From the NCBI RefSeq assembly GCF_004010195.1, contig NC_057713.1, positions 22,560,703 to 22,624,702 on the forward strand: a stretch of DNA of 64,000 nt, read 5' to 3'. How positions within the stretch are numbered: position 1 is the stretch's first letter; the number at the start of each line of letters is the position of its first letter. This DNA is from Chiloscyllium plagiosum (lineage: Eukaryota). The notes under the pieces are model-generated. The model was not told where the DNA came from. It worked only from the letters and a program-made list of their open reading frames with translations, and ran no database searches. Below, in pieces: positions 1-64,000 of this stretch. The translations under genes were made by a program, and so were the position numbers.

Positions 1-749
1 GAATTCTTGCAGTTTTTATTTCTGCGTATATATCTTTGTCTGAAATATAACAGCATAAATGATTGACATTCTAAATGAAATGAGAATATAGTAATGATTT
101 AGCAATATTATCACAATAATTTTCTTTTTGGAATTGCAATGGACTTATTTCATTGATTTATTATTTATTTATGTAAATTTTCCCCTCGATTGGTGATGCA
201 CAAAATGAATGACACACAACTCAGTAGGAAACAGCTTCATTGTCATTTCACAGCTTTGCATCATTTGATTACAAGGTTATTTGAAGTGATATTTCTTCAT
301 TTGTAAAATTCATATTGCATTATTTGCCTGATCAAATTTAGTACGAAATGGGGGGAGGTGCTTTGGAGGATTAAATGGTAAATTAGTAAATATTTATCAT
401 TTAATTATTAAATTCATGCTTACATCACTTGTGGAATTGTATACATATTAAAAGCACTATTTTAAGCTCAATAGGAAAGAGATCTGGTATAATCAGCCTT
501 GCTCAGGCTCTTGTGATATTTGAACCTAACTAGTTAATATTAATGCCTCTTCAATCACAGACATAATGATGAATAGCCCTGACCCTGGTTTCCACCCAGC
601 AACCATATACAAACATATTCATGCATGGGTCAGAGAATAATGAACTGTGTTTATTTTTCCCCTCCTCCTATTTAGCGATGTAAGCCTTAACAGATACAAC
701 ATGACAAATTATTACTGACCAGGGTTCTACTGCTACTTTTCTTTTTGTG

Positions 750-2730
750 GATGACATTCATTGGGAGACTAATTTTTTTTACATTGTTAATTGCACTGCA
801 AAAGGTAGTGGTGAGCTATCTTCTTGAAATACTGTAGCTCATTTAGGGTATGTACTCATAATGCTATTAGGGAGGGAATTTCAGGATTTTGACTGAATAA
901 AAGTGAAGAAATGGCCATCTAATTCCATGTCAGGATGGTGCATGTCTTGGTCGGGAACTTGCATCATTTTGTCCTTGACCTTCTGGATGGTAGAGCTCAC
1001 AGGTTTGGAAGGTGTTGTCAAAGGTGTCAGGGTGAGCTACTACAGGATTTTTGGTAAGACCATTAGACTGTTAAAACATAGGAGTGCAAATTAGGCTATT
1101 AAGCCCATAAAATCTGCTCTGCCATTCAATCAAGGCTGATAAGTTTCTCAATCCCATTCTCTCGCTTTCTCCCCATAACTCTTGATCCCCTTGACAATCA
1201 AGAACCTATCCACATCAGTCTGAAATATACTCAATGACCTGGCCTCCACAGCCTTCTGTGGCAATGCATTGCACAGATTCACCACTCTCTGGCTAAAGAA
1301 GTGTCTGCATATATCTAATCTAAAAGGTCTTCCCTTTATTCTAAGGCTGTGCCCTCGGGTCCTTGTCTCTCCTACCAATTGAGACATCTTCTCAAGATCC
1401 ACTCTGTCTAGGCCATTTGGTATTCTGTAAGTTTCAATTAGATTTCACTTCCTCATCCTTCTAAACTCCATTGAGTATAGACATAGAGTCCTCAAACGTT
1501 CCTCGTGTATTAAGCTTTTCATTCCTGGAACCATTCTTGTGAATCTTCTCTGAACACACTCCAGGGCCAGTACATCCTTCCTGAGATATGGGGCCCAAAC
1601 TGTGCACAATACCCTAAATGTGCTCTAATGAGAGCCTTATAGAGCCTCAGACGTACATCCCTGCTTTTGTGTTCAAGTCCTCCTTAAAATAAATGCCATC
1701 ATTGTATGTGCCTTCCTAATTACTGACTCCACCTTTCAAGTTTACCTTGAGAGAATCTTGGACTAGAACTCCCAAGTCTCTTTGCACTTCAGACTTCTGA
1801 ATTTTCTCCCCATTTAGGAAATAGCCAATGCCTCTATTCTTCCTACCAAAGCACATGACATCACACTTTTTCACACTGTGCTCCATCTGCCACTTCTTTG
1901 CTCACTTTCTTCCCCTATCCAAATTGTTCTTCAGCCTCCTCGCCTCCTCAAATCTACTGATCTTTGTATCAACTCCAAACATTAGCCAGAATGCCCTCAG
2001 TCCCTTCATCTAGATTGCTAATGTATAAAGTGAAAAGTTGTGGTCCCAACACTGAGCTTGCAGAACACCACTTGTTACTGGCTGCCATCCTGAAAAAGAC
2101 TCTATTATCCCCACTTCCCAGCTTTCTGCCAGACAGCCAGGCTTCTATCCATGGGCCCTTATCTTACTCAGTAGCTTCTTGTGCGGCACCATGTCAAAGG
2201 GCTTCTTGAAGTCCAGTAGATAACTTCCATTGGCTCTCCTTGGTCTTACTTGCTCATTACTTCCTGAAAGAATTATAACAGACTTGTCAGGCATGACCTC
2301 TCCTTGATGAAACCACGCTGACTTTGCCCTATCTTACCGGACGCTTCCATAATGATACATACGGCATCAATGGTGAAGCCTTTTGATGGGGTGAAAAATA
2401 ATTTGGCTGCTTTGTCCTGGATGGTGTCAAGTTTATTACAGCTGCACTCATTGAGGCAAATAGGAAGTATTCCATCACACTCTCAAGGTGTGTCTTGTAG
2501 ATGATGGACAGACTTTGAGGAATCAGGAGATGAGTTACTCACCACAGATTTCTAAGCCTATGTCTTGCTATAGTAACTACAGTATTTACATGGCTGTCTA
2601 CTTAGTATCTAGTCAATGGTTAACACAAGGATTTTTCCAGAGGAGGATTCAGCGATGGTAATGTTATGGAATTTCAAGGAGCAATGTTTAACTTCTCTCT
2701 TTTTGGGGATGGACATTGCCTGGCATTCAC
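750..2730 (-). mobile_element. Old LINE 3' fragment (second, CR1/L2-clade lineage) split by a younger CR1 at about 1055-2349
   Basis: Segments 750-1054 and 2350-2730 are colinear with the element at 37750-39790 (ggtggtgagctatcttcttgaa; tttgtcctggatggtgtcaag; gtattccatcacactc). Confidence 0.65.
1055..2349 (-). mobile_element. 5'-truncated CR1 LINE (agaccataagacatagg-type 3' tail)
   Basis: ORF 1148-1402(-) gives the CR1 ORF2 C-terminus TRTRGHSLRIKG..FFSQRVVNL..ALPQKAVEA; 3' UTR matches the copy at 18125. Confidence 0.9.
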
Positions 2731-4705
2731 TGAGTACATTTACAAAGCAATTGGACTGCCAGGACATAAAATATTTTGAACTGTCTTTTTAACTAATTGA
2801 ATTTCTCCTTCCTTATTACAAATCTCTCTCTTTCACATATTGTTTACTTATCAAAGTCAATTGAAGTTGAACTGTCCCTAAACTTCTAAAATTAGGTGGT
2901 TCTAACAGGGTATATAAGGTTGGCCTCTGATTTTGACCTCATTTGGCCATTGCTTAGCATACTTCCAACATACTCCATAATTTGAAATATGAGGAGTCTG
3001 TGGATATGGTTCTCTGTGACCATATCATAATCCAGTTAACAATCTTTTTACTTTAACCTTTGGGATGCTTGTTATTCAATGTGTGCCTCTGGCTGCTCAA
3101 TCATGGTCCGTCCCTCTATGGGATATTGACTGATTTGAATTCAATGTTGTTACTTTCATGCTCTGATACAAAGGAAAGCAAAGACACATCATTAGGTTAA
3201 TTTCAGTATTCAACTGTTTATTCATCATGTGTTTGTGTAACTATTGAACGAATGACAAGGGGTGATTACACTGTTTGGGAGATATGTACCTTCCTGTCAT
3301 TAGGTATCTTCCAGCAATACTTGTAGTAATAATAGCAGTTGCAACTGTACCATTGCTGCTGTGACTGAGATCAATGAACCTTTCAATTCTAAAAGTTGCA
3401 TCGAGTGCCCTGAGAAATGGTGACAACATGATAAGGCATTATATAAATCAAAATAATCTTGTCAAAAATCAAACCACATAGCAGCCCTCAATGGCAAGGT
3501 TTCAGCCACATTCTGGTTGGACATTTGACAACCATATCAGAGGCAGGAAGGCTACCAAATGGTTGAGGAATGCACTGGATCAAGGACCCAATTTTTTCCC
3601 CAATGCCAAGCTATTTTGCTAGATGGCCCACTAAAGCACCAATTAATGGCCAACTTTTTTTTGTCTTATTTCATAATATTCATTTGATTCAAATTGTATC
3701 ATTGAATTTGGTACTGCAGTGCTTCTGAAATAAGGAGTTAAATAGTCTGCATGCTGTAAGTGCAGTGATTTTGGTGTGGAAATAGTAATATTGCTTTGCT
3801 CCCACCAACAATCTGTCAAATATTAAAATCTCATTTAAAAAATCACATCTTAAAAAGATTAGCACTCTGCTACCCCACAGCACTGCCATTTTGCACGTGG
3901 GTGTGCTGATCAGACTGCAGTTGCATATCCCACCCACTAGCAATCTGACTCAGCTTCCCACACAGCATGTAGGAAAGTGACAGATAGGAAATGTGCTACT
4001 GTGACTGACCGAAGGAGATAAAAAGACATATGATCCTGTTGGATCCTTGGGAAATAAGAAATGAAATCAATGAATATACATAACTCTGGGATTTACAAAA
4101 TTAATTATAAAAGGTATATGCATGCCTTTCAGCTCACTTATATCCATAAATAATGTTGGCCCTTTCTAACTGGTGAATATTGATAGGAGCACGATAAAAA
4201 TATCCCACTCAGTGAGCGATATCAGCATCTTTTCAAGGTCAAACTTAAAGCAATCACTTAAAATCCCATTCATGTATCTAGTCCGTCACCAATACCAGCA
4301 GTAGCCCCATATAAGCCACATGCTCAACACTAAATGCAGACTCAACTCCTCAAATCTCAGTCCCTTCATATATCAATAGACATGAGCAACACTCACCAGA
4401 CAATGTCACTGTGACTAAGCACAATAATACATTCCCATCATGGTCACTCTCTGAAACAGCTCTCCAGAATTCTCCACCGCTTGACTTAGTAAGTAACTAG
4501 TCATTTACTGTTACAATGTACTTGTTCCATGCTTTTCAACATGAATGTTTTAGAACTGGGTATCTGGTGAGCGCAGGAGAATTATAGTGAAGAAAGTATA
4601 CATTAACATCATGCCATCATATTGTGTCTACCAAAGTAGCTTTATTTTACAAAATGTTTGTACCAGAAATAAGAAACTATTGCAGACATCACATGATGAT
4701 ATTGT

Positions 4706-5520
4706 TTACCTTATTTAAGGAGATACGTAAATGAATTTGAAGCGGATCAGAAAAGGTTTACCAGACTAATGCCTGGAATATACAGAATGTCTTTTAGGGA
4801 GAGGTTTGACTGGCTTGACTTATATCACTGAAACTGAGAAGAGTAAGAGTCTGCTTGATTGAAACACAAGATTCTGAGGAATCTTGATATAATAGATGTG
4901 GATACAACATTTGCTCTGAGTCAAGAATCTAGAATTAGCAGTTATTGTTCAGAAATAAAGGGTTCATCATTTGAAGCAGATGGGATGAATTTCTTATCAC
5001 ACAGATTAGATTAGACTCCATATAACGTGGAAACAGGCCCTTCCGCCCAACAAGTCCACACTGACCCTCCGAAGAGTAACCCATTCCCCTACATTCACCC
5101 CTGACTAATGCACCTAACACTATGGGCAATTTAGCATGGCCAATTCACCTAAACTGTACATCTTTGGACTGAGGGAGGAAACTGGAGAAAACCCATGCAG
5201 ACATGGGGAGAATGTGCAAACTCCATACAGACAGTTTGCCCGAGACAGGAATTGAACTCTGGTCCCTGGCGCTGTGAGGCAGCAGTGCTAACCACTGGGC
5301 CACCGTCTTTGGAACACTCTTCCTGACAATGTGTGGAAGCAGGAACTTTGAATATTTTTAAGGCAGAGCTGGGTAGATTCTTGTTAAGCAATGGGGGAGA
5401 AGAGTTATTGGATGAAGGCCAGAATGTGGATTTGAGGTTACAGTTGGATCAGTAATGATTTTATTAAATGGTGGAGCAAACTTGAGGGAGAAAATAGATT
5501 ATTCCTGCTCCTGCTCCTGC
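4706..5520 (+). mobile_element. Decayed CR1 3' fragment interrupted by a HE1 SINE
   Basis: cagaaaaggtttaccagactaatgcctgg (QKRFTRLMPG), gacttgattgaaaca-like motif, and CR1 3' UTR after 5308. Confidence 0.75.
5003..5306 (-). mobile_element. HE1-type (V-SINE) tRNA-derived SINE
   Basis: Reverse complement has A-box-like ggtggcccagtggttagcactgctgcctcacagc, B-box-like gagttcaattcc, core gtgtatggagtttgcacattctcccc and a (TCTAA)n tail. Confidence 0.9.
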
Positions 5521-6879
5521 TCTCTGCCTGGAAGTTTTGAGGTAAATTTAACAGATACCAGTCTGTTCTGACAATGAGGCTTCCACCAGCAAAGTGCCAA
5601 TGCTGATTTCAGGTGCTGAATTTTGTGATTTTACTTCATGTGCACATCTGATCTTGGCTCATCAGTACTGATTGCAACACCTGGAATATGTGCAATCACT
5701 TTATCTGTTATTATAAAGGGATAAATCTCTGGGATCTTTTTTCTTTATGGTTTTTGCTTTATGGTTGCCAATTTTTGGCCACATGGTCACTTTTATTTTT
5801 AAAGTGTGATCCAGAAATTTCAACTGCATGTGTCAGGCATTATCTGCTGGCATAGAATGGCACTCAATAAGATGAACAAGGTTTCAATGAAGGTTTATCA
5901 GTGACAAGAAATCCTCAGAACTCATGCTATAAATCCCCTTCCATTCCTCACTCCTTCACTGCATGAAACCTTGCCAGTTTTGGAGAGAAATGGGTGCAAG
6001 CCCTTTTGAATATATGCATTTAGCTCTTAATAAAATTGAAGTTTCAGATGGTAGGTAAATCCTTTGGATGTTTAGAATATGTGTACATACATTTGACTCA
6101 TATGGATATGGTGGGTTCAGGTATTCCCCCATCGAGACTTGAAAAAAAAAGTATTTCCCTCATTTCAACTGAAAATGGACATGCATGTGTGCATACGATC
6201 ATTAAAATCTGGAAATATATTTTTCCCATGACACAAAGCTTGAAAATAAAAGAATTCCAAAATGTAATTATTTTTAGTAAGAACTAACTGTGGTTACCAC
6301 ATCAGGCATATTGAACATAAAAATTGTCTCTTGCACAGAGGAACAATGTGTCCCAATGATTATTCACACATCTATTTCAGGAGAGACAGGTGTCATTTAC
6401 TCCAAAATTTGTTCTAGCAGGAACAATTTGGATCTGAGAAACTGAAGCAATTTTAATTTGAATTCATCTCGAAAGTGCAATGTGACTTTTTAAATTTTCA
6501 GTTCTGTGTTGTTACTGAGACTTAAATTATTTGTTAATTATTCATATAAGGAATTCATGTAAACTCGAAAAAACTTAAGCTTGAAAGATCCTTTGCCATG
6601 GGTTGGTGCCAAACCTGTCACCCGCTCTTTGACTCATCACTTTAATGATGGCATACTTACTTTTCTCCAGAGCATTTTCTTTACCACCTCCTTTCATTGC
6701 TTCCTTCTCTGTGTAGCTCCCAAACCCTTGGAACACTGTTACAGTGTGCATTTCTGTTCTAAGTCTGTGCCATTGGGAGAATGGAGCTGTAGTGCCTCTT
6801 GTTTTGGAAACAGGTTTGGCGGGCACTTGCTTGTTGATTTGATGACTTGTCCTGTACCTAAATAATTTGGCATGTTTAC

Positions 6880-7850
6880 AGAACGGTTGTGTTTTATTTT
6901 ACTATCGGGAGCAATGTAAACTGCCATTTCGTGGCTGGGAAGAAATATTTAATAATCTTCAAAGCTGTCTCAATATTGCCTCGACAACCTGTGAGGGGTT
7001 GAAAAGTAAATTGAAAGCCCGCTCTCAGGTAGCGAGTAACTGCTGCAATTTATTGATTTTTTTTATTGTTTTGTTTTCATTCGAAAAGACGGATCGCCTA
7101 CCTTTGCAAATATTGTTTAGATTGTCTTTTGACGTGTTCGTGCTATTTTGTGTGTGTGATCCGCTGTCACTAATCACTATTCTGATACCACTGGGAATAT
7201 TCTAGGCATCAATACATTTTCTTCTTTTGTGGATCGCGGGACCTGTTAAAGAGAGGAGCGGGAGCAGTTCCCGCAGCCTCAGAAAATTACTTTTGTTATT
7301 CTCTCCTAACCAGAGAATGTGGGAATGGAGATTTCACTGTTGAGTGTGTGTTTCGCTGTGGGAACGGCTGCGGTTTGGATGGGGGAGATGAATGGTCGTG
7401 CAAGTAGTTGGATTAATTCTGTACGTCGCTGTTTCATTTTTTTTTTGGGGGGGGGGAAATACATTTAAATATTGCTGTAAATGTTCCTTCTGCGTAGCCG
7501 AGCTGGTGCATCGCCCTGTGTCTGCATCTTTTTTTCCTGTTGTTTTTGGTGGATGTTTTGGGTTTGTTGCATTGATCCTGGCTCCTAATTTAAAGATGTG
7601 TCTGTATCTTCTCTCTTTTGGAAATTGTCAGCTTCGCCGTACAGGGGGTCTGGTCGAGCCGCGGCTGCAAGACGTTCCCCATTGACTCGTCACGTACAAA
7701 ATGCCAGTGTGACCGGCTCTCCAGCTTCGCCATTTTGGCTCAGCTCTCGTCAGATTCGGTAAGTCCTTTTTATTTATTATGATTATTTTGGAGGAAATAT
7801 TGCATTTCGTCTCAGGGGAGCGAAAAAAAAAATATGAACAGCGTGAGATC
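6880..7850. promoter_or_regulatory. Intragenic CpG island / candidate internal promoter at the GPS exon
   Basis: About 40 CpG in about 970 nt by hand count (12 in the 127-nt exon) versus under 10 in 8000-9000. No recognisable repeat in the block. Confidence 0.6.
7632..7758 (+). CDS. ADGRB1: ADGRB1 coding exon: GPS motif (C-terminal GAIN) and Stachel, [43 protein letters not shown]
   Basis: Pyrimidine tract plus ttgtcag acceptor; donor TCG|gtaagt. Translation (codons from 7633) has the GPS pattern W-S-x-x-G-C...T-x-C-x-C-D-R-L-S-x-F-A-I-L-A-Q-L typical of BAI proteins. 127 nt, phase 2 to phase 0. Confidence 0.96.
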
Positions 7851-10614
7851 TGCAGGTCAAATCACTGCCTTGCAACACCAACAGGGGCATGTCACCTGTG
7901 ATTAGAGACTGACATTTCAGTTCAGAAATCTGTATGTTTGGGACTGCTGCATCTATTAAGAAGCTGGCATTTGCCCACCGCTCCTGGCATTGGAATAAAT
8001 TGCAATCAGCATTGATTAAAATGCCCTGCCCAGATGGTTTCACCAGATATTAGTCTGAATTGCCATGTTTGTGGTCAGTTGCCTCAGATGTGGAGGAGTG
8101 AAACAGCTTAAGACTCAGAGATGCTGTCAAATACAAACCTGTTTTGCACATAAAAGTAAATACGCTGCAAGCAGCAAACCATCTCTATTCCTTAAGTGAC
8201 TATGAATGGATTACATAATTCTGTAGGAAAGAATTATCTAAATGAAATACTTATTTTGGAGCACAATATCTTTATCGGAATGTTCTCTAATGTTTTGATG
8301 AATATTCAGAGATTTGTTGAGTTCCAAGTATCAAAATGCTTATCTCTAATCAATGCAAATGATTTCATATTAGATAGAAATGATATGATCAGTTAGTGAC
8401 ATACTAAAATAAATAGCAAGTAATTTTATGCCAGGATGGTTGGCTAAGTGGTACAGCTATAAGATAAACATCTCCTAAACATTCCGCCATATGTGTTTTT
8501 TTTAAACTGCATTTAACTAAACAGTTTAGGAAACAATTGTGAGCTTGGCACCATGTGTCAGCAGAAGCTCATTCTTTTTGCAACTGCTGTACGTTATAAT
8601 AGCATGAGGAAGTCAAACTTTTGTACTCAACTGAACATGTTACATGGACCCAGATGATTCTCTCAGTTCCACGTAGTCGTCGAGATAAAATATAAAACTG
8701 TTAGATTATTTTGCTTACATTGCCATTGGAATTTAATCTTCATTTGAATGGACTAAGAGGAAGATGGATGCCAGTCATGCTGTCAGAAGGACACTGTTTA
8801 GAATGGTCCAAAATATGAGTTAAAGACCCTATGATCTTTTGGAATGTTATCTTGAATTAATAGCAATATAAGTCTATTCCTTTGATTTATTGGCAAGAGA
8901 GCTAAAGACTGTGTAGCTAAGGATTTTCGTTTGGTTTTATAAGCAAGTGTGACACACAACTAATATTGGCTATTAATGCTTCATTTAGATACATATTATT
9001 TAATGATTATATCATTAAATATAGAGTCAGTGCTTGCTTACATACATGTGTACCTGTATGTTAAATGAAATGACAGTTATCCTAATCGTTCTCCTATAGT
9101 TAATTCTGTACTGAAAATGCAAGTGTCTGTGCATGTGTTGTTACAATGGAATGTTTATGTAACAAATTCATATTGAATGTTTTTTGATAAAACTTTTCAA
9201 ATTAACAGCAAAATATAACTACCATGTCTGCACAAGTTATGGTCTTATGTGAAAATCAGCAGTTGGTATATGTGACATACAAATAGAATATTGTGACTGC
9301 ACCATCAAGCAGTCAAGCTAGCTTTTGCATTCAAAGGATTTTTTTTTTTGTTGATGGTATAAATAACAGGAAACCAAGCAGGTCAGGCAGCATCTGAAAG
9401 GCAAAGATGAAATCTTAGTAAGGGTATGAGTTGAAGATCTATTGGAATCTCTGGAAATTTTACTTATTAGCTTAATCAGTGGGTGATATTAGCATTTAAT
9501 TTTCTTAGCAAACATGTGTTTGACTCTTAGTTATTGCTTGCTGAAGTGATGTATAACTGAAATAGATTTTGATTATAAATGTTCGATTTGTTGCAAAGTT
9601 ATTGATTATGAGATAAAATTATTCCATGAAAGGCATAATATTGCTTCACAAACATTGTTGGTAGTAACTAATTGGTTTATGCTGTTGTAAAGTTTCATTT
9701 GGCCTCTGACCACTGGCATTAATTGGTCTTCCAGTGAGTTTACAAACTGTCTGGATCTTGCGGGGGGTGCAGGGGGGTGGGGCGGTGTTATGTGTACCTC
9801 TTCCAATCCAGTTTATATGAAAGTGACAATGAAACAGATCTGTGGTGGGGATCTGGGAATCCAGCAGAGAGAAATTCTCTGCCTGCCCACCCTTGTTCTT
9901 GCCTCCACATCAGTGTCAAAATCTTGCTCCTTGTCTCAGTTGGCAGTCCTTTCAGTTCGAGACCCAAACATTGCTGGTTGACCATTGCAGGGTTGCTTGA
10001 GCACTTGAATTAGAAGGGAGCAATGCTAATATAGTGTTATGGTGTGGAAGGGAGAGACTTTGGAATAAAATATTAAATGAAGGTAATGGCTTGTTTGGTA
10101 ATATATCGAAAATCCTATTGTTTGAAAAAGAGCACAAACTTCTCAAGGTGAAATGTTGATCAGGGCGCCATCTTTATAATGGCAAGAAAACTCAAATAGG
10201 CAATGTTTTTGTTTCTGCTGTTTTGGGAGATTCGTTGATGAAAAGTATTCCACTTTCACCCACATTAAAACTATGACTACAGTCTTTCAGTGCTTTTCTA
10301 GTTATAAAGTGATTTGGAAAGTCTGAGGTCATAAAACACACCACATAAATGCAAGTTCTTCCCTTCTATGGCAAAGGACATTCCATTGCAAATGGTGTGA
10401 AGTGCTTTCAGATATTTTAACGGTAAGAATCTTGATAAATGTCAATTTTTATTTGAACCCATTTAAGGTCAAGATATGTATTTAAATTCTCATATCAGGG
10501 GACACTAAGCAGTCCTGCAGTCTTTCTAACTGAATGGTAGTTTTGCCAATAGTAGCAAGCATAGAACTTGCTTTACATTGTTAGCTTATCCAGCAATACC
10601 ATGATATTTTGTTA

Positions 10615-11045
10615 GATGTTTCCAGCACAAAAGAAGACAATTCAGCCCATCATGTCCATGCTGGTCAGCAAAGACTTGACCTCACTAAACCCATTTTTTC
10701 AGCTATTGGGCCCACAGCACTGTAGGTTATCCCAATTCCAATGAGGATCTAAATCCTGCTTAAATGACTTGAGAGTTTCTGAGTCTTTCACCCTTTCAGG
10801 CAGGGACTTTCAGACTCCCACCATCCTCTGAGTGAAACAAATTCTCATCTCCTTCTTTGCCTCTACCTCTCACTTTAAATCTATGCCCCTTGGTTTTTGA
10901 CCTCTCTACTAATAGAAATGGTGTTTTCCTATGATGCTATCTGTCACCCTCATGGTGCCTGCTCAACCTTCACTGCTTCAAGGACAACAACTGCAGACTG
11001 CCTAACTTTTCCTCATATCTGAGCCCCTCAGCCCAGGTAACATCC
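10615..11045 (-). mobile_element. Decayed CR1 3' fragment
   Basis: ttcagcccatcatgtccatg, ccaccatcctctgagtgaaa, aaatctatgccccttggtt motifs shared with the other CR1 3' ends. Confidence 0.7.
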
Positions 11046-11134
11046 ATCCATCTATTCATGTAAACATGGTGGCTAGAATGATCACAGGAACATCCCACAT
11101 GCCTCAAATAATCAATTATCTCTGTCCTGATCTT

Positions 11135-11395
11135 AGCAACTGAAAAATGATTCCACTGAGTGGGAAGCTCAGAATCACAGACACAATTTCATACATTCCT
11201 CATCCTGGAGAACTGTGGAAGCTCAGTCATTGAATGTGGTTCAGGCAGATATGTGACAGATATCTAAATACCAATGAGGGATATGGAGGTAGTGGGATAA
11301 GAAGAATTTAAGTTGCTGATCAGCCTTAACTATATTGAATGATAGAGCAGGCTCAATGGGTCAAATAGTATACACATGTTCATATATTCCTTATA
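11135..11395 (+). mobile_element. Decayed CR1 3' fragment
   Basis: gtggaagctcagtcattgaat...gaatgatagagcaggctcaatgggtcaaat...ttccttat 3' UTR pattern. Confidence 0.6.
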
Positions 11396-11399
11396 AGTA

Positions 11400-11620
11400 T
11401 TGACCAGGAGACTGGGACTGCTCCCTGCTCCTCTTCAGATTGTAACTTGGGATCTTTTACAACCATCTGGCCAAGCAGCTAGGGACTCTTTTATGTATCA
11501 TCCAGAAGACAGTTCTTCTGACAGTGCAACACTTGTTTGGTACTGCATTGATGTGTAATCCTAGATTAATATTCAAGTATGGTCTGACTCACAAGTGAGA
11601 ATGTCACCGATGAGCTGTTC
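11400..11620 (-). mobile_element. SacSINE1-like DeuSINE, 5' half
   Basis: ctccctgctcctcttc...gggatcttttac...tcatccagaagac...gacagtgcaacac...tctgactc matches the reverse complement of the copy at 33340 and recalled SacSINE1. Confidence 0.65.
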
Positions 11621-11761
11621 AACACTGCCAGTACTGTCCATAAGTATATGCATTGGGATCATTATTCCCTTTGATACACAAAATTGGAAATTTGGTGGAG
11701 CAAAAGTAAATACTTTTGTTTTAGAAAACATTATTTGTTTTCTTTTATTCTTTACCGTATA

Positions 11762-11920
11762 CAATATAACTTTTTGATTATCCAAACATTGATTAGCCGA
11801 ACTTTGGATTATCTGAACAAGATCTAAACTGTGTTATCCGAACATTCGATCATCTGGACATTCAATTATCCGAACAAAATACTCCCCAACTGTGTCGTTC
11901 AAAAAATTGAGGTTGCCCTG
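11762..11920. mobile_element. Tc1/mariner (pogo/Tigger-type) MITE
   Basis: TA on both sides, degenerate TIRs (caatataactttttgatt / aattgaggttgccctg), internal ~15-nt repeats (ttcgattatccgaac-like); same family as 54022-54196. Confidence 0.7.
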
Positions 11921-12399
11921 TATAAGAATAAGTTATCTTTTCTATTGCTGTTGCTTGATGGTACCATCAGAAAAGAATGCTGGATCTGTGAGGCAGCTGG
12001 ACTCTGCATATCTCTGCTCGTTCATGCTCTCTCTTCTATGGTTAACATGGTACATAGGTGGCAAATATTTTCTTCAATCAATCTTGATAAGTCAGATCTA
12101 TTAACTTGAGATTCGAAGATTTTAGTGTTGTGGATAGAAGCTTTAAAATAGAATGTTCAAGCATCAAAAACAAATGTATAGTATTATTCATGTTTACTTC
12201 CCTGTACTTAAATACAAAAATGCACAGCCAGCATGCTATACATATGGAATTGTGTTGGTGTTATGACTAACATGTGTACTTCCTATTTAAAATTTTAGAT
12301 ATATTTTACTACATATTGTTAGAGATTAATATTCTGCAGAACTGTAATGAAATCCCATGAACCATAATGTAAGAGGTCTTGGGGCATTATTTAGTTAAT

Positions 12400-13690
12400 A
12401 TAGTAAATAATGACAAATATAACAGCATACTTTAGGTATACAGATTGATGAAATAGATAGACATACGACAAAGTTAATTTAACACAGTGGAGTGTCGGTT
12501 GATTCATATTTGTCAGAAGAATAGTGTGATGATGCAGTCACTTTAAGAGGTTATTTCATCCTACTTTTTTTTTTGAAGAGAGGTTGTAAGGCAGAGGCAC
12601 TGAGCTGTCTACTGAAGACCTGTTGAGTAAACAGCTCGGGTGGCCTTGGGTTTTTTTAATAGCCTAAATGGATGTGGCCAGGTCTCACAGACCCAGATTT
12701 CTGGGTTTCAGTTTTTTCAGTAACATCAGAAGATATTGAGATCTCAAAAGAATTGGAGACTTCAGTGAATATCTCTTGGCTGCTACTATCTCTAAATCTT
12801 CTCTTGATTTTATTTTCTTCCTGGATTTGAGAACTTCCTGTGAGAATCTGAATTTTCCTTTTTACCAAGGGGTGTGTTTATGGGATGTTGCTATAATGGA
12901 ACAAGTTAATTATAGTTACTGTATCTATTATTCCATTACATTTCCAATCTGTTAAATTGTTCTAAATTTCTCACGTAGTATTTTAACTACAGTGTTTAAA
13001 TAAATTGTGTTTTGTTTGACATCGAGTAGTTTGACCAGTTGTATTGTATTATTTTACATTTACCTTTTAAAATAAGAAAATGTTAGGGTCTAAACTACCT
13101 CCCAAAATATTTTTGAGGGGGCCTGATCTAGTCCATAACAATAGGAGGAGGTGATATAAACTAAAATTCCAATTTTAAACTGTGCGTAGGAGCAGATGGA
13201 GTATCCCATACCTCTGAATGTGGCACGTCTTTTCAACAGCAAATAATTTCTTTAAAGTAGCAAATTGATGAAGTTATGCCAAACCATGAGAAGTCATGAG
13301 GACAGATTTAAAGGCCTTAATGAAAATGGTTCAGGACTTCAATTATGTGGAGCAGCTACATTAGAGCTCAGACTAGAGAAAGGGATGATTCAGTGGCTGG
13401 GTTCAAAGTAGGAGTAACTGAGGAGAAACTATTTTTACTAGTAGCATACTCCATCTCCAAAGAGCACAGATTTATGAAATGGGTAAAAGTACGAGATGAT
13501 ATGTTAATTTTATTTATATAACAAGTTCTTCGGCTCTGAAATCGACTGAATGGAGGACAGTGGAAGCAAATGCAACAAAAGAGAAAACATGGGACATGGA
13601 AAGCTGATTGGAACTGATTGGAAAAGCTTTTCCAATGAATGTAGATAATGGCTTGAATAATCTCCTTCTGTGATCCTATTATTTCTACAA
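12400..13690 (+). mobile_element. Old CR1 ORF2/3' remnant hosting the solo LTR
   Basis: Flanks read across the LTR as CR1 RT (aatttaacacag..gattcatatttg..aagaatag | gaggag..tataaactaaa); 3' UTR gaatggcttgaataatctccttctg-like at about 13650. Confidence 0.55.
12525..13140. mobile_element. Solo LTR (TG...CA) with 4-bp TSD ATAG, inserted in an old CR1
   Basis: atag|TGTGATG...CCATAACA|atag; homologous to 40579-41168, especially at the 3' end. Confidence 0.85.
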
Positions 13691-13805
13691 CACTTCGTGT
13701 TGCTCCTAATCAATTCAGTGTTGCAAAGTGACTATTCCTGAAACCAAGCCCTCAATGATACTTTGAAAGCACCTGCCCACTGGTAAACAAATATGTTTAT
13801 ATTGT

Positions 13806-13888
13806 GTTATAGTCCAACAGGTTTACACCTGGTGTTGTGTGATTTTTAACTTGTACACCCCAGTCCAATACTGGCACCTCCAAATCAT
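13806..13888 (+). mobile_element. Collapsed Penelope-like fold-back element (same family as 25465)
   Basis: gttatagtccaacaggttta joined to acctggtgttgtgtgattttt...ccccagtccaa..ggcacctccaaatcat; the central palindrome is missing. Confidence 0.75.
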
Positions 13889-15639
13889 GGCTTATGTTGT
13901 AGCTTTGGAGTGACAGAGTTACTCAGGTCACAGAATGAAATGCCAGAATGGCTAATCAGTTTCCTATTGCAAACACCATTGACCTTGATGAACACAAATT
14001 GTAGTTAGCTTTGTACAGAAATGCACAATGTCATTATTGATGTTGCATCACTGTCTTTACAGAATGTTCAATTCTCTAATGTTGTTCTCACCTTTAGACA
14101 AGGTTGCACTGGTTCATACTGCGGTAAATCTAGCATTTGTTGTCGCACAGAACTACCCAATATCAAATATAAAGCAGAATCTTTGTAACAGTTTTATTGA
14201 TTGATCTGGAAACTAAGCCTGTTGGAAAACTCACAAAAAAATGTATTTCTTTTGAAGATGGACCAGCAGGACAAAATTGCCTGATGAATTGAGATACTTT
14301 AACCTTGAAATGACTGTAATTTAGTGAAAACACTTAACACATTGTCATGATATTCCATTGTCAATTATTTTAATATGGCACTAATTGATTTCAGTGGATT
14401 GATGCCTGCTTCAATAAGAAAGACAAAGAAAATTGTGTGAAAACTAAGTAGATTCACAGGCCAATATTGCACACAGTATTACTGAGGATCTTGCATCTTG
14501 ATCATTTGTTTAATTACATTGAAATCTGTCTTGAAGGCCATCTGCTCAGAAACCTGTAATCTGATTAATCAGACCTGAATTTCTGTGTGCAGTCTATTCT
14601 TGGAGACCCTATGATGTTGATCTTGAAGGTGATTATTGTTGACACATTTTTCTTGTTGTCAAGTGCAAATTGAACGATGTAATTTTCAATTGAAATATCA
14701 TGCAATTAGAATTCAGTAAAGAACATCTATCAATCACTGCACTATAAGTATGGAATAAAATGCTTTGCAAAATGTAGAAGAGTGTGAAAGCGTTACATAC
14801 AATATTAGATCAACACCACATTTAAAACTAATGAAAATTGTGACTGGCATTCTTCTCATAAAATGAAGAATATTATTTCTATTGATGAAGGACAAATTGG
14901 AAGGGGGAAGGTAGAGGAGAAGTGAGACACTTTTAAAATAGAACATTGTAGGGACTTAGGGTGGTAGAAATTTATCATTTGTCTGAGATTTTTCCATTGA
15001 ATATTTTTGATATTTCATTTTCATTTTATTGGAAAGAAGGTATTCTGAACAGAAAGGGGAGTATAAAAAATTACTGCATTTAAGAATGTTTTAATTGTAA
15101 AGATTGAGTGGTGATATGATCAACTGAGCTGCAAAGAAAGTTAAATGGTGAAAATGACATACAGATATAATGTTTTTACATCATTGTGGAATGAAATGTA
15201 AATTCATAGCAGCCTTGACACACACAGTTGATCTCAGCATACTGCTGAGATCTTGATCTTGTCTGTACCACAGTTAAATAGAGATATTAAATAGATGCCA
15301 GACAATTTCCCACTCATCTTCCCACCCCATCGCTACCATCATTGACATGGAAAATCTGAATGACTCATGCGTGTCCCAGCAGTAGCCTTGTTGCAGCAGA
15401 AGCTTGGGAGTCGACCATTTTTTCAATTTCTTAATTATAATCTTGACAGGGAAAGGAACAGAGATAGTTTTTTTTTCTCTATCAGAATTGATTAGGATTA
15501 GTTTAATTCAGTGGTTATCTGTGCTGTTGATTAGTTTCAAAGCAAAAATGGTGTAATAAGGCGTGTATCAAAACAGTTTATTTTTCTTATTTTTAAACCC
15601 CTAAACTCATAAGAGAATGTGTATTGGCACTTTAATACT

Positions 15640-15694
15640 GGGGGGAAGGGTGGGGGGGGGGGGAAGACAGTGGGGTGGGGGTGGGGGTGGGAGG
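15640..15694 (+). repeat. G-rich tract, G-quadruplex-capable
   Basis: Seven runs of at least 3 G: ggggggaagggtggggggggggggaagacagtggggtgggggtgggggtggg. Confidence 0.7.
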
Positions 15695-16176
15695 TCACTC
15701 ATTATTCGTACTCTTAACAATGTCTGTCAGGTACATGCGGTGTTTTTTCATGAACACAGCTTGATAGAACACCAACAATTTATTTCCCTCCTATCACTAA
15801 ATCACATTACACCTATATGTATCTATCACAATCACTTACTTAACGATGATTTAATAGTGAAAGCAGTACTGTTATTGAGAAATCACCTATAGGAATTGTT
15901 TACTTTTCTCAGTTATGGATATTTCTACTGTCAGTCTCTTGCTAATCAATAAAGCTTTCAGCCCTGGAAGTACAGAGTAAGATTGGTACAGCAGATAGCA
16001 GATTTGTTGGGCAAAATGGCCTCTGTCTGCTCTGGAGGCATTCTGTGAACAGCTCAAGGTATTGTAAGTGCTTGAGTCTGCTCTGAAGCTCAGCTAAATT
16101 GTGGCTGATCTGTACATTACCTCCATTTACCTATTTTTGTTCCATATTCCTTGATACCTCTACCCATTGTAAATAT

Positions 16177-17526
16177 ATAGAGTCATAGAGATGTACAGAC
16201 CCTTTGGTCCAACCCATCCATGCCGACTAGATATCCCAAACCAATCTAGTCCCACCTGCCAGCACCCGGCCCATATCCCTCCAAATCCTTCCTATTCATA
16301 TACCCATCCAAATGCTTCTTAAATGTTGCAATTGTACCAGTCTCCACCACTTCCTCTGGCAGCTCATTTCATACACGTATCACCCTCTGTGTGAAAAAGT
16401 TACCTCTTAGGTCTCTTTTATATCTTTCCCCTCTCACCCTAAACCTATGCCCTCTAGTTCTGGATTCCCCGACCCCAGGGAAAAGACTTTGTCTTTTATC
16501 CTATCCATGCCCCTCATAATTTTGTAAACCTCTATAAGGTCACTCCTCAGCTTCCGACACTCCAGGGAAAATAGTTCCAGCCAGTTCAGCCTCTCCCTAT
16601 AGCTCAAATCCTCCAACCCTGGCAACATCCTTGTAAATCTTTTCTGAACCCGTTCAAGTTTCACAACATCTTTCCGATAGGAAGGAGACTAGAATTGCAC
16701 AGAATATTCCAACAGTGGCCTAACCAATGTCCTGTACAACTGCAACATGACCTCCAACTCCTGTACTCAATATTCAGTCCAACAAAGGAAAGCATACCAA
16801 ACGCCTTCTTCACTATTCTGTCTACCTGCAACTCCACTTTCAAGGAGCTATGAACCTGCACTCCAAAGTCTCTTTGTTCAGCAACACTCCCTAGGATCTT
16901 ACCATTAAGTGTATAAGTCCTGCTAAGATTTGCTTTCTCAAAATGCAGCACCTCGCATTTATCTGAATTAAATTCCATCTGCCATTTCTTAGCCCATTGA
17001 TCCATCTGATCACGATCCCGTTGTAATCTCAGGTAACCTTCTTCACTGTCCACCATACCTCCAATTTTGGTGTCATCTGCAAACTTATTAACTGTACCTC
17101 TTATGCTCGCATCCAAATCATTTATACAAATGACAAAAATTAGAGGGCCCAGCACTGATCCTTGTGACACTCCACTGGTCTCAGGCCTCCAGTCTGAAAA
17201 ACAACCCTCCACCACCACCCTCTGTCTTCTACCTTTGAGCCAGTTCTGTATCCAAATGGCTAGTTTCCCCTGTACTCCGTGAGATCTAAACTTGCAAACC
17301 AGTCTCCTTGCAAACCTTGTCGAATGCCTCACTGAAGTCCATATAGATCACGTCTACTGCTCTGACCTCATTGATCCTCTTTGTTACTTCTTCACAAAAC
17401 TCAATTAAGTTTGTGAGACATGATTTCCCATGCACAAAGCCATGTTGACCATCCCTAATCTGTCCTTGCCTTTTCAAATATATGTACATCCTGTCCCTCA
17501 GGATTCCCTTCAACAATTTGCCCACT
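16177..17526 (-). mobile_element. Young 5'-truncated CR1 (HER1-like) LINE, frameshifted RT
   Basis: ORFs 17286-17525, 16661-17332 and 16434-16664(-) give QHGF..GKSCLTNLIEF, DVIYMDFS.AFDKV, GVSQGSVLGP, KFADDTKIGG, LERVQKRFTRM; tail GACTCTAT on the minus strand. Confidence 0.97.
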
Positions 17527-17719
17527 ACTTAAATGAAATTATTTTTTCTTTAAAGCAATTGGGGACACCCAGCAAGTAAAGAAAGTACCGAGAACCTTTC
17601 TACATCTTATAGGCATCACATATTGTGCACTTCAGCTGTCCCATCTCTCACACTAAACTTTGCAGATCTTAAAACTCACAAAATTAAATCCCCTCAATCT
17701 CATTTTTGTTCATTTAGAC

Positions 17720-17855
17720 CTTGCTGTGCATAAACTGGCTGAAACATTTGCAAACATTGCAACAGTGACTACGTTTTTAACAACTTGATTTGTGTAAAGT
17801 TTTGGGACGCCTGTTGCTATCAAAGACGATTGGTAAATGTAAGTCTTTCTCTTCT
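17720..17855 (+). mobile_element. SacSINE1-like 3' fragment (similar fragments at about 10240-10365 +, 42550-42750 -, 55890-56000 -)
   Basis: ttgctgtgcataaactggct...aacagtgactac...tgtaaagttttgggac...aaatgtaagtctttc, shared with the 3' part of 33340-33685. Confidence 0.6.
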
Positions 17856-18124
17856 GAAAGGGTCACTTGCTTATTTTTGCATTGCACCTCCTTTGAGATA
17901 AAGGCCCAACATGCCATTAGATTACTTGCAGACATTTTGTTCTTGCGTACCTGTTCTTCGTGACTTTTATACATAGAAACCTACATTGCTCTGCTCTTCC
18001 CAAGTTGTTAATCTCATAATTATGAAAATATTTTGACATAGTCTGGAACTGATGACCTTGCATTTTCTCAAATTTAAATCTTATGTGTACACTAATTTTT
18101 TTCTTGTCCTTTTTATGTCCATGT

Positions 18125-18741
18125 TAGACCATAAGACATAGGAGCAGAAATTAGGCCATTCAGCCCATTGTGCCTGCTCCACCATTTAATCATGGCTGAT
18201 AAGTTTCTCAACTCCATTCTCCTGCTTTCTCCCTGTAACCCTTGATCCCCTTGATATTCAAGAACCTATCTATCTCCATCTAAAATATACTCAGTGACCT
18301 GGCCTCCACAGCCTTCTGTGGCAATGAATTCCAATGATTCACCCTCTCTGGCTGAAGAAATTTCTCCTTTTCTCTATACTAAAAGGTTTTCCGTTTACTC
18401 TAAGGCTATGCACTCAGGTCCTAGTCTGTCCTACCAATGGAAACATCTTCCCAACGTCTACTCTGTCCAGGCCATTCAGTATTCTGTATGTTTCAATTAG
18501 ATCCCCTCCCACCCATCAAAACTGCATTGAGTATAAAACCAGACTCTTCAAATGTTCTTGGCTATTCACACTATCTGTGCCCCTCACAATTTTATAAGGT
18601 CACCCCTCGGCCTCTTAGGCTCCAGGGAAAAAAAGTCCCAGCCTATTCAGCCTCTTCTTATAAGTCAAACCCTACAGTCCTGGTCCTTCATAAATCTTTT
18701 TTGCATCCTTTCCAATTTAGTACCATCTTTCCTATAGCAGG
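18125..18741 (-). mobile_element. Two abutting CR1 3' fragments of different subfamilies (junction about 18558)
   Basis: 18125-18557 resembles 1055-1500; 18558-18741 resembles 16490-16690. Confidence 0.85.
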
Positions 18742-18835
18742 GATTTTTCTGATTTTATTTCAGAAACTTACTATATTATTATTTTCTCTTGGAAATCTTC
18801 ATGCCATCTTTTACCAGTCATTTTGGGTGAGAAAG

Positions 18836-19205
18836 TGATGTCATGGTAATCTCATTGGACTAGTTGTCCAGAGGCCCATTTTAGTGCTGTATAGGCATTC
18901 ACATCCCACAAGTGTGCTGGTAAAATATATAGTAAATGCAAATAATAAACCTGGAAGTAAGAACTAACCTAAAAGTTACCACAAAACCATTGTTGATAAG
19001 CATAAAAAAGTGTCTGGTTCACTGGTATCATTTAAGGTAGGTAATCTACCAACATTGGTCTGTCTTATATTTATTTCCAGACCCACAACAGTGTAGTTGA
19101 CTGTAAGTGCTCTCTGAAATAGCTTGGAAAAGCAGTTCAGTTCAGAGGAAATCAGGAACTGACAATAAATTCTGGCCTTACTGGTGAAATCTATATCACA
19201 TGAAA
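18836..19205 (+). mobile_element. tRNA-derived SINE family B, decayed
   Basis: tggtaat..tggactagt..ccagagg head; tctggttcact; ccagacccacaaca; caataaattctggcct tail; homologous to 56590-56930. Confidence 0.7.
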
Positions 19206-19214
19206 GACGAAAAC

Positions 19215-19995
19215 TTAAAATCTCTTTCTTCTGACTATTCTGCCACTGGAAGCAATTTCAATAAATGTACTGTTTCAAAATTGTGTTCATCATTTTGGAC
19301 AATCTTTAAAAAATCCTGTTCACATTTTTAGTGTGCAAGTAAAGCCCAGTTTCTCCTGTCTCTCCACAGAACTGAAGTCCTTATTATCCCATTGCCAATC
19401 CAGTATGTCTCTTTAGCACCTTCTGTAAGGCATTGACATCCTTCCTAAAGTGTTGTGTTCAGAACTGAATAATACTCCAGTTGAGGTCTTAGAAGCGTTC
19501 TTTAAGTGTTTTTGTTCAGAATCCTAGCTTTTGCACTTGTGGCCTCCATTAATAAGGACAATGACGCCATATGTTTTTAAACAGCCTTCCTTTGTTTTGC
19601 CACCATGAAAGATTTTTCCATGCTTCCCTGTTCCTGTCCTTCTTCTAATTTTGTCTCATTTACTTTAAATTAATTTTTCTTGTGCTTCCCACCAGTGTGC
19701 ATTACTTAACACATTACTGTCAAATTTCATCTGTTCTGTGTTTGTTCATTTTTTATATCAAAGAGAACAATGTTCCCTGGTGATTTCTGGAGAATACTAC
19801 TGTATGCTTCCCTCTGACCTTGGAAGAGTAAGAATTCACCACTGCTCTTTGCTTTAATTCTCTTAGCAAGGTTTGCATCCAGAATTCCTCAGTCCATTCT
19901 GATTGACCTCTATTTTATTTTATTTGAAAGTCTAACATTGGGGTATTTTGTCGTTCTCCTTATGAAAGTCCATATATGTAACATCATCCACACTA
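19215..19995 (-). mobile_element. Old CR1 ORF2 remnant
   Basis: gacatccttcctaaagtg..cagaactgaataatactccagttgaggtct; aaatttcatctg; gaaagtccatata..acatc. Confidence 0.6.
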
Positions 19996-20611
19996 CCTCC
20001 CCAGTCACATTCTCGGTGTAAATGTGTACAGAAACATTCCAAACCTTCCCATCTGCTTACAGACCTCAATCCATCACTGCTTCAATTTCCTGCCTTTCTG
20101 ACAGGCAAAACAATATCTGCCTTGCTGACAGAGAAATCAGAGAGGCCTGTCTTCCATGTCAGATGAGGGTCTGTATTTGCATTAATTTGGAGACACTACA
20201 AGATGGAAAAAATGGGCCAAGTGGCTATCCCAAGATGGGCTATCCCATCTGTATCTCTGACTCGCTGACTCCCATCTCTCACTGTGTTCCACACCACACC
20301 CCCCCACCCCCCCCAACCAACAAAAAAATATTTACCTTCTTGCCAGTGTGAGTCTTCCTGACTTCACAGCCTGGATCTTTGTTCATGATCTCCAGCTGCC
20401 AATGGCTGCTGATCTCTGAGGACCAGCAACTTCAGACAGGGCAGGATGTTACTGGTGAGACAACTGATAGGTCTAAGAAGCCTATTCGTCAGGACTTACC
20501 TGTCAAATTGGTGCCTGATCCAGTGGCCCTACTTGCATTTGGGAGTAGAGAATGGTTACCAGTTGAAGGCACCCACCCCCGCACCTAGTACGTTTACATA
20601 AAATAACAGCC

Positions 20612-20725
20612 ACAATGGCTCTTGTGTGGTGATAGTGCCCTATCTCTGACTCAGGAAACCTGGATTCAAGTCCTACCTGTTCCAGAAATAGGTAGTAGTA
20701 TTTTTGAGCAGGTTGATTAAAAAGC
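20612..20725 (+). mobile_element. Short tRNA-derived SINE
   Basis: A-box-like gtgtggtgatagtg, B-box-like ggattcaagtcctacc, tail gcaggttgattaaaa. Confidence 0.5.
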
Positions 20726-21547
20726 ATACAAATAATAACCATTTGCTCTTCCTATTTCTTCAATTCCTTTTCTCAAATTTCCTATGAGCTTTGGAATTCA
20801 GCTTGATTCTGTACTATACTATGTAGCATAATTCTTTGCAGAATTTTATTTGATGTTCCAAAACGTACAGATGCATGCGCAATGTGGATTATTATCTGAT
20901 GCTGGAATGGAAAATTTAGTGTTTAGGCCATAATGTTATACGAATAATCAGATGCATTAAATCTTTGCTGAGGGTCTAGCTTTATTTTCTCTTTTCAATG
21001 GTTAGATGTAATTTGCAGATATTAACAATGAAAACAAACCTGTATGTCTCCTTATTTGAATGAATGTAAAATTATATTTGGGTGAAACTGAACCACAAAG
21101 AATTGTAATTACAGAAATTCAAGGCAGATGTTCCCTCATTCATGAATAATGTTGGTATTCAAGGGGGTCTGTAGAAGTAGGCAACAATATTGAGACATTT
21201 AAGTTCTTTGTGGAAAAGTATTTGAAAACATATTGCTTACCTTTTGGAAAATTGTTGGAATAAGTGACTGCAATATCTTTAAAATTCATCTGAGAGATAG
21301 TTTTATAGTTTTCTTAAACTAACCTAGACAAATGGAGGCAATAAATTTGGAAAATAACCATTGAGATTTGCAGCCATCTTTCAGGATACGCGTGTATACA
21401 GGTACTCTTGTTTCCACTTTCAACATGAGAGGCTACTCGTAAATTAAGTTATAAACAACAAATGCCAGACATCTGTTGGAGGCCCTTCAACCTTGAAGAG
21501 AGGGATAAAAGGCTACTGTTTCTGATGAAGAGCATGCACTATCTAAT

Positions 21548-21812
21548 GGGTGGCACAGTTGCTCAATGATTAGCACTGCTGCCTCACAGCACCAGGGACC
21601 TGGGTTTGATTCCACTCTCAGGTGACTGTCTGTGTGGAATTTGCACATCCTCTCTGTGTTTATGGGCTTCCTCCCATACACCAAAGATATGCAGGTTAGA
21701 TTGGTTACGGGAAATGTCAGGTTATGAGATGGGTCTGGGTGGGGTGCTCTTTAGAGGGGCAGTGTGGACATGATGGGCCAAATAGCCTGCTTCCAAACTG
21801 CAGGGATTCTAT
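21548..21812 (+). mobile_element. HE1-type SINE, older copy
   Basis: gggtggcacagttgctcaatgattagcactgctgcctcacagc...gggtttgattcc...cagggattctat tail. Confidence 0.88.
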
Positions 21813-23397
21813 CACCATCTGGCCTCTTACTTATTAGTCAACCATTTTCCTATCTTTCCAAGTTCAATGTAATAGAGGGAGAGCTCTATAGAGGTAAGGG
21901 TGGAATACTTTTCAGCAAGCAATATCTAACATGTGCTATCCCATGATATTACCTATGGGAGGGTGATTAAGAATCTGATGAATGGCTGTGATGTTTAATT
22001 GTAAATTTGTTCTGCCCCTTTACTCCTAATAGGTGCATCCAATAAATTGTAGCTGCTGAAACCTACCAACAATCAGTCAGCATAGAGTTGTTGCTGATTT
22101 TAAATGTCACTGTCTCAGTTCTAACTGTTTTTTGTTCTGATAGTTTTTGTTGGAACAGTATGTGATATCTGAAGTATGATGAATGTCAACTGGATGTAAA
22201 ATTTTACCATTCTGCTGATCAGTGCATTTTGGGATTGCATGCAGGCAGTATTAGAATATGCATTGAGTATGGACGAGACAATGTTCTGGAGCAGCGTGTC
22301 GTTGGAGAAGAGCAAACAGATGTGTTCAGGATCCATTTTAGAGATATGAATTCTAACTTTATTTTTGTCTTGCATTGTAAATTGCTGTATCCCACATTTA
22401 TTATGTAAAACTTGCATACTGTAATTACTGTGACAATGCTGGCATTGCAGCACCTCCACTGAAGGGGCAGGGAGTGGGTTGTAGAAAGTGCAGTTAATGC
22501 CTAACCAGTTTTTATATAACCAGTTTTCATTATAAATGTTAACATCAAAATTATAATGGAAACTAGAATGACAGGAAATGTGCACAGATGTTAGATGCCT
22601 CCTATTTTAGGAATGGAAATGGCTTGCAGAGCAATGATCAGACAATTATACAGTCACCTCGACTGTTAGTTGATTGTCACTTATATTTTTAAACAAACAA
22701 CATTTAATAATAACAGCATGAGCAGATACCCAATTTGAAACTATCTTGGCTTCTTGGAAACCACCCACAAGAAGATGGAGTTTTCTGCCTGACTTTCACT
22801 CTTTGCCCAACACGACACAATTCATCTCTTTAATGTCCCTTATTGTTTGCGAGTGGTTGATGAGGATCTCAGCAAGTTAGAGAAACTGCAAAGTGTAGAG
22901 AATTTTTTCCTTCACTCTACTGGGTTATGTTTGTTTTATTTTTATATCACTTCCATGGAGCACATTGAAGACAACACGATAAATAATTTGGTATCAATCT
23001 GCGCAGGGCAAGAAGGCCCCAGCTTTGAATCTTACTCAGTGTTGAATAAGTTGACATTTGGTGGCTGGCCACCCTACTCCAGAGAAGGAGAGGAAAATAT
23101 CAGCCTGGCTTCACCTGTTTGATTTAACCCTTTGCCAAAAAATATAATTGCAAAAACATTGGAAGCAGGCGGATCAAGTATTGTGTCAGTGCATTTTGTT
23201 GATACTGAATGGTATATGCGCAAGATCTGAACAAATCAACAGAAAGCTGTCGCATAAAACTAATTATATAAAAAAAGTTATTTTTATAGATGGATATCTT
23301 TCATAAGAGAAACCTCTGCGAGCGTGTTTAAGGGAAAAAAATAAATCTGCAAACTGAAACAGAAACCTATCTTGGGAGGTCAACCAATTGCAGAATC

Positions 23398-23523
23398 TGA
23401 AACAAAACCAGAAATTGCTGGAGAAACTCAACAGGTCTGGCAGCATCTGTGGAGAGGGAAACAGAGTTAATGCTTTGAGCCTGCTTCAGTTCTGACGTTT
23501 CTCCAGCAACTTCTGTTCTTTGT
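23398..23523. mobile_element. Penelope-like pLTR remnant with inverted ends
   Basis: cagaaattgctggagaaac ... gtttctccagcaacttctg; ggtctggcagcatctgtggagag shared with 42900, 46830 and 51260. Confidence 0.7.
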
Positions 23524-24344
23524 ATCTTTCGAGGAACTTAGGGCAAGGCTTTTGGGTGGACTTCTGAACTCGATCGGCAGGTTGAAATGTCAGTCAGAAC
23601 CCTGGGCTGTGGTCAATGATTAGCCTTTTAGCCAGGCAGCCAATTAATGGCTCAAGAGTGGGCTTGTTATCTTATTAAGGATGGCAGGCCAGCCCTCAAA
23701 GTTAGAGGGACCATGACTGATAACAAGGCCACGTAAAAGTAGTGTGGCAGCTGGGGGGTGGGGTCTTAACAAGGCAGCCTTCAGCTACTGAGGCAAAGTG
23801 ACCTACGTAGAGTGCTAAATCAGCCCAATCTCTCTCCCACCCACTTCCCTCCCCATCCCCTTTCCCACTGCACAGTTAAACAGACGTCCACTGCTCATAG
23901 GGATGTGGAAATTGACCCAGAAAAATCCTAGCTGATCTTTAAAAACCTAATTGATTAGACACTGTATGTGGGCAGATAGCATTGTCACTCCTTCATCGTT
24001 CCCATTAGTCCCCTCAAGCCCCACAAAAATGAGATGCAACCAAGGAATCGGCACTCAGGCTTGTGGTGCTCTTTTTATTTTTGCTTCCTGGACTCAGCAC
24101 AACCTAAAACTCAAGCCTTTTCTCTCTTGTTATGTGCCACATCAAAGATTTAACGTCAATTAACTTGATGGTCTAGCAAATGTCACATGATATAAACACA
24201 GCGATTTTCCCCAGATACTTTAACATGCTGTAGAAAAATTTCATTACATCATGTTTTAAAGCTTGATAGTGATAATTAATTTCATGAAAGTATTCACTGA
24301 GAGCTTTGATTTCTAACAGCTTCTTCATTCTGGCTTTCTCCTAG

Positions 24345-24448
24345 AACATGGACAAAGTGATCCTGCCTTCGGTCACTCTAATTGTTGGCTGTGGAGTTTC
24401 CTCGTTGACTCTCCTACTGCTAATCATTATTTATGTATCTGTCTGGAG
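24345..24448 (+). CDS. ADGRB1: ADGRB1 coding exon: TM1, [34 protein letters not shown](R)
   Basis: ctttctcctag acceptor, GAG|gtaatg donor; 104 nt, phase 0 to 2. Matches recalled human BAI1 [35 protein letters not shown]. Confidence 0.97.
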
Positions 24449-24679
24449 GTAATGATATGGCATTTTGTTTTATTAATGAAACTGAATTGCACCTTATTTT
24501 CATGAGATTATATTGTGGTTGGCAAAGTCTGACATAATTCACAGCTTTTGATCCAATGAGGATGGCCTTGACTGAAGAGGTCATTATGAAGAATATAAAT
24601 CCATTACCGTGATAAAAATGTCTTAAGGATTTTTTCCAAGACACATGTCTTTTTTGACCTCTTGATCCAGAGATTCATG

Positions 24680-25410
24680 TTAGTAAAAAGAACATACTGA
24701 GGCAATATGAAATAAAATTGTAAAGTTGTTACAAGGACAGAGAGGTGTGGTTAATATGTGCATAAATCATTGAAGGTCATGAGCATGATTAATAAAACAA
24801 TACAGCATCCTAGGCTTTATAGATATAGATATCAAGTACTAAATCAAGATATTATGTTAAACTTGCATTAAACACTGATTCAGCCTCAGCTGAAGTGTTG
24901 TGTCTATTTCTGGGCACAGCCCTTGAGGAAGGATGTGTAGTCATCAGAGAGGGTGCAGAAAAGATTCATGAGAATGATTGCAGGGATGAGGAACTTCAGT
25001 TACAGAGACAGATTGGAGAAATTGGACTCATTTTTCTTGGAGGTGATTGAGAAGAAATTTCGGAGAGATATTCAAAATTACGAGGGATTGGGACGAAGAA
25101 GGTAGCAAAAACTTTTCCATTGGTGGAAGAATTGAGAACAAGAGAGCCCAGGTTTAAGGTAATTGACAAAAGGACCAGTTAAGAAGAATTTATCAATGCA
25201 GTGAGTGGTTGTGATATGGAATGCACTGTCTGAGAAGCCAGGGTGAAGCGAGGCATTCAGAGGGGATTGAATTAGTCTCTGAACAGGAAAACATCATGCA
25301 CAGTTAAAGGGAAAAGGTAGGGAACTAGGATTCATTGAATTGCTTCTTTAAATGAATGGGTATAACAAACAAAATGGCCACTTTGTTTTCTGTACACATT
25401 ATGTGATTCT
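24680..25410 (+). mobile_element. Old CR1 ORF2/3' fragment
   Basis: gagagggtgcagaaaagattcatgagaatgatt (ERVQKRFMRMI), tggaatgcactgtctgaga. Confidence 0.8.
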
Positions 25411-25464
25411 GAGCTGTAACAATGAACAAATAACTTGCTCTCAGCCCTAGTCAATACCACCATT

Positions 25465-25683
25465 AAAGTGAAAAATCACACACCAGGTTATAGTCCAACA
25501 GGTTTAATTGGAAGCACACTAGCTTTTGGAGCGACGCTCCTTCATCAGGTGACACTATCACTTGATGAAGGAGCGTCGCTCCGAAAGCTACTGTGCTTCC
25601 AATTAAACTTGTTGGACTATAACCTGGTGTTGTGATTTTTAACTTTGTACACCCCAGTCCAACACCGGCATCTCCAAATCATG
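25465..25683 (+). mobile_element. Penelope-like fold-back element (family 2) with 12-bp TSD
   Basis: Inverted arms about 25465-25552 and 25558-25646 plus a unique 3' tail; TSD ACCATTAAAGTG at 25459-25470 and 25684-25695. Confidence 0.85.
25558..25595 (+). ncRNA. Minimal hammerhead ribozyme motif, inactivated (mirror copy on the minus strand at about 25515-25552)
   Basis: cac-tTGATGA-a-GGAGC-gtc-GCTCC-GAAA-GC-TA has C3 to U; the minus copy cac-CTGATGA-a-GGAGC-gtc-GCTCC-aAAA-GCTA-gtg has G12 to A. Confidence 0.65.
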
Positions 25684-25695
25684 ACCATTAAAGTG

Positions 25696-25905
25696 GGGGT
25701 TGGTTAGTTCAGTTGGCTGGTTGGTTGGTTTACAATGCAGAGTGATGCCACCAGCACAAGTTCAAATCTTATACAAGCTGAGGTCACCATGAAGGTTCTG
25801 CCTTCTCAGTTTTGTTCCTTGTTTAAGATGTGGTAAGCCCCCAGGTTGAACTCAGCACCAGTCGTCTGTCTCTCTAATGAGAAGCAGAACAGTAGTGACT
25901 TTCTG
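25696..25905 (+). mobile_element. tRNA-derived SINE (family C)
   Basis: A-box-like tggttagttcagttgg, B-box-like agttcaaatct, body gctgaggtcaccatgaagg...caccagtcgtctgtctctctaatgaga. Confidence 0.6.
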
Positions 25906-27419
25906 TGCTCATCATTGTGTATCCACAAGTCTTCACCATCTAATTTTTCCTCCTCCTCTGGTTAAAAAATGTGGTATCCAATAGACACATTACTCCTGAG
26001 ATTCACATATCCAATTTGCTTTTGTACCTCCTTCAAAATTTGCTACCTGTTTTATTAAAATATTTATTTCCCCTCTCTCCACTAGTTATTAAAATGAACA
26101 GGCTGTGGAAGATTATCCTTTACAACTAGGAATATTGCTGAAATTGATTCCAGGCTTATAGTATGTGTGGGTCTCCACTGCTTGCTGGCAGTAAAAGTCT
26201 CCTGTTGAATTAATTTAACCAATTAAAGTTCAGTTGATTCCAGATGTGCATTTGCAGGAGAAATCTAAATTGGCAGTCTCACTCAAAGGTTCAAGGATGG
26301 TTCTGAAATAAGACATTTTGTAAATAAAATGACAGTGAGGCTAAAGGTCGTGTCAGCTTCATTCTACATCTTGCCAATGTTGTGTCTAATCTGAATCAAT
26401 TTAATAATGAAGTTGGATGTCTAATGTGGAAAGATGTTTCATTATTTTATGGCTAGCACAAATAAATCTCATAGAGATTGGACATAGAGAAATAAATGAC
26501 AAACAGAGTGAACAGACTAAACTAAACTTTGAGAGCAAATTTTATTGAGCGAAGTCTTTCTAAAACACAAGTAGAATTTTGATCCTATCTTTTTAGATTT
26601 GGGACAGGAGCTCTCTGGATTGCTCACTTCTGGTACAATGTTGTGAGGAAAATGACTCAGGAAATTTGTTATGTGCAAAGTTGTCCAAACATTTCGTAGT
26701 TTTGAATTAATTTACATAGGTAGATTTCTTCCTAAATTTTAGCCACGTTGATTAATATCTATGTCTTGGTGTCATCAGTTGCAATTTTTAGAACAGCAAA
26801 ATGTTTCAATAGACTTAGTGACTTTCAGGGTCCAAAGAATCTCATTATGGGGTTCAAACAGCAAATGCTTCGTATATTGGTAGCGACCTGTACAACAAAG
26901 CAAAATCTGCTACTAATATTAATATTTTAAAGATAAACTTGGTCTTGCAAATAATTTGTCATTTGCAAGTGAAATCAGCACCAGGAGAGATAAAATGATT
27001 TGTGATCACTCACTTGATCAGTGGTATGACTTAAAGCTGGAATTTTCCATTTTTAGGGAGGGCTGTCCATAAATTAGCACCTGGGTGGCTGAATATACAG
27101 CCAATGAGAGTATCATGGAATGATTTAGGCAGAGGTGTCGAAGTATGCAGTCAGATGTGGTCAGTTTTGCAAAGGTGCCTTTATTATGGAGAGTGTCAAG
27201 GGATGAATCAAATTTGGAAATAACTTTGTTCAGCTTGAGACGATGGCTGGGGTAGGAGAACATGGTTGTGTGGTTTAGGTGGGTTGTAGGGGGTTAGCAA
27301 AGACACTTAATTTGCTCTTCCCACCATTTTAATTGGAGTAAATACAACTCCTCTGGCTGGATGCCAGGAAAGCATTCTCATATTCATTAAGAATAATTTT
27401 GGGAATCTCGCCCAATCGA

Positions 27420-28040
27420 AGTTCTCGGTTCTGCAGTCCTGTTACATCAAGTTTTGAATGATGGTAGCCAATTAAACACAGAGTTTATATTCCACAGGCT
27501 TTAGGTATACTCCACGAAAATCCATATCAAAGATGGAGGGGCCAGAAAATTAGTGCAAAAAACAAAGCTGAAGTATTGTCAGCGGTCTTCAGATTGAAGT
27601 GCCAAATAGATGTTCAATCTCCATCTTCTCCCCTTAGTGTTACAGATGCCTGGCTTCAACCAATTCAATTCATTCCAATTAATGTCAAGAAATCTCAGAA
27701 GCACTGGCTACCCCAAAGCCTAATGAGCCTGACAATATTCCATCAATAACGCCGAAGAGTTGCGCTCCAGAACTAGCTGAGGGTCAAGCACAGTTACAGC
27801 ACTGGGATCTGTCCAGCGATATATCCAATTGCCCAGATATGTCATGTCCACCAACAGCAGGACCAATTGAATGTGGAAATTTGTCACACCATCCATGTAC
27901 TCTCAATCATCAGCAGTGGTGGAAGGTGGCATTGACAGTGCCATCAAGCTCCTGATCTCATTGCAGCCTTATTCCAAAAATTGACAAAAGAGGTTAAATG
28001 TGTGTGACTGCACTTGATATCAACACAGAATTTCACCACT
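27420..28040 (+). mobile_element. Second-lineage LINE ORF2 remnant
   Basis: agtgcaaaaaacaaagctgaag (SAKNKAE), cctgacaatattcca, tgcgctccagaactagct (CAPELA), ctctcaatcatcagc, gcacttgatatc. Confidence 0.65.
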
Positions 28041-28044
28041 GGTC

Positions 28045-28880
28045 ACAGATCTCTAGTCAGAAAGAAACATCCTTCCAGTGTTACTGTCTGTCTTTTATGA
28101 CTAAACTGTATCCATCTTGTCACGTCATATAACTTCACCTTTTACATCAGCTTGCCATGAGGGACTTTGTCAAAGGTCTTGCTATAGTGCATGTTGACAA
28201 CACCTACCAACTTGCCCTCTTCAGTCATCTCTGTCACTTCTTCAAAAAAACTCAATCAGGTTTTTGAGACCGTCCCTACACAAAGCCATTCTGTCCACTG
28301 CTAATATGGTCATATTTTTCCAAATGTCAGTCAATCCTATCCCGAAGAAACTTCTCCAATAACCTCCCTACCACTGACATAAGGCTCACTGGCCTGTAAT
28401 TTTCTAGATGATCCCTTTTGCCCTTTTTAAACAAAGGAACAACATTGGCTATTCTCCAGTTCTCTCGGGCTCCTCCTGTGAATAAACAGGACACAAAGAT
28501 TTCATACAAGGCACCAGCAATTTCCTCCTCTTTCTCCCTTAGCGTTCTGGATGGATTCCTTCAGGCCCTGGAGGCTTATCTATCTTAATACTTTTCAAAG
28601 CACCTAACACTGTCTCCTGTTTTCTATTGATATGCCATAGAAGATCAATACACCCCCTCCAAGACTCACCATCCACCATGTCCTTCTTCTTTGTGAATAC
28701 TGATGCAGAGTTTTGCTAAGAACATCATCCACTTCCTCTAGCTCTATGCATAAATTTCCTCATTTTTCCTTGAATGAACCAACCCTTTCCCTCATTACCA
28801 TTTATTCCTTATATATGTGTAAAATGCCCTCTTCAGTCCTTTTAATCCTGTTTGACAAAAACACTTCATGCCCCTAATTA
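28045..28880 (-). mobile_element. CR1 ORF2 internal fragment
   Basis: ORF 28327-28509(-) WRIANVVPLFKKGKRD..NYRPVSL.SVVG.LLE is the CR1 RT N-terminal motif. Confidence 0.88.
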
Positions 28881-31800
28881 CAAAATGTCTCTAAAATGGT
28901 AATTGTATAACTTGATGGACTGATGCCTGGTTGATGGAGACAAGGCAGAGATAGCTCAACAAGTGAAGTCATGGGTAGTCAATGAGGATGGGGATTGGGA
29001 GATTCCAACTCAGATTGGTATTGATTTTAATGCACAAAGGTCAAGTTTACATTGATCCAGGCAGGAGATGTGGGAGTAAGATTATCAGTATCAAGTATTA
29101 GACCAGAAAGGCAGAAAATTGGTTTGGAAATAGAAAATAACACTGGCTGTAGAAAGGCTGATAATCTGCTGAATGAGTATGTGCCCTTGAGCTCTTAAAT
29201 TAGAACAATGGTTTCAGTTACAGGTTTTGCAGAAGAGGAGGCAGTGTATCGACAGAATTATATTATGGGAAGTGGTGTGAGTTACAAAGTGGTGTTGGCT
29301 ATGATTGATCTATAATTCAATGTCATAAGCAAGTTCCAGTACAACAAATCCTTTTTTGCCTTTAAATAAGCATGTCAATATATGTTGGCATAGTTTTTAT
29401 CTATGTATCATCTGGACCTCTGACCAACTGTAAGATAGGACCTTGTGCCTTTCTCGTCTGTGTATTTAAAACATGTTGTGAATATGTAAATTTGAATGTT
29501 GAATAATAAAATACAAGTTCTTAATAAAGTACTTGTAAAATATTCCTGTTATTTTAATAAAAGATAAGAATTTTGCTTCTGTCAAGGCGAAAGTACAAAA
29601 CGTTACCACTTCAACACATTTATATCTTTGTGCATCAATGAATACTAAACTGCTCATTGATTGAAAACCTGATCCCTATTTATAAAAGCTGAGTGTCAAT
29701 TACCCTGTTCCAAAGATTAGAAATCCTTGACTCTTAGTGTTTGCTTTCTAAATCAGTAGTAGTTGATATTTATTCTGTATAATCAACAAATCAATCATTT
29801 ATTTGGAAGTCATATCCATCCTGATTGAAACCAATATAGAGTTGGATTGATAAGTATATTTATTTTAAACTGAACTTCACTCAAAGTGAATAGGTCACTT
29901 GCAGTCTGTATTTTGCTTTTTGTGTGTTGATTAAGATTCTACAATTTGTAAGTCATTACTTTTGATGCTTGTGTGATTCAGAACCTTGGAGAGAGACATA
30001 AAGAAAAGAAAGCAAATCACACTTCAGAACTATCTCTGGTCAAATCCCACTTATGCTGACAAACTTTGAAAGATTCTCCTTTAATGCCAATTTCTAGCTC
30101 TTCATCTTTTTTATTTAGGTCTTCTTGTCAAGTGTATGTTGTCTCACAGTGAACAAATATCTATCTAACTTTCAGTGGATCAACTGTTGTCAGTAAACCT
30201 CTTGTGTAGAATTACCACTTCAATATTTGATAAACTGACTCCCGTATCTGTTCCTCCACAAGTACTAGTATAATGTAACTGAAGTAATTTTAATAACCTT
30301 GTTTTGTATTTCCTTGGCTTCCCAGTCTAAAGGACAATATTCTTCATTTTCAGTCACCAAACATGTGAAGGACGATTGGCATGAGATGCATCACAAAAAT
30401 AATAATTTTGCACAATTTTGTAATTTAGATTTGAAACTTGTTTTTTTTTTATATTTAACTTTTCCAATATTTTATTTGTCCTGAAAATTCTAAATTTTAA
30501 GACACTTCAATGTGGCTCTTAGTTTCAGTTTCCCTGGTTGAAATGATGACCAATTTAACTGAATAATCAAACTTCACAACTGTTCTCTTTCTCCTGTTAT
30601 TGTGATATCATCTTTCCATAATGACCTTTACTGATTAACTAAGAGTAATATTTGGTAAATAGGATTACCATATCAAAGATTCTAGTTCTCTTCTGCTTAC
30701 TGTAAACCAATGTCTTTAAACGTTTAAAAGTATGACTTTGAATTTTAAATTCCATTTTAATCTTGCTAATAATACATTTCTTAATTTACACAATGTGATC
30801 CCATAGAAAGTCATAGGCATTCTATGAAGATGCCTGAAAACTTCCCCTTTTGATACCAAAACATTGTGGGTTATGTCTTAGTTGAATGCAGCCTATTCTC
30901 AGATCTTAAGCCAAAAAAAATTTACATTTTTCAAGGTATGATTCAAGTCAAAACAGATTTTGTTTAGTTTCCATGGTTTCCTTTCTGTATGTCTTGTCTC
31001 CCAAGGCAGTTTCTGAAACACTTCTGTGATAGGAAAATAGCTTTTATGTCAGTTGGCCTACACTGTCATCAAAGTATAGCCAAAAGCGCTGAAAAGGTTT
31101 ATTTTTCTCATTGTGGGAGAGTCCACTTTAACATCTGCATTATCCTGTCTCCTCATTTAGACTTCTGAATTCCACCTACAAGGATATGTTTTGTAGAAAT
31201 CCATCTCAGCAACAAGGCTAGCTATCTTTGAAATGTTAGTTCCAATTTCTATTTTTTTCTTTACCTCCCTTGCATAGTTTATCCTTTAGTTTATTGTCAC
31301 CACCAAAATGTCACAGTCCTGAGGATTTCTATTTCTTGTTCTATTTCTAGACAGTTCTGTGGCCCTTGCTTGATTGCATAATTCATTTGAACTGAAGCTT
31401 CTACTTGCACTTTGATGTCTCTTGGGTTTACAATCTATAATGGTCCAAGAGATCAATTGATTAGCACCATACCCTCCAAATGTTTGGACCAAATTCTTTG
31501 CACCATGCTAGTGTGGCTATCCTCTTACAGTTTGGTCAATTTGCTCAGATTTTATGCAGCATTTCATGAGTCATTGCTTGAGTTGTTTCATAGAGTCAAT
31601 TACTGCAGCTGTTTTGTATCTAATAATCACTCGTTTTAGTGACCTTAATGTGTATTCACCAAACTAGAAACCAGTTGAACTTTTGTATTCCTTGATCTTA
31701 GTTTCATCTTCATATAGGAATGAATCTAGATAACATCTTAACCAATATATACTGCACACAGTCAAATTGCAGCTCCTATCTAACACTGCAAAGTTATCTT

Positions 31801-33060
31801 AACCCATGACTAACACAATAGTTACTGGACTGAAGCTTTTTGTGATAAATACACAGTTCCTTAAGATTAACTATTATCTTGACTGGCTTTCAAATTTTCT
31901 CTGGCATGTGTGACTTCACCAACCCTGCTCTGTTTTGGGTAGCTCTTTGCACAAAGATATTCTGACTCACATCTGTTAGCTTCTGAAAGCCGAACTGAGA
32001 TTCATTTGTTGTTGTTGCTCCACTTCTGTCATCCGCAGTGGCACACCAATAATATTTTATCCTTCTCATTCCTTTTTGTAGCTTTTTTTTTGTAGTGGTG
32101 CTTGCACCCAGCTTCTGGAGAATCTAGAAATGCCTCAATCATAGAATCCCCATCCTTTGTTCCATTTGTGCTATCAAAACTGGCATAAATTACTGCTTCC
32201 TTTGGAATTTATCCAAGGCAGTAGACATCTGCTCTAAAAGTGTGTCTTTTTCTGAGAACTGAACCCCAGAAGATGAAGGACCTCTCCATAATGCAACACC
32301 TTAGCAAAATTGAGTAATCTAAATGCGAACACTGCACAGAGAATCTCTGAATTGAATTTATACAATCCTTTACATACTACATGAAAATTTATGATATATT
32401 CCTCCATAGACTATCAACTTAATTCTGATGTCTATTAACATCTGATCATATTTCATGAACATCCAGTAAATCATTTCGCTGGTACATTTTATTCAGAATA
32501 TCCAGTAAAATAGGCATATCTACTCACTACTCAACTGATGGGCTTTGAGTTCACAAGATACTTGGCTTCTGATTTTACTTTGTTAGGAAGCGACAATAGC
32601 ATTACTTCTTTTGGTAAGGTGGTTGTTCAACTGGGATCATTTTCAGATTCAAAAAGCATTTGTGGGGAGATTGTACCCTGACAATCTATATTTGTGTTCA
32701 GCCATTCTTCTTTAAAGATAGCCTGATTGAATTCTGTTTTAGAAAAATAAATCTTTATTTCCACCCTTTAGAACATTAAATTCATTAGAGCCAATTGGTG
32801 AAACTGGAATTTAGAAGTCAACTTTTACTTCATTTAACATTAACATTTTAAGTGAGACATTCCAAAAATATAGCTCCCAACTCTACAACTTCCTATCAGG
32901 GTCAATAATTGTTTTCGTCTGTGTAAGCACATAATTATTTAATGAGTGACTTGTTCCTCTCCCCCTCATTCATTGACACTCAACTGTAATGTATGCAATT
33001 AACAAAGTAATGTTTTACTTTTGTAATTTTTGTAATTTTTATCTGTCATGTACATTGCAG

Positions 33061-33163
33061 GTACATTCGGTCAGAACGGTCGGTAATTTTAATAAACTTC
33101 TGCCTGTCAATCATTTCATCAAATGCTCTTATCCTGATAGGACAAACTCAGACAAGAAATAAA
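33061..33163 (+). CDS. ADGRB1: ADGRB1 coding exon: ICL1-TM2, (R)[34 protein letters not shown]
   Basis: ttgcag acceptor, AAA|gtaagt donor; 103 nt, phase 2 to 0. Peptide matches recalled BAI1 (ends QTQTRNK). Confidence 0.97.
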
Positions 33164-33339
33164 GTAAGTGTTTTTTTTACTATATAGACTACATGGTATT
33201 TAGCAGATCTATATTTAGATGTTTTAACCTTTATTTGTTTTTTCTAAAGAGATTCAAGACAAGGTGACAGCAGTTTGGAAACTGAAATCTAAATGCATAA
33301 TTGTCATTATGTCCTCTTAATTATGACTAAGAGCCTTGG

Positions 33340-33685
33340 GTAATTAGGTTAGAGGTTCAATTCTCATTGAAGAGACTTCAACACAATCTGGACTAACATT
33401 TCAATGGCGTACTAAGCACTGTGTTGTTAGTATGATATGTTTTGGATGAGTTGCTAAACCGAGGCTTTGTCTTCCTACTCAGGAGATACTATTTGAAGGA
33501 GAGCAGGTGTTTTGCAATATTTATCCATCAAACAACAGCTAAAGATGTTGTCATTTCTTCAGTTACTGTTAAGAAAGTTGGCTTCCACATTTCCTGTATT
33601 CTAGTAGTGAGCACACTGGTTGTGAAGCATTTTTATATTTTCCCTGGGTCATGAAAGCCCTTATAAAAATGCAAGTCCTTTTTTT
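33340..33685 (+). mobile_element. SacSINE1-like DeuSINE
   Basis: ggttcaattctc B-box-like, tttggatgag..taaaccgagg, actatttgaaggagagcagg, caatatttatcc, aaatgcaagtc tail. Confidence 0.65.
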
Positions 33686-34243
33686 AGCTTGCCTTTGAAA
33701 AAAGGGTTAGCATTCTGAAAACCCCTTTGTATTCAAGGGCCCGATAATTCAAGGATAGCTGAAGACAAGAGACATGTTGTTGAGCTTTTTTCATTTTGCA
33801 TTGTTCAGGACAGATGCAAGATGCAGTTCTGGTCCCGTTCCTTCCAGAAGGATTTTGTCAAACTTGAAAGGGTTCAGAAAAGATTTACAAGGATGTTGCC
33901 AGGGTTGGAGGATTTGAGCTATAGAGAGATGCTGAATAGCCTGGGCCTGTTTTCCATGGAGCATCGGAGGCTGAGGGATGATCTTATACAGGTTTATAAA
34001 ATTATGAAGGGGCATAGATAGGATAAATAGACAAAGTCTTTTCCCTGGGTTGGGTGAGTCCAGAACTAGGGGACATAGGTTTAGAGTGAGAGGGCAAAGA
34101 TATAAAAGGAACATAAGGGGCAACTTTTTCACGCGGAGAATTATACGTGTATGGAATGAGTAAGTGATGGAGGCGAGTACAATTGCAGCATTTAAAAGGC
34201 ATCTGGATGGGTATTTGAATAGGGAGAGTTTAGAGGGATATGG

Positions 34244-34579
34244 GATGGAAATGTGTTGCTGGAAAAGCGCAGCAGGTCAGGCAGCATCTAGGGAACAGGA
34301 GAATCGACGTTTCGGGCATTAGCCCTTCTTCAGGAATGAGGACAGTTTGTCCAGCAGGCTAAGATAAAAGATAGGGAGGAGGGACTTGGGGGAGGGGCGT
34401 CAGTCCCTCCTCCCTATCTTTTATCTTAGCCTGCTGGACAAACTGTCCTCATTCCTGAAGAAGGGCTAGTGCCCGAAACGTCGATTCTCCTGTTCCCTAG
34501 ATGCTGCCTGACCTGCTGCGCTTTTCCAGCAACACATTTCCATCTCTGATCTCCAGCATCTGCAGACCTCACTTTCTCC
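34244..34579 (+). mobile_element. Penelope-like fold-back element (family 1): 143-bp inverted arms, 15-bp TSD
   Basis: Arms 34244-34386 and 34402-34544 are complementary at 142/143 positions; TSD TTAGAG(G/A)GATATGGG at 34230-34244 and 34580-34594. Confidence 0.9.
34451..34486 (+). ncRNA. Minimal type I hammerhead ribozyme motif with intact core (mirror copy 34302-34337, minus strand)
   Basis: attc-CTGAAGA-a-GGGC-tagt-GCCC-GAAA-C-GTC-gatt: core CUGANGA and GAAA, 4-bp stem II, palindromic ACGU stem III, GUC site ending at 34482. Stem I is weak (U-U mismatch). Confidence 0.7.
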
Positions 34580-35782
34580 TTAGAGAGATATGGGCCAAAT
34601 GCTGGCAAATGGGACTAGATTAGGTTAGGATATCTGGTCAGCGTGATGGGTTGAACCGAAGGCTCTGTTTCCATGCTGTACTTCTTTTTGCGACTCTATG
34701 ACTCGCAAAACTCCAAATTTCAAAGGGAACAACAATTTATACTCCATTAAAAAAATAGAAATGCTTAATGGTTGAAAAGTCAACTCTGATTTGTCCAGGC
34801 ATTGCCATGGCAAAGACTGCTCCCCAAGCCTCGCCCCAATGATTTTGTTTAGTACCCTGTCAGTTTTTTATATGATCTGTATGGCAAGACCTTGACTTAT
34901 CAGTGCACCACTATTTTGTCATCCAGTATAAATTGTTGACTCTTTTGAAATTTGGTACTCTTGCATTTTTCCTGATGAATCAAGTCAAAAACTTCAACAG
35001 TGCTGCTTTTTCTTTCATTAAACCTGAAAATGCTTTTTTGGCCCTCAAGCATTTTACATGCACTGAATTACTTCTGAATATTGCAATAACTGTTGACATT
35101 GACATTTGTTGAACACATTTAACTTTGTAGCAAGGCTTAACAGCAGTTGGATAAATCAACATCGGCTATCTTTATGTAGCTTGTGGGAAAAGCTCTTTTC
35201 TTCGGTTAGTGCCACTGAGTCTGTCAATTGTGCCTGAATTAGCTAAACATGGTTATGTTTGATGTCTGTCTCAAAGGACAGTGTATTTGACACCATGGCA
35301 ACGATGTATCAGCCATTTTAAGTGCTCTGCTCTTGAATTACCTTTCTCTTGGTCCAGGTTAGCTGATCCACAGTAATGTCATTGGCTATCTTTATTATTT
35401 AATTTAAACTTGATGTTACAAATATGCATCAGATGTATGCTGTAAACGTTCAATACTGGCTAAATCCTGAATAGATAGTATCTCTACATTGATGTATTAG
35501 AAATAGAAATGTGGTATATATGTCCTTTATAGAATTGCCCATGACAAAATAGCGGTGAGCAGTATGATAAAATCCCAAACATACTAAATCAAAGAATAAT
35601 GAGAGCATCATCTTTTTGCTTCAATGATCAGTAACTGCAGAATTTTTCTTGCCTATGAAAATGGCACTTGTAAGATTTTTGGGTTAACATATTATACTCC
35701 TGAAACATAAATAAATTCTGATTATCATAACTTAAGTGAATTACAAAAAGTAACATCATTAAAAAAACCACTCCAATAGACC

Positions 35783-36010
35783 GTAAGAAATGGAAACAGG
35801 ACGAGCATGTTTGACCCCTTGAGCTTGCTCCACCATTCACAAGGATCATGGCTGACCTGATACTCCTCAATTCCACATTTCTGCCCTTTGCTTATAACCC
35901 TTGATTCACTTCCTGATCAAGACTATATTTACCTCAGCCTTAAATATACACAAGAAAGTTCCCCCACAGCTCTCTGTACCAGGCCATTCCAAAGACTCAT
36001 AATGTTCTCT
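35783..36010 (-). mobile_element. CR1 3' end fragment
   Basis: cccttgagcttgctccaccattcacaaggatcatggctga...cccttgattc...ccccacagctctctg. Confidence 0.75.
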
Positions 36011-36194
36011 TTCCACAGCGGCCTAATCTTAAATTGACCACTGCACGTTTTTGATGTAATGTGTAGGTAAAGAGTCCAGTTGTCACCTGATGTTTCAAAA
36101 GATCACCTGTTTCCATTCAGATGAGCATCATTAGCACTGTTTGGACTGCACCCAAAAATAGCTCAGGTTTCCAGCTCTTTAATTCCATGTATTC

Positions 36195-36521
36195 GTCGAA
36201 TCCAGCAAAAAGAGGCCAGTCAACCCATTTTGTTGTCACTGACCTTCTGAAGAGCATTCCAACCAGACCTACAACCTCCACTCTTTCCTTGCATTTCCCA
36301 TGGCTAATCCACCTAGCCTGCACATCCCTAGACACTTTAGGGTAATTTAGTATGGGCAATCCACTTTATCTGTACATCTTTGGTCTGTGGAAAGAAATCA
36401 GGGCACCCAGCGGAAACCTGCAGACACATGGAGAACATGCAAACTCAACGCAGTCACCTGAGGCTAGTACTGAACCTGCGTACTTGGCACTTTGAGGCAC
36501 CACTGCTAATCGCTGTGCCAC
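36195..36521 (-). mobile_element. HE1-type SINE, older, first nucleotides missing
   Basis: Reverse complement gtggcacagcgattagcagtggtgcctc...ggttcagtac...gagtttgcatgttctcc...tttagggatgtgcaggctaggtggattagccatggg-like core. Confidence 0.85.
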
Positions 36522-36529
36522 ACGAAGGG

Positions 36530-36602
36530 CATTGGATCAGGGACTTAAACCCTGACCCCTCAGATTAAAAGTCTGATGCTCTACCGACTGAGCCACCCCG
36601 GC
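36530..36602 (-). pseudogene. tRNA-Lys(UUU) pseudogene
   Basis: Reverse complement GCCGGGGTGGCTCAGTCGGTAGAGCATCAGACTTTTAATCTGAGGGGTCAGGGTTTAAGTCCCTGATCCAATG. D arm and TTT anticodon arm match vertebrate tRNA-Lys(UUU); the acceptor stem has 3 mismatches and the T-loop reads TTT instead of TTC. Confidence 0.88.
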
Positions 36603-36779
36603 TCCCAAGTCTTACCAGATGATTCCTTCATTCTCTGGTCAATGTTTATTATTTGATGTGATTTATATTTTCACCATGCTATTCTCCTTTACACTTCCTT
36701 CTTGGACTATGAGATTCATTAAAAGGCTAATATTTATAATTCAGCCCAGGTTGCCCATGAGCTGCCTATAACAATGATT

Positions 36780-37140
36780 TTTCTTTTATGGAATGGGAGC
36801 ATGGTTGGCAAGGTCAGCATTTGTACCTTACTAGGCCATGTAAGAGGACAGCTCCGAATAAATCAAATCTTGTGGATCAGGAGCCATGTGTCAGCCAGGT
36901 CGCGGAATGATGAAGGGACATCTTCCTGTTAGTGAGTTAGATGAGATTTTATGATATCCCAGTTGTTTCCTGGTCCATTTTAACAATGTTAGCATCTTAT
37001 CTCTAATTAATTGCCTTCTTTTCTTTGAAAAGTTAGTTAATTAAATTCTCCCAGCTGCAATTTTAAATTTTGCCTGTGGACCATCGCCAGATATCTGGAT
37101 TACTAGTCCAGTAATGTTTCTCTATGCTCCTGTCTCCCTC
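36780..37140 (-). mobile_element. tRNA-derived SINE family B, decayed
   Basis: ggcaaggtcagcattt tail; tctggattactagtccagtaat head; homologous to 56590-56930. Confidence 0.6.
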
Positions 37141-37817
37141 CTTAATGTCAGTTGTTCTATCTTTTATGTTTTAAATAGTCTCATGCTGATTTCTTTGATG
37201 CCTCTGAAGTCACCCTCCTCCTGCGAGGTGGTACTTTGATTAAAAATCTAAGATGATATTCTCTGAAGACCAGCCCTGGAGGTCGTTTTGTCGCCTTATT
37301 GAGTGCTTGCATTTGACAAGCTTTTATGAGTGGAATTGAAATTGCAATCCTCAAGAGTAACATTGAAATGGAAGTTGACTTGTCTGCAATATAGGGAGTT
37401 CCAGTCAGGCTTGGATGAGCTGACTCATAAGCAGGCCAATAGGGTAATGCTCAGATGACTTATTCATCATACATACCCAAACTGCACTCAAGAAATAACA
37501 CTGTACACCAAGGGATGTGCAGCAAGGAATGGAAATGTGTAATTTTATCTCCTTCTTCTGCTCTCAGGAATTAAGGATTGGAGCTTCAAAAGGTCAATTG
37601 CATACCCTTCATTTTCAAATATCAACTCACTGCTGTGCCTTTCCAGTGAATTGTCTTCAAACTTGTTTAAAGAATCCCATTCAACTTAATAGCTGACTTC
37701 ACTGTTGAAGATTCCAATTTCCCATACCACATTTCAATTTGCTTTCATTTAAAATGCTTTCATGGGATCTGAGCATCATTGACAAGGTCAGCATTTGTTC
37801 CCCATTCCCATTAGCTT

Positions 37818-38138
37818 GGGCGGCACGGTGGCACAGTGGTTAGCACTGCTGCCTCACAGTGCCAGAGACCCGGGTCAATTCCCGCCTCGGGCAACTGTCT
37901 GTGTGGAGTTTGCACATTCTCCCCTTGTCAGTGTGGGTTTGCTCCGGTTTTCTCCCACAGTCCAAAAATGTGCAGGTTAGGTGAATTGGCCATGCTAAAT
38001 TGACCGTAGTGTTAGGTGAAGGGAGTAAATGTAGGGGAATGGGTCTGGGTGGGTTGCTCTTCGGAGGGTCGGTGTGGACTTGTTGGGCTGAAGGGCCTGT
38101 TTCCACACTGTAAGGAATCTAATCGAATCTAATCTAAT
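37818..38138 (+). mobile_element. HE1-type SINE, young full-length copy
   Basis: gggcggcacggtggcacagtggttagcactgctgcctcacag head with CpGs retained, V-domain core, (AATCT)n tail. Confidence 0.95.
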
Positions 38139-38713
38139 AAAGTTGGTGGTGAACTATTTCCAAATCTGTTGCCAGTCCTTGTGAGGGAAGGGGCATTCCA
38201 CAATTCTGTCTCAATGAGAGCACAAGCGTGACAGTGTTTCCAACTCACAACATTTGAGGCTCAGAAGGGAATAAGCAGTTGATGGTATTCCCATGCATCT
38301 GCTATCCCTGTCCTTGTAGATGGCAGGGATGGTCAATTTTGTATGTGCTAGCTAAGGAGGCTTGGTGAATTGCTGCAGTTTTCACACACATACTCTTGCT
38401 GCTATGTGCCACTGGAGGAAGGAGTGAATGTTGAATGTAGTAGATGGGATGCCAATCAAGAGGATTGCTTTGATTGGCGTAATGTCAAGCTTTTTGAAGT
38501 GCACTCATCTACCAGGTGGAGAATATTCAAAAATGATTCTGATTTGGGCTTTTGGAGTCTGGCTTGTGGAGTCTGCAAGTGAGTACTTTACTGCAGAGTT
38601 ATCAGCATCAGACCTGCCTTTTTTGCCACAGTATTTATATGATTGGTCCAGTTCAGTTTCAGGTCATTGGCAGCCCTCAAGACATTCGGGGATTCAACCA
38701 TGGTATTGGCATT

Positions 38714-39266
38714 GAAACATAGGAAATAGATGCCATAGTAGGCCATTTGGTCCCTTTGGCCTGCTCTGCCATTCAGTAGAATCATGGACTACTCATCAAC
38801 CAACTCAGTACGCTAAGCAGTGTTCTCCCCACACCTTCTCATCCCTCAACAGGCTCAACGCTCTCTGGGTGGAGAAATTTCTTCTAATTTGTCTATAAAA
38901 TGGCCTACTGCATATCCATAGACTATGATGCCTGGTTCTAGAATGCCCAGTCATCAGACTGCCCTTCCTGGGTTTACACTGTCTAGTCCTGTTAGAATTT
39001 TATAGGTTTTTATGACGTACCTCCCCTCATTCTTCTAAACTCCAGTGAATGTAGTCTAACCAATCCAGTCTCTCTTCGAACATCTGTTCTGCCATCCCAG
39101 CAATTAATCGGGTAAATCTTTGTTGCACTCCCGTCATAGCCAGAACATCTTTCCTCAACTGAGACTGAATCTCTGCACAAAATTCCAAGTGTGGTCTCAC
39201 AAAGAGCCCTGTACCATTGCAGCAAGACACCCCTGCTCCTACTCAAATCCTCTTGCTATGAAGATA
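38714..39266 (-). mobile_element. CR1 3' fragment
   Basis: ORF 39027-39230(-) VRPHLEFC..LRKDVLAM.GVQQRFTRLI.GM. Confidence 0.88.
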
Positions 39267-40578
39267 ATTTATCGGACAGGATCATTGTTTGGTACTTGTG
39301 TAGCATGAATGTTAAAGCCACTTATCAACCTCTTACGTTGTAGAGGTTTTTACCATACTTACCACTGTCATTATCTGCAAACTTTCTCACGTCTGATGGA
39401 GAGGATATTATTAATAAAGCATTTGAAGATGTTTGGATGCAGTGAAGCCTTGGTTTGAGATGATTAATTTCCAACAACCACAAACGTCTGTGCTCAATAT
39501 GACCCCAGCCATTATGTTGTTTTCCCAGATTCCTACTTATTTCAGATCTGGTGGGTCTTCTTGGTACCTCACATGATCAACTGCTAGCTTGGTGTCAAAG
39601 ACCGCCATTCTCACTTCAGTTCTTTTGTCCATCTTTGGATCAAGAATATGATGAGTTTAGGAGCTGACTGGCCCTGCAGGAGAATGCAGAGCTTTGGTGA
39701 GCTGTTTGTTGCTGTGTAAATGCCACTTGGTAGCAATGTTTTTGACACCTTCCATCACTCCGTTGATGCCAGAAAAAAGACTGACCTGGCACAGGAATTA
39801 GGAGCTGAAGGAGGCCATTCAGCCCATCAAGCCTGCTCCATGATTAGGTTAGATCACAGCTGATTAGAATGTGGCCTTAATTCTCTTTTTCTGTCTGCTC
39901 CATAGTTCTTGACACCCTTGACTGAAAAAACCTGCTCAATTTTGCCTTGGATTTGCTCAGTGACACTGACTTTGTTGCTCTCTGTAGTTGAGAATTCTGT
40001 AAACTAATGACCCTCTTTATCCCAGACTTAGTTGGTATTCATTTTTTGTTTAACTGTGTCCTCTTGATCTAGTCTTTCATAAAATGAAAGTCCTCTCAGC
40101 ATCCACCCTGTCAAAAATGTTATATTTTTTTCTAAGATCACCTCTCATTCTTCTAAACACCAAAGAATGTAATCTTCATCTGCTCAACATTTCCTCATAA
40201 AGGTATCTCTTTATCCCGGGAGGCAGGCAAGTGAAGCTCTTCCAAATTGCTCCAATTTGCAGTTTTATCCTTTCTGAAATAAGGGGATCAAAACTAAATA
40301 CTGTTCTCAAGGTGTGGTCTGTCTATTGCCCTGATACTGCTGTAGCACGGCTTCTTTACTTTGATACTCTAGCCCCTTGCAATAAATAACAGTATTAGAT
40401 TTTCTTTCCCCTTCGTTTACATATCTGTATAAATAATATGTACTGGACACCCAGATCCCTTTGTAACTAGAGTTTTGCAGTCTCTATTTGTACCAAAAAT
40501 ACACTACATTTATATCCTTCCTAAATAATCCTAACTTTTAGCAATTAATTGAACTGAATCTCTTTCCAGAGTCATAAT

Positions 40579-41168
40579 TGTGACAATCACATGGCCTTAG
40601 GGGATGCATTTTGTCCTTTTTATTTTGAAGGAATGTTTTGAGCCATAGCCACAGAGCTGTCTCCTCCAAACCAATAAAGTAAACAGCTTATGAGACCTTT
40701 AAAGTTGGAACAGCATGACTGGGTGGATTCAGACTCCCATAGAACCAGGGTTTTAGTTTAGCTTTCAGTTGCTGGGGTTTTGAAGCTGCATGTGGAAGCT
40801 ATTATTCCTCTCTTTGTTACAGCAAAAAAATGGAGTTGCTTCTGCTGCCAGGATAGCATGTGAAGCAATCTATTTTATTAAATTTGTATTTATGGGATGA
40901 TACTATATTGTGACAGTTGCTGTTCAGTAGTTAAATAATCTATTATTCTGGTAAGTTTTCCAGTAGTTAAAGGTAGGCCAATTCTTCTGTCTTTTGTTTG
41001 CATTTTAATGATAGGGTAAGAATAGAGTGTGTTTTGCTGAAAGCCGAGTAACCAATTGAATTATACTGACAACGCAGCATCTTACCCTTGCCTTTAAATA
41101 AAAAAAAAAGTTATGGTCTAGGCTACCTACTTAATACATTTGAAGGAGGTTTGGTGTGGTCCATAACA
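40579..41168. mobile_element. Solo LTR (TG...CA) with 4-bp TSD TAAT
   Basis: taat|TGTGACA...CCATAACA|taat; homologous to 12525-13140. Confidence 0.85.
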
Positions 41169-41274
41169 TAATGTCCACTTAACAATTTAATTTCCTACCT
41201 ATCTTTGTATCACCATAAAGCCTATCCACCATACCTTTTGCCTTTTTATCCAAGTCATTGATATAGATTGAGGT

Positions 41275-41456
41275 AGGAGAAAGTGAGGTCTGCAGGTTCT
41301 GGAGAGTCCGAGTCAAAAAATGTGATGCTGGAAAAGCACAGCAGGTCAGGCAGCATCCGAGGAGCAGGAGAATCAGCATTTCGGGCATAAGCTCTTCATC
41401 AGGAATTCTTAATGAAGGGCTTACGCCTGAAACATCAGCTCTCCTACTCCTTGGAT
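41275..41456 (-). mobile_element. Penelope-like fold-back element (family 1), older
   Basis: aggagaaagtgagg tail; palindrome centred on gaattc 41403-41408; minus strand CTGATGA-agagc-ttat-gccc-GAAA with a decayed cleavage site. Confidence 0.85.
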
Positions 41457-42859
41457 TTGTTAGTATAGTCCCAGGCATTGATTTCTGTGACACACCACGA
41501 CTAACAGTTTCCCAGCTGAAAATGATCCTTTATCCGTACTCTTTGCTTCTGTTAACTACCCAATCCTCTATCCAGGCTTCTACTTTCTATTTTCTAATTC
41601 CACCTTCTATTCCAAGAACTCTTTAATTTTGTGATGTAACTTTTGATGTAGTACCTGTTCAAATGTCATCTGTAAAGCTATAAGGATACTACACGTACAG
41701 GTTGCCTTTAATTCATTTTGCCTGTTATTTTCTTAAAGAACACTAAAGTCTTCTACAATGAAGACAAAAACAAAATACATTGTTAATGCTACTGCTATCT
41801 TTTGGTGTACAATTATTAACTGTCCACTTTGTCTAAGGGAATAATATTACATGAGTTACTATTTCCCTTTTCAAAAAACTTACCTCAAAAAACTCTGCCT
41901 AATAATCTTGACAGTATTGTATGATTTTTTTTCTTTCAATTTTGCACTATCCTAATTTTCCTTATCCACATCTTTCATTCTCCTTTGTTGAAAGTTATGA
42001 AACATATCCTTGAATATTTTAAAAATTATTTTCCCAGTTCACTTTAGCCATCTCAGTTCTCATACCCTTATAATTGTCCTTATTTAAGTGTAAGATATGA
42101 GTTCAAGACCCACACTTCTCACACTCAAACTGAAAGTGAGAATATGTTAAATAAATATGTTATCATCTTATGGTCACTATTGCCTAGAGGCTCCCTTACT
42201 GTGACGTCATTATTTAATCCTATCTCTTTGCACACTAGCAAGTCTAAAATCATCAACTCTTTGGTTCTAACTAAAATGTACCTCTCCAGTAAATTGACCC
42301 AACTGCACTCTAGGAACGCATCTTCCAACATATTGTGGAATTATTGACCAAATTGGATTTGTTCTGCTTTGAGTGTACAAGATAGACATAGACAATTTTC
42401 ATCTTGTCAGAAAGATACCAGTGTTGAATGTCGGCAGTCATCTTTCAACAAGACCAAATATTCAAATTCCAAATATGGGGAAGATGATGAGTATTAGTCA
42501 AACACTTTTAGCTGTCTCACACTTGGTTTCCAGAAGATATCCTGTAAATAAAAGAAAAAGAAAGAACCTGGTATTTTAAGCCTCTTTCATGATGTCAGAA
42601 TGCCCACTGCTTTAGGGCCAGCAAAGAGGAACAGCCACTGTTTAATGTAGGAAAGCACGACAAGTAATCTGTGCTTAAAAACATCCCAAAAATGCCAGTG
42701 AGATAAGTAACCAGTTATAGCTATTTTCTTTGGCAGAGGGAATAACTGTTAGAATCATAAGTTGGTCTCCTACCGTGCGGTAACCAGTCTGCCTGTTAAA
42801 TCTGTACCAGCTCTTTGCAAGCATGACTTAGTGAATGCAACTCCCACTTCTTCATGAAA

Positions 42860-43430
42860 TAGAAAAGAAAATCTGCCGATGCTTTAAATCTGAAGCAGAA
42901 ATAGCTAGAGAAACCCAGCAGATGTGCTGGCATCTGTGGAGAGAAAGCAGAATTAATGTTTTGAGCTTAGTGCCCATTCACTGAACCTGAAACATTGAAC
43001 TCTGCTTTCTCTGTACAAATGCTGCCGGAGCTTTGGGTTTCTCTGGCTATTTCTGGCTTTTGTTCTGAAAACAGCAAATGCTGGAGATCACAGTGGGTCA
43101 GACAGCATCCATGGAGACAGAGCAAGCTAAAGTTTTGAGTCTAGATGATTCTTCATTGGAGATGACGTGAAGCGTAAAGAGGGAGCATTTATACAATAGT
43201 GGGGAGCAATGCAGAGGGTGGAATGCTGGGAGAGAAAGAATGTTGATAGTTTGGGTTAAATGATTTGCACAGCAATGGTCTAACTGCCTGACTTGAAAGA
43301 ACAGACAGTCCCACAGAGATGAGGGGAGGGGAGGGAGATTGTAACAAGTGAAGCTAAAAGAAATGAAGGAATGGGAGTTGTTTCACAGTTTGAAGCTGTT
43401 GAATTCAGTCTTAAGTCCAGAAGGTTATAG
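42860..43430 (-). mobile_element. Cluster of Penelope-like pLTR remnants (family 3) with ORF 3' end
   Basis: Inverted pair at about 42895-43055; ttgaattcagtcttaagtccagaagg (PSGLKTEFN on the minus strand) parallels 51590-51620. Confidence 0.7.
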
Positions 43431-44905
43431 AGTGGTTTTTGCTCCCAATTCCTCATCTCTTTTCTCACAGACTTAAAGATATTGTTTCTCCAGGTGCTTA
43501 TTGAATTCTCTATTGAAAGCCGAGTTTGAGCCTTCCTACACCATGCTTTTCTTTATACAGTTCAGATCTGGAAAACCCTACCAGAGGTTGTGGTAGAGCC
43601 AGATACCAACTGGAGCTTTCACAGTGGAATCTGATTAGTATTTGAAGAGAAAAATTAACGGGACCATATGATAAGGGTAGGCAAGTGGGACTAGCTGTGC
43701 TGTGTTGGACAGCTGACCTCCCAATGTGCTGTATTTTGACCATTGGCAAGAACTGAATTATTAGGTTGTGGTTGTTAAAATATGGTCAACCTGGTGAATA
43801 AAGTTGATTATAATCATTATGTTGACAATTCCAAACTATATTAATGGAGATAATTCTTACATTAAGAGGATAAGAGTGTATTGTATGATTTCCACTTGGG
43901 AAAAAAATCCGTGATTTCCCCAAAGAGATGACTTGGGTCACTGCTGCACTTCTTTGAAATTGATGATAAAGTGTGGAATTTGGACACAGGCATAATAAGG
44001 GTAAAGCCAGCAAGATGTGTCTCCTTAGTTCTCATTTTACAGAATACCTGAGCCATTCTATGCTGCTCCATTGTAAAACTCTGATCCAGTTGCTTGCTTT
44101 TGCATAAAGTGCCCAGTTTCCAATTCCTAATGTACTGAGTGGAGCTAATTGGCTGCCAACTTCACCATGTGACAACTGTATTTTTTTATGAATGATTTAA
44201 GTTGGCCATGGAACAAAGCACAACTGGCCAATTTTTCTGCAATTCAGTGTGCCTCATTGAACTGTAATATTTCTTGACAATTGATATGTTTGTCAGGATT
44301 CAGCTGCGTAAGCACACCGTAACCAAGTTCTAATGGTTTTTTAATTTAGCACTGGTAAAATTGCTGCTGATGAATGGAAGTCTGGTTTCAGGCACTGACT
44401 GCATGCAACAAGACCCACTTCTGCATTGCTTGCCCTATCGGTCTTTTACTTTATCCATTCACTCACAACTTATCTCCATATTAAATCTCTTACTAGTACC
44501 TGTGTTTTGGATCTGTCATTACTCTGTATTTTTACCTAATCTTCCACAGAAAGAAGTGCCATGAACATTATAATTTTAAAGGAAAGTATTGACACACACA
44601 CAAAATAAAGTCATCTGAATGAAGGATGATGCATGCGTTAATGAAATTGATTTTCTGAATAATTGTAAACAAAAGCAATTTGTTTTTTTTTCTGTCGATA
44701 AACTCTCTTGCTCATTGTATTTGGCATCTTAACCTGTTGTTTGCTAAGGATGGACTGGATAGGCTCTTCTTTCAGTAGTAAATGGAGGGGGTAGGAGCAT
44801 AAAAATGGGTATAAAGAATCTGTGAATTCTAGCAAATACTGTGAAGTTAGTCAGGCTTAAAGCAGAAATATGCAGAGGCAAACTTTGAACAGGCACAGAA
44901 GCAGA

Positions 44906-44989
44906 TGAGTAGTTATTTGAAATTATCACTGATATGAGTTATTTAATATTGTTCAGTGAGTAGTTATTTAAAATTATCACTGATATGAG
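44906..44989. repeat. 33-bp direct repeat, two copies, 51-bp period
   Basis: tgagtagttattt(g/a)aaattatcactgatatgag at 44906-44938 and 44957-44989. Confidence 0.85.
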
Positions 44990-46789
44990 GAAGCACGATG
45001 GATTTGTTTTATTTTTTCCATTCACTTCCAAAAGAATGAATGAGCAATTATTAATATCAATGTTCATGTCTTTATATCAAAGACATAAATATCCAGTTCA
45101 GATTAATGCTACATCCTAAGGTTATGCTCTCATATATTTAAATAATGAATTTATGTAGCTAACTCAAATGTAAAATGAATTAACATTGCTGCGCTTGAGG
45201 GAAAATTTGAGCTAGCACGTTAAATTTGGATAATTCCTTCCTGGCTGCAATCCTCTTGCTCTCGTGATTTCATAGTTTCTGCCTCTTAGCAACATGAAGG
45301 AGCAACTTTATTGTCATTCAGTTTGTTCAGCAACCTGTGGAAAATTCTTTCGTTCTGATTCTTCTCAGCCTGATGATATAGTAGAAATTGGAAATTTATC
45401 ACGTGAAAAAAAACTTCAGTCTAAGCTCCCACAGCCCTCTGCAAGAGCAGCGCATTAAGGTCGGTCAATCCATACTATAAGTAAATTGATTGTTATGATA
45501 TTATTTAAAACTAAATGACTGCTTGCCTTAATTAAGAACAATATTTCTCTGAGCTAATGTTAATGAATTAGTGTATTAGTGAAAAAGGAAAATGTCAAGC
45601 TGGTCAAGAGCAATTCAATCTTGTGGTAATTCCCGTTCAGATGAGGATATTTTCTCATCAAGGATATTTTGAATGGCAGGTTTGAAATTCCTGCATTTAA
45701 ATGATCCACAGAGCAGATTTAATTTGTAACTGTGAAACTGTTCAAAGAAAATTGCTGCAATTGATTCTGAGAGTTGCATAGTTACTGCTATTTGAGCACC
45801 CGAAGATATAGCACCTGCTAGCTATAGTGATTGCTTTACATAGAGCTCCATTGAAATGAATTAACTCCGATTATCACACAGCTGCAAAATCACATTGACT
45901 CAAATGCATCTAGTCCTGGTGCATTGGCAGATTCTCCACCAGTGGAATTAGGTGAATTTCTTTTTAATTAAGTGACCAATTCACTGCCTTAGTTCATATG
46001 CTGGCATAGAATGTGACATTTACTCTGCTGTACTGACAAAAGTGGGAAATGTTGAAATATTATATGATTCAAAAAGAAATTGCAAGTTCTCAGTGTAGGA
46101 AACACTTTCCTTCTCACAAGATGGAAGCTGCTACAGAATATTTTTGCTTCTGTTCTCAGAGTTCTGACAATATTGAATTTTCCACATTTCTCTTCTCTCA
46201 TAATAAAGTTTGCTGTTTTACATAGTATTGATGTACACTCAATTAAAAATCAACCTTATAATGCTGTAAGAATTGAATAGTAATCATTGCTCTGGGCATG
46301 AAGATTTTTCATAAGGAACAGGACAAAAAAAGACCGTATCATGGAATTTAGTGTGTAGTGAACTGATTCTGTGTGAGGATTCAGCAAGAAACACTTTCGG
46401 GGATTTAAACTGAAATTATGGAATGATGAGTGATCTGTATAAGGGCTTTGCTAGAAGTTGAGCAGTTAGTAAATCTTCCTTCCTTTTGTAGGGACTAAGC
46501 AAAGAGCATATCCCTCTGAATGTAACATTGTACAGGGATTGTATGTGCCATCTGTTCATGAGTTCCTTTGGAAATAAGCCATACATCAGCTCTTTCTATA
46601 TGGGGAGCTGACTGGGGCCGAAAGAAAGCTCACATCATTCTGCATGAGGTCTCAGAGAGGGAGTGCGCAATCATATGACATTCTTGTCGGAACATTTTAA
46701 TTGGAATCGAGCAACTTTCTGGAAGTGGGCTTCAGTGAAGGCTAATTGATCCTTTGTAGAAGGATGAGCTGATCATTTTAAAGAAGTAA

Positions 46790-47360
46790 AAACAACAGCG
46801 AATATGACAAATCTGAAACAAAAACGGAAAGTGCTGGAGAGACTGAGCAGGTCTAGCAGCATCTGTAAAAAGTAATGCAGAGTTCACATGTCAAGTCCAT
46901 TGACCCTTCATCAGAAACAAAAACAGGAATTACTGGAAAAGTTCATCAGCACTGGTAGCATCTGTGGAAGAAGGCAGAATTAATGCTTCGGGTTGAGTGA
47001 CCCTTCCTCCTTACATGAGTTCTGTGAGACAAGAGCAAGCAGAAACAAGGGGTTTGACCAGTTCTGCCAGGACTGTTCTGGTGAAGGGTCACAGAGTCAT
47101 AGAGATGTTCAGCACCGAAACAGATCATTCGTTCCAACTCGTCCATGCCGACCAGATATCCCAACCCAATCTAGTCCCACCTGCCAGCACCTGGCCCATA
47201 TCCCTCCAAACCCTTCCTATTCATTTACCCATCCAGATGCCTTTTAAATGTTGAAATCATGCTAGCCTCCATGGTCGCTGGAGTCAAAACGTTAACTCTG
47301 TTTTTCTTTGTATAGATGCTGCTAGACCTGCAGCATTTCTCCAGAAATTTCTGATTTTGA
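46790..47360. mobile_element. Nested Penelope-like pLTR remnants (family 3)
   Basis: Tandem pLTR heads at about 46815 and 46915; inverted arm gttctggtgaagggtc...aaaacgttaactctg...gctgctagacctg split by a CR1 tail. Confidence 0.75.
47092..47271 (-). mobile_element. Young CR1 extreme 3' end
   Basis: cagagtcatagagatg...tccatgccgaccagatatccc...cccatccagatgcc, near-identical to 16177-16345. Confidence 0.9.
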
Positions 47361-47614
47361 TCCTTTTAAGGACATGACTTCACTGGAGAGTGTGCAGTGA
47401 ATGGGGGAGAGACTTCACTTGGGTCTTGTGATGCTGCATAAATGAATATTAAGAGCTAAAAATGTGATCTGTTCTGAGTTCAGAGCTGGTTAATTAGTCT
47501 TGGAAGACCAAATCAAGGCCAGGTTTGTTGGGTTTACCACTAATAGGACAGTCATGTTATCAGATTAATCAAAGATTTCATTTTAAATGACCTTTTGCTT
47601 TCTTACTTTTCCAG

Positions 47615-47765
47615 GTAATCTGTACCCTAGTGGCAGCGTTTCTGCATTTTTTCTTCCTTTCATCATTCTGCTGGGTGCTGACAGAGGCCTGGCAATCATA
47701 TATGGCTGTCACAGGAAGATTACGAAATCGAATCATCAGGAAACGGTTCCTTTGTCTGGGATGGG
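47615..47765 (+). CDS. ADGRB1: ADGRB1 coding exon: TM3-ICL2, [50 protein letters not shown](G)
   Basis: Long pyrimidine tract plus ccag acceptor, GGG|gtaagt donor; 151 nt, phase 0 to 1. [17 protein letters not shown] is the BAI1 form; BAI3 as recalled has [17 protein letters not shown]. Confidence 0.97.
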
Positions 47766-48789
47766 GTAAGTAGATCGAACCTTACATTTCTGATAACCAT
47801 GGAAACACTATGTTCCAGAGTGGCTTTCAAACCCACATCTGTTTACCTATGGTAACCCCATTTTTAACTTGTCCTTTCCTTAGGGTTAGCATCAAATGTT
47901 ACTGTGCTCACTTTTTGAGGTGTTATTTAATTGATCAGGAGTCACAGCTGAATGTTATACCAATGAATCCTCTTATAACTGTCGCCACCTCCAGAAGATG
48001 TCACTGGTTTCCAGGGTAACTGAGGATGAGGATGACCATTTGTCTCATCTTCATTTCCTTAAAATTAACCCTATATTTTCCCCAACACTGCACTGTAGTT
48101 CAAGACTTCTGTCTCTACCCAACAAAACTCATTGATGTTGTTGAAATGAAAGAGCGGGCATGAGATACATGATGTTAGCTTTTCTGCCTTAGTCTACCTG
48201 CTTGACATGGGCAATGATATAAAAACACACAAATTCCAGTAACCCTCAGTCTTGGTTGACAGAGCTACCACATGACCACAGGAGCTGATGAGAAAATCAA
48301 GTTTGAAGGGATGTGTCTTCCATTATTTCTCTTTGAAGAAGTACCTAGCTGCCTCTTGATGCTTGCCACTGATGTTACAGCAGAGATGAGCAAACATTTT
48401 TGAAATGTTGTCATCTAAACAACCACAACGTGGAACAGTCAGTTGCAGCCATCCCTCAGCTCAGGAGATGTATGATCTTCTGGAAATTGTTCTTATGACT
48501 GCTTCTGAGTTTTGTATCAAACTAACGGTTGAGTGCTTGTTCTGTATTATTTAAAGAAAGAAATTAAAGATATTTATAACTTCTAGCATTTCTAAAGTAA
48601 TGTTCTGTATTTCTTAGGAACTTCTCATCCATTATTCAACATGCTATGCAATGAGTCTCAAAGGTTTTGCAGAATAAGTCAGTTATCCCACAATAATTTA
48701 TTGTCTGGCTTTGAGAAAAGTATCTGATTTTCAGTATACCCTTTGCTCACACCTAAACATTGATCATCCGTCCTTTTATGGGTGAGTAT

Positions 48790-49110
48790 AGTTTCAACAA
48801 CACGCTGGCATTTCTACAAGAATCCAAGTCAAAGCAATCCACTAGATGGCAATTGATCTACTGATTTAAGCACCCACTCCCACCCACCATTAAAGTACTG
48901 TGCACATGGCTTGCAAAATCCACTATAACAACTCACTAATGTTTTACTTTAGGCAGCACTTCCCAAACCTGCAACCTCTCCACAGTTGGAAGGACAATAG
49001 CAACAGCTGCACAAGGACTCCATCACCTCTGGGATGTCCTTAAAGCGAAAACCCACCTAACTGGACTCATATCACTGATATGTGGGAGCATTGTCATTGG
49101 ACAAAAAGCA
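48790..49110 (+). mobile_element. Second-lineage LINE 3' remnant
   Basis: atccaagtcaaagca; cagcacttcccaaacc; gaaggacaatagcaacag, complementary to 960-1010 and 38300-38350. Confidence 0.6.
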
Positions 49111-50454
49111 TTGTTTTAAAAATGTCTAATGCCTCCTTTTAATAGAGAACAAGGCTAGGCAAAACAAAAATTCTGATCGTAAAAGTGATGCCATAATTTT
49201 GAGAATGAATGAATAAGTTACTGATATTTCAGGTCCTGATATGGTGGATAGGTGGCTGAAGGCATTGGCACTTTGCACAATCAACTAATGTGCCAGTTTA
49301 CTGACTGTCCAACATTGGGGGCTGTTTTTCATGAGGCTTGAAATGGAGCTACCTGTCCATGAGTGGGCTGGTTAAGTGCAGTTGAGGCCTTTTGTCAAGA
49401 TCAGCTGCTTGGAGATAGCCCCTTGAAGGCAGACTCTAGGTGCAGCAGGGTCCAGGCAAGCTTATCGGCTGTTCTTTGCCTGTATTCAGCTTCAGCTGGA
49501 GGCAACTCTGTGGAGGGTTCTCTCTCGTAACCTCCAGCATAACGGCTTTTGAGAGTTTTGTTCATTTTAAGTTTTGAAACTTGGCAGGGCATAGTCCTAA
49601 GGAGTGACTCTATCTGTCACTCATCGACAAAAGCATTCTGCTATTGCTTATCAACTGGAAAGCCTTCTACTTGGACACTTCAGTCCACTGCCTCGCTGCT
49701 GATTGGGCAATTCAACAAAATTGCAGTCATTGTTCAGTCAACATTGTCTTCTGATCCTCATTTGGGGGTCTTCAAAAACCTCCTTAGAAAGCACAGAACA
49801 TACTGCACACTTTCATTTTGGAGCATCACTACCTACAAGTACTGAACCATGCAGCAAAAGATTCTGCTGAAATAATTAAATGTCAAGAACTAATCCTGAG
49901 GCATTTTGGACCGACGGACCTAGTGCGTTGTGACAAATTTAATCTCTTAAATTTAGATTTGAAAAAGTTTGAAAAATTTGTTTCAACACTGAGTGTTCAG
50001 CTTTCAGATTCTTTCTGAATCTTGAAAATTCTGAATAGATATGTTCTTAAAGATAATAAATTAAGTGCACTTCCCTTAAGGCTGCAACAAAATTGTTCCT
50101 CAGTTGTGACAAGGAGCAATAAAGGAAAAAGGACATAAAAATGGTGCTAGTTTAAATACAAAGCAATATCTCATTGGACATCAATGTTCTGTGTACTTTG
50201 TTGTTTCTCAAATTATGATAAATTATTCCACATTATTATACAATAATTTTAAATAACATCCAATGCAGTTCTAAAATGAATAATAACATTGCATAGATGC
50301 AGTTTTGATTTATTGCTGGCATTGCCAAAAGTTATTTTAGATATTTAAAATGTGTTGCTGGCAGGTCATTATTATTAACATTATTATAAAATGCAGTGAC
50401 TATTATGCAGTGCATGTCCACCTTTTTCTCCAATTATTGCAGAGTTCTGATGTA

Positions 50455-50766
50455 GGGAGCCACAGGTGACTCGGTGGTTATCACTGCTGCCTCATAGCAC
50501 CAGCGACCCAGGATTGATATCAGCCTTGGGTGACTGTCCGTGTGGAGTTTGCACATTCTCCATGTGTCTGCGTGGGTTTGCTCCGGGTGCTCTGGTTTCC
50601 TCCCACAGTCCAAAGATGTGCAGGTCCGGTGAATTGGTCATGCTAAATTGCCCATAGTGTTCGGTGCATTAGTCAGAGGGAAATGGGTCTGGATGGGTTA
50701 CTCTTCGGAGGATCCATGTGGAGTTGTTGGGCAAGTGGCTTGTTTCCACATGTAGGGAATCTAATC
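50455..50766 (+). mobile_element. HE1-type SINE
   Basis: ggtggttatcactgctgcctc...gactgtccgtgtggagtttgcacattctcc...gtagggaatctaatc. Confidence 0.93.
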
Positions 50767-51256
50767 AAAATATGTATAGATTAAGCTGTTTGCATTCTGT
50801 GCTGATACCTGCATTTAAATCAAATGCCCTTTTGTAAAATGCTACAGTTTCCAAGTGGGATTATAAATTAGGTAATGGGGATTTTGGATCTTTTAGATTT
50901 TTAAGAAAAACCTCTATAAAATTTCATATCTTTGCAATTACATAATCATTTCTGCTTTTTTTTCAAGGTTGTGTAACTCCTGCTTTGTTGTCATGTACTG
51001 TATCTTTTTTTAAATGCAGCATTCCAGATTTATGTATTGGAGACAAGCAGAACAAAAACAAAACTGGTTGTCTGTTGTGACGAGGAGAGGACTGATTTTG
51101 TGCCACATTTTATTGACTTTTGAAGGATTTCTTACTGCAGGCTGCTGATGTTTAAATGTTAAATGTATTAGAATTAGGTTTTATTGTCATGTTTGTTCAA
51201 TTACAAAAGTACAGGAGGACAGTGAAATGGCTGACACAAATACGGGCTCATTGCCT

Positions 51257-51891
51257 CAGAAATATGAATTGCTGGAAAAGCACAGTAGTTCTGGTAGCAT
51301 TTGTAGAGAGAAAGCAGAGTTCACATTTCAGGTCCAATGATCCTTCTTCAGAATTCATTTTAGCGAGGAAAAGGCTGGTGTATGTGTTGAAAATAGGTTT
51401 GGGGCAGGGGGCCAGGAGTAAATGATATGTAAAGATGGGGCCCAGAGCGAGAGAACAACAGCAGACGAAGGAATGGGTATAGGTCAGCGTGGGAGAATCG
51501 GTAGCTGCTAATACGACCATGTAATGACAAAGCCTGGTGTGTAGGGAGTCATGGTAAGAACATGGGAGAAGTTGCTCAGGCCCTAAAATTATTGAACTCA
51601 ATATTGAGTCCTGAAGACTGCAGAGTCCTCAAGCGGAAAATGAGGTGCTGCTCTTCCAGCTTGCACTGAGCTTTGCTGGAGCCCTGCAGCAAGCCTGAGA
51701 TAGAGATATTATCTGGAGAACATGGAGGCATGTTGTAGTGGCAGACAACAGGAAGTTCAAGGTCATTTTTGCAGACAGAATGCAGGTGTTCTACAAAGCG
51801 GTTGCCCAGTCTCCACACATGCTGCCAGACCTGCTCAGTTTTTACAGCTATTTCTGGTTTTGTTTCTGATTTTCAGCAACTTTAGTTTTTG
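51257..51891 (-). mobile_element. Penelope-like element fragment: GIY-YIG endonuclease C-terminus, pLTR and inverted pLTR piece
   Basis: ORF 51576-51818(-) RLGNRFVEH...KLEEQHLIFRLRTLQSSGLNIEF is the PLE GIY-YIG C-terminus; hammerhead-like CTGAAGA..GAAA at 51317-51356(-). Confidence 0.88.
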
Positions 51892-52204
51892 ATGTGTTCA
51901 TTTTTAACTTGAGTTCAGTAGCCTGCATTACTTAAGGAAGTATTCCTGCAGCATACTATAGCTGCCCATATTTACTTTCGATCAGGTATGAAGCATCACA
52001 CACAGATTATGGTGTACCCTCTTTCCAACACGGATCAGAAGACAAAGAGAAGACAAGAGGAAAAAGAAAATTCACCACTGTTGACAATTTCTTTAACTCA
52101 CTGGAGCTTAGTTCAATTATTTAGCTTAACCTTTATAACTCCCAATGCAACCTTAATTTCTATCAAAACTGGAATGGAACATAACATAGTGAAGCTTCTT
52201 CAGT

Positions 52205-53732
52205 AAATTGATATGTGCATTTCAAGCAGAGTCAGCACGGCTTCATGAAAGGGAAATCGTATTTGACTAATTTTGAGTAAGACTCAACCAGAGTGGATAG
52301 AGGGGAACTTAACGGTGTGTTGTATTTGGACTTAATGTCATTTGACAAGGTATCTCTCAAAATGTTAGGACATAAGATTACGACAGTGCAGGGTGGCACG
52401 GTGGCTCAGTGGTTAGCAATGCTGCCTTGCAGCGCCAGGGACCCGTGTCTGTGTGGGTTTTCTCCGTGTGCTCCGGTTTCCTCCCACAGGCCAGGTGAAT
52501 TGGCCGTGCTAAATTGCCCATAGTGATAGGTGCATTAGTAGGGAGTAGGGGAATGGGTCTGGGTGGATTACTTTTCGGAGGGTCGTTGTGGACTTGGTGG
52601 GCCAAAGGGCCTGTTTCCGCACTGTAGGGAATCTAATCTAGTATATTAGCAGAAATAGAGAATTGGCTATTGGGCAGGAAATAGTCAATGGAATTGAGGT
52701 TCTTTATCAGGTTGATGACTTGTGACCAGTGAAGTCCAACAGGGATACGTACTGGGACTGCAATTATTTATAATATGTTTAAGTGACAGAGGAAGGAGGT
52801 GGGTGTACTGCAGCCAAATTGGCACAGGACAGAAAAATAGATGGAAACACGGGTCATTACAAGGATCCATACAGTATATAGAGAGATATTGATAGATTAA
52901 GTAAACAAGCAAAGATAGGCAAATAGAATATAATGTGGGAAAAAGTAAAATTCATAATGTAAGGGAGAACAAAAGGACAGAATTATTTAAATGGAGAAAA
53001 CCTGCAGAAAGCTTAACACAAAGAGACTTCGGGATACTTGTGCATAAAACACAAGAAGTTAGCATTCAACTGCAGCAAATAATAGGAAGGCTAACAGAAT
53101 GTTGTCCCTTTTTTCAAAGTGGTTGGATTATAAGAGATGGGGAGTTTTCCCAAAACTGTACAAGATACTGGTGAGTCCACATCTGGAGTACTGAGAGCAG
53201 TTTTGGCCCCCTTAATTTTGGAAATATTTCATTTAGAGGCAGTTCAGAGAAGGTCGACTCAGATGATCCCTTTTATGAGACGATTGTCTTCTGAGCAGAG
53301 GCTAAACAGGTTGAGAATCTACTCACTGCAGTTTAGAAGAATGGGAGGTGATCTTATTGAAATATGTAAGATTCTTAAAGGGACTGGCAGGGTAAATACT
53401 GAGAGTGTATTTATGGGAGAGTCACGGACCGAAGGATGTAGTCTCAGTAAAGGGGTGCCAATTGAAGACTGAGATGAGGAAGAAATCCTTCTCTCAGAGG
53501 GTTGTAAATCTTTGAAACACCTTGACACAGCAGCTATGGGGGCAGATTCCTTGTGGATGTTGAAGGCTGAAATAGATGGATTATTTATTGTTAGGGGATC
53601 AAGGGTAACAAGGAAAGGGCAGAAAACTGGATGTGAGGAATGTCTCATTAGCCATGATTCTGTTGATGCCAAAGCAGGCTCAAGGGACCGAAAGGCTACT
53701 GTTGTTACTAAGTCTTAATGTTCTTATGGCCT
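52205..53732 (+). mobile_element. Decayed CR1 RT-to-3' fragment hosting a HE1 copy
   Basis: cagcacggcttcatgaaagggaaatcg (QHGFMKGKS); ORF 53137-53472 LEAVQRRSTQMIP..GDLIE..ESRT; CR1 3' UTR. Confidence 0.9.
52391..52640 (+). mobile_element. HE1-type SINE with two internal deletions (B-box lost)
   Basis: gggacccg|tgtctgtgtggg and cccacag|gccaggtg junctions relative to 37818 and 50455; intact AATCT tail. Confidence 0.9.
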
Positions 53733-54021
53733 TATAAGGAAAATTGGAAAACTAAAAGACCATTCAATCCAATGAGTATTTCCCAAATGCTCTGTAATAT
53801 TGGCAACAACCTACTTTATCAAAATTCCATGTTTTATCCACCAAGGAACACCAAGGAATGGTTTTAAGAAATGTATTTTCCCAATTCTCATCCTGCAATA
53901 GAAGCATTGAATGCCAGAAAGCTGACACATGGAGACCAACAAACTAAAAAACCCTAAATTTATTTAATGAGCCCATTGCTTGAGATTTCATTTTTTTGAA
54001 ATATATCTTGGAAAGCAAGTA

Positions 54022-54196
54022 CAGAGGAACCTCGATTATCCGGCATTCAATTATCTGAGTATCGAATTATCCAGCAAGATTGCAATGTCCTGATGCTCAG
54101 CTAAACTGTGTAATCCAGCATTCGATTATCCAGAATTCAATTTAACTGAATGAAATACTGCCCGCCCATGTCCTCCGGATAGTTGAAGTTCACCTG
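54022..54196. mobile_element. pogo/Tigger-type MITE
   Basis: TA|CAGAGGAACCTCGATTATCCGG ... CCGGATAGTTGAAGTTCACCTG|TA TIRs; internal attcgattatcc repeats. Confidence 0.85.
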
Positions 54197-55142
54197 TAGA
54201 TGAAATGCTATTGGGAGTAGGTAGGAATGTGGACTTGAAGTCACAGTCACATCAGCCCTAATCTTGTTGAAGGGCTGATCAGACTCAATGGGGACCAATA
54301 GCCTACTCCTGCTCTGAACGTCAAGAAGAGTTCCACTTCCTTTTTCCATGCAGGCTTGAACTACTGTTTCTTCTCCAAAGCCTGTTCTAAAACAACCAAT
54401 CTCTCATAGCTGTGGTCATCACTGAAATGGCCAGTTATCGTTAATCAGTCCCTTTAAAATAACCGAAGCAGCTGCACAACCCCTGTTCCTACTTCCAGTT
54501 TTCACAGGCAACATTTTAAACTGCCTCTCTGCCACCTCCACCCACAGCCAGCTTACACTCTACTGCCCAGCTCACCCAAGGCTCTGCATGGTGTCTGGTT
54601 TTAACTGGCTTCCATCTGCCTTGAAATCTGAGTACACAGCTGATTAAAAACCTGAAGTCTTAGTTTCTCTTTCATTTATGAAATGTCTTTTACGAAAAAG
54701 CTACATTTAATAAATCATTTACCAACCCGTCTGTGAGGATAAAACTCACACATGTTTCACCACTAGTCTTGCAAATTGCCATCAGTAACTAGTAAATCAA
54801 CTTTGGGTGTGAATAATGCAGTAAAAACCTGAAAACTAATTGTGTTGTACAAATGCAGTGCAAAACATTGCAAGATTTTTTTTTTCAAATGTTTTAACTC
54901 TTTCAGATTAATCTTGCAAAATCAAGCATGTATATGATTGGTCAAAATGTCTCTTTTTCTACTGTAAAACATTTGTGATTCTTCAAAATAATGTTGGAAT
55001 ATTTACCTTGATAAGATGAAAACTGCTTATATTACCATGCATATTGCATTTAATGTATATCTAAAGAGAGTTGCTTTGCCGTATAGTGATGTATTTTTGA
55101 AAATTACTTGCACATTCCTATTTTGCCTTTAATTTATTTTAG

Positions 55143-55212
55143 GTCTTCCAGCCCTAGTTGTGGCAACATCTGTTGGATTTACCAAATCAAAGGGATATGG
55201 AACAGTGAACTA
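55143..55212 (+). CDS. ADGRB1: ADGRB1 coding exon: TM4-ECL2, (G)LPALVVATSVGFTKSKGYGTVN(Y)
   Basis: ttattttag acceptor, CTA|gtgagt donor; 70 nt, phase 1 to 2. Continues the frame of the previous exon. Confidence 0.96.
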
Positions 55213-56324
55213 GTGAGTAGGCCATGGCACTCTTGCTTAATGATTTGTTTGGGAAATATATGCTCACCCTTTTACTGTCATTTCTATTACAAAGGGAATC
55301 ATTACAGTCTTTCAGTTCACTAGGAGTTAAACTTGTTGTTAGTACTAGGCACAGACCGCTCCTACCTCTCATAAATTGCCAACCATAGGCTTGTGTTAAT
55401 CATTCATTTGTCTAGCACCAGGCATGTTTTGAACTGCAGAGAGAAACTTCAGTCAAAGTTCAGTAACTTTTTCATTTAGCTTTTTTTCTTTACCTCTTGT
55501 GGTTTAATGCTTCATCATTTAATTACATAACTGTTTATGTTTGCTCTATTGAATGTTTAAAAACTAAAATCATTATTATAATACAACAATTATGATACTG
55601 TATCTGTTGTGGCGTACTATTGAAAAAAACACTTGTACAGGTTTCAGATATTTATTGTACACTTTGCTTAAGGGTGATAGTTGGCTTGTACTGGAAAGAA
55701 GACATGTACTACTCACTCAGAAAAATGCTCTGAAAATTGGTGATGGTGATCCATATGCAGTTTAAAAATGATTGGAAGTTCTCAAAAGCCACATCATATA
55801 CCTAAAACTCATTACTAGTTACCTTCGTATTCTCTGTGCCACATATATATGTGCATTTATTTTAGAGAAAAAAAAAACTTACTGATAGGAAAGAAAGCCT
55901 TGGTTTTGTGGAGCACCTTTCCTGACCTCAAGACATCCTAAAGCACTTCACAGCCAATGAAGCCATTGTTGTAATGTGGGAATCTTACAGCAAGCTGCCA
56001 TGTAGAGCAGTGTGAAGACTAGGGTGCTGATTTGCATTCTCAGGTCAAGTTGCACAGTGTTGGGAGAAATCTGGTCCACACAAACCCAAATTTTAAAATG
56101 GAGACCTACACTTCGTATTTTTGGTTGGGTGGGAAGTGCAAGCAGGCTGGATTGGCCAGTGCTGCTCCATGTAACCTCTGTATCCCCCTGGACTGTCTTC
56201 CATGTTCCCTCAGATCACTGTCACCCCATGTTATTTCCATGTGCCCCCAACCCCCATGTATTTTCCAGTGCCACTCTCCCTTTATGCACTACCCAATTCC
56301 ATACAAGATCATTTTATTTTCCTT

Positions 56325-57290
56325 GGAACGTAGGTTGAGGAGTGGCCTATTCAGCACCTCGAGCCCGCACTACCATTCATCCACCTCACACTGTTATTCC
56401 ACACTACCCTTAAACTCCTTGATGTCATTAGTATCTAGAAATTTATTAATCTCTATCTTGAACATACTCAATGACTGAGCTTGCATAACCCTCTGGGGAT
56501 AGAGACTCTGTCCCCTCTGAATGAAGAAATTCCTCTTCACCGCAATCATTAAATGGTTTAAATTATAAGTCTGTTTCCTGATTTTTAAAAATTATTCATT
56601 CACAGGATGAGGGCATCATTGGCTAGGTAGCATTTATTGCCCATCAGGCTGTTAAGAGTCAACCTCATTGCTGTGGGTCTGGAGTCACATGTAAGCCAGA
56701 TCAGGTAAGGATGGCAGCTTCCTTCCCTGAAGGACATTAGTAATCCAGATGGGTTTTTCCAACAATCAACGATGTATTCATGGTTATCACTAGACTCTTT
56801 AATTCCAGATGTTTACCAAATTTGGATTCCACTGTTTGCCATGGAAGGGTTCAAACCCATGTCCCCAGAACATATTCTGGGTCTCTGGATTAACAGTCCA
56901 GTAATAATACTACAAGGCCATTGCCTTCCCATAGCTTCTGTCTCCAACAGTCCCGAGAAACATCCTTTCTGTATCCGCACTGTCTAGCACTTCAAGAATT
57001 TTGTAAGTTTCAATGAGCTCACCTCACATTCTTTTAACCTGCAGAGAACCCAGGGCCAGTTTCATTTTGCTTTCTCTCAAGAAACAATTCCATGACTGCA
57101 TGAAATCAATCTGGTGATTTTTTTTGCTGCATTTACTCAGTGGTGTACAAGGGAACCAAAGAGGCACCAATAATCCACATGTGGCTTTACAAAGGATCTA
57201 TACTTTAAAAGCAAAACATATTACATTTGTACTCAAATCCTCTTGTGATAAAGACAGTCCTAGATGCTTGCTGCAGATGCATATTAACTT
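56325..57290 (-). mobile_element. CR1 3' fragment hosting SINE family B
   Basis: ggcctattcagcacctcgag; ctctatcttgaacatactcaatgac; ctgtctagc..aagaattttgtaagtttcaatgag resumes after 56930. Confidence 0.75.
56590..56930 (-). mobile_element. tRNA-derived SINE family B, best-preserved copy
   Basis: Reverse complement gggaaggcaatggccttgtagtattattactggactgttaatccagagaccc...gggtttgaaccc (B-box-like)...gatgggcaataaatgct...catcctgtgaatgaata. Confidence 0.85.
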
Positions 57291-57619
57291 TCAGTGGAGA
57301 GAGAGCTCTCCCCATGTAATAAAAATCTTCAGATCATTGTTTCTAGGATGTGAATAAAAGTTGAAATAGTTGTAATCTTATTACCTTGTATCAGCAAACA
57401 ATAAATTACATCAACATATTCATCCTCAAATGGATAGAACACATAATGTGCTGAAATCCAATTACACTTGAAATTCAGCCAAGCATCCACAATGGCCACA
57501 GCTGTCCAACCAATAGATTTGTTTCTGGGAAGATGCTCTTCTCTGTCACTTTCTCTCTCTGTCTTACACTCCTTTCACGTTCTCTCATTCTTGTGTTGAA
57601 TGTCTAGAAGTTACTAATT

Positions 57620-58095
57620 AGTCCAGTGCTGGATGTATGCACCCTACCATTGGTATGTTTGCTGAAGTGGTTGGGTGGGATGCTTCGTTTTCATACACTC
57701 TTTCCATTATTTATGCTTCGCCTCCATCTTGATCTATCAAAGACGACACTCAGTAGCTGGCACCTTCATAGTTGCTTCATCTTCAGTGAGAGCATTGTTA
57801 AGGCAATGGGGATATGCGATTTTTCAAAGAGATTTTGAAGGCGTCCTCAAAGCATGCCTCTATCCCCTTGGTGTCTGCTCATTGTGACAAAGATTGGGGA
57901 AGAGAGCTAGTTTGGGAAGTCTTGTGTCAGGCATTCATATGATGTCGTCCACCCAACACAGCTGGTTGACTGTAACCAGTGCCTTGGCACTGGGGATGCT
58001 TTCCTGAGAGAGGGCATTGAAACTAGAGTGTACATCTGGCCAGTGGATTTGTGGGATTTTGCAGAATTATTGCTGGTGATGCTTCTCAATTTCAA
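57620..58095 (-). mobile_element. RTE-clade (BovB-like) LINE 3' fragment
   Basis: Minus strand reads IEKHHQQ*FCKIPQIHW...IPS..L...QLCWV..I*MPDTRLPK, the RTE C-terminal signature QLRW.GH..RMPD.RLPK. Confidence 0.75.
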
Positions 58096-58348
58096 TGGAA
58101 AGTTCTTGTCTGTTGACGTAAGAAGAGCAGATAGTTAAATTTTCTTTGCAATGATGATTATTTTCAACTGGCAAAACCAAAAGTAAGAGATCATTAGATG
58201 CCTCACAAGTGTCAAAATCAATTCTAATTTTATTGGGCAAAGCCATGTAAATGATGAGTGAAAGATGGGAGGACAGGCTGATAGGGTTATTTGTAGTATT
58301 TTTTTTCACTGCATTCTGTTGCTTTCATTATTGGAAAAGCATTGTGTA

Positions 58349-58708
58349 CGGTTAGACAACCCTTTATCCCAAATCCAAAAATCCGAAAAGCTTCGAAATC
58401 CAAAAGCTTTCTTGTGAAGTTTTTTTTTCTCATTAACAAAGTTGCTTGGCATGCAACAGTTAACCTAACTCCACACCCACTCGATGCATGTCACTCAGAT
58501 GAGATGTGGGGGGGGGGGGTAGGTGTGGCCTAGCACTGGTAGGCCTCAGTTCTGTCTCAGGGCTCATAGTACTTGCAGTGAGTCTGCTTTTCAGTAAGAA
58601 TTTTTTTACGTTTCACCGTCAAATTATCACTTATTCCGAAATTTGGAAAATTTCAAATTCTGAAAACCAGCTGGTACCAAGTGTTTCATATAAAGGATTG
58701 TGCACCTG
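58349..58708. mobile_element. Tigger-type MITE (MER46/Tigger4-like ends)
   Basis: TA|CGGTTAGACAACCCTTTATCCCAAA ... TTTCATATAAAGGATTGTGCACCTG|TA; subterminal aaatccgaaa repeats. Confidence 0.75.
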
Positions 58709-58734
58709 TATACACAAAAAGTAGAAGCCAAAGA

Positions 58735-59760
58735 TTTAGCATAAAGATAGCAGCTTAGGATGACAATGTGTAACTAGTAGAGTGCTATAGGAGTCAGTGC
58801 TGGAACCACAATTATTTAAAATATTTATTAATGACTTTATTGACAGAGTAAATGTATTATATCCAAGTTTGCAGATGACACTAAAATAGCTTAGGAGCCA
58901 AGTAGTGGCAATGTCATAAAAGGTCTTGAGGTATTTGGATAAGTTTAGTGAGTGTGTGAAAACCTGGCAGATGGAATTTAATATGGGAGACTGTGAAGTT
59001 GTACACTTCAGGAAGAATAGAAGAGCTTAGTGGGGAAAAGTGTAGAAAACTACAACACAAAGGGATTTGGATGTCCTAATGCATGAACCACACAAATATA
59101 AAACAAATTAACATCCAGGTACATCAGGTAATAAGGAAGGCAACTAGAATGTTGGCCTTTATTTCAAAGGGAATGGAATGTAAAAATAGGGATATCCTGT
59201 TAAAACTATACAAGGCACTAGCCAGATCAGAGTTGGAATAGTGTGAAAAATATATTGGTCCCTTTATCTAAGGAAAGATATACAGGTAATAAAGGCAGTC
59301 CACAGAAGGCTCACAAGGCTGATAGCAGTATAGAGGGATTTTATTTTGTGAAGAGAGGTTGGCTGGACTTGTTCTCGTTGGAGTTTAGGAGAATGAGAAG
59401 AGACCTTATTGAAACATATGTTTCTTAGGGTATTTGATGGGGTTGGTGCAGAGAGGTTGCTTCTCTTTGTGGGCAAATCTAGGACCCAGAGGCAGAGTTT
59501 CAGAGTGAGGGAATACCCATTTAAGTCAGAGATGAGGAGGAATTTCTACTTTCGGAAAGTAATGGATCTGTGGAATTTTTTTACTGCAGAGATCTGGATC
59601 ATTAAGTATATCAGAGTCTGAGATTGGCAGAGTGTAAACCTGTAAGGGAATCAAGGCTTTTGGGAGTAAGACAAGAAAGTGGATTATGAGGTGAGCTGCA
59701 ATTTCATTGAATGGCAGAGGAGACCTGATGAACCAAATAACTTATTCCTCTATTTCATAG
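58735..59760 (+). mobile_element. Decayed CR1 RT-to-3' fragment
   Basis: ggagtcagtgctggaacc; tccaagtttgcagatgacactaaa (SKFADDTK); tggcagatggaatttaat (WQMEFN); DLIET. Confidence 0.9.
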
Positions 59761-61133
59761 TTTTCAATACACACAAGACTGGTTACTATAAGGGTCAACT
59801 TGCCTTAAAGAAGAGGTCCCAATGATGAATCACCATATTAAAAACATGCATGCGATATGATAAAGAATCTAATAAGGATATTTGAAGGTGTGAAAAGAAA
59901 ATTACACCTTTTCAGAATGTTCCACATTCCCCAGCAGATTTTCCATTTTGGGCAAACTTGCAAACCTGGGTTGTGCTGCGTAAGGGATTCTGTGCTTTTC
60001 CAGCACCACCCTTTTTGACTCTAACTCTCCAACATCTGCAGCCCCCTCTTTCTGCTAAAACTCTGCACAGCCAGACAAATATGGTGTGCTGGAGAAAATG
60101 TGATTTTCACTTCATTTAAAATGGGGAACCCGACTTCAGCAGGGATCTTTAGAGTTTTTGCACATTAGCCTTTCCTGATCGGAACAAAGACTAGAGGATA
60201 ATAGTGTGGGGGTCTGTAATGCAGAAGAAAATTGGATTTCTTCCCAGCAAAATATAGTTGGAAGTTCTTCCACATAGGAAATGCAATAGCATCCACTCTC
60301 AAATGAAAATTGAACCCTGAACGTGAATGAAAGTTTGATATAAATCTAAAGTTAAATACCGCGAATAGTTTGTTAGGGATCAAAAATTGACAAATATTGC
60401 CGCTACTAAAATTTCATATACAATCCTGATAATACGGTTCTACTCAACCTGTAGGGAGGCCAACAAGTCTGTCAACATTAGAAAACAGGACAGATAGGTT
60501 AGTGTTTTACTGATAACACAATATCATTTTGCCTAAGAAAAGCAATACCTATGCGGTTAGGCTTAACCCTGTCCACTCAACAAGGACAACATTTTGAGTG
60601 GCACAGTGCTAAATGTGAGCAATGGAAACATTGCTGTTCCCTCGACAGAACATGTGAGACACAAGTGCACAGGGCAAGCAATTGTGTATCTCCTTAATTA
60701 ATCTAATTACAGGTTTGTGAACTGAACAGTGCAATTTCTGAGAAGAATGTATGGTTTACAGTGGACAACTTTAATGTAAGTTATGACATGGAGGGAAATT
60801 GAGACTGAATTAAGTTTGTGTTTGTGAGAGAGAGAGAGATGAGACAAAAAGCGTTAAACTCAGTGAATTCAAATCATTCCTAACAATTGAAAAAGCCTTA
60901 AAGAATGAAACTCCATATTTGAATTTTAATGTTAAGCATCAGAGTGGTTAATAGGGGCTAATTAATATTCAAAACAATTTTAGAAGGTCATTTAGACTTG
61001 ACTTTCTGAAGTGAATCTTCTTTGGTGTTGTGCAAATATAGAAACTTCACGCTACTGAATTAATTTGGACTGTGAGATTAAGATGTTACAAAAGTAATGG
61101 AGAAACAGCGCAGAACAGATTGTAACTCTTGAT

Positions 61134-63890
61134 TTCATAGGAAAATAGGAACAGGAGTAGGCAATTCAGCCCCTCAAGCATGCTCATCCATTCAATAGCA
61201 TCATAGCTGACCTGTGGCCTAACTCAATATGCCTGCTTTTCACCTAAATTTCTTGATCTCCTTGCTTAATAACTGCTTAATGTCTCTAATCTCAGATTTA
61301 AATTTAACAACTGAACTAACATTGACTGTCGTTTGAGGAAGAGAGTTCTAAACCTGTACTGTTCTTTACATGTAGAATTGGTTTCTAACCATCTTTCCTG
61401 AATGGCCTGGCCCTAATTTTTAGACTTTGTTTCCTGATTCTAGAACTCTTCAAACAGTGGAAATACCTTGTCTACCCTGTCTTTCTATATTCATTTCCTC
61501 AAGTCCTTGATTAGATCATCCTTAAACTACTAAATTCTAGATATTAAAGGACTAACTTCCTGATCTCTTCTCATAAATTAACCCCTCAAGCCCAGCTGTC
61601 AGTCTTGTAATCCTATGTTGAGCTCCCTCCATGGCCGAAACATCCTTTCAGAGGTGTGGTGCCCTGACCTTCTCCCAGTACCCAAGATATAAAGGCCAGC
61701 ATTCCGTTAGCCACCTTCAATATTTTCTGCACCTGTTAGTGGCATTTTAGGATCTATACACCTGAATTCCAAAGATTGTTGGACATCTGCTGTATTTAAC
61801 TTTGTGTCTTCTAAAAAATACCCCAATCTATTCTATGTTGGCCCGAGAAAGATAACCTCATACTTGCATATTTTAAAATCCATCTCCCCAGCTTTACCCA
61901 TTCACCTAGTCTATCATTATCCTGTTGTAATTTTATACTGTCACCAGCAAATGCTCCTCAATATTGGGTTGTCAGCAAATTTAGAGATTTGACTTTTTAT
62001 GACCGTATTCGACATTATCACAGTCATTAATGAATATTTTAAAATTTTGAGGTCTCAGGACAGATCCCTGCAGATCAGGACAAATCATGTGCTGCCAAAT
62101 TGAGTATTTAACAATTATTCTTACTCTGTTTTCAGCCACTCCACCAATTTCCTATCCGTGTTAGTAATTTGTCCTGAATTCTATGGCTTCCACCTTAGCT
62201 AACAGCCTTCTGGAAATCCAGATAAACCACACCCTATGTCTCACGTCTGTCCACCACCTTCATCACCTCTTCAAAACACTCTCTGTTCGGGTTTTCAGGC
62301 ATAACCTACCCTCCAAGTCCATGCTGACTCGCCCTGACTCACTGAAGATTTTCAAGGTGATCAATTGCCTTATCCTTGATTCTAGATTCTAGCAATTTCC
62401 TCACTACAGACGTCAGACTAACTGGTCTGTAATTCCCTTGTTTCCCTCTGTCATCCTACTTAAAGAGCAGAGTGACGTGAGCAACTTTCTGCTTCAGGGA
62501 ACTCTGAAAGATTATGATTAAGATGTTAGTAGTGTGTTCTCCTACCTCCTTTAACACCCGTGGACAGAAACCATCAGGTTCTGTAGATTTATTATTCTTT
62601 CAGTTCCATTAATTTCCGCATTTTATTTAGACCCTATCCCTGACTGTCTGTTCTTTTGTTTGGGACTTCTGACAAGCTAACCTCCTTTCCTGCTGCAACT
62701 ACTGAAGCCAAATAATTGTTCAGCATTTCAGTCATTTCCCCATGGCCACTGACAGCATCTCCACTCTCGGCCTTCAATGGACCAGTAGTCCTCTTAACCA
62801 TCCACTTTCCCTTTATATAACTATAAAATTTCTTCTTACTGTCTTTTATGTCCTTTGCAAGTTTCCTTTCATGGTCCTTTTTAGCTTTCTTACGAGCTGC
62901 TTTGTGGTTTTTTGTTGGACTTTGTATTTGTCCCATATGTAAGATCTATCCTGTTCTTTGCATTTTTGTAATGCCTTTCTTTTAATTTTATGCTGTCACT
63001 AACCTCCTTACATGTCCATGGCTTTGTTTGTTTGTTTGAGGTATCTTTGTTTGAGGTGGAGCTTTTTCTTCTCACAGGTACAAACTGCTTCTGAATAGCA
63101 TTAAGCATTCCTTTGAACATTCTCCACTGTCTCTTAGTTGTTTTACTTATTAGCAGAGCTTCACAGTTTACTGTAGACAGTCTCTGACTCATCCTACAAA
63201 GGTTTGTCTTACACAAATTTAAAATTCTAGTAATTGATCTTTTCTTGTCTCTTACAAAAGCTACATGAAACATGATCTTGTTATGATCACTATTTGACAA
63301 TTCCTCATAAACATGAATTAAATCAGGCCCATTGTTCATTACTTGATCCCATATTGCTTGTTGCCTTTTCTCATCCAAGACACATTGTTCTCATAAACTA
63401 TCCCAGACACAGTCTAGAAATTCACAACCTTTCAGACTGATGCTTGTCATCTCTCCCAGTCTATGTTAAGATTAAAGTTTCCAATTACTACTCAGCCTTT
63501 GTTACATCGATGCCTAATTTCTGCATTTATACAATCTTGCACTTCTGAGCTACTGCTAGGTGGCCTATATATGAGCTGAAAAATGTGTTGCTGGAAAAGC
63601 GCAGCAGGTCAGGCAGCATCCAAGGAGCAGGGGAATCGACTTTTTGGGCATAAGCCCTTCTTCAGGCTTATGCCCGAAATGTCGTCCCCTGCTCCTTGAA
63701 TGCTGCCTGTCCTGCTGCGCTTTTCCAGCAACACATTTTTCAGCTCTGATCTCCAGCATCTGCAGTCCTCACATTTTCCCTTTTGGCCTATATATGAGAC
63801 CTATTGTGATTTTAGTTCCTTTATAGTTTCTCACTTCCACCCATAAGATCTCCGCTAGTGCTTTCCCCTCATTACATTCTCACCAGAGAA
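61134..63890 (-). mobile_element. Long decayed CR1 from 3' UTR to APE domain
   Basis: 3' UTR at 61134-61260; ORFs 62634-62936 and 62890-63378(-) K.FYSYIKGK..GPLK, NSDHN, W..FK. Confidence 0.9.
63573..63783 (+). mobile_element. Penelope-like fold-back element (family 1) with perfect 15-bp TSD
   Basis: Inverted arms about 63573-63656 and 63665-63746; TSD TGGCCTATATATGAG at 63561-63575 and 63784-63798. Confidence 0.9.
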
Positions 63891-64000
63891 GAATTCTACA
63901 TCTAATCATACATCTCTTCTAACTCAAATTTGTTTCATGATTAAAAAAATAACAATGCATCTATTAGCCTCTCCATTATTTTGACTCCCTTTGGACTCTG

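Follow-up and report, generated by a model that had tools for sequence, protein, structure and literature searches.

A CpG-rich segment at the GPS exon of shark ADGRB1 as a candidate counterpart of the mammalian intron-17 promoter

The window analyzed here is a stretch of 64,000 nucleotides of the Chiloscyllium plagiosum genome (contig NC_057713.1, positions 22,560,703 to 22,624,702). Based on homology and splice structure, it contains exons 18–22 of the shark ADGRB1/BAI1 gene, in the human exon numbering of PMC11711277. The exons were mapped by tblastn of named shark ADGRB1 proteins together with inspection of the splice sites. All five lie on the + strand and are flanked by AG...GT, and joined in order they give a single open frame that runs from the GPS through the first transmembrane helices. 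Exon 18 (7632–7758, 127 nt) carries the GPS motif and the Stachel, with Arg, not His, at P-2. Exon 19 (24345–24448) encodes the end of the stalk and TM1 and includes an ATG at 24348–24350, and exons 20, 21, and 22 occupy 33061–33163, 47615–47765, and 55143–55212, respectively. The 42 residues of the GPS exon (7633–7758) are 98–100% identical to named shark ADGRB1 proteins, 86% identical to those of rays, and 78% identical to that of a frog; they match the Pfam GPS (E = 3e-11), and their best PDB match is the GAIN domain of BAI3. Exons 17 and 23 gave no match in the window by exact 5-mer search or tblastn, so intron 17 is longer than 7.6 kb.

The maximal-scoring CpG segment of the window lies at 6884–7843 (log-odds 32–34, next best ~10) and spans exon 18 together with the 3′ end of intron 17 before it and the beginning of intron 18 after it, with no strand assigned. 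A sequence-only reading of this DNA had singled out 6880–7850 as its one CpG-dense, repeat-free block, and the scan of CpG observed/expected (O/E) ratios bears this out. These 971 nt hold 40 CpG at an O/E of 0.92 and a GC content of 42.8%, versus an O/E of 0.21 and a GC content of 39% for the whole window, and other 971-nt windows contain 7.3 CpG on average and 20 at most. The excess has a P of ~4e-8 (negative-binomial, after ×66 correction). In the intronic part alone, 25 of the 40 CpG are found where 5.7 are expected (P = 2e-9), and the 750 nt upstream of exons 19–22 contain 7, 4, 7, and 5 CpG. The counts given earlier for exons 18–22 (12, 2, 3, 4, and 0 CpG, with four TCG codons in the GPS exon) proved exact. 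Moreover, the TpG+CpA O/E is 1.06 in the island versus 1.30 window-wide, as expected where the decay of methylated C has been spared. Approximately 830 nt downstream of the island, at 8672–8682, three CpG are tightly clustered, possibly by chance.

The earlier label of CpG island holds by O/E and depends otherwise on the rule applied. No window passes the Takai-Jones thresholds (at least 500 nt, GC at least 55%, O/E at least 0.65), the island GC being 43%. The Gardiner-Garden thresholds (at least 200 nt, GC at least 50%, O/E at least 0.6) are reached within the island only by an unstranded core at 7490–7826; one further such window, 52307–52512, overlaps a repeat. By the pattern used for cold-blooded vertebrates, a raised O/E (0.92 vs. 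0.21) at nearly unchanged GC (43% vs. 39%), the segment does qualify, and it resembles a fish-type non-methylated island. Such islands in zebrafish combine a high CpG O/E with background GC and are likewise poorly caught by mammalian rules, as described in the available text of Long et al. (PMC3583005). Unlike those islands, the shark one is intragenic, away from the main start site, and is known here from its CpG content. Within the accessible part of PMC5437953, the genome of a chondrichthyan, the elephant shark, is reported to be globally methylated except at the start sites of expressed genes. Given this pattern, the retained CpG would point to lasting germ-line hypomethylation of the segment.

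The claim that the block is free of repeats also stands as far as copies within the window are concerned: self-BLAST, which detects only repeats with a second copy there, gave no match in 6500–8200, and the three runner-up CpG segments are 60–91% repeat-covered by the same measure. The two intronic ORFs scanned gave no Pfam match above the cut-off, the tandem-repeat scan returned nothing in the island, and Rfam gave no match in 6500–8200 at E ≤ 1, with a single tRNA-like match in the whole window. A transposon origin of the CpG-rich sequence is not supported: neither repeat similarity (self-BLAST within the window) nor retroelement-protein similarity (Pfam) was found. A scan with consensus motifs found no TATA, GC-box, NRF1, BANP, RFX, or RE1 motif in the island; it returned isolated CRE half-sites and one YY1-like site, which are not informative. 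GC skew was also set aside as support, being +0.21 over 6760–7631, yet equally high in ~9% of windows.

In human and mouse, ADGRB1 has a promoter where intron 17 meets exon 18, documented by H3K4me3, ATAC, Iso-Seq, luciferase assays, and an exon-2 knockout (Parag et al., PMC11711277), and the sequence-only reading had cited it correctly. Most of the mammalian short transcripts use the exon-19 ATG, which leaves five extracellular residues without the Stachel, and a few use a new ATG that gives ~60 residues including the GPS (PMC11711277). By our own sum of Table S1 of that paper, 287 of 395 mouse long reads start at the intron-17 promoter, a count uncorrected for long-read length bias. The shark island covers ~750 nt upstream of the GPS exon, matching the mammalian promoter position. 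The two systems share the gene, the intron 17/exon 18 junction, the exon-19 ATG, and a predicted ~5 extracellular residues. In contrast, the mammalian promoter has been shown by chromatin marks, Iso-Seq, reporter, and knockout, whereas its candidate shark counterpart is deduced from sequence; furthermore, base composition differs, with 43% GC in the AT-rich shark island and 89% GC in one of the mouse alternative first exons (PMC11711277). The mechanism is already published for mammals; we did not find its possible age or the two-Met pattern described below in print. Our literature search, largely confined to papers outside subscription, found no non-mammalian report of an ADGRB1 internal promoter. 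Non-mammals are not treated in PMC11711277 or in the available parts of two 2026 reviews, and the BAI1 review is there silent on conservation and zebrafish.

After splicing, the ATG at 24348–24350 has A at −3 and G at +4, which is the strong Kozak context previously attributed to it, and by its position in the junction it is the codon orthologous to the human/mouse short-isoform start. The sole ATG of exon 18 opens a three-codon out-of-frame uORF (7701–7712, + strand, A at −3), as had been stated; in the spliced transcript, 49 nt separate its stop from the downstream exon-19 ATG. The earlier survey of ATGs, sound for the GPS exon, overlooked nine more in the intronic part of the island, including an in-frame one at 7392. 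Two hypothetical first exons can be drawn on the + strand. For a non-coding one at 6884–7028, the best candidate donors score 6.2 bits (7006) and 5.2 bits (7029), and its single ATG is a start-stop at 6914; ending at 7005 or 7028, it would avoid all intronic uORFs except this start-stop, and would have the layout of the main mouse transcripts. A coding one at 7392–7420 would run from ATG 7392 to a donor at 7421, in frame to exon 18. It adds 10 hydrophobic residues, the first nine of which match the N-terminus of the gene model GCC25907.1 (P0154); that model may have been predicted ab initio, and its species may be this one or a near relative. The donor at 7421 is a poor one: by an approximate matrix it scores 2.2 bits, at the 79th percentile among all GT, and the real donors score 6.9–9.7 bits. 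Moreover, out-of-frame ATGs precede ATG 7392. The product would have an N-terminus of ~58 aa, paralleling the human form with 60 aa, and would keep the GPS and the Stachel. The absence of the Stachel proposed earlier would thus apply to the exon-19 ATG product and not to this form.

To compare the stalk across vertebrates, we used a single record for each genus, always one whose GPS-TM1 junction was intact, which gave 87 genera, 83 with a stalk of regular length and four irregular ones that were set aside. All 83 carry a Met either at the exon-19 codon or at the final codon of exon 18, which lies two codons upstream. Both are present in 56 genera; 20 have only the exon-19 Met (chondrichthyans, mammals, bichir, bowfin, and some teleosts), seven have only the exon-18 Met (two lizards, four frogs, and one caecilian), and none has neither, so that 76 of the 83 have the exon-19 ATG codon. 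This Met position is always followed by Asp or Glu, which places G at +4, and is preceded by Asn, Ser, Ile, or Thr. Two of 176 records have no stalk Met (Naja and Sinocyclocheilus), and both are irregular models. Compensation between the two Mets is not significant (Fisher P = 0.13). On a tree that excludes the four irregular genera, Rhincodon, and Salmo, includes four short models, and misplaces lungfish and mammals, all five losses of the exon-19 Met fall in lineages holding the exon-18 Met (P = 0.17). The two-Met pattern is compatible with selection for an initiator and is not proof of it.

The P-2 residue of the GPS is Arg in 80 of the 83 genera, Lys in two, Ser in one, and His in none, and is Arg in the window. 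His at this position (His-Leu/Ile-Ser/Thr) is given as the norm for GPS autoproteolysis in the accessible sections of PMC13197933, and by this residue the GPS of the window is not of the canonical self-cleaving type. Cleavage of the human BAI1 GPS is reported despite the missing His (PMC11711277). Around the site itself (7714–7728), homologues show Arg at +2 in rays, Phe at −1 in Heterodontus, and Ala at +1 in one bird.

Short gene models were collected by a protein search with the shark C-terminal half, beginning at the exon-19 Met, as the query. Of the best 120 of 388 matches, the 118 with a name were used; matches without a reference name were excluded from all counts. The sample is biased both by the query's start at this Met and by the limit to 120 matches. 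Among these 118, the start lies at the exon-19 Met in 46, at the Met in the last codon of exon 18 in 19, and elsewhere in 53. RefSeq "B1-like" isoforms starting at the exon-19 Met number, among the matches listed, three in Carcharodon, five in Cetorhinus, and four in Hemiscyllium, and a model of the coelacanth Latimeria likewise starts there; the contigs of these models measure 144–384 Mb. These short models of sharks stand as "-like" loci of their own and could result from split annotation. Upstream of the exon-19 Met, the nearest in-frame Met is 142 aa away, and any model break within this span would therefore produce the same start. Among birds, turtles, and frogs, many of the listed models begin at the exon-19 Met although the exon-18 Met is present in these groups, as a model break in intron 18 would explain. 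The 19 models with an exon-18 start, from 15 genera of birds, squamates, frogs, and teleosts, include exon 18 with no in-frame start ahead of it, and projection from mammalian proteins is an unlikely source for them. They weigh more because they include exon 18 and use a Met absent in the sampled mammals. A Met-start short isoform was found in none of six exact look-ups in sharks and rays with full-length models (Met-start C-terminal stretches of Chiloscyllium, twice, Stegostoma, Scyliorhinus, Heterodontus, and Pristis), a procedure that misses other splice forms, and four small full-length clusters contained no Met-start isoform. In 80 of the 118 listed matches, homology starts at reference residues 910–922, but this tally is biased by the query and by the selection funnel and was not accepted as evidence by itself. 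A Neotoma model (P0109) joins a novel Gly/Ala-rich N-terminus to mid-exon 18 and resembles mouse transcript 41/5 of PMC11711277.

Collectively, these results make it fairly probable that the island is unmethylated and marks an internal promoter of the shark gene that shares its descent with the mammalian intron-17 promoter, and from which a Stachel-less 7TM receptor would be made. This explanation is supported because the CpG excess is large, spans intron and exon, and is absent at the other four exons, and because its position matches the proven human/mouse promoter. The short models of three sharks and the coelacanth, the models with an exon-18 start, and the retention of a Met in all 83 genera lend it indirect support; the possible splitting of the shark models, the six negative look-ups, and the lack of TATA, GC-box, and NRF1 motifs weigh against it. 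In all likelihood the feature represents, in the shark, a promoter known from mammals. Of the ancient promoter proposed by the sequence-only reading, the orthologous junction and ATG codon hold; promoter activity in the shark and common ancestry are inferred, the protein models being ambiguous evidence. In the mechanism we propose, the germ-line unmethylated island would license transcription from the end of intron 17, with starts in its last ~750 nt. At the 5′ end, exon 18 would either be extended upstream or be joined by splicing to a short non-coding first exon, and it would serve as 5′ UTR in the shortest isoform. Ribosomes would scan past the three-codon uORF, or re-initiate after it, and start at ATG 24348. 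The product would be a 7TM-plus-tail receptor of ~620–725 aa, a size taken from shark models truncated at this point, with ~5 extracellular residues and without the adhesion domains, GAIN, and Stachel. A minor form from ATG 7392 may keep the GPS and the Stachel.

The short receptor would most likely signal tonically and scaffold intracellular partners without the need for an adhesion ligand. This role appears the likeliest because G-protein signaling by B1 depends little on the Stachel, as summarized in the available text of the review PMC13197933, and because a stalkless BAI1 mutant retains surface delivery and activity (cited in PMC11711277). The authors of PMC11711277 speculated that the short form acts as a sink for shed ectodomains. 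Related transcripts are common among adhesion GPCRs: in the accessible portions of PMC6667449 and PMC11039983, CTF-type transcripts of Adgrd1, Bai3, Lphn2, and other genes, known from mouse and human transcript assemblies, likewise start near the GPS/7TM boundary and give N-truncated receptors without autoproteolysis. The CTF form of ADGRD1 showed no increase in basal activity; for B1, in contrast, signaling reportedly proceeds for the most part without the Stachel. The ADGRB1 paralogue Adgrb3 likewise keeps short isoforms from an alternative promoter in mouse, according to a table of PMC13197933, and eliminating both Adgrb3 forms required targeting exons 2 and 18, as stated in the part of that review available. 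From PMC13322242, on BAI3, came background and no data on a promoter, and PMC9723945 and PMC12953806 contributed nothing further.

An unmethylated island need not be a BAI1 promoter. It could instead be an intragenic enhancer, a poised or Polycomb-type island, or an antisense or non-coding start, with no short BAI1 protein in the shark. We consider this unlikely, although several observations agree with it: CpG retention reports the germ-line methylation state and not transcription, the core promoter motifs scanned for are missing from the island, the six exact look-ups yielded no short isoform, and an exon 18 extended into the intron could be translated less well because of the nine ATGs there. 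However, the position coincides with a proven mammalian promoter, Met-start models exist in three sharks and the coelacanth, and the candidate first exon ending at 7005 or 7028 would bypass the intronic uORFs apart from one start-stop. It is less probable still that a real internal promoter arose independently in sharks and mammals at a GPS/7TM boundary that repeatedly attracts start sites. Such recurrence finds some support in the prediction of CTF-type transcripts for 67% of the mouse adhesion GPCR genes examined, in the available text of PMC6667449, and in their description in human, in that of PMC11039983. In contrast, starts at the exon 18/19 Met pair occur in listed models of sharks, coelacanth, teleosts, frogs, reptiles, birds, and mammals, a spread for which one origin is the simpler account.

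That the CpG excess stems from coding constraint, an unrecognized transposon fragment, or chance is very improbable. Exon 18 is GC-rich (59%), its 12 CpG barely exceed the 8.0 expected from random synonymous codons (P = 0.06), and self-BLAST is blind to a repeat with a single copy in the window. However, the intronic part shows its own strong excess and has no repeat, Rfam, or above-cut-off Pfam match, and exons 19–22 are depleted (9 CpG vs. 20.9 expected); at their depletion, exon 18 would be expected to hold ~3.5 CpG rather than 12 (P = 3e-4). Coding constraint does not account for the excess, because 25 CpG are intronic, the flanks of the other exons are poor in CpG, and exons 19–22 are depleted, unlike exon 18.

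If the island marks a promoter shared with mammals, its position suggests, short of proof, a second start site as old as the jawed vertebrates, which by the divergence quoted in the accessible part of PMC5437953 could mean ~465 million years. A bolder reading, which we hold only tentatively and regard as somewhat doubtful, is that the internal promoter belongs to all jawed vertebrates, may even predate the ADGRB1/ADGRB3 duplication, and has for over 450 million years made an ectodomain-less and Stachel-less receptor as a major brain product. Selection would have kept its initiator Met, which would have moved back and forth between exon 18, at the last codon, and exon 19, at the second. The main source of the BAI1 C-terminal receptor would then be transcription rather than self-cleavage, because the BAI1 GPS is without the catalytic His in every sampled genus. 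On this bolder reading, ADGRB1 would be two genes in one. The mammalian short BAI1 isoforms, for which no function is known, could be lineage-specific noise; a shark counterpart, if real, would show long-term selection for a Stachel-less, adhesion-independent BAI1. This bears on how far adhesion GPCRs need tethered agonism and autoproteolysis, as well as on the interpretation of exon-2 knockouts, and the isoform would be testable by deletion of the promoter or the ATG in zebrafish, frog, or chick.

The introns of the window hold several further features. Ahead of exon 19, a second AG at 24318–24319, with a pyrimidine-rich stretch upstream, lies 25 nt before the acceptor; its use would frameshift the long isoform and not an isoform starting at ATG 24348. 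Intron 18 contains a LINE remnant on the − strand, at 16664–17347, in which a 228-codon open stretch matches Pfam RVT_1 (E = 9e-17). In intron 20, a near-perfect inverted repeat of ~300 nt at 34244–34544 is 95% identical to its own reverse complement, and other repeat copies in the window resemble its arms. In the pre-mRNA it could fold into a long hairpin; alternatively, it could have arisen as an error of assembly. Finally, the tRNA-like Rfam match (36533–36598, − strand, 50.6 bits) lies just beyond a repeat copy at 36327–36521 and is probably the head of a tRNA-derived SINE.

Follow-up and report, generated by a model that had tools for sequence, protein, structure and literature searches.

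A hammerhead-bearing fold-back in an intron of the shark Chiloscyllium plagiosum is very probably a dead, inverted insertion of an abundant Penelope-like retrotransposon

Introduction

Endonuclease-positive Penelope-like elements typically carry an inverted pLTR (PMC8557442, legend of Fig. 2). The account of Pen2a_Av from Adineta vaga describes an inverted pLTR in a unit with a target-site duplication (TSD) of 9 bp, where one arm bears a tail of 31 bp; in that account the head-to-head arrangement is the most frequent one and self-priming is proposed as its source (PMC3846280). Minimal hammerhead ribozymes have been described in the pLTRs of metazoan Penelope-like elements, with pairs on opposite strands 100–700 bp apart also noted, and in that study a lone minimal hammerhead gave no cleavage in vitro while dimers gave low levels (PMC4209133). 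The supplements of the same paper may list shark motifs. In the anole, as reported in PMC11167929, the element's protein nicks and extends both DNA strands, starting at two sites that bound the tail; the ribozyme cuts only in the presence of that protein, and insertion does not depend on its cut, the main substrate being uncut RNA. Animal non-LTR retrozymes are the subject of a recent preprint, which reports them from one chondrichthyan genome (bioRxiv 10.64898/2026.07.22.740005).

The locus analysed here lies in a 64-kb stretch of C. plagiosum DNA, hereafter the window. A preliminary description made from the sequence alone had reported a near-perfect fold-back with a hammerhead motif on each strand, inserted recently into a host gene, and had proposed that the antisense arm of the hairpin locks the ribozyme off. 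Our analysis leaves little doubt that the locus is a dead insertion of a very abundant Penelope-like retrotransposon, truncated and inverted at its 5' end, in which two head-to-head 3' repeats, one of them tailed, stand between TSDs and whose hammerhead is likely inactive in the pre-mRNA.

Results

Structure of the fold-back and its insertion site

The two arms of the fold-back (34244–34386 and 34402–34544) both have a length of 143 nt, with T34319/G34469 as their sole difference, exactly as first described, and the four CpGs of each arm are intact. Folding of the 451-nt region gave -352.3 kcal/mol (z = -38.2), a value matched by none of 100 shuffled sequences. The 15-nt "spacer" between the arms matches family sequence and is the upstream continuation of the left arm. 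The whole unit is a 337-bp hairpin in which no ORF sequence is left (Table 1). It splits an older LINE-like repeat, presumably of CR1 type, which is found uninterrupted elsewhere in the window, and the two flanks overlap when placed on the uninterrupted copies. The length of the TSD is given as 13–15 bp since one base at either end is common to the TSD and the element. No Pfam match was obtained with the frame of the flanking LINE-like repeat.

Table 1. Positions in the window of the insertion, its parts and its surroundings.
Feature	Position	Strand	Evidence or remark
Host exon, TM2 region of an adhesion GPCR	33061..33163	+	Pfam 7tm_2, E=6.2e-05; AG/GT ends; next exon
Older LINE-like repeat, piece upstream of the insertion	33822..34243	+	83% match to uninterrupted window copy 16270-16699
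Left TSD, 13-15 bp	34230..34244	+	15-nt match, one mismatch, to 34580-34594
Inverted, tail-less pLTR copy (the 143-nt arm and the next 15 nt upstream, the latter forming the hairpin loop)	34244..34401	-	
Minimal hammerhead core, family allele in loop II	34306..34333	-	
Direct 5'-truncated pLTR arm, host-gene sense	34402..34544	+	
Minimal type I hammerhead	34451..34486	+	Core 34455-34461; helix II 34463-34474; palindromic ACGU
Penelope "tail", 36 nt, right arm only	34545..34580	+	Tail described in PMC3846280, PMC8557442, PMC11167929
Right TSD	34580..34594	+	Derived allele A34586; G in 5/6 other exact-context LINE copies
Older LINE-like repeat, continuation after the insertion	34581..34702	+	79-82% matches to window copies 16195-16281 and 47088-47206

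The insertion lies in a 14.5-kb intron (33164–47614) of an adhesion-GPCR gene on the + strand, and the earlier placement about 1.1 kb past the TM2 exon was accurate, the element starting about 1.08 kb after the exon with the 7tm_2 match. We take the host gene to be BAI1/ADGRB1, in agreement with the preliminary description (BAI1), the name of the paralogue being an assumption; a PDB search with the host protein matched adhesion GPCRs and returned no ADGRB entry.

The family RT and GIY-YIG sequences described below, the inverted and truncated pLTR with a single tail, and the TSD together identify the insertion as a copy of an endonuclease-positive Penelope-like element.

The hammerhead motif

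The core CUGAAGA-A-GGGC-loop-GCCC-GAAA-CGUC is indeed present on each strand, starting at 34455 (+) and 34333 (-), and the predicted cut after C34482 had been placed correctly. All features of a minimal type I motif are found: the conserved core, G10.1-C11.1 in helix II, the extra base after position 9 and the palindromic 15.2-16.2 pair. Helix I of this family is weak (34451–34454 with 34483–34486 on the + strand; C-G, U-A, U-U, A-U); a sister subfamily has four full pairs.

Thirteen hand-picked motifs from six families of this genome, each parsed by script, were compared pair by pair. A MAFFT alignment shifted the F2 rows by one column and pairs were counted without an alignment. The first pair of helix I was CG in 6 motifs, AT in 4, TA in 2 and GG in 1; the second pair of helix II was GC in 8, TA in 4 and AT in 1; the 15.2-16.2 pair was CG in 8, GC in 3, CA in 1 and TG in 1. 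Judged by these compensatory changes in helices I, II and 15.2-16.2, the minimal hammerhead with its palindromic ACGU is genuine, as the preliminary description had supposed. A descriptor scan found no match in base-shuffled versions of the loci, which had been chosen because they bear the motif. No hammerhead family was present among the 16 Rfam matches with E up to 5, as expected for a motif that has no helix III.

Element family and copy number

The attribution to a Penelope pLTR was borne out by relatives at 95–99% identity, which run upstream into the C-terminus of a GIY-YIG endonuclease. One relative at 97.8% identity (L021) has the YIG half directly upstream of the pLTR; Pfam gave no match with this endonuclease fragment. 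A more distant locus (L080:3290-5536) encodes 749 aa in one open frame, which matches RVT_1 (E=1.2e-08) and, past a CX4CxxC linker, GIY-YIG; the pLTR that comes after this frame is 88.8% identical to the arm. Its GIY-YIG match (E=2.9e-04, 21.5 bits) falls just below the Pfam cut-off of 22.6. In the L080 translation a CX2-5CxxC linker precedes GIY-YIG and two cysteines stand between GIY and YIG. Linker and GIY-YIG cysteines are the criteria given for Neptune and Nematis in PMC8557442, and by these criteria the element would be of one of these two types.

A genome search with the RT fragment of another locus (L002) yielded 28,681 candidates, of which 150 were scored. No full-length pLTR-ORF-pLTR unit was found in 30 widened loci or in 30 loci at the 5' part of the ORF, most of them with N gaps; because of this, the youngest subfamily is linked to a whole ORF only across gaps or via the 89% relative. 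Side observations on the ORF include a Pro/Thr/Ser-rich repeat region N-terminal to RT whose length differs among copies (L242, L254, L229), and a 26-nt unit of the RT-endonuclease linker region that has grown into tandem arrays in some copies (L006, L030, L069). Two other loci 3.7 kb apart (L215, L216) carry the same insertion and flanks and are apparently a local duplication.

Exact counts in the genome gave 37,224 matches of a 30-mer from the ribozyme and 79,942 of a 31-mer downstream of it (control, 0 each). Head-to-head pairs of cores that turn at most 14 nt from the core were found at 7,607 loci (control, 0), so that at least 7,607 loci have the fold-back layout. When 30 consecutive ribozyme matches were inspected, 16 had an inverted partner and 14 had none.

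Ends of family copies

Copy ends were tallied at 109 exact matches of a 31-nt anchor (34501–34531) in the first 3 Mb of contig C1, eight gap-bounded copies being dropped for the 5' ends. Among the remaining 101 copies, 31 start within one base of A34451 (39 within 34446–34454), 38 are scattered over 34455–34500 and 24 start further upstream. A single copy starts at G34483, the predicted product of the ribozyme cut. The commonest start of the family, A34451, lies four bases before the hammerhead core. At the 3' side two classes were observed, 59 copies without and 50 with the tail.

A34451 lies within TCATTC, which we take to resemble an initiator, and there are 14,894 copies whose first bases are ATTC and whose preceding base is not C. 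By hand count, G precedes 56 of the first 100 listed copies that start at A34451, where about 27% is expected, and it precedes 10 of 18 independent solo loci. An extra 5' G has been described as the mark of a reverse-transcribed cap in L1 (PMC9341517, PMC11702581). When 30 loci were viewed in context, the preceding G was often attributable to the partner arm, or else to the target site, with microhomology following it; since the G so often matches one or the other, a cap origin is suggestive only.

The accumulation of 5' ends before the core and not at the cut site suggests that the copied RNA was uncut. Stalling of the reverse transcriptase at the folded ribozyme would produce the same pile-up. 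The copy in the window must have come from RNA that reads through A34451, because its turn lies 49 nt upstream. We propose, as a tentative reading that may well prove wrong, that most of the short copies end where the reverse transcriptase ran off a capped RNA 5' end equivalent to A34451, that the RNA copied is uncut, and that a fold-back arises by the copying of a single source onto the two nicked strands from starts 36 nt apart. If true, this would give in vivo support to the in vitro result from the anole and would account for the tail and inverted pLTR seen in Penelope elements.

Effect of the antisense arm on the ribozyme

The preliminary description had proposed a protective lock, in which the ribozyme could cut the host pre-mRNA and intronic fold-backs would be tolerated or favoured since the antisense arm disables it. 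The part of this proposal that concerns folding held in our predictions. In the host pre-mRNA the antisense arm would emerge ahead of the sense ribozyme and is predicted to pair with it into a closed stem: the pair probability of stem II was 0.98–0.99 in the sense arm alone and 0.0 with the antisense arm, and the stem was also lost in a nascent RNA ending at 34490. The covariation of the motif across families also speaks for the proposal.

The special or protective role was not supported: the layout is a standard one found at the thousands of loci counted above. Against it, too, the ACGU palindrome gives a monomer no helix III, and the published work quoted above found no cleavage by single motifs and little by dimers (PMC4209133), with dependence on the element's protein in the anole (PMC11167929). 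When two copies were co-folded, the hammerhead dimer was not the minimum-energy structure. The + strand of the window holds one intact sense core of the family, and unpaired copies are common in the genome, as the 14 of 30 consecutive matches show. The predicted lock is probably without consequence because a monomer cannot form helix III, the window has a single sense core and the minimal motifs in the literature show almost no activity unless protein is present. The host gene extends past the window, and sense copies in the rest of the gene could serve as a dimer partner. Since the motif would need such a partner and likely also the help of a protein, the lock is probably redundant, and we regard a protective role as improbable. 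Since no cut is to be expected from a lone minimal hammerhead, the hairpin would be a by-product of insertion and not a safeguard. A literature search returned nothing relevant on either a shark report or a lock model.

Origin of the fold-back

In order to place the locus among others of its kind, we collected 64 distinct fold-backs from loci gathered by our searches, a sample enriched by those searches. Fifty-three have one tailed and one tail-less arm, two have two tails, one has none and eight could not be classified. The two arms of a fold-back share subfamily alleles far more often than expected (43/46, 48/54, 51/53, 39/43 and 26/27 loci at the five sites, against 0.52–0.64). At two upstream sites the arms agree in 6 of 9 cases (0.50 expected) and at a tail site in 1 of 2. 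The shared alleles fit one source copied twice from two start points, with a TSD preserved as in the twin priming described in PMC11702581, although the 6/9 agreement upstream would not fit a strict single template. Conversion between the arms could be an alternative source of their likeness. In three further loci (L097, L108, L217) the arms have no sequence overlap, one arm being tail only, and resemble twin-primed inversions of L1 type.

In the mechanism that we favour, the RT-endonuclease would nick both strands about 14 bp apart, and a single source sequence would be copied twice, the first start lying at the end of the tail and the other about 36 nt upstream of it. The second copy may have been primed from the second nick or by snap-back of the cDNA. 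Both copies would have ended early, one at 34402 and the other 15 nt further, and would then have been joined head to head.

The number of fold-backs could also be accounted for by a MITE-like, non-autonomous element in which the hairpin is copied whole as a unit, and some turns do recur, the same 5-nt turn being present in 10 of the first 50 listed loci (hand count). Turn points nevertheless vary widely, the turn and junction of this locus occur in none of the 63 other fold-backs and in none of its 29 closest relatives, and the recurrent turns fall at the preferred 5' end of the family, which explains them without mobility of the unit. We consider this explanation very improbable. Least credible of all is an artefact of the gapped assembly, in which a repeat would have been collapsed or mirrored: the family has many N gaps in the assembly and no reads bridge the locus, but the arms differ at one site, only one arm has a tail, the TSD closes the unit exactly on the interrupted LINE and the one-tail rule holds in 53 of 56 classifiable fold-backs.

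Reads were sought directly. In four DNA runs searched for the junctions or an empty site, copies of the repeat swamped the result and no read bridged 33890–34650. One RNA run gave 141 reads on the region, 139 of them partial matches that run into other loci, with none on the exon and no pile-ups of read starts or ends; another matched no reads. As neither the DNA nor the RNA runs gave reads across the insertion's own junctions, the hairpin rests on the assembly.

Age of the insertion

Two differences are private to this copy, G34469 in the arm and A34586 in the TSD. At the first site 29 of 29 close relatives have A, and in four of these no other difference is found over 179 nt. We considered whether A34469G could be a fixed A-to-I edit and rejected this, as it is a single site and a common transition.

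The copy belongs to the youngest subfamily. Its arms differ at 1 of 143 sites; in the 64 fold-backs the mean divergence is 3.3% (186 of 5,576 sites), so the copy is young for its family. To that extent the insertion is recent, as first claimed; the claim does not extend to absolute age, given the two private differences. At 7e-10 mutations per site per generation, the rate reported for another shark (PMC10587355), it would take millions of generations to accumulate two changes in about 316 bases. Errors of reverse transcription or of assembly as the source of both changes would make the insertion far younger.

Other elements in the window

A second fold-back of the same family is present at 63573–63779, with arms of about 86 and 117 nt, one tail and a 15-bp TSD; it is older, with 4 arm differences in 74 shared sites. 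The host gene contains one more fold-back at 25480–25630, with 73-nt arms and a 5-nt loop, whose hammerhead belongs to another family (AGCU palindrome, 5-bp helix II). Two decayed solo copies of the family were also seen, one at 41275–41406 (-), in the same intron and antisense to the host, which begins at the preferred 5' end, and one at 59990–60056 (+). Older related repeats of another pLTR-like family lie at 23394–23478, 42881–42961, 46810–47359, 51256–51351 and 51804–51871, one of them with a decayed hammerhead at 51351 (-).

Intronic inverted repeats are subject to A-to-I editing. By analogy, a 143-bp intronic dsRNA would probably undergo such editing as well. Near-perfect dsRNA stems of 90–150 bp are probably present in many shark introns and may constitute a bulk ADAR substrate comparable to inverted Alus.

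Discussion

The locus alone matters little, being one of thousands of equivalent insertions. What gives the family its interest is tens of thousands of copies with ends that can be counted. The counts bear on how the inverted pLTR and tail form and on whether hammerheads cut in vivo, questions raised in PMC8557442 and PMC11167929, and this first count speaks against a template of cleaved RNA. The motif itself is likely inactive in the host pre-mRNA, as judged from folding and from the behaviour of published relatives.

The combination of inverted pLTR, tail and TSD is, by comparison with the published accounts, the textbook product of this class of elements and an already known layout. As far as Pen2a_Av of Adineta is described in PMC3846280, the shark unit has the same inverted pLTR, tail and TSD. 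It differs in having no ORF remnant in its 337 bp, in a TSD of 13–15 bp rather than 9–10, and in a family whose copies number in the tens of thousands, where Adineta has a few.

Set beside the minimal hammerheads of PMC4209133, the motif has, as in the consensus presented there, a CUGANGA core, one unpaired base before helix II, G10.1-C11.1, a palindromic 15.2-16.2 pair and no helix III. Unlike the Schistosoma motifs described there, whose helix II is 7–8 bp, the shark motif has a helix II of 4 bp and a U-U mismatch in helix I.

The two classes of 3' ends, about 36 nt apart, match the two RT start sites reported for the anole Poseidon element PAc in PMC11167929, and the 5' ends suggest that uncut RNA was also the main substrate in the shark. 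Unlike Penelope and Poseidon, as these are characterised in the published classification, the shark family has a CX4CxxC linker of the Neptune/Nematis type. As with the twin-primed 5' inversions of LINE-1 described in PMC11702581, the TSD is intact despite the inversion, which points to both nicks as priming sites; the two L1 pieces span adjacent parts of the RNA, whereas the shark pieces span the same part and yield a palindrome. Finally, like the non-LTR retrozymes outlined in the preprint (bioRxiv 10.64898/2026.07.22.740005), the shark unit is a non-coding, hammerhead-bearing derivative of a Penelope-like pLTR; those retrozymes form direct tandem arrays that can give dimers, whereas the shark locus is a single inverted pair, with one sense core on the + strand of the window.
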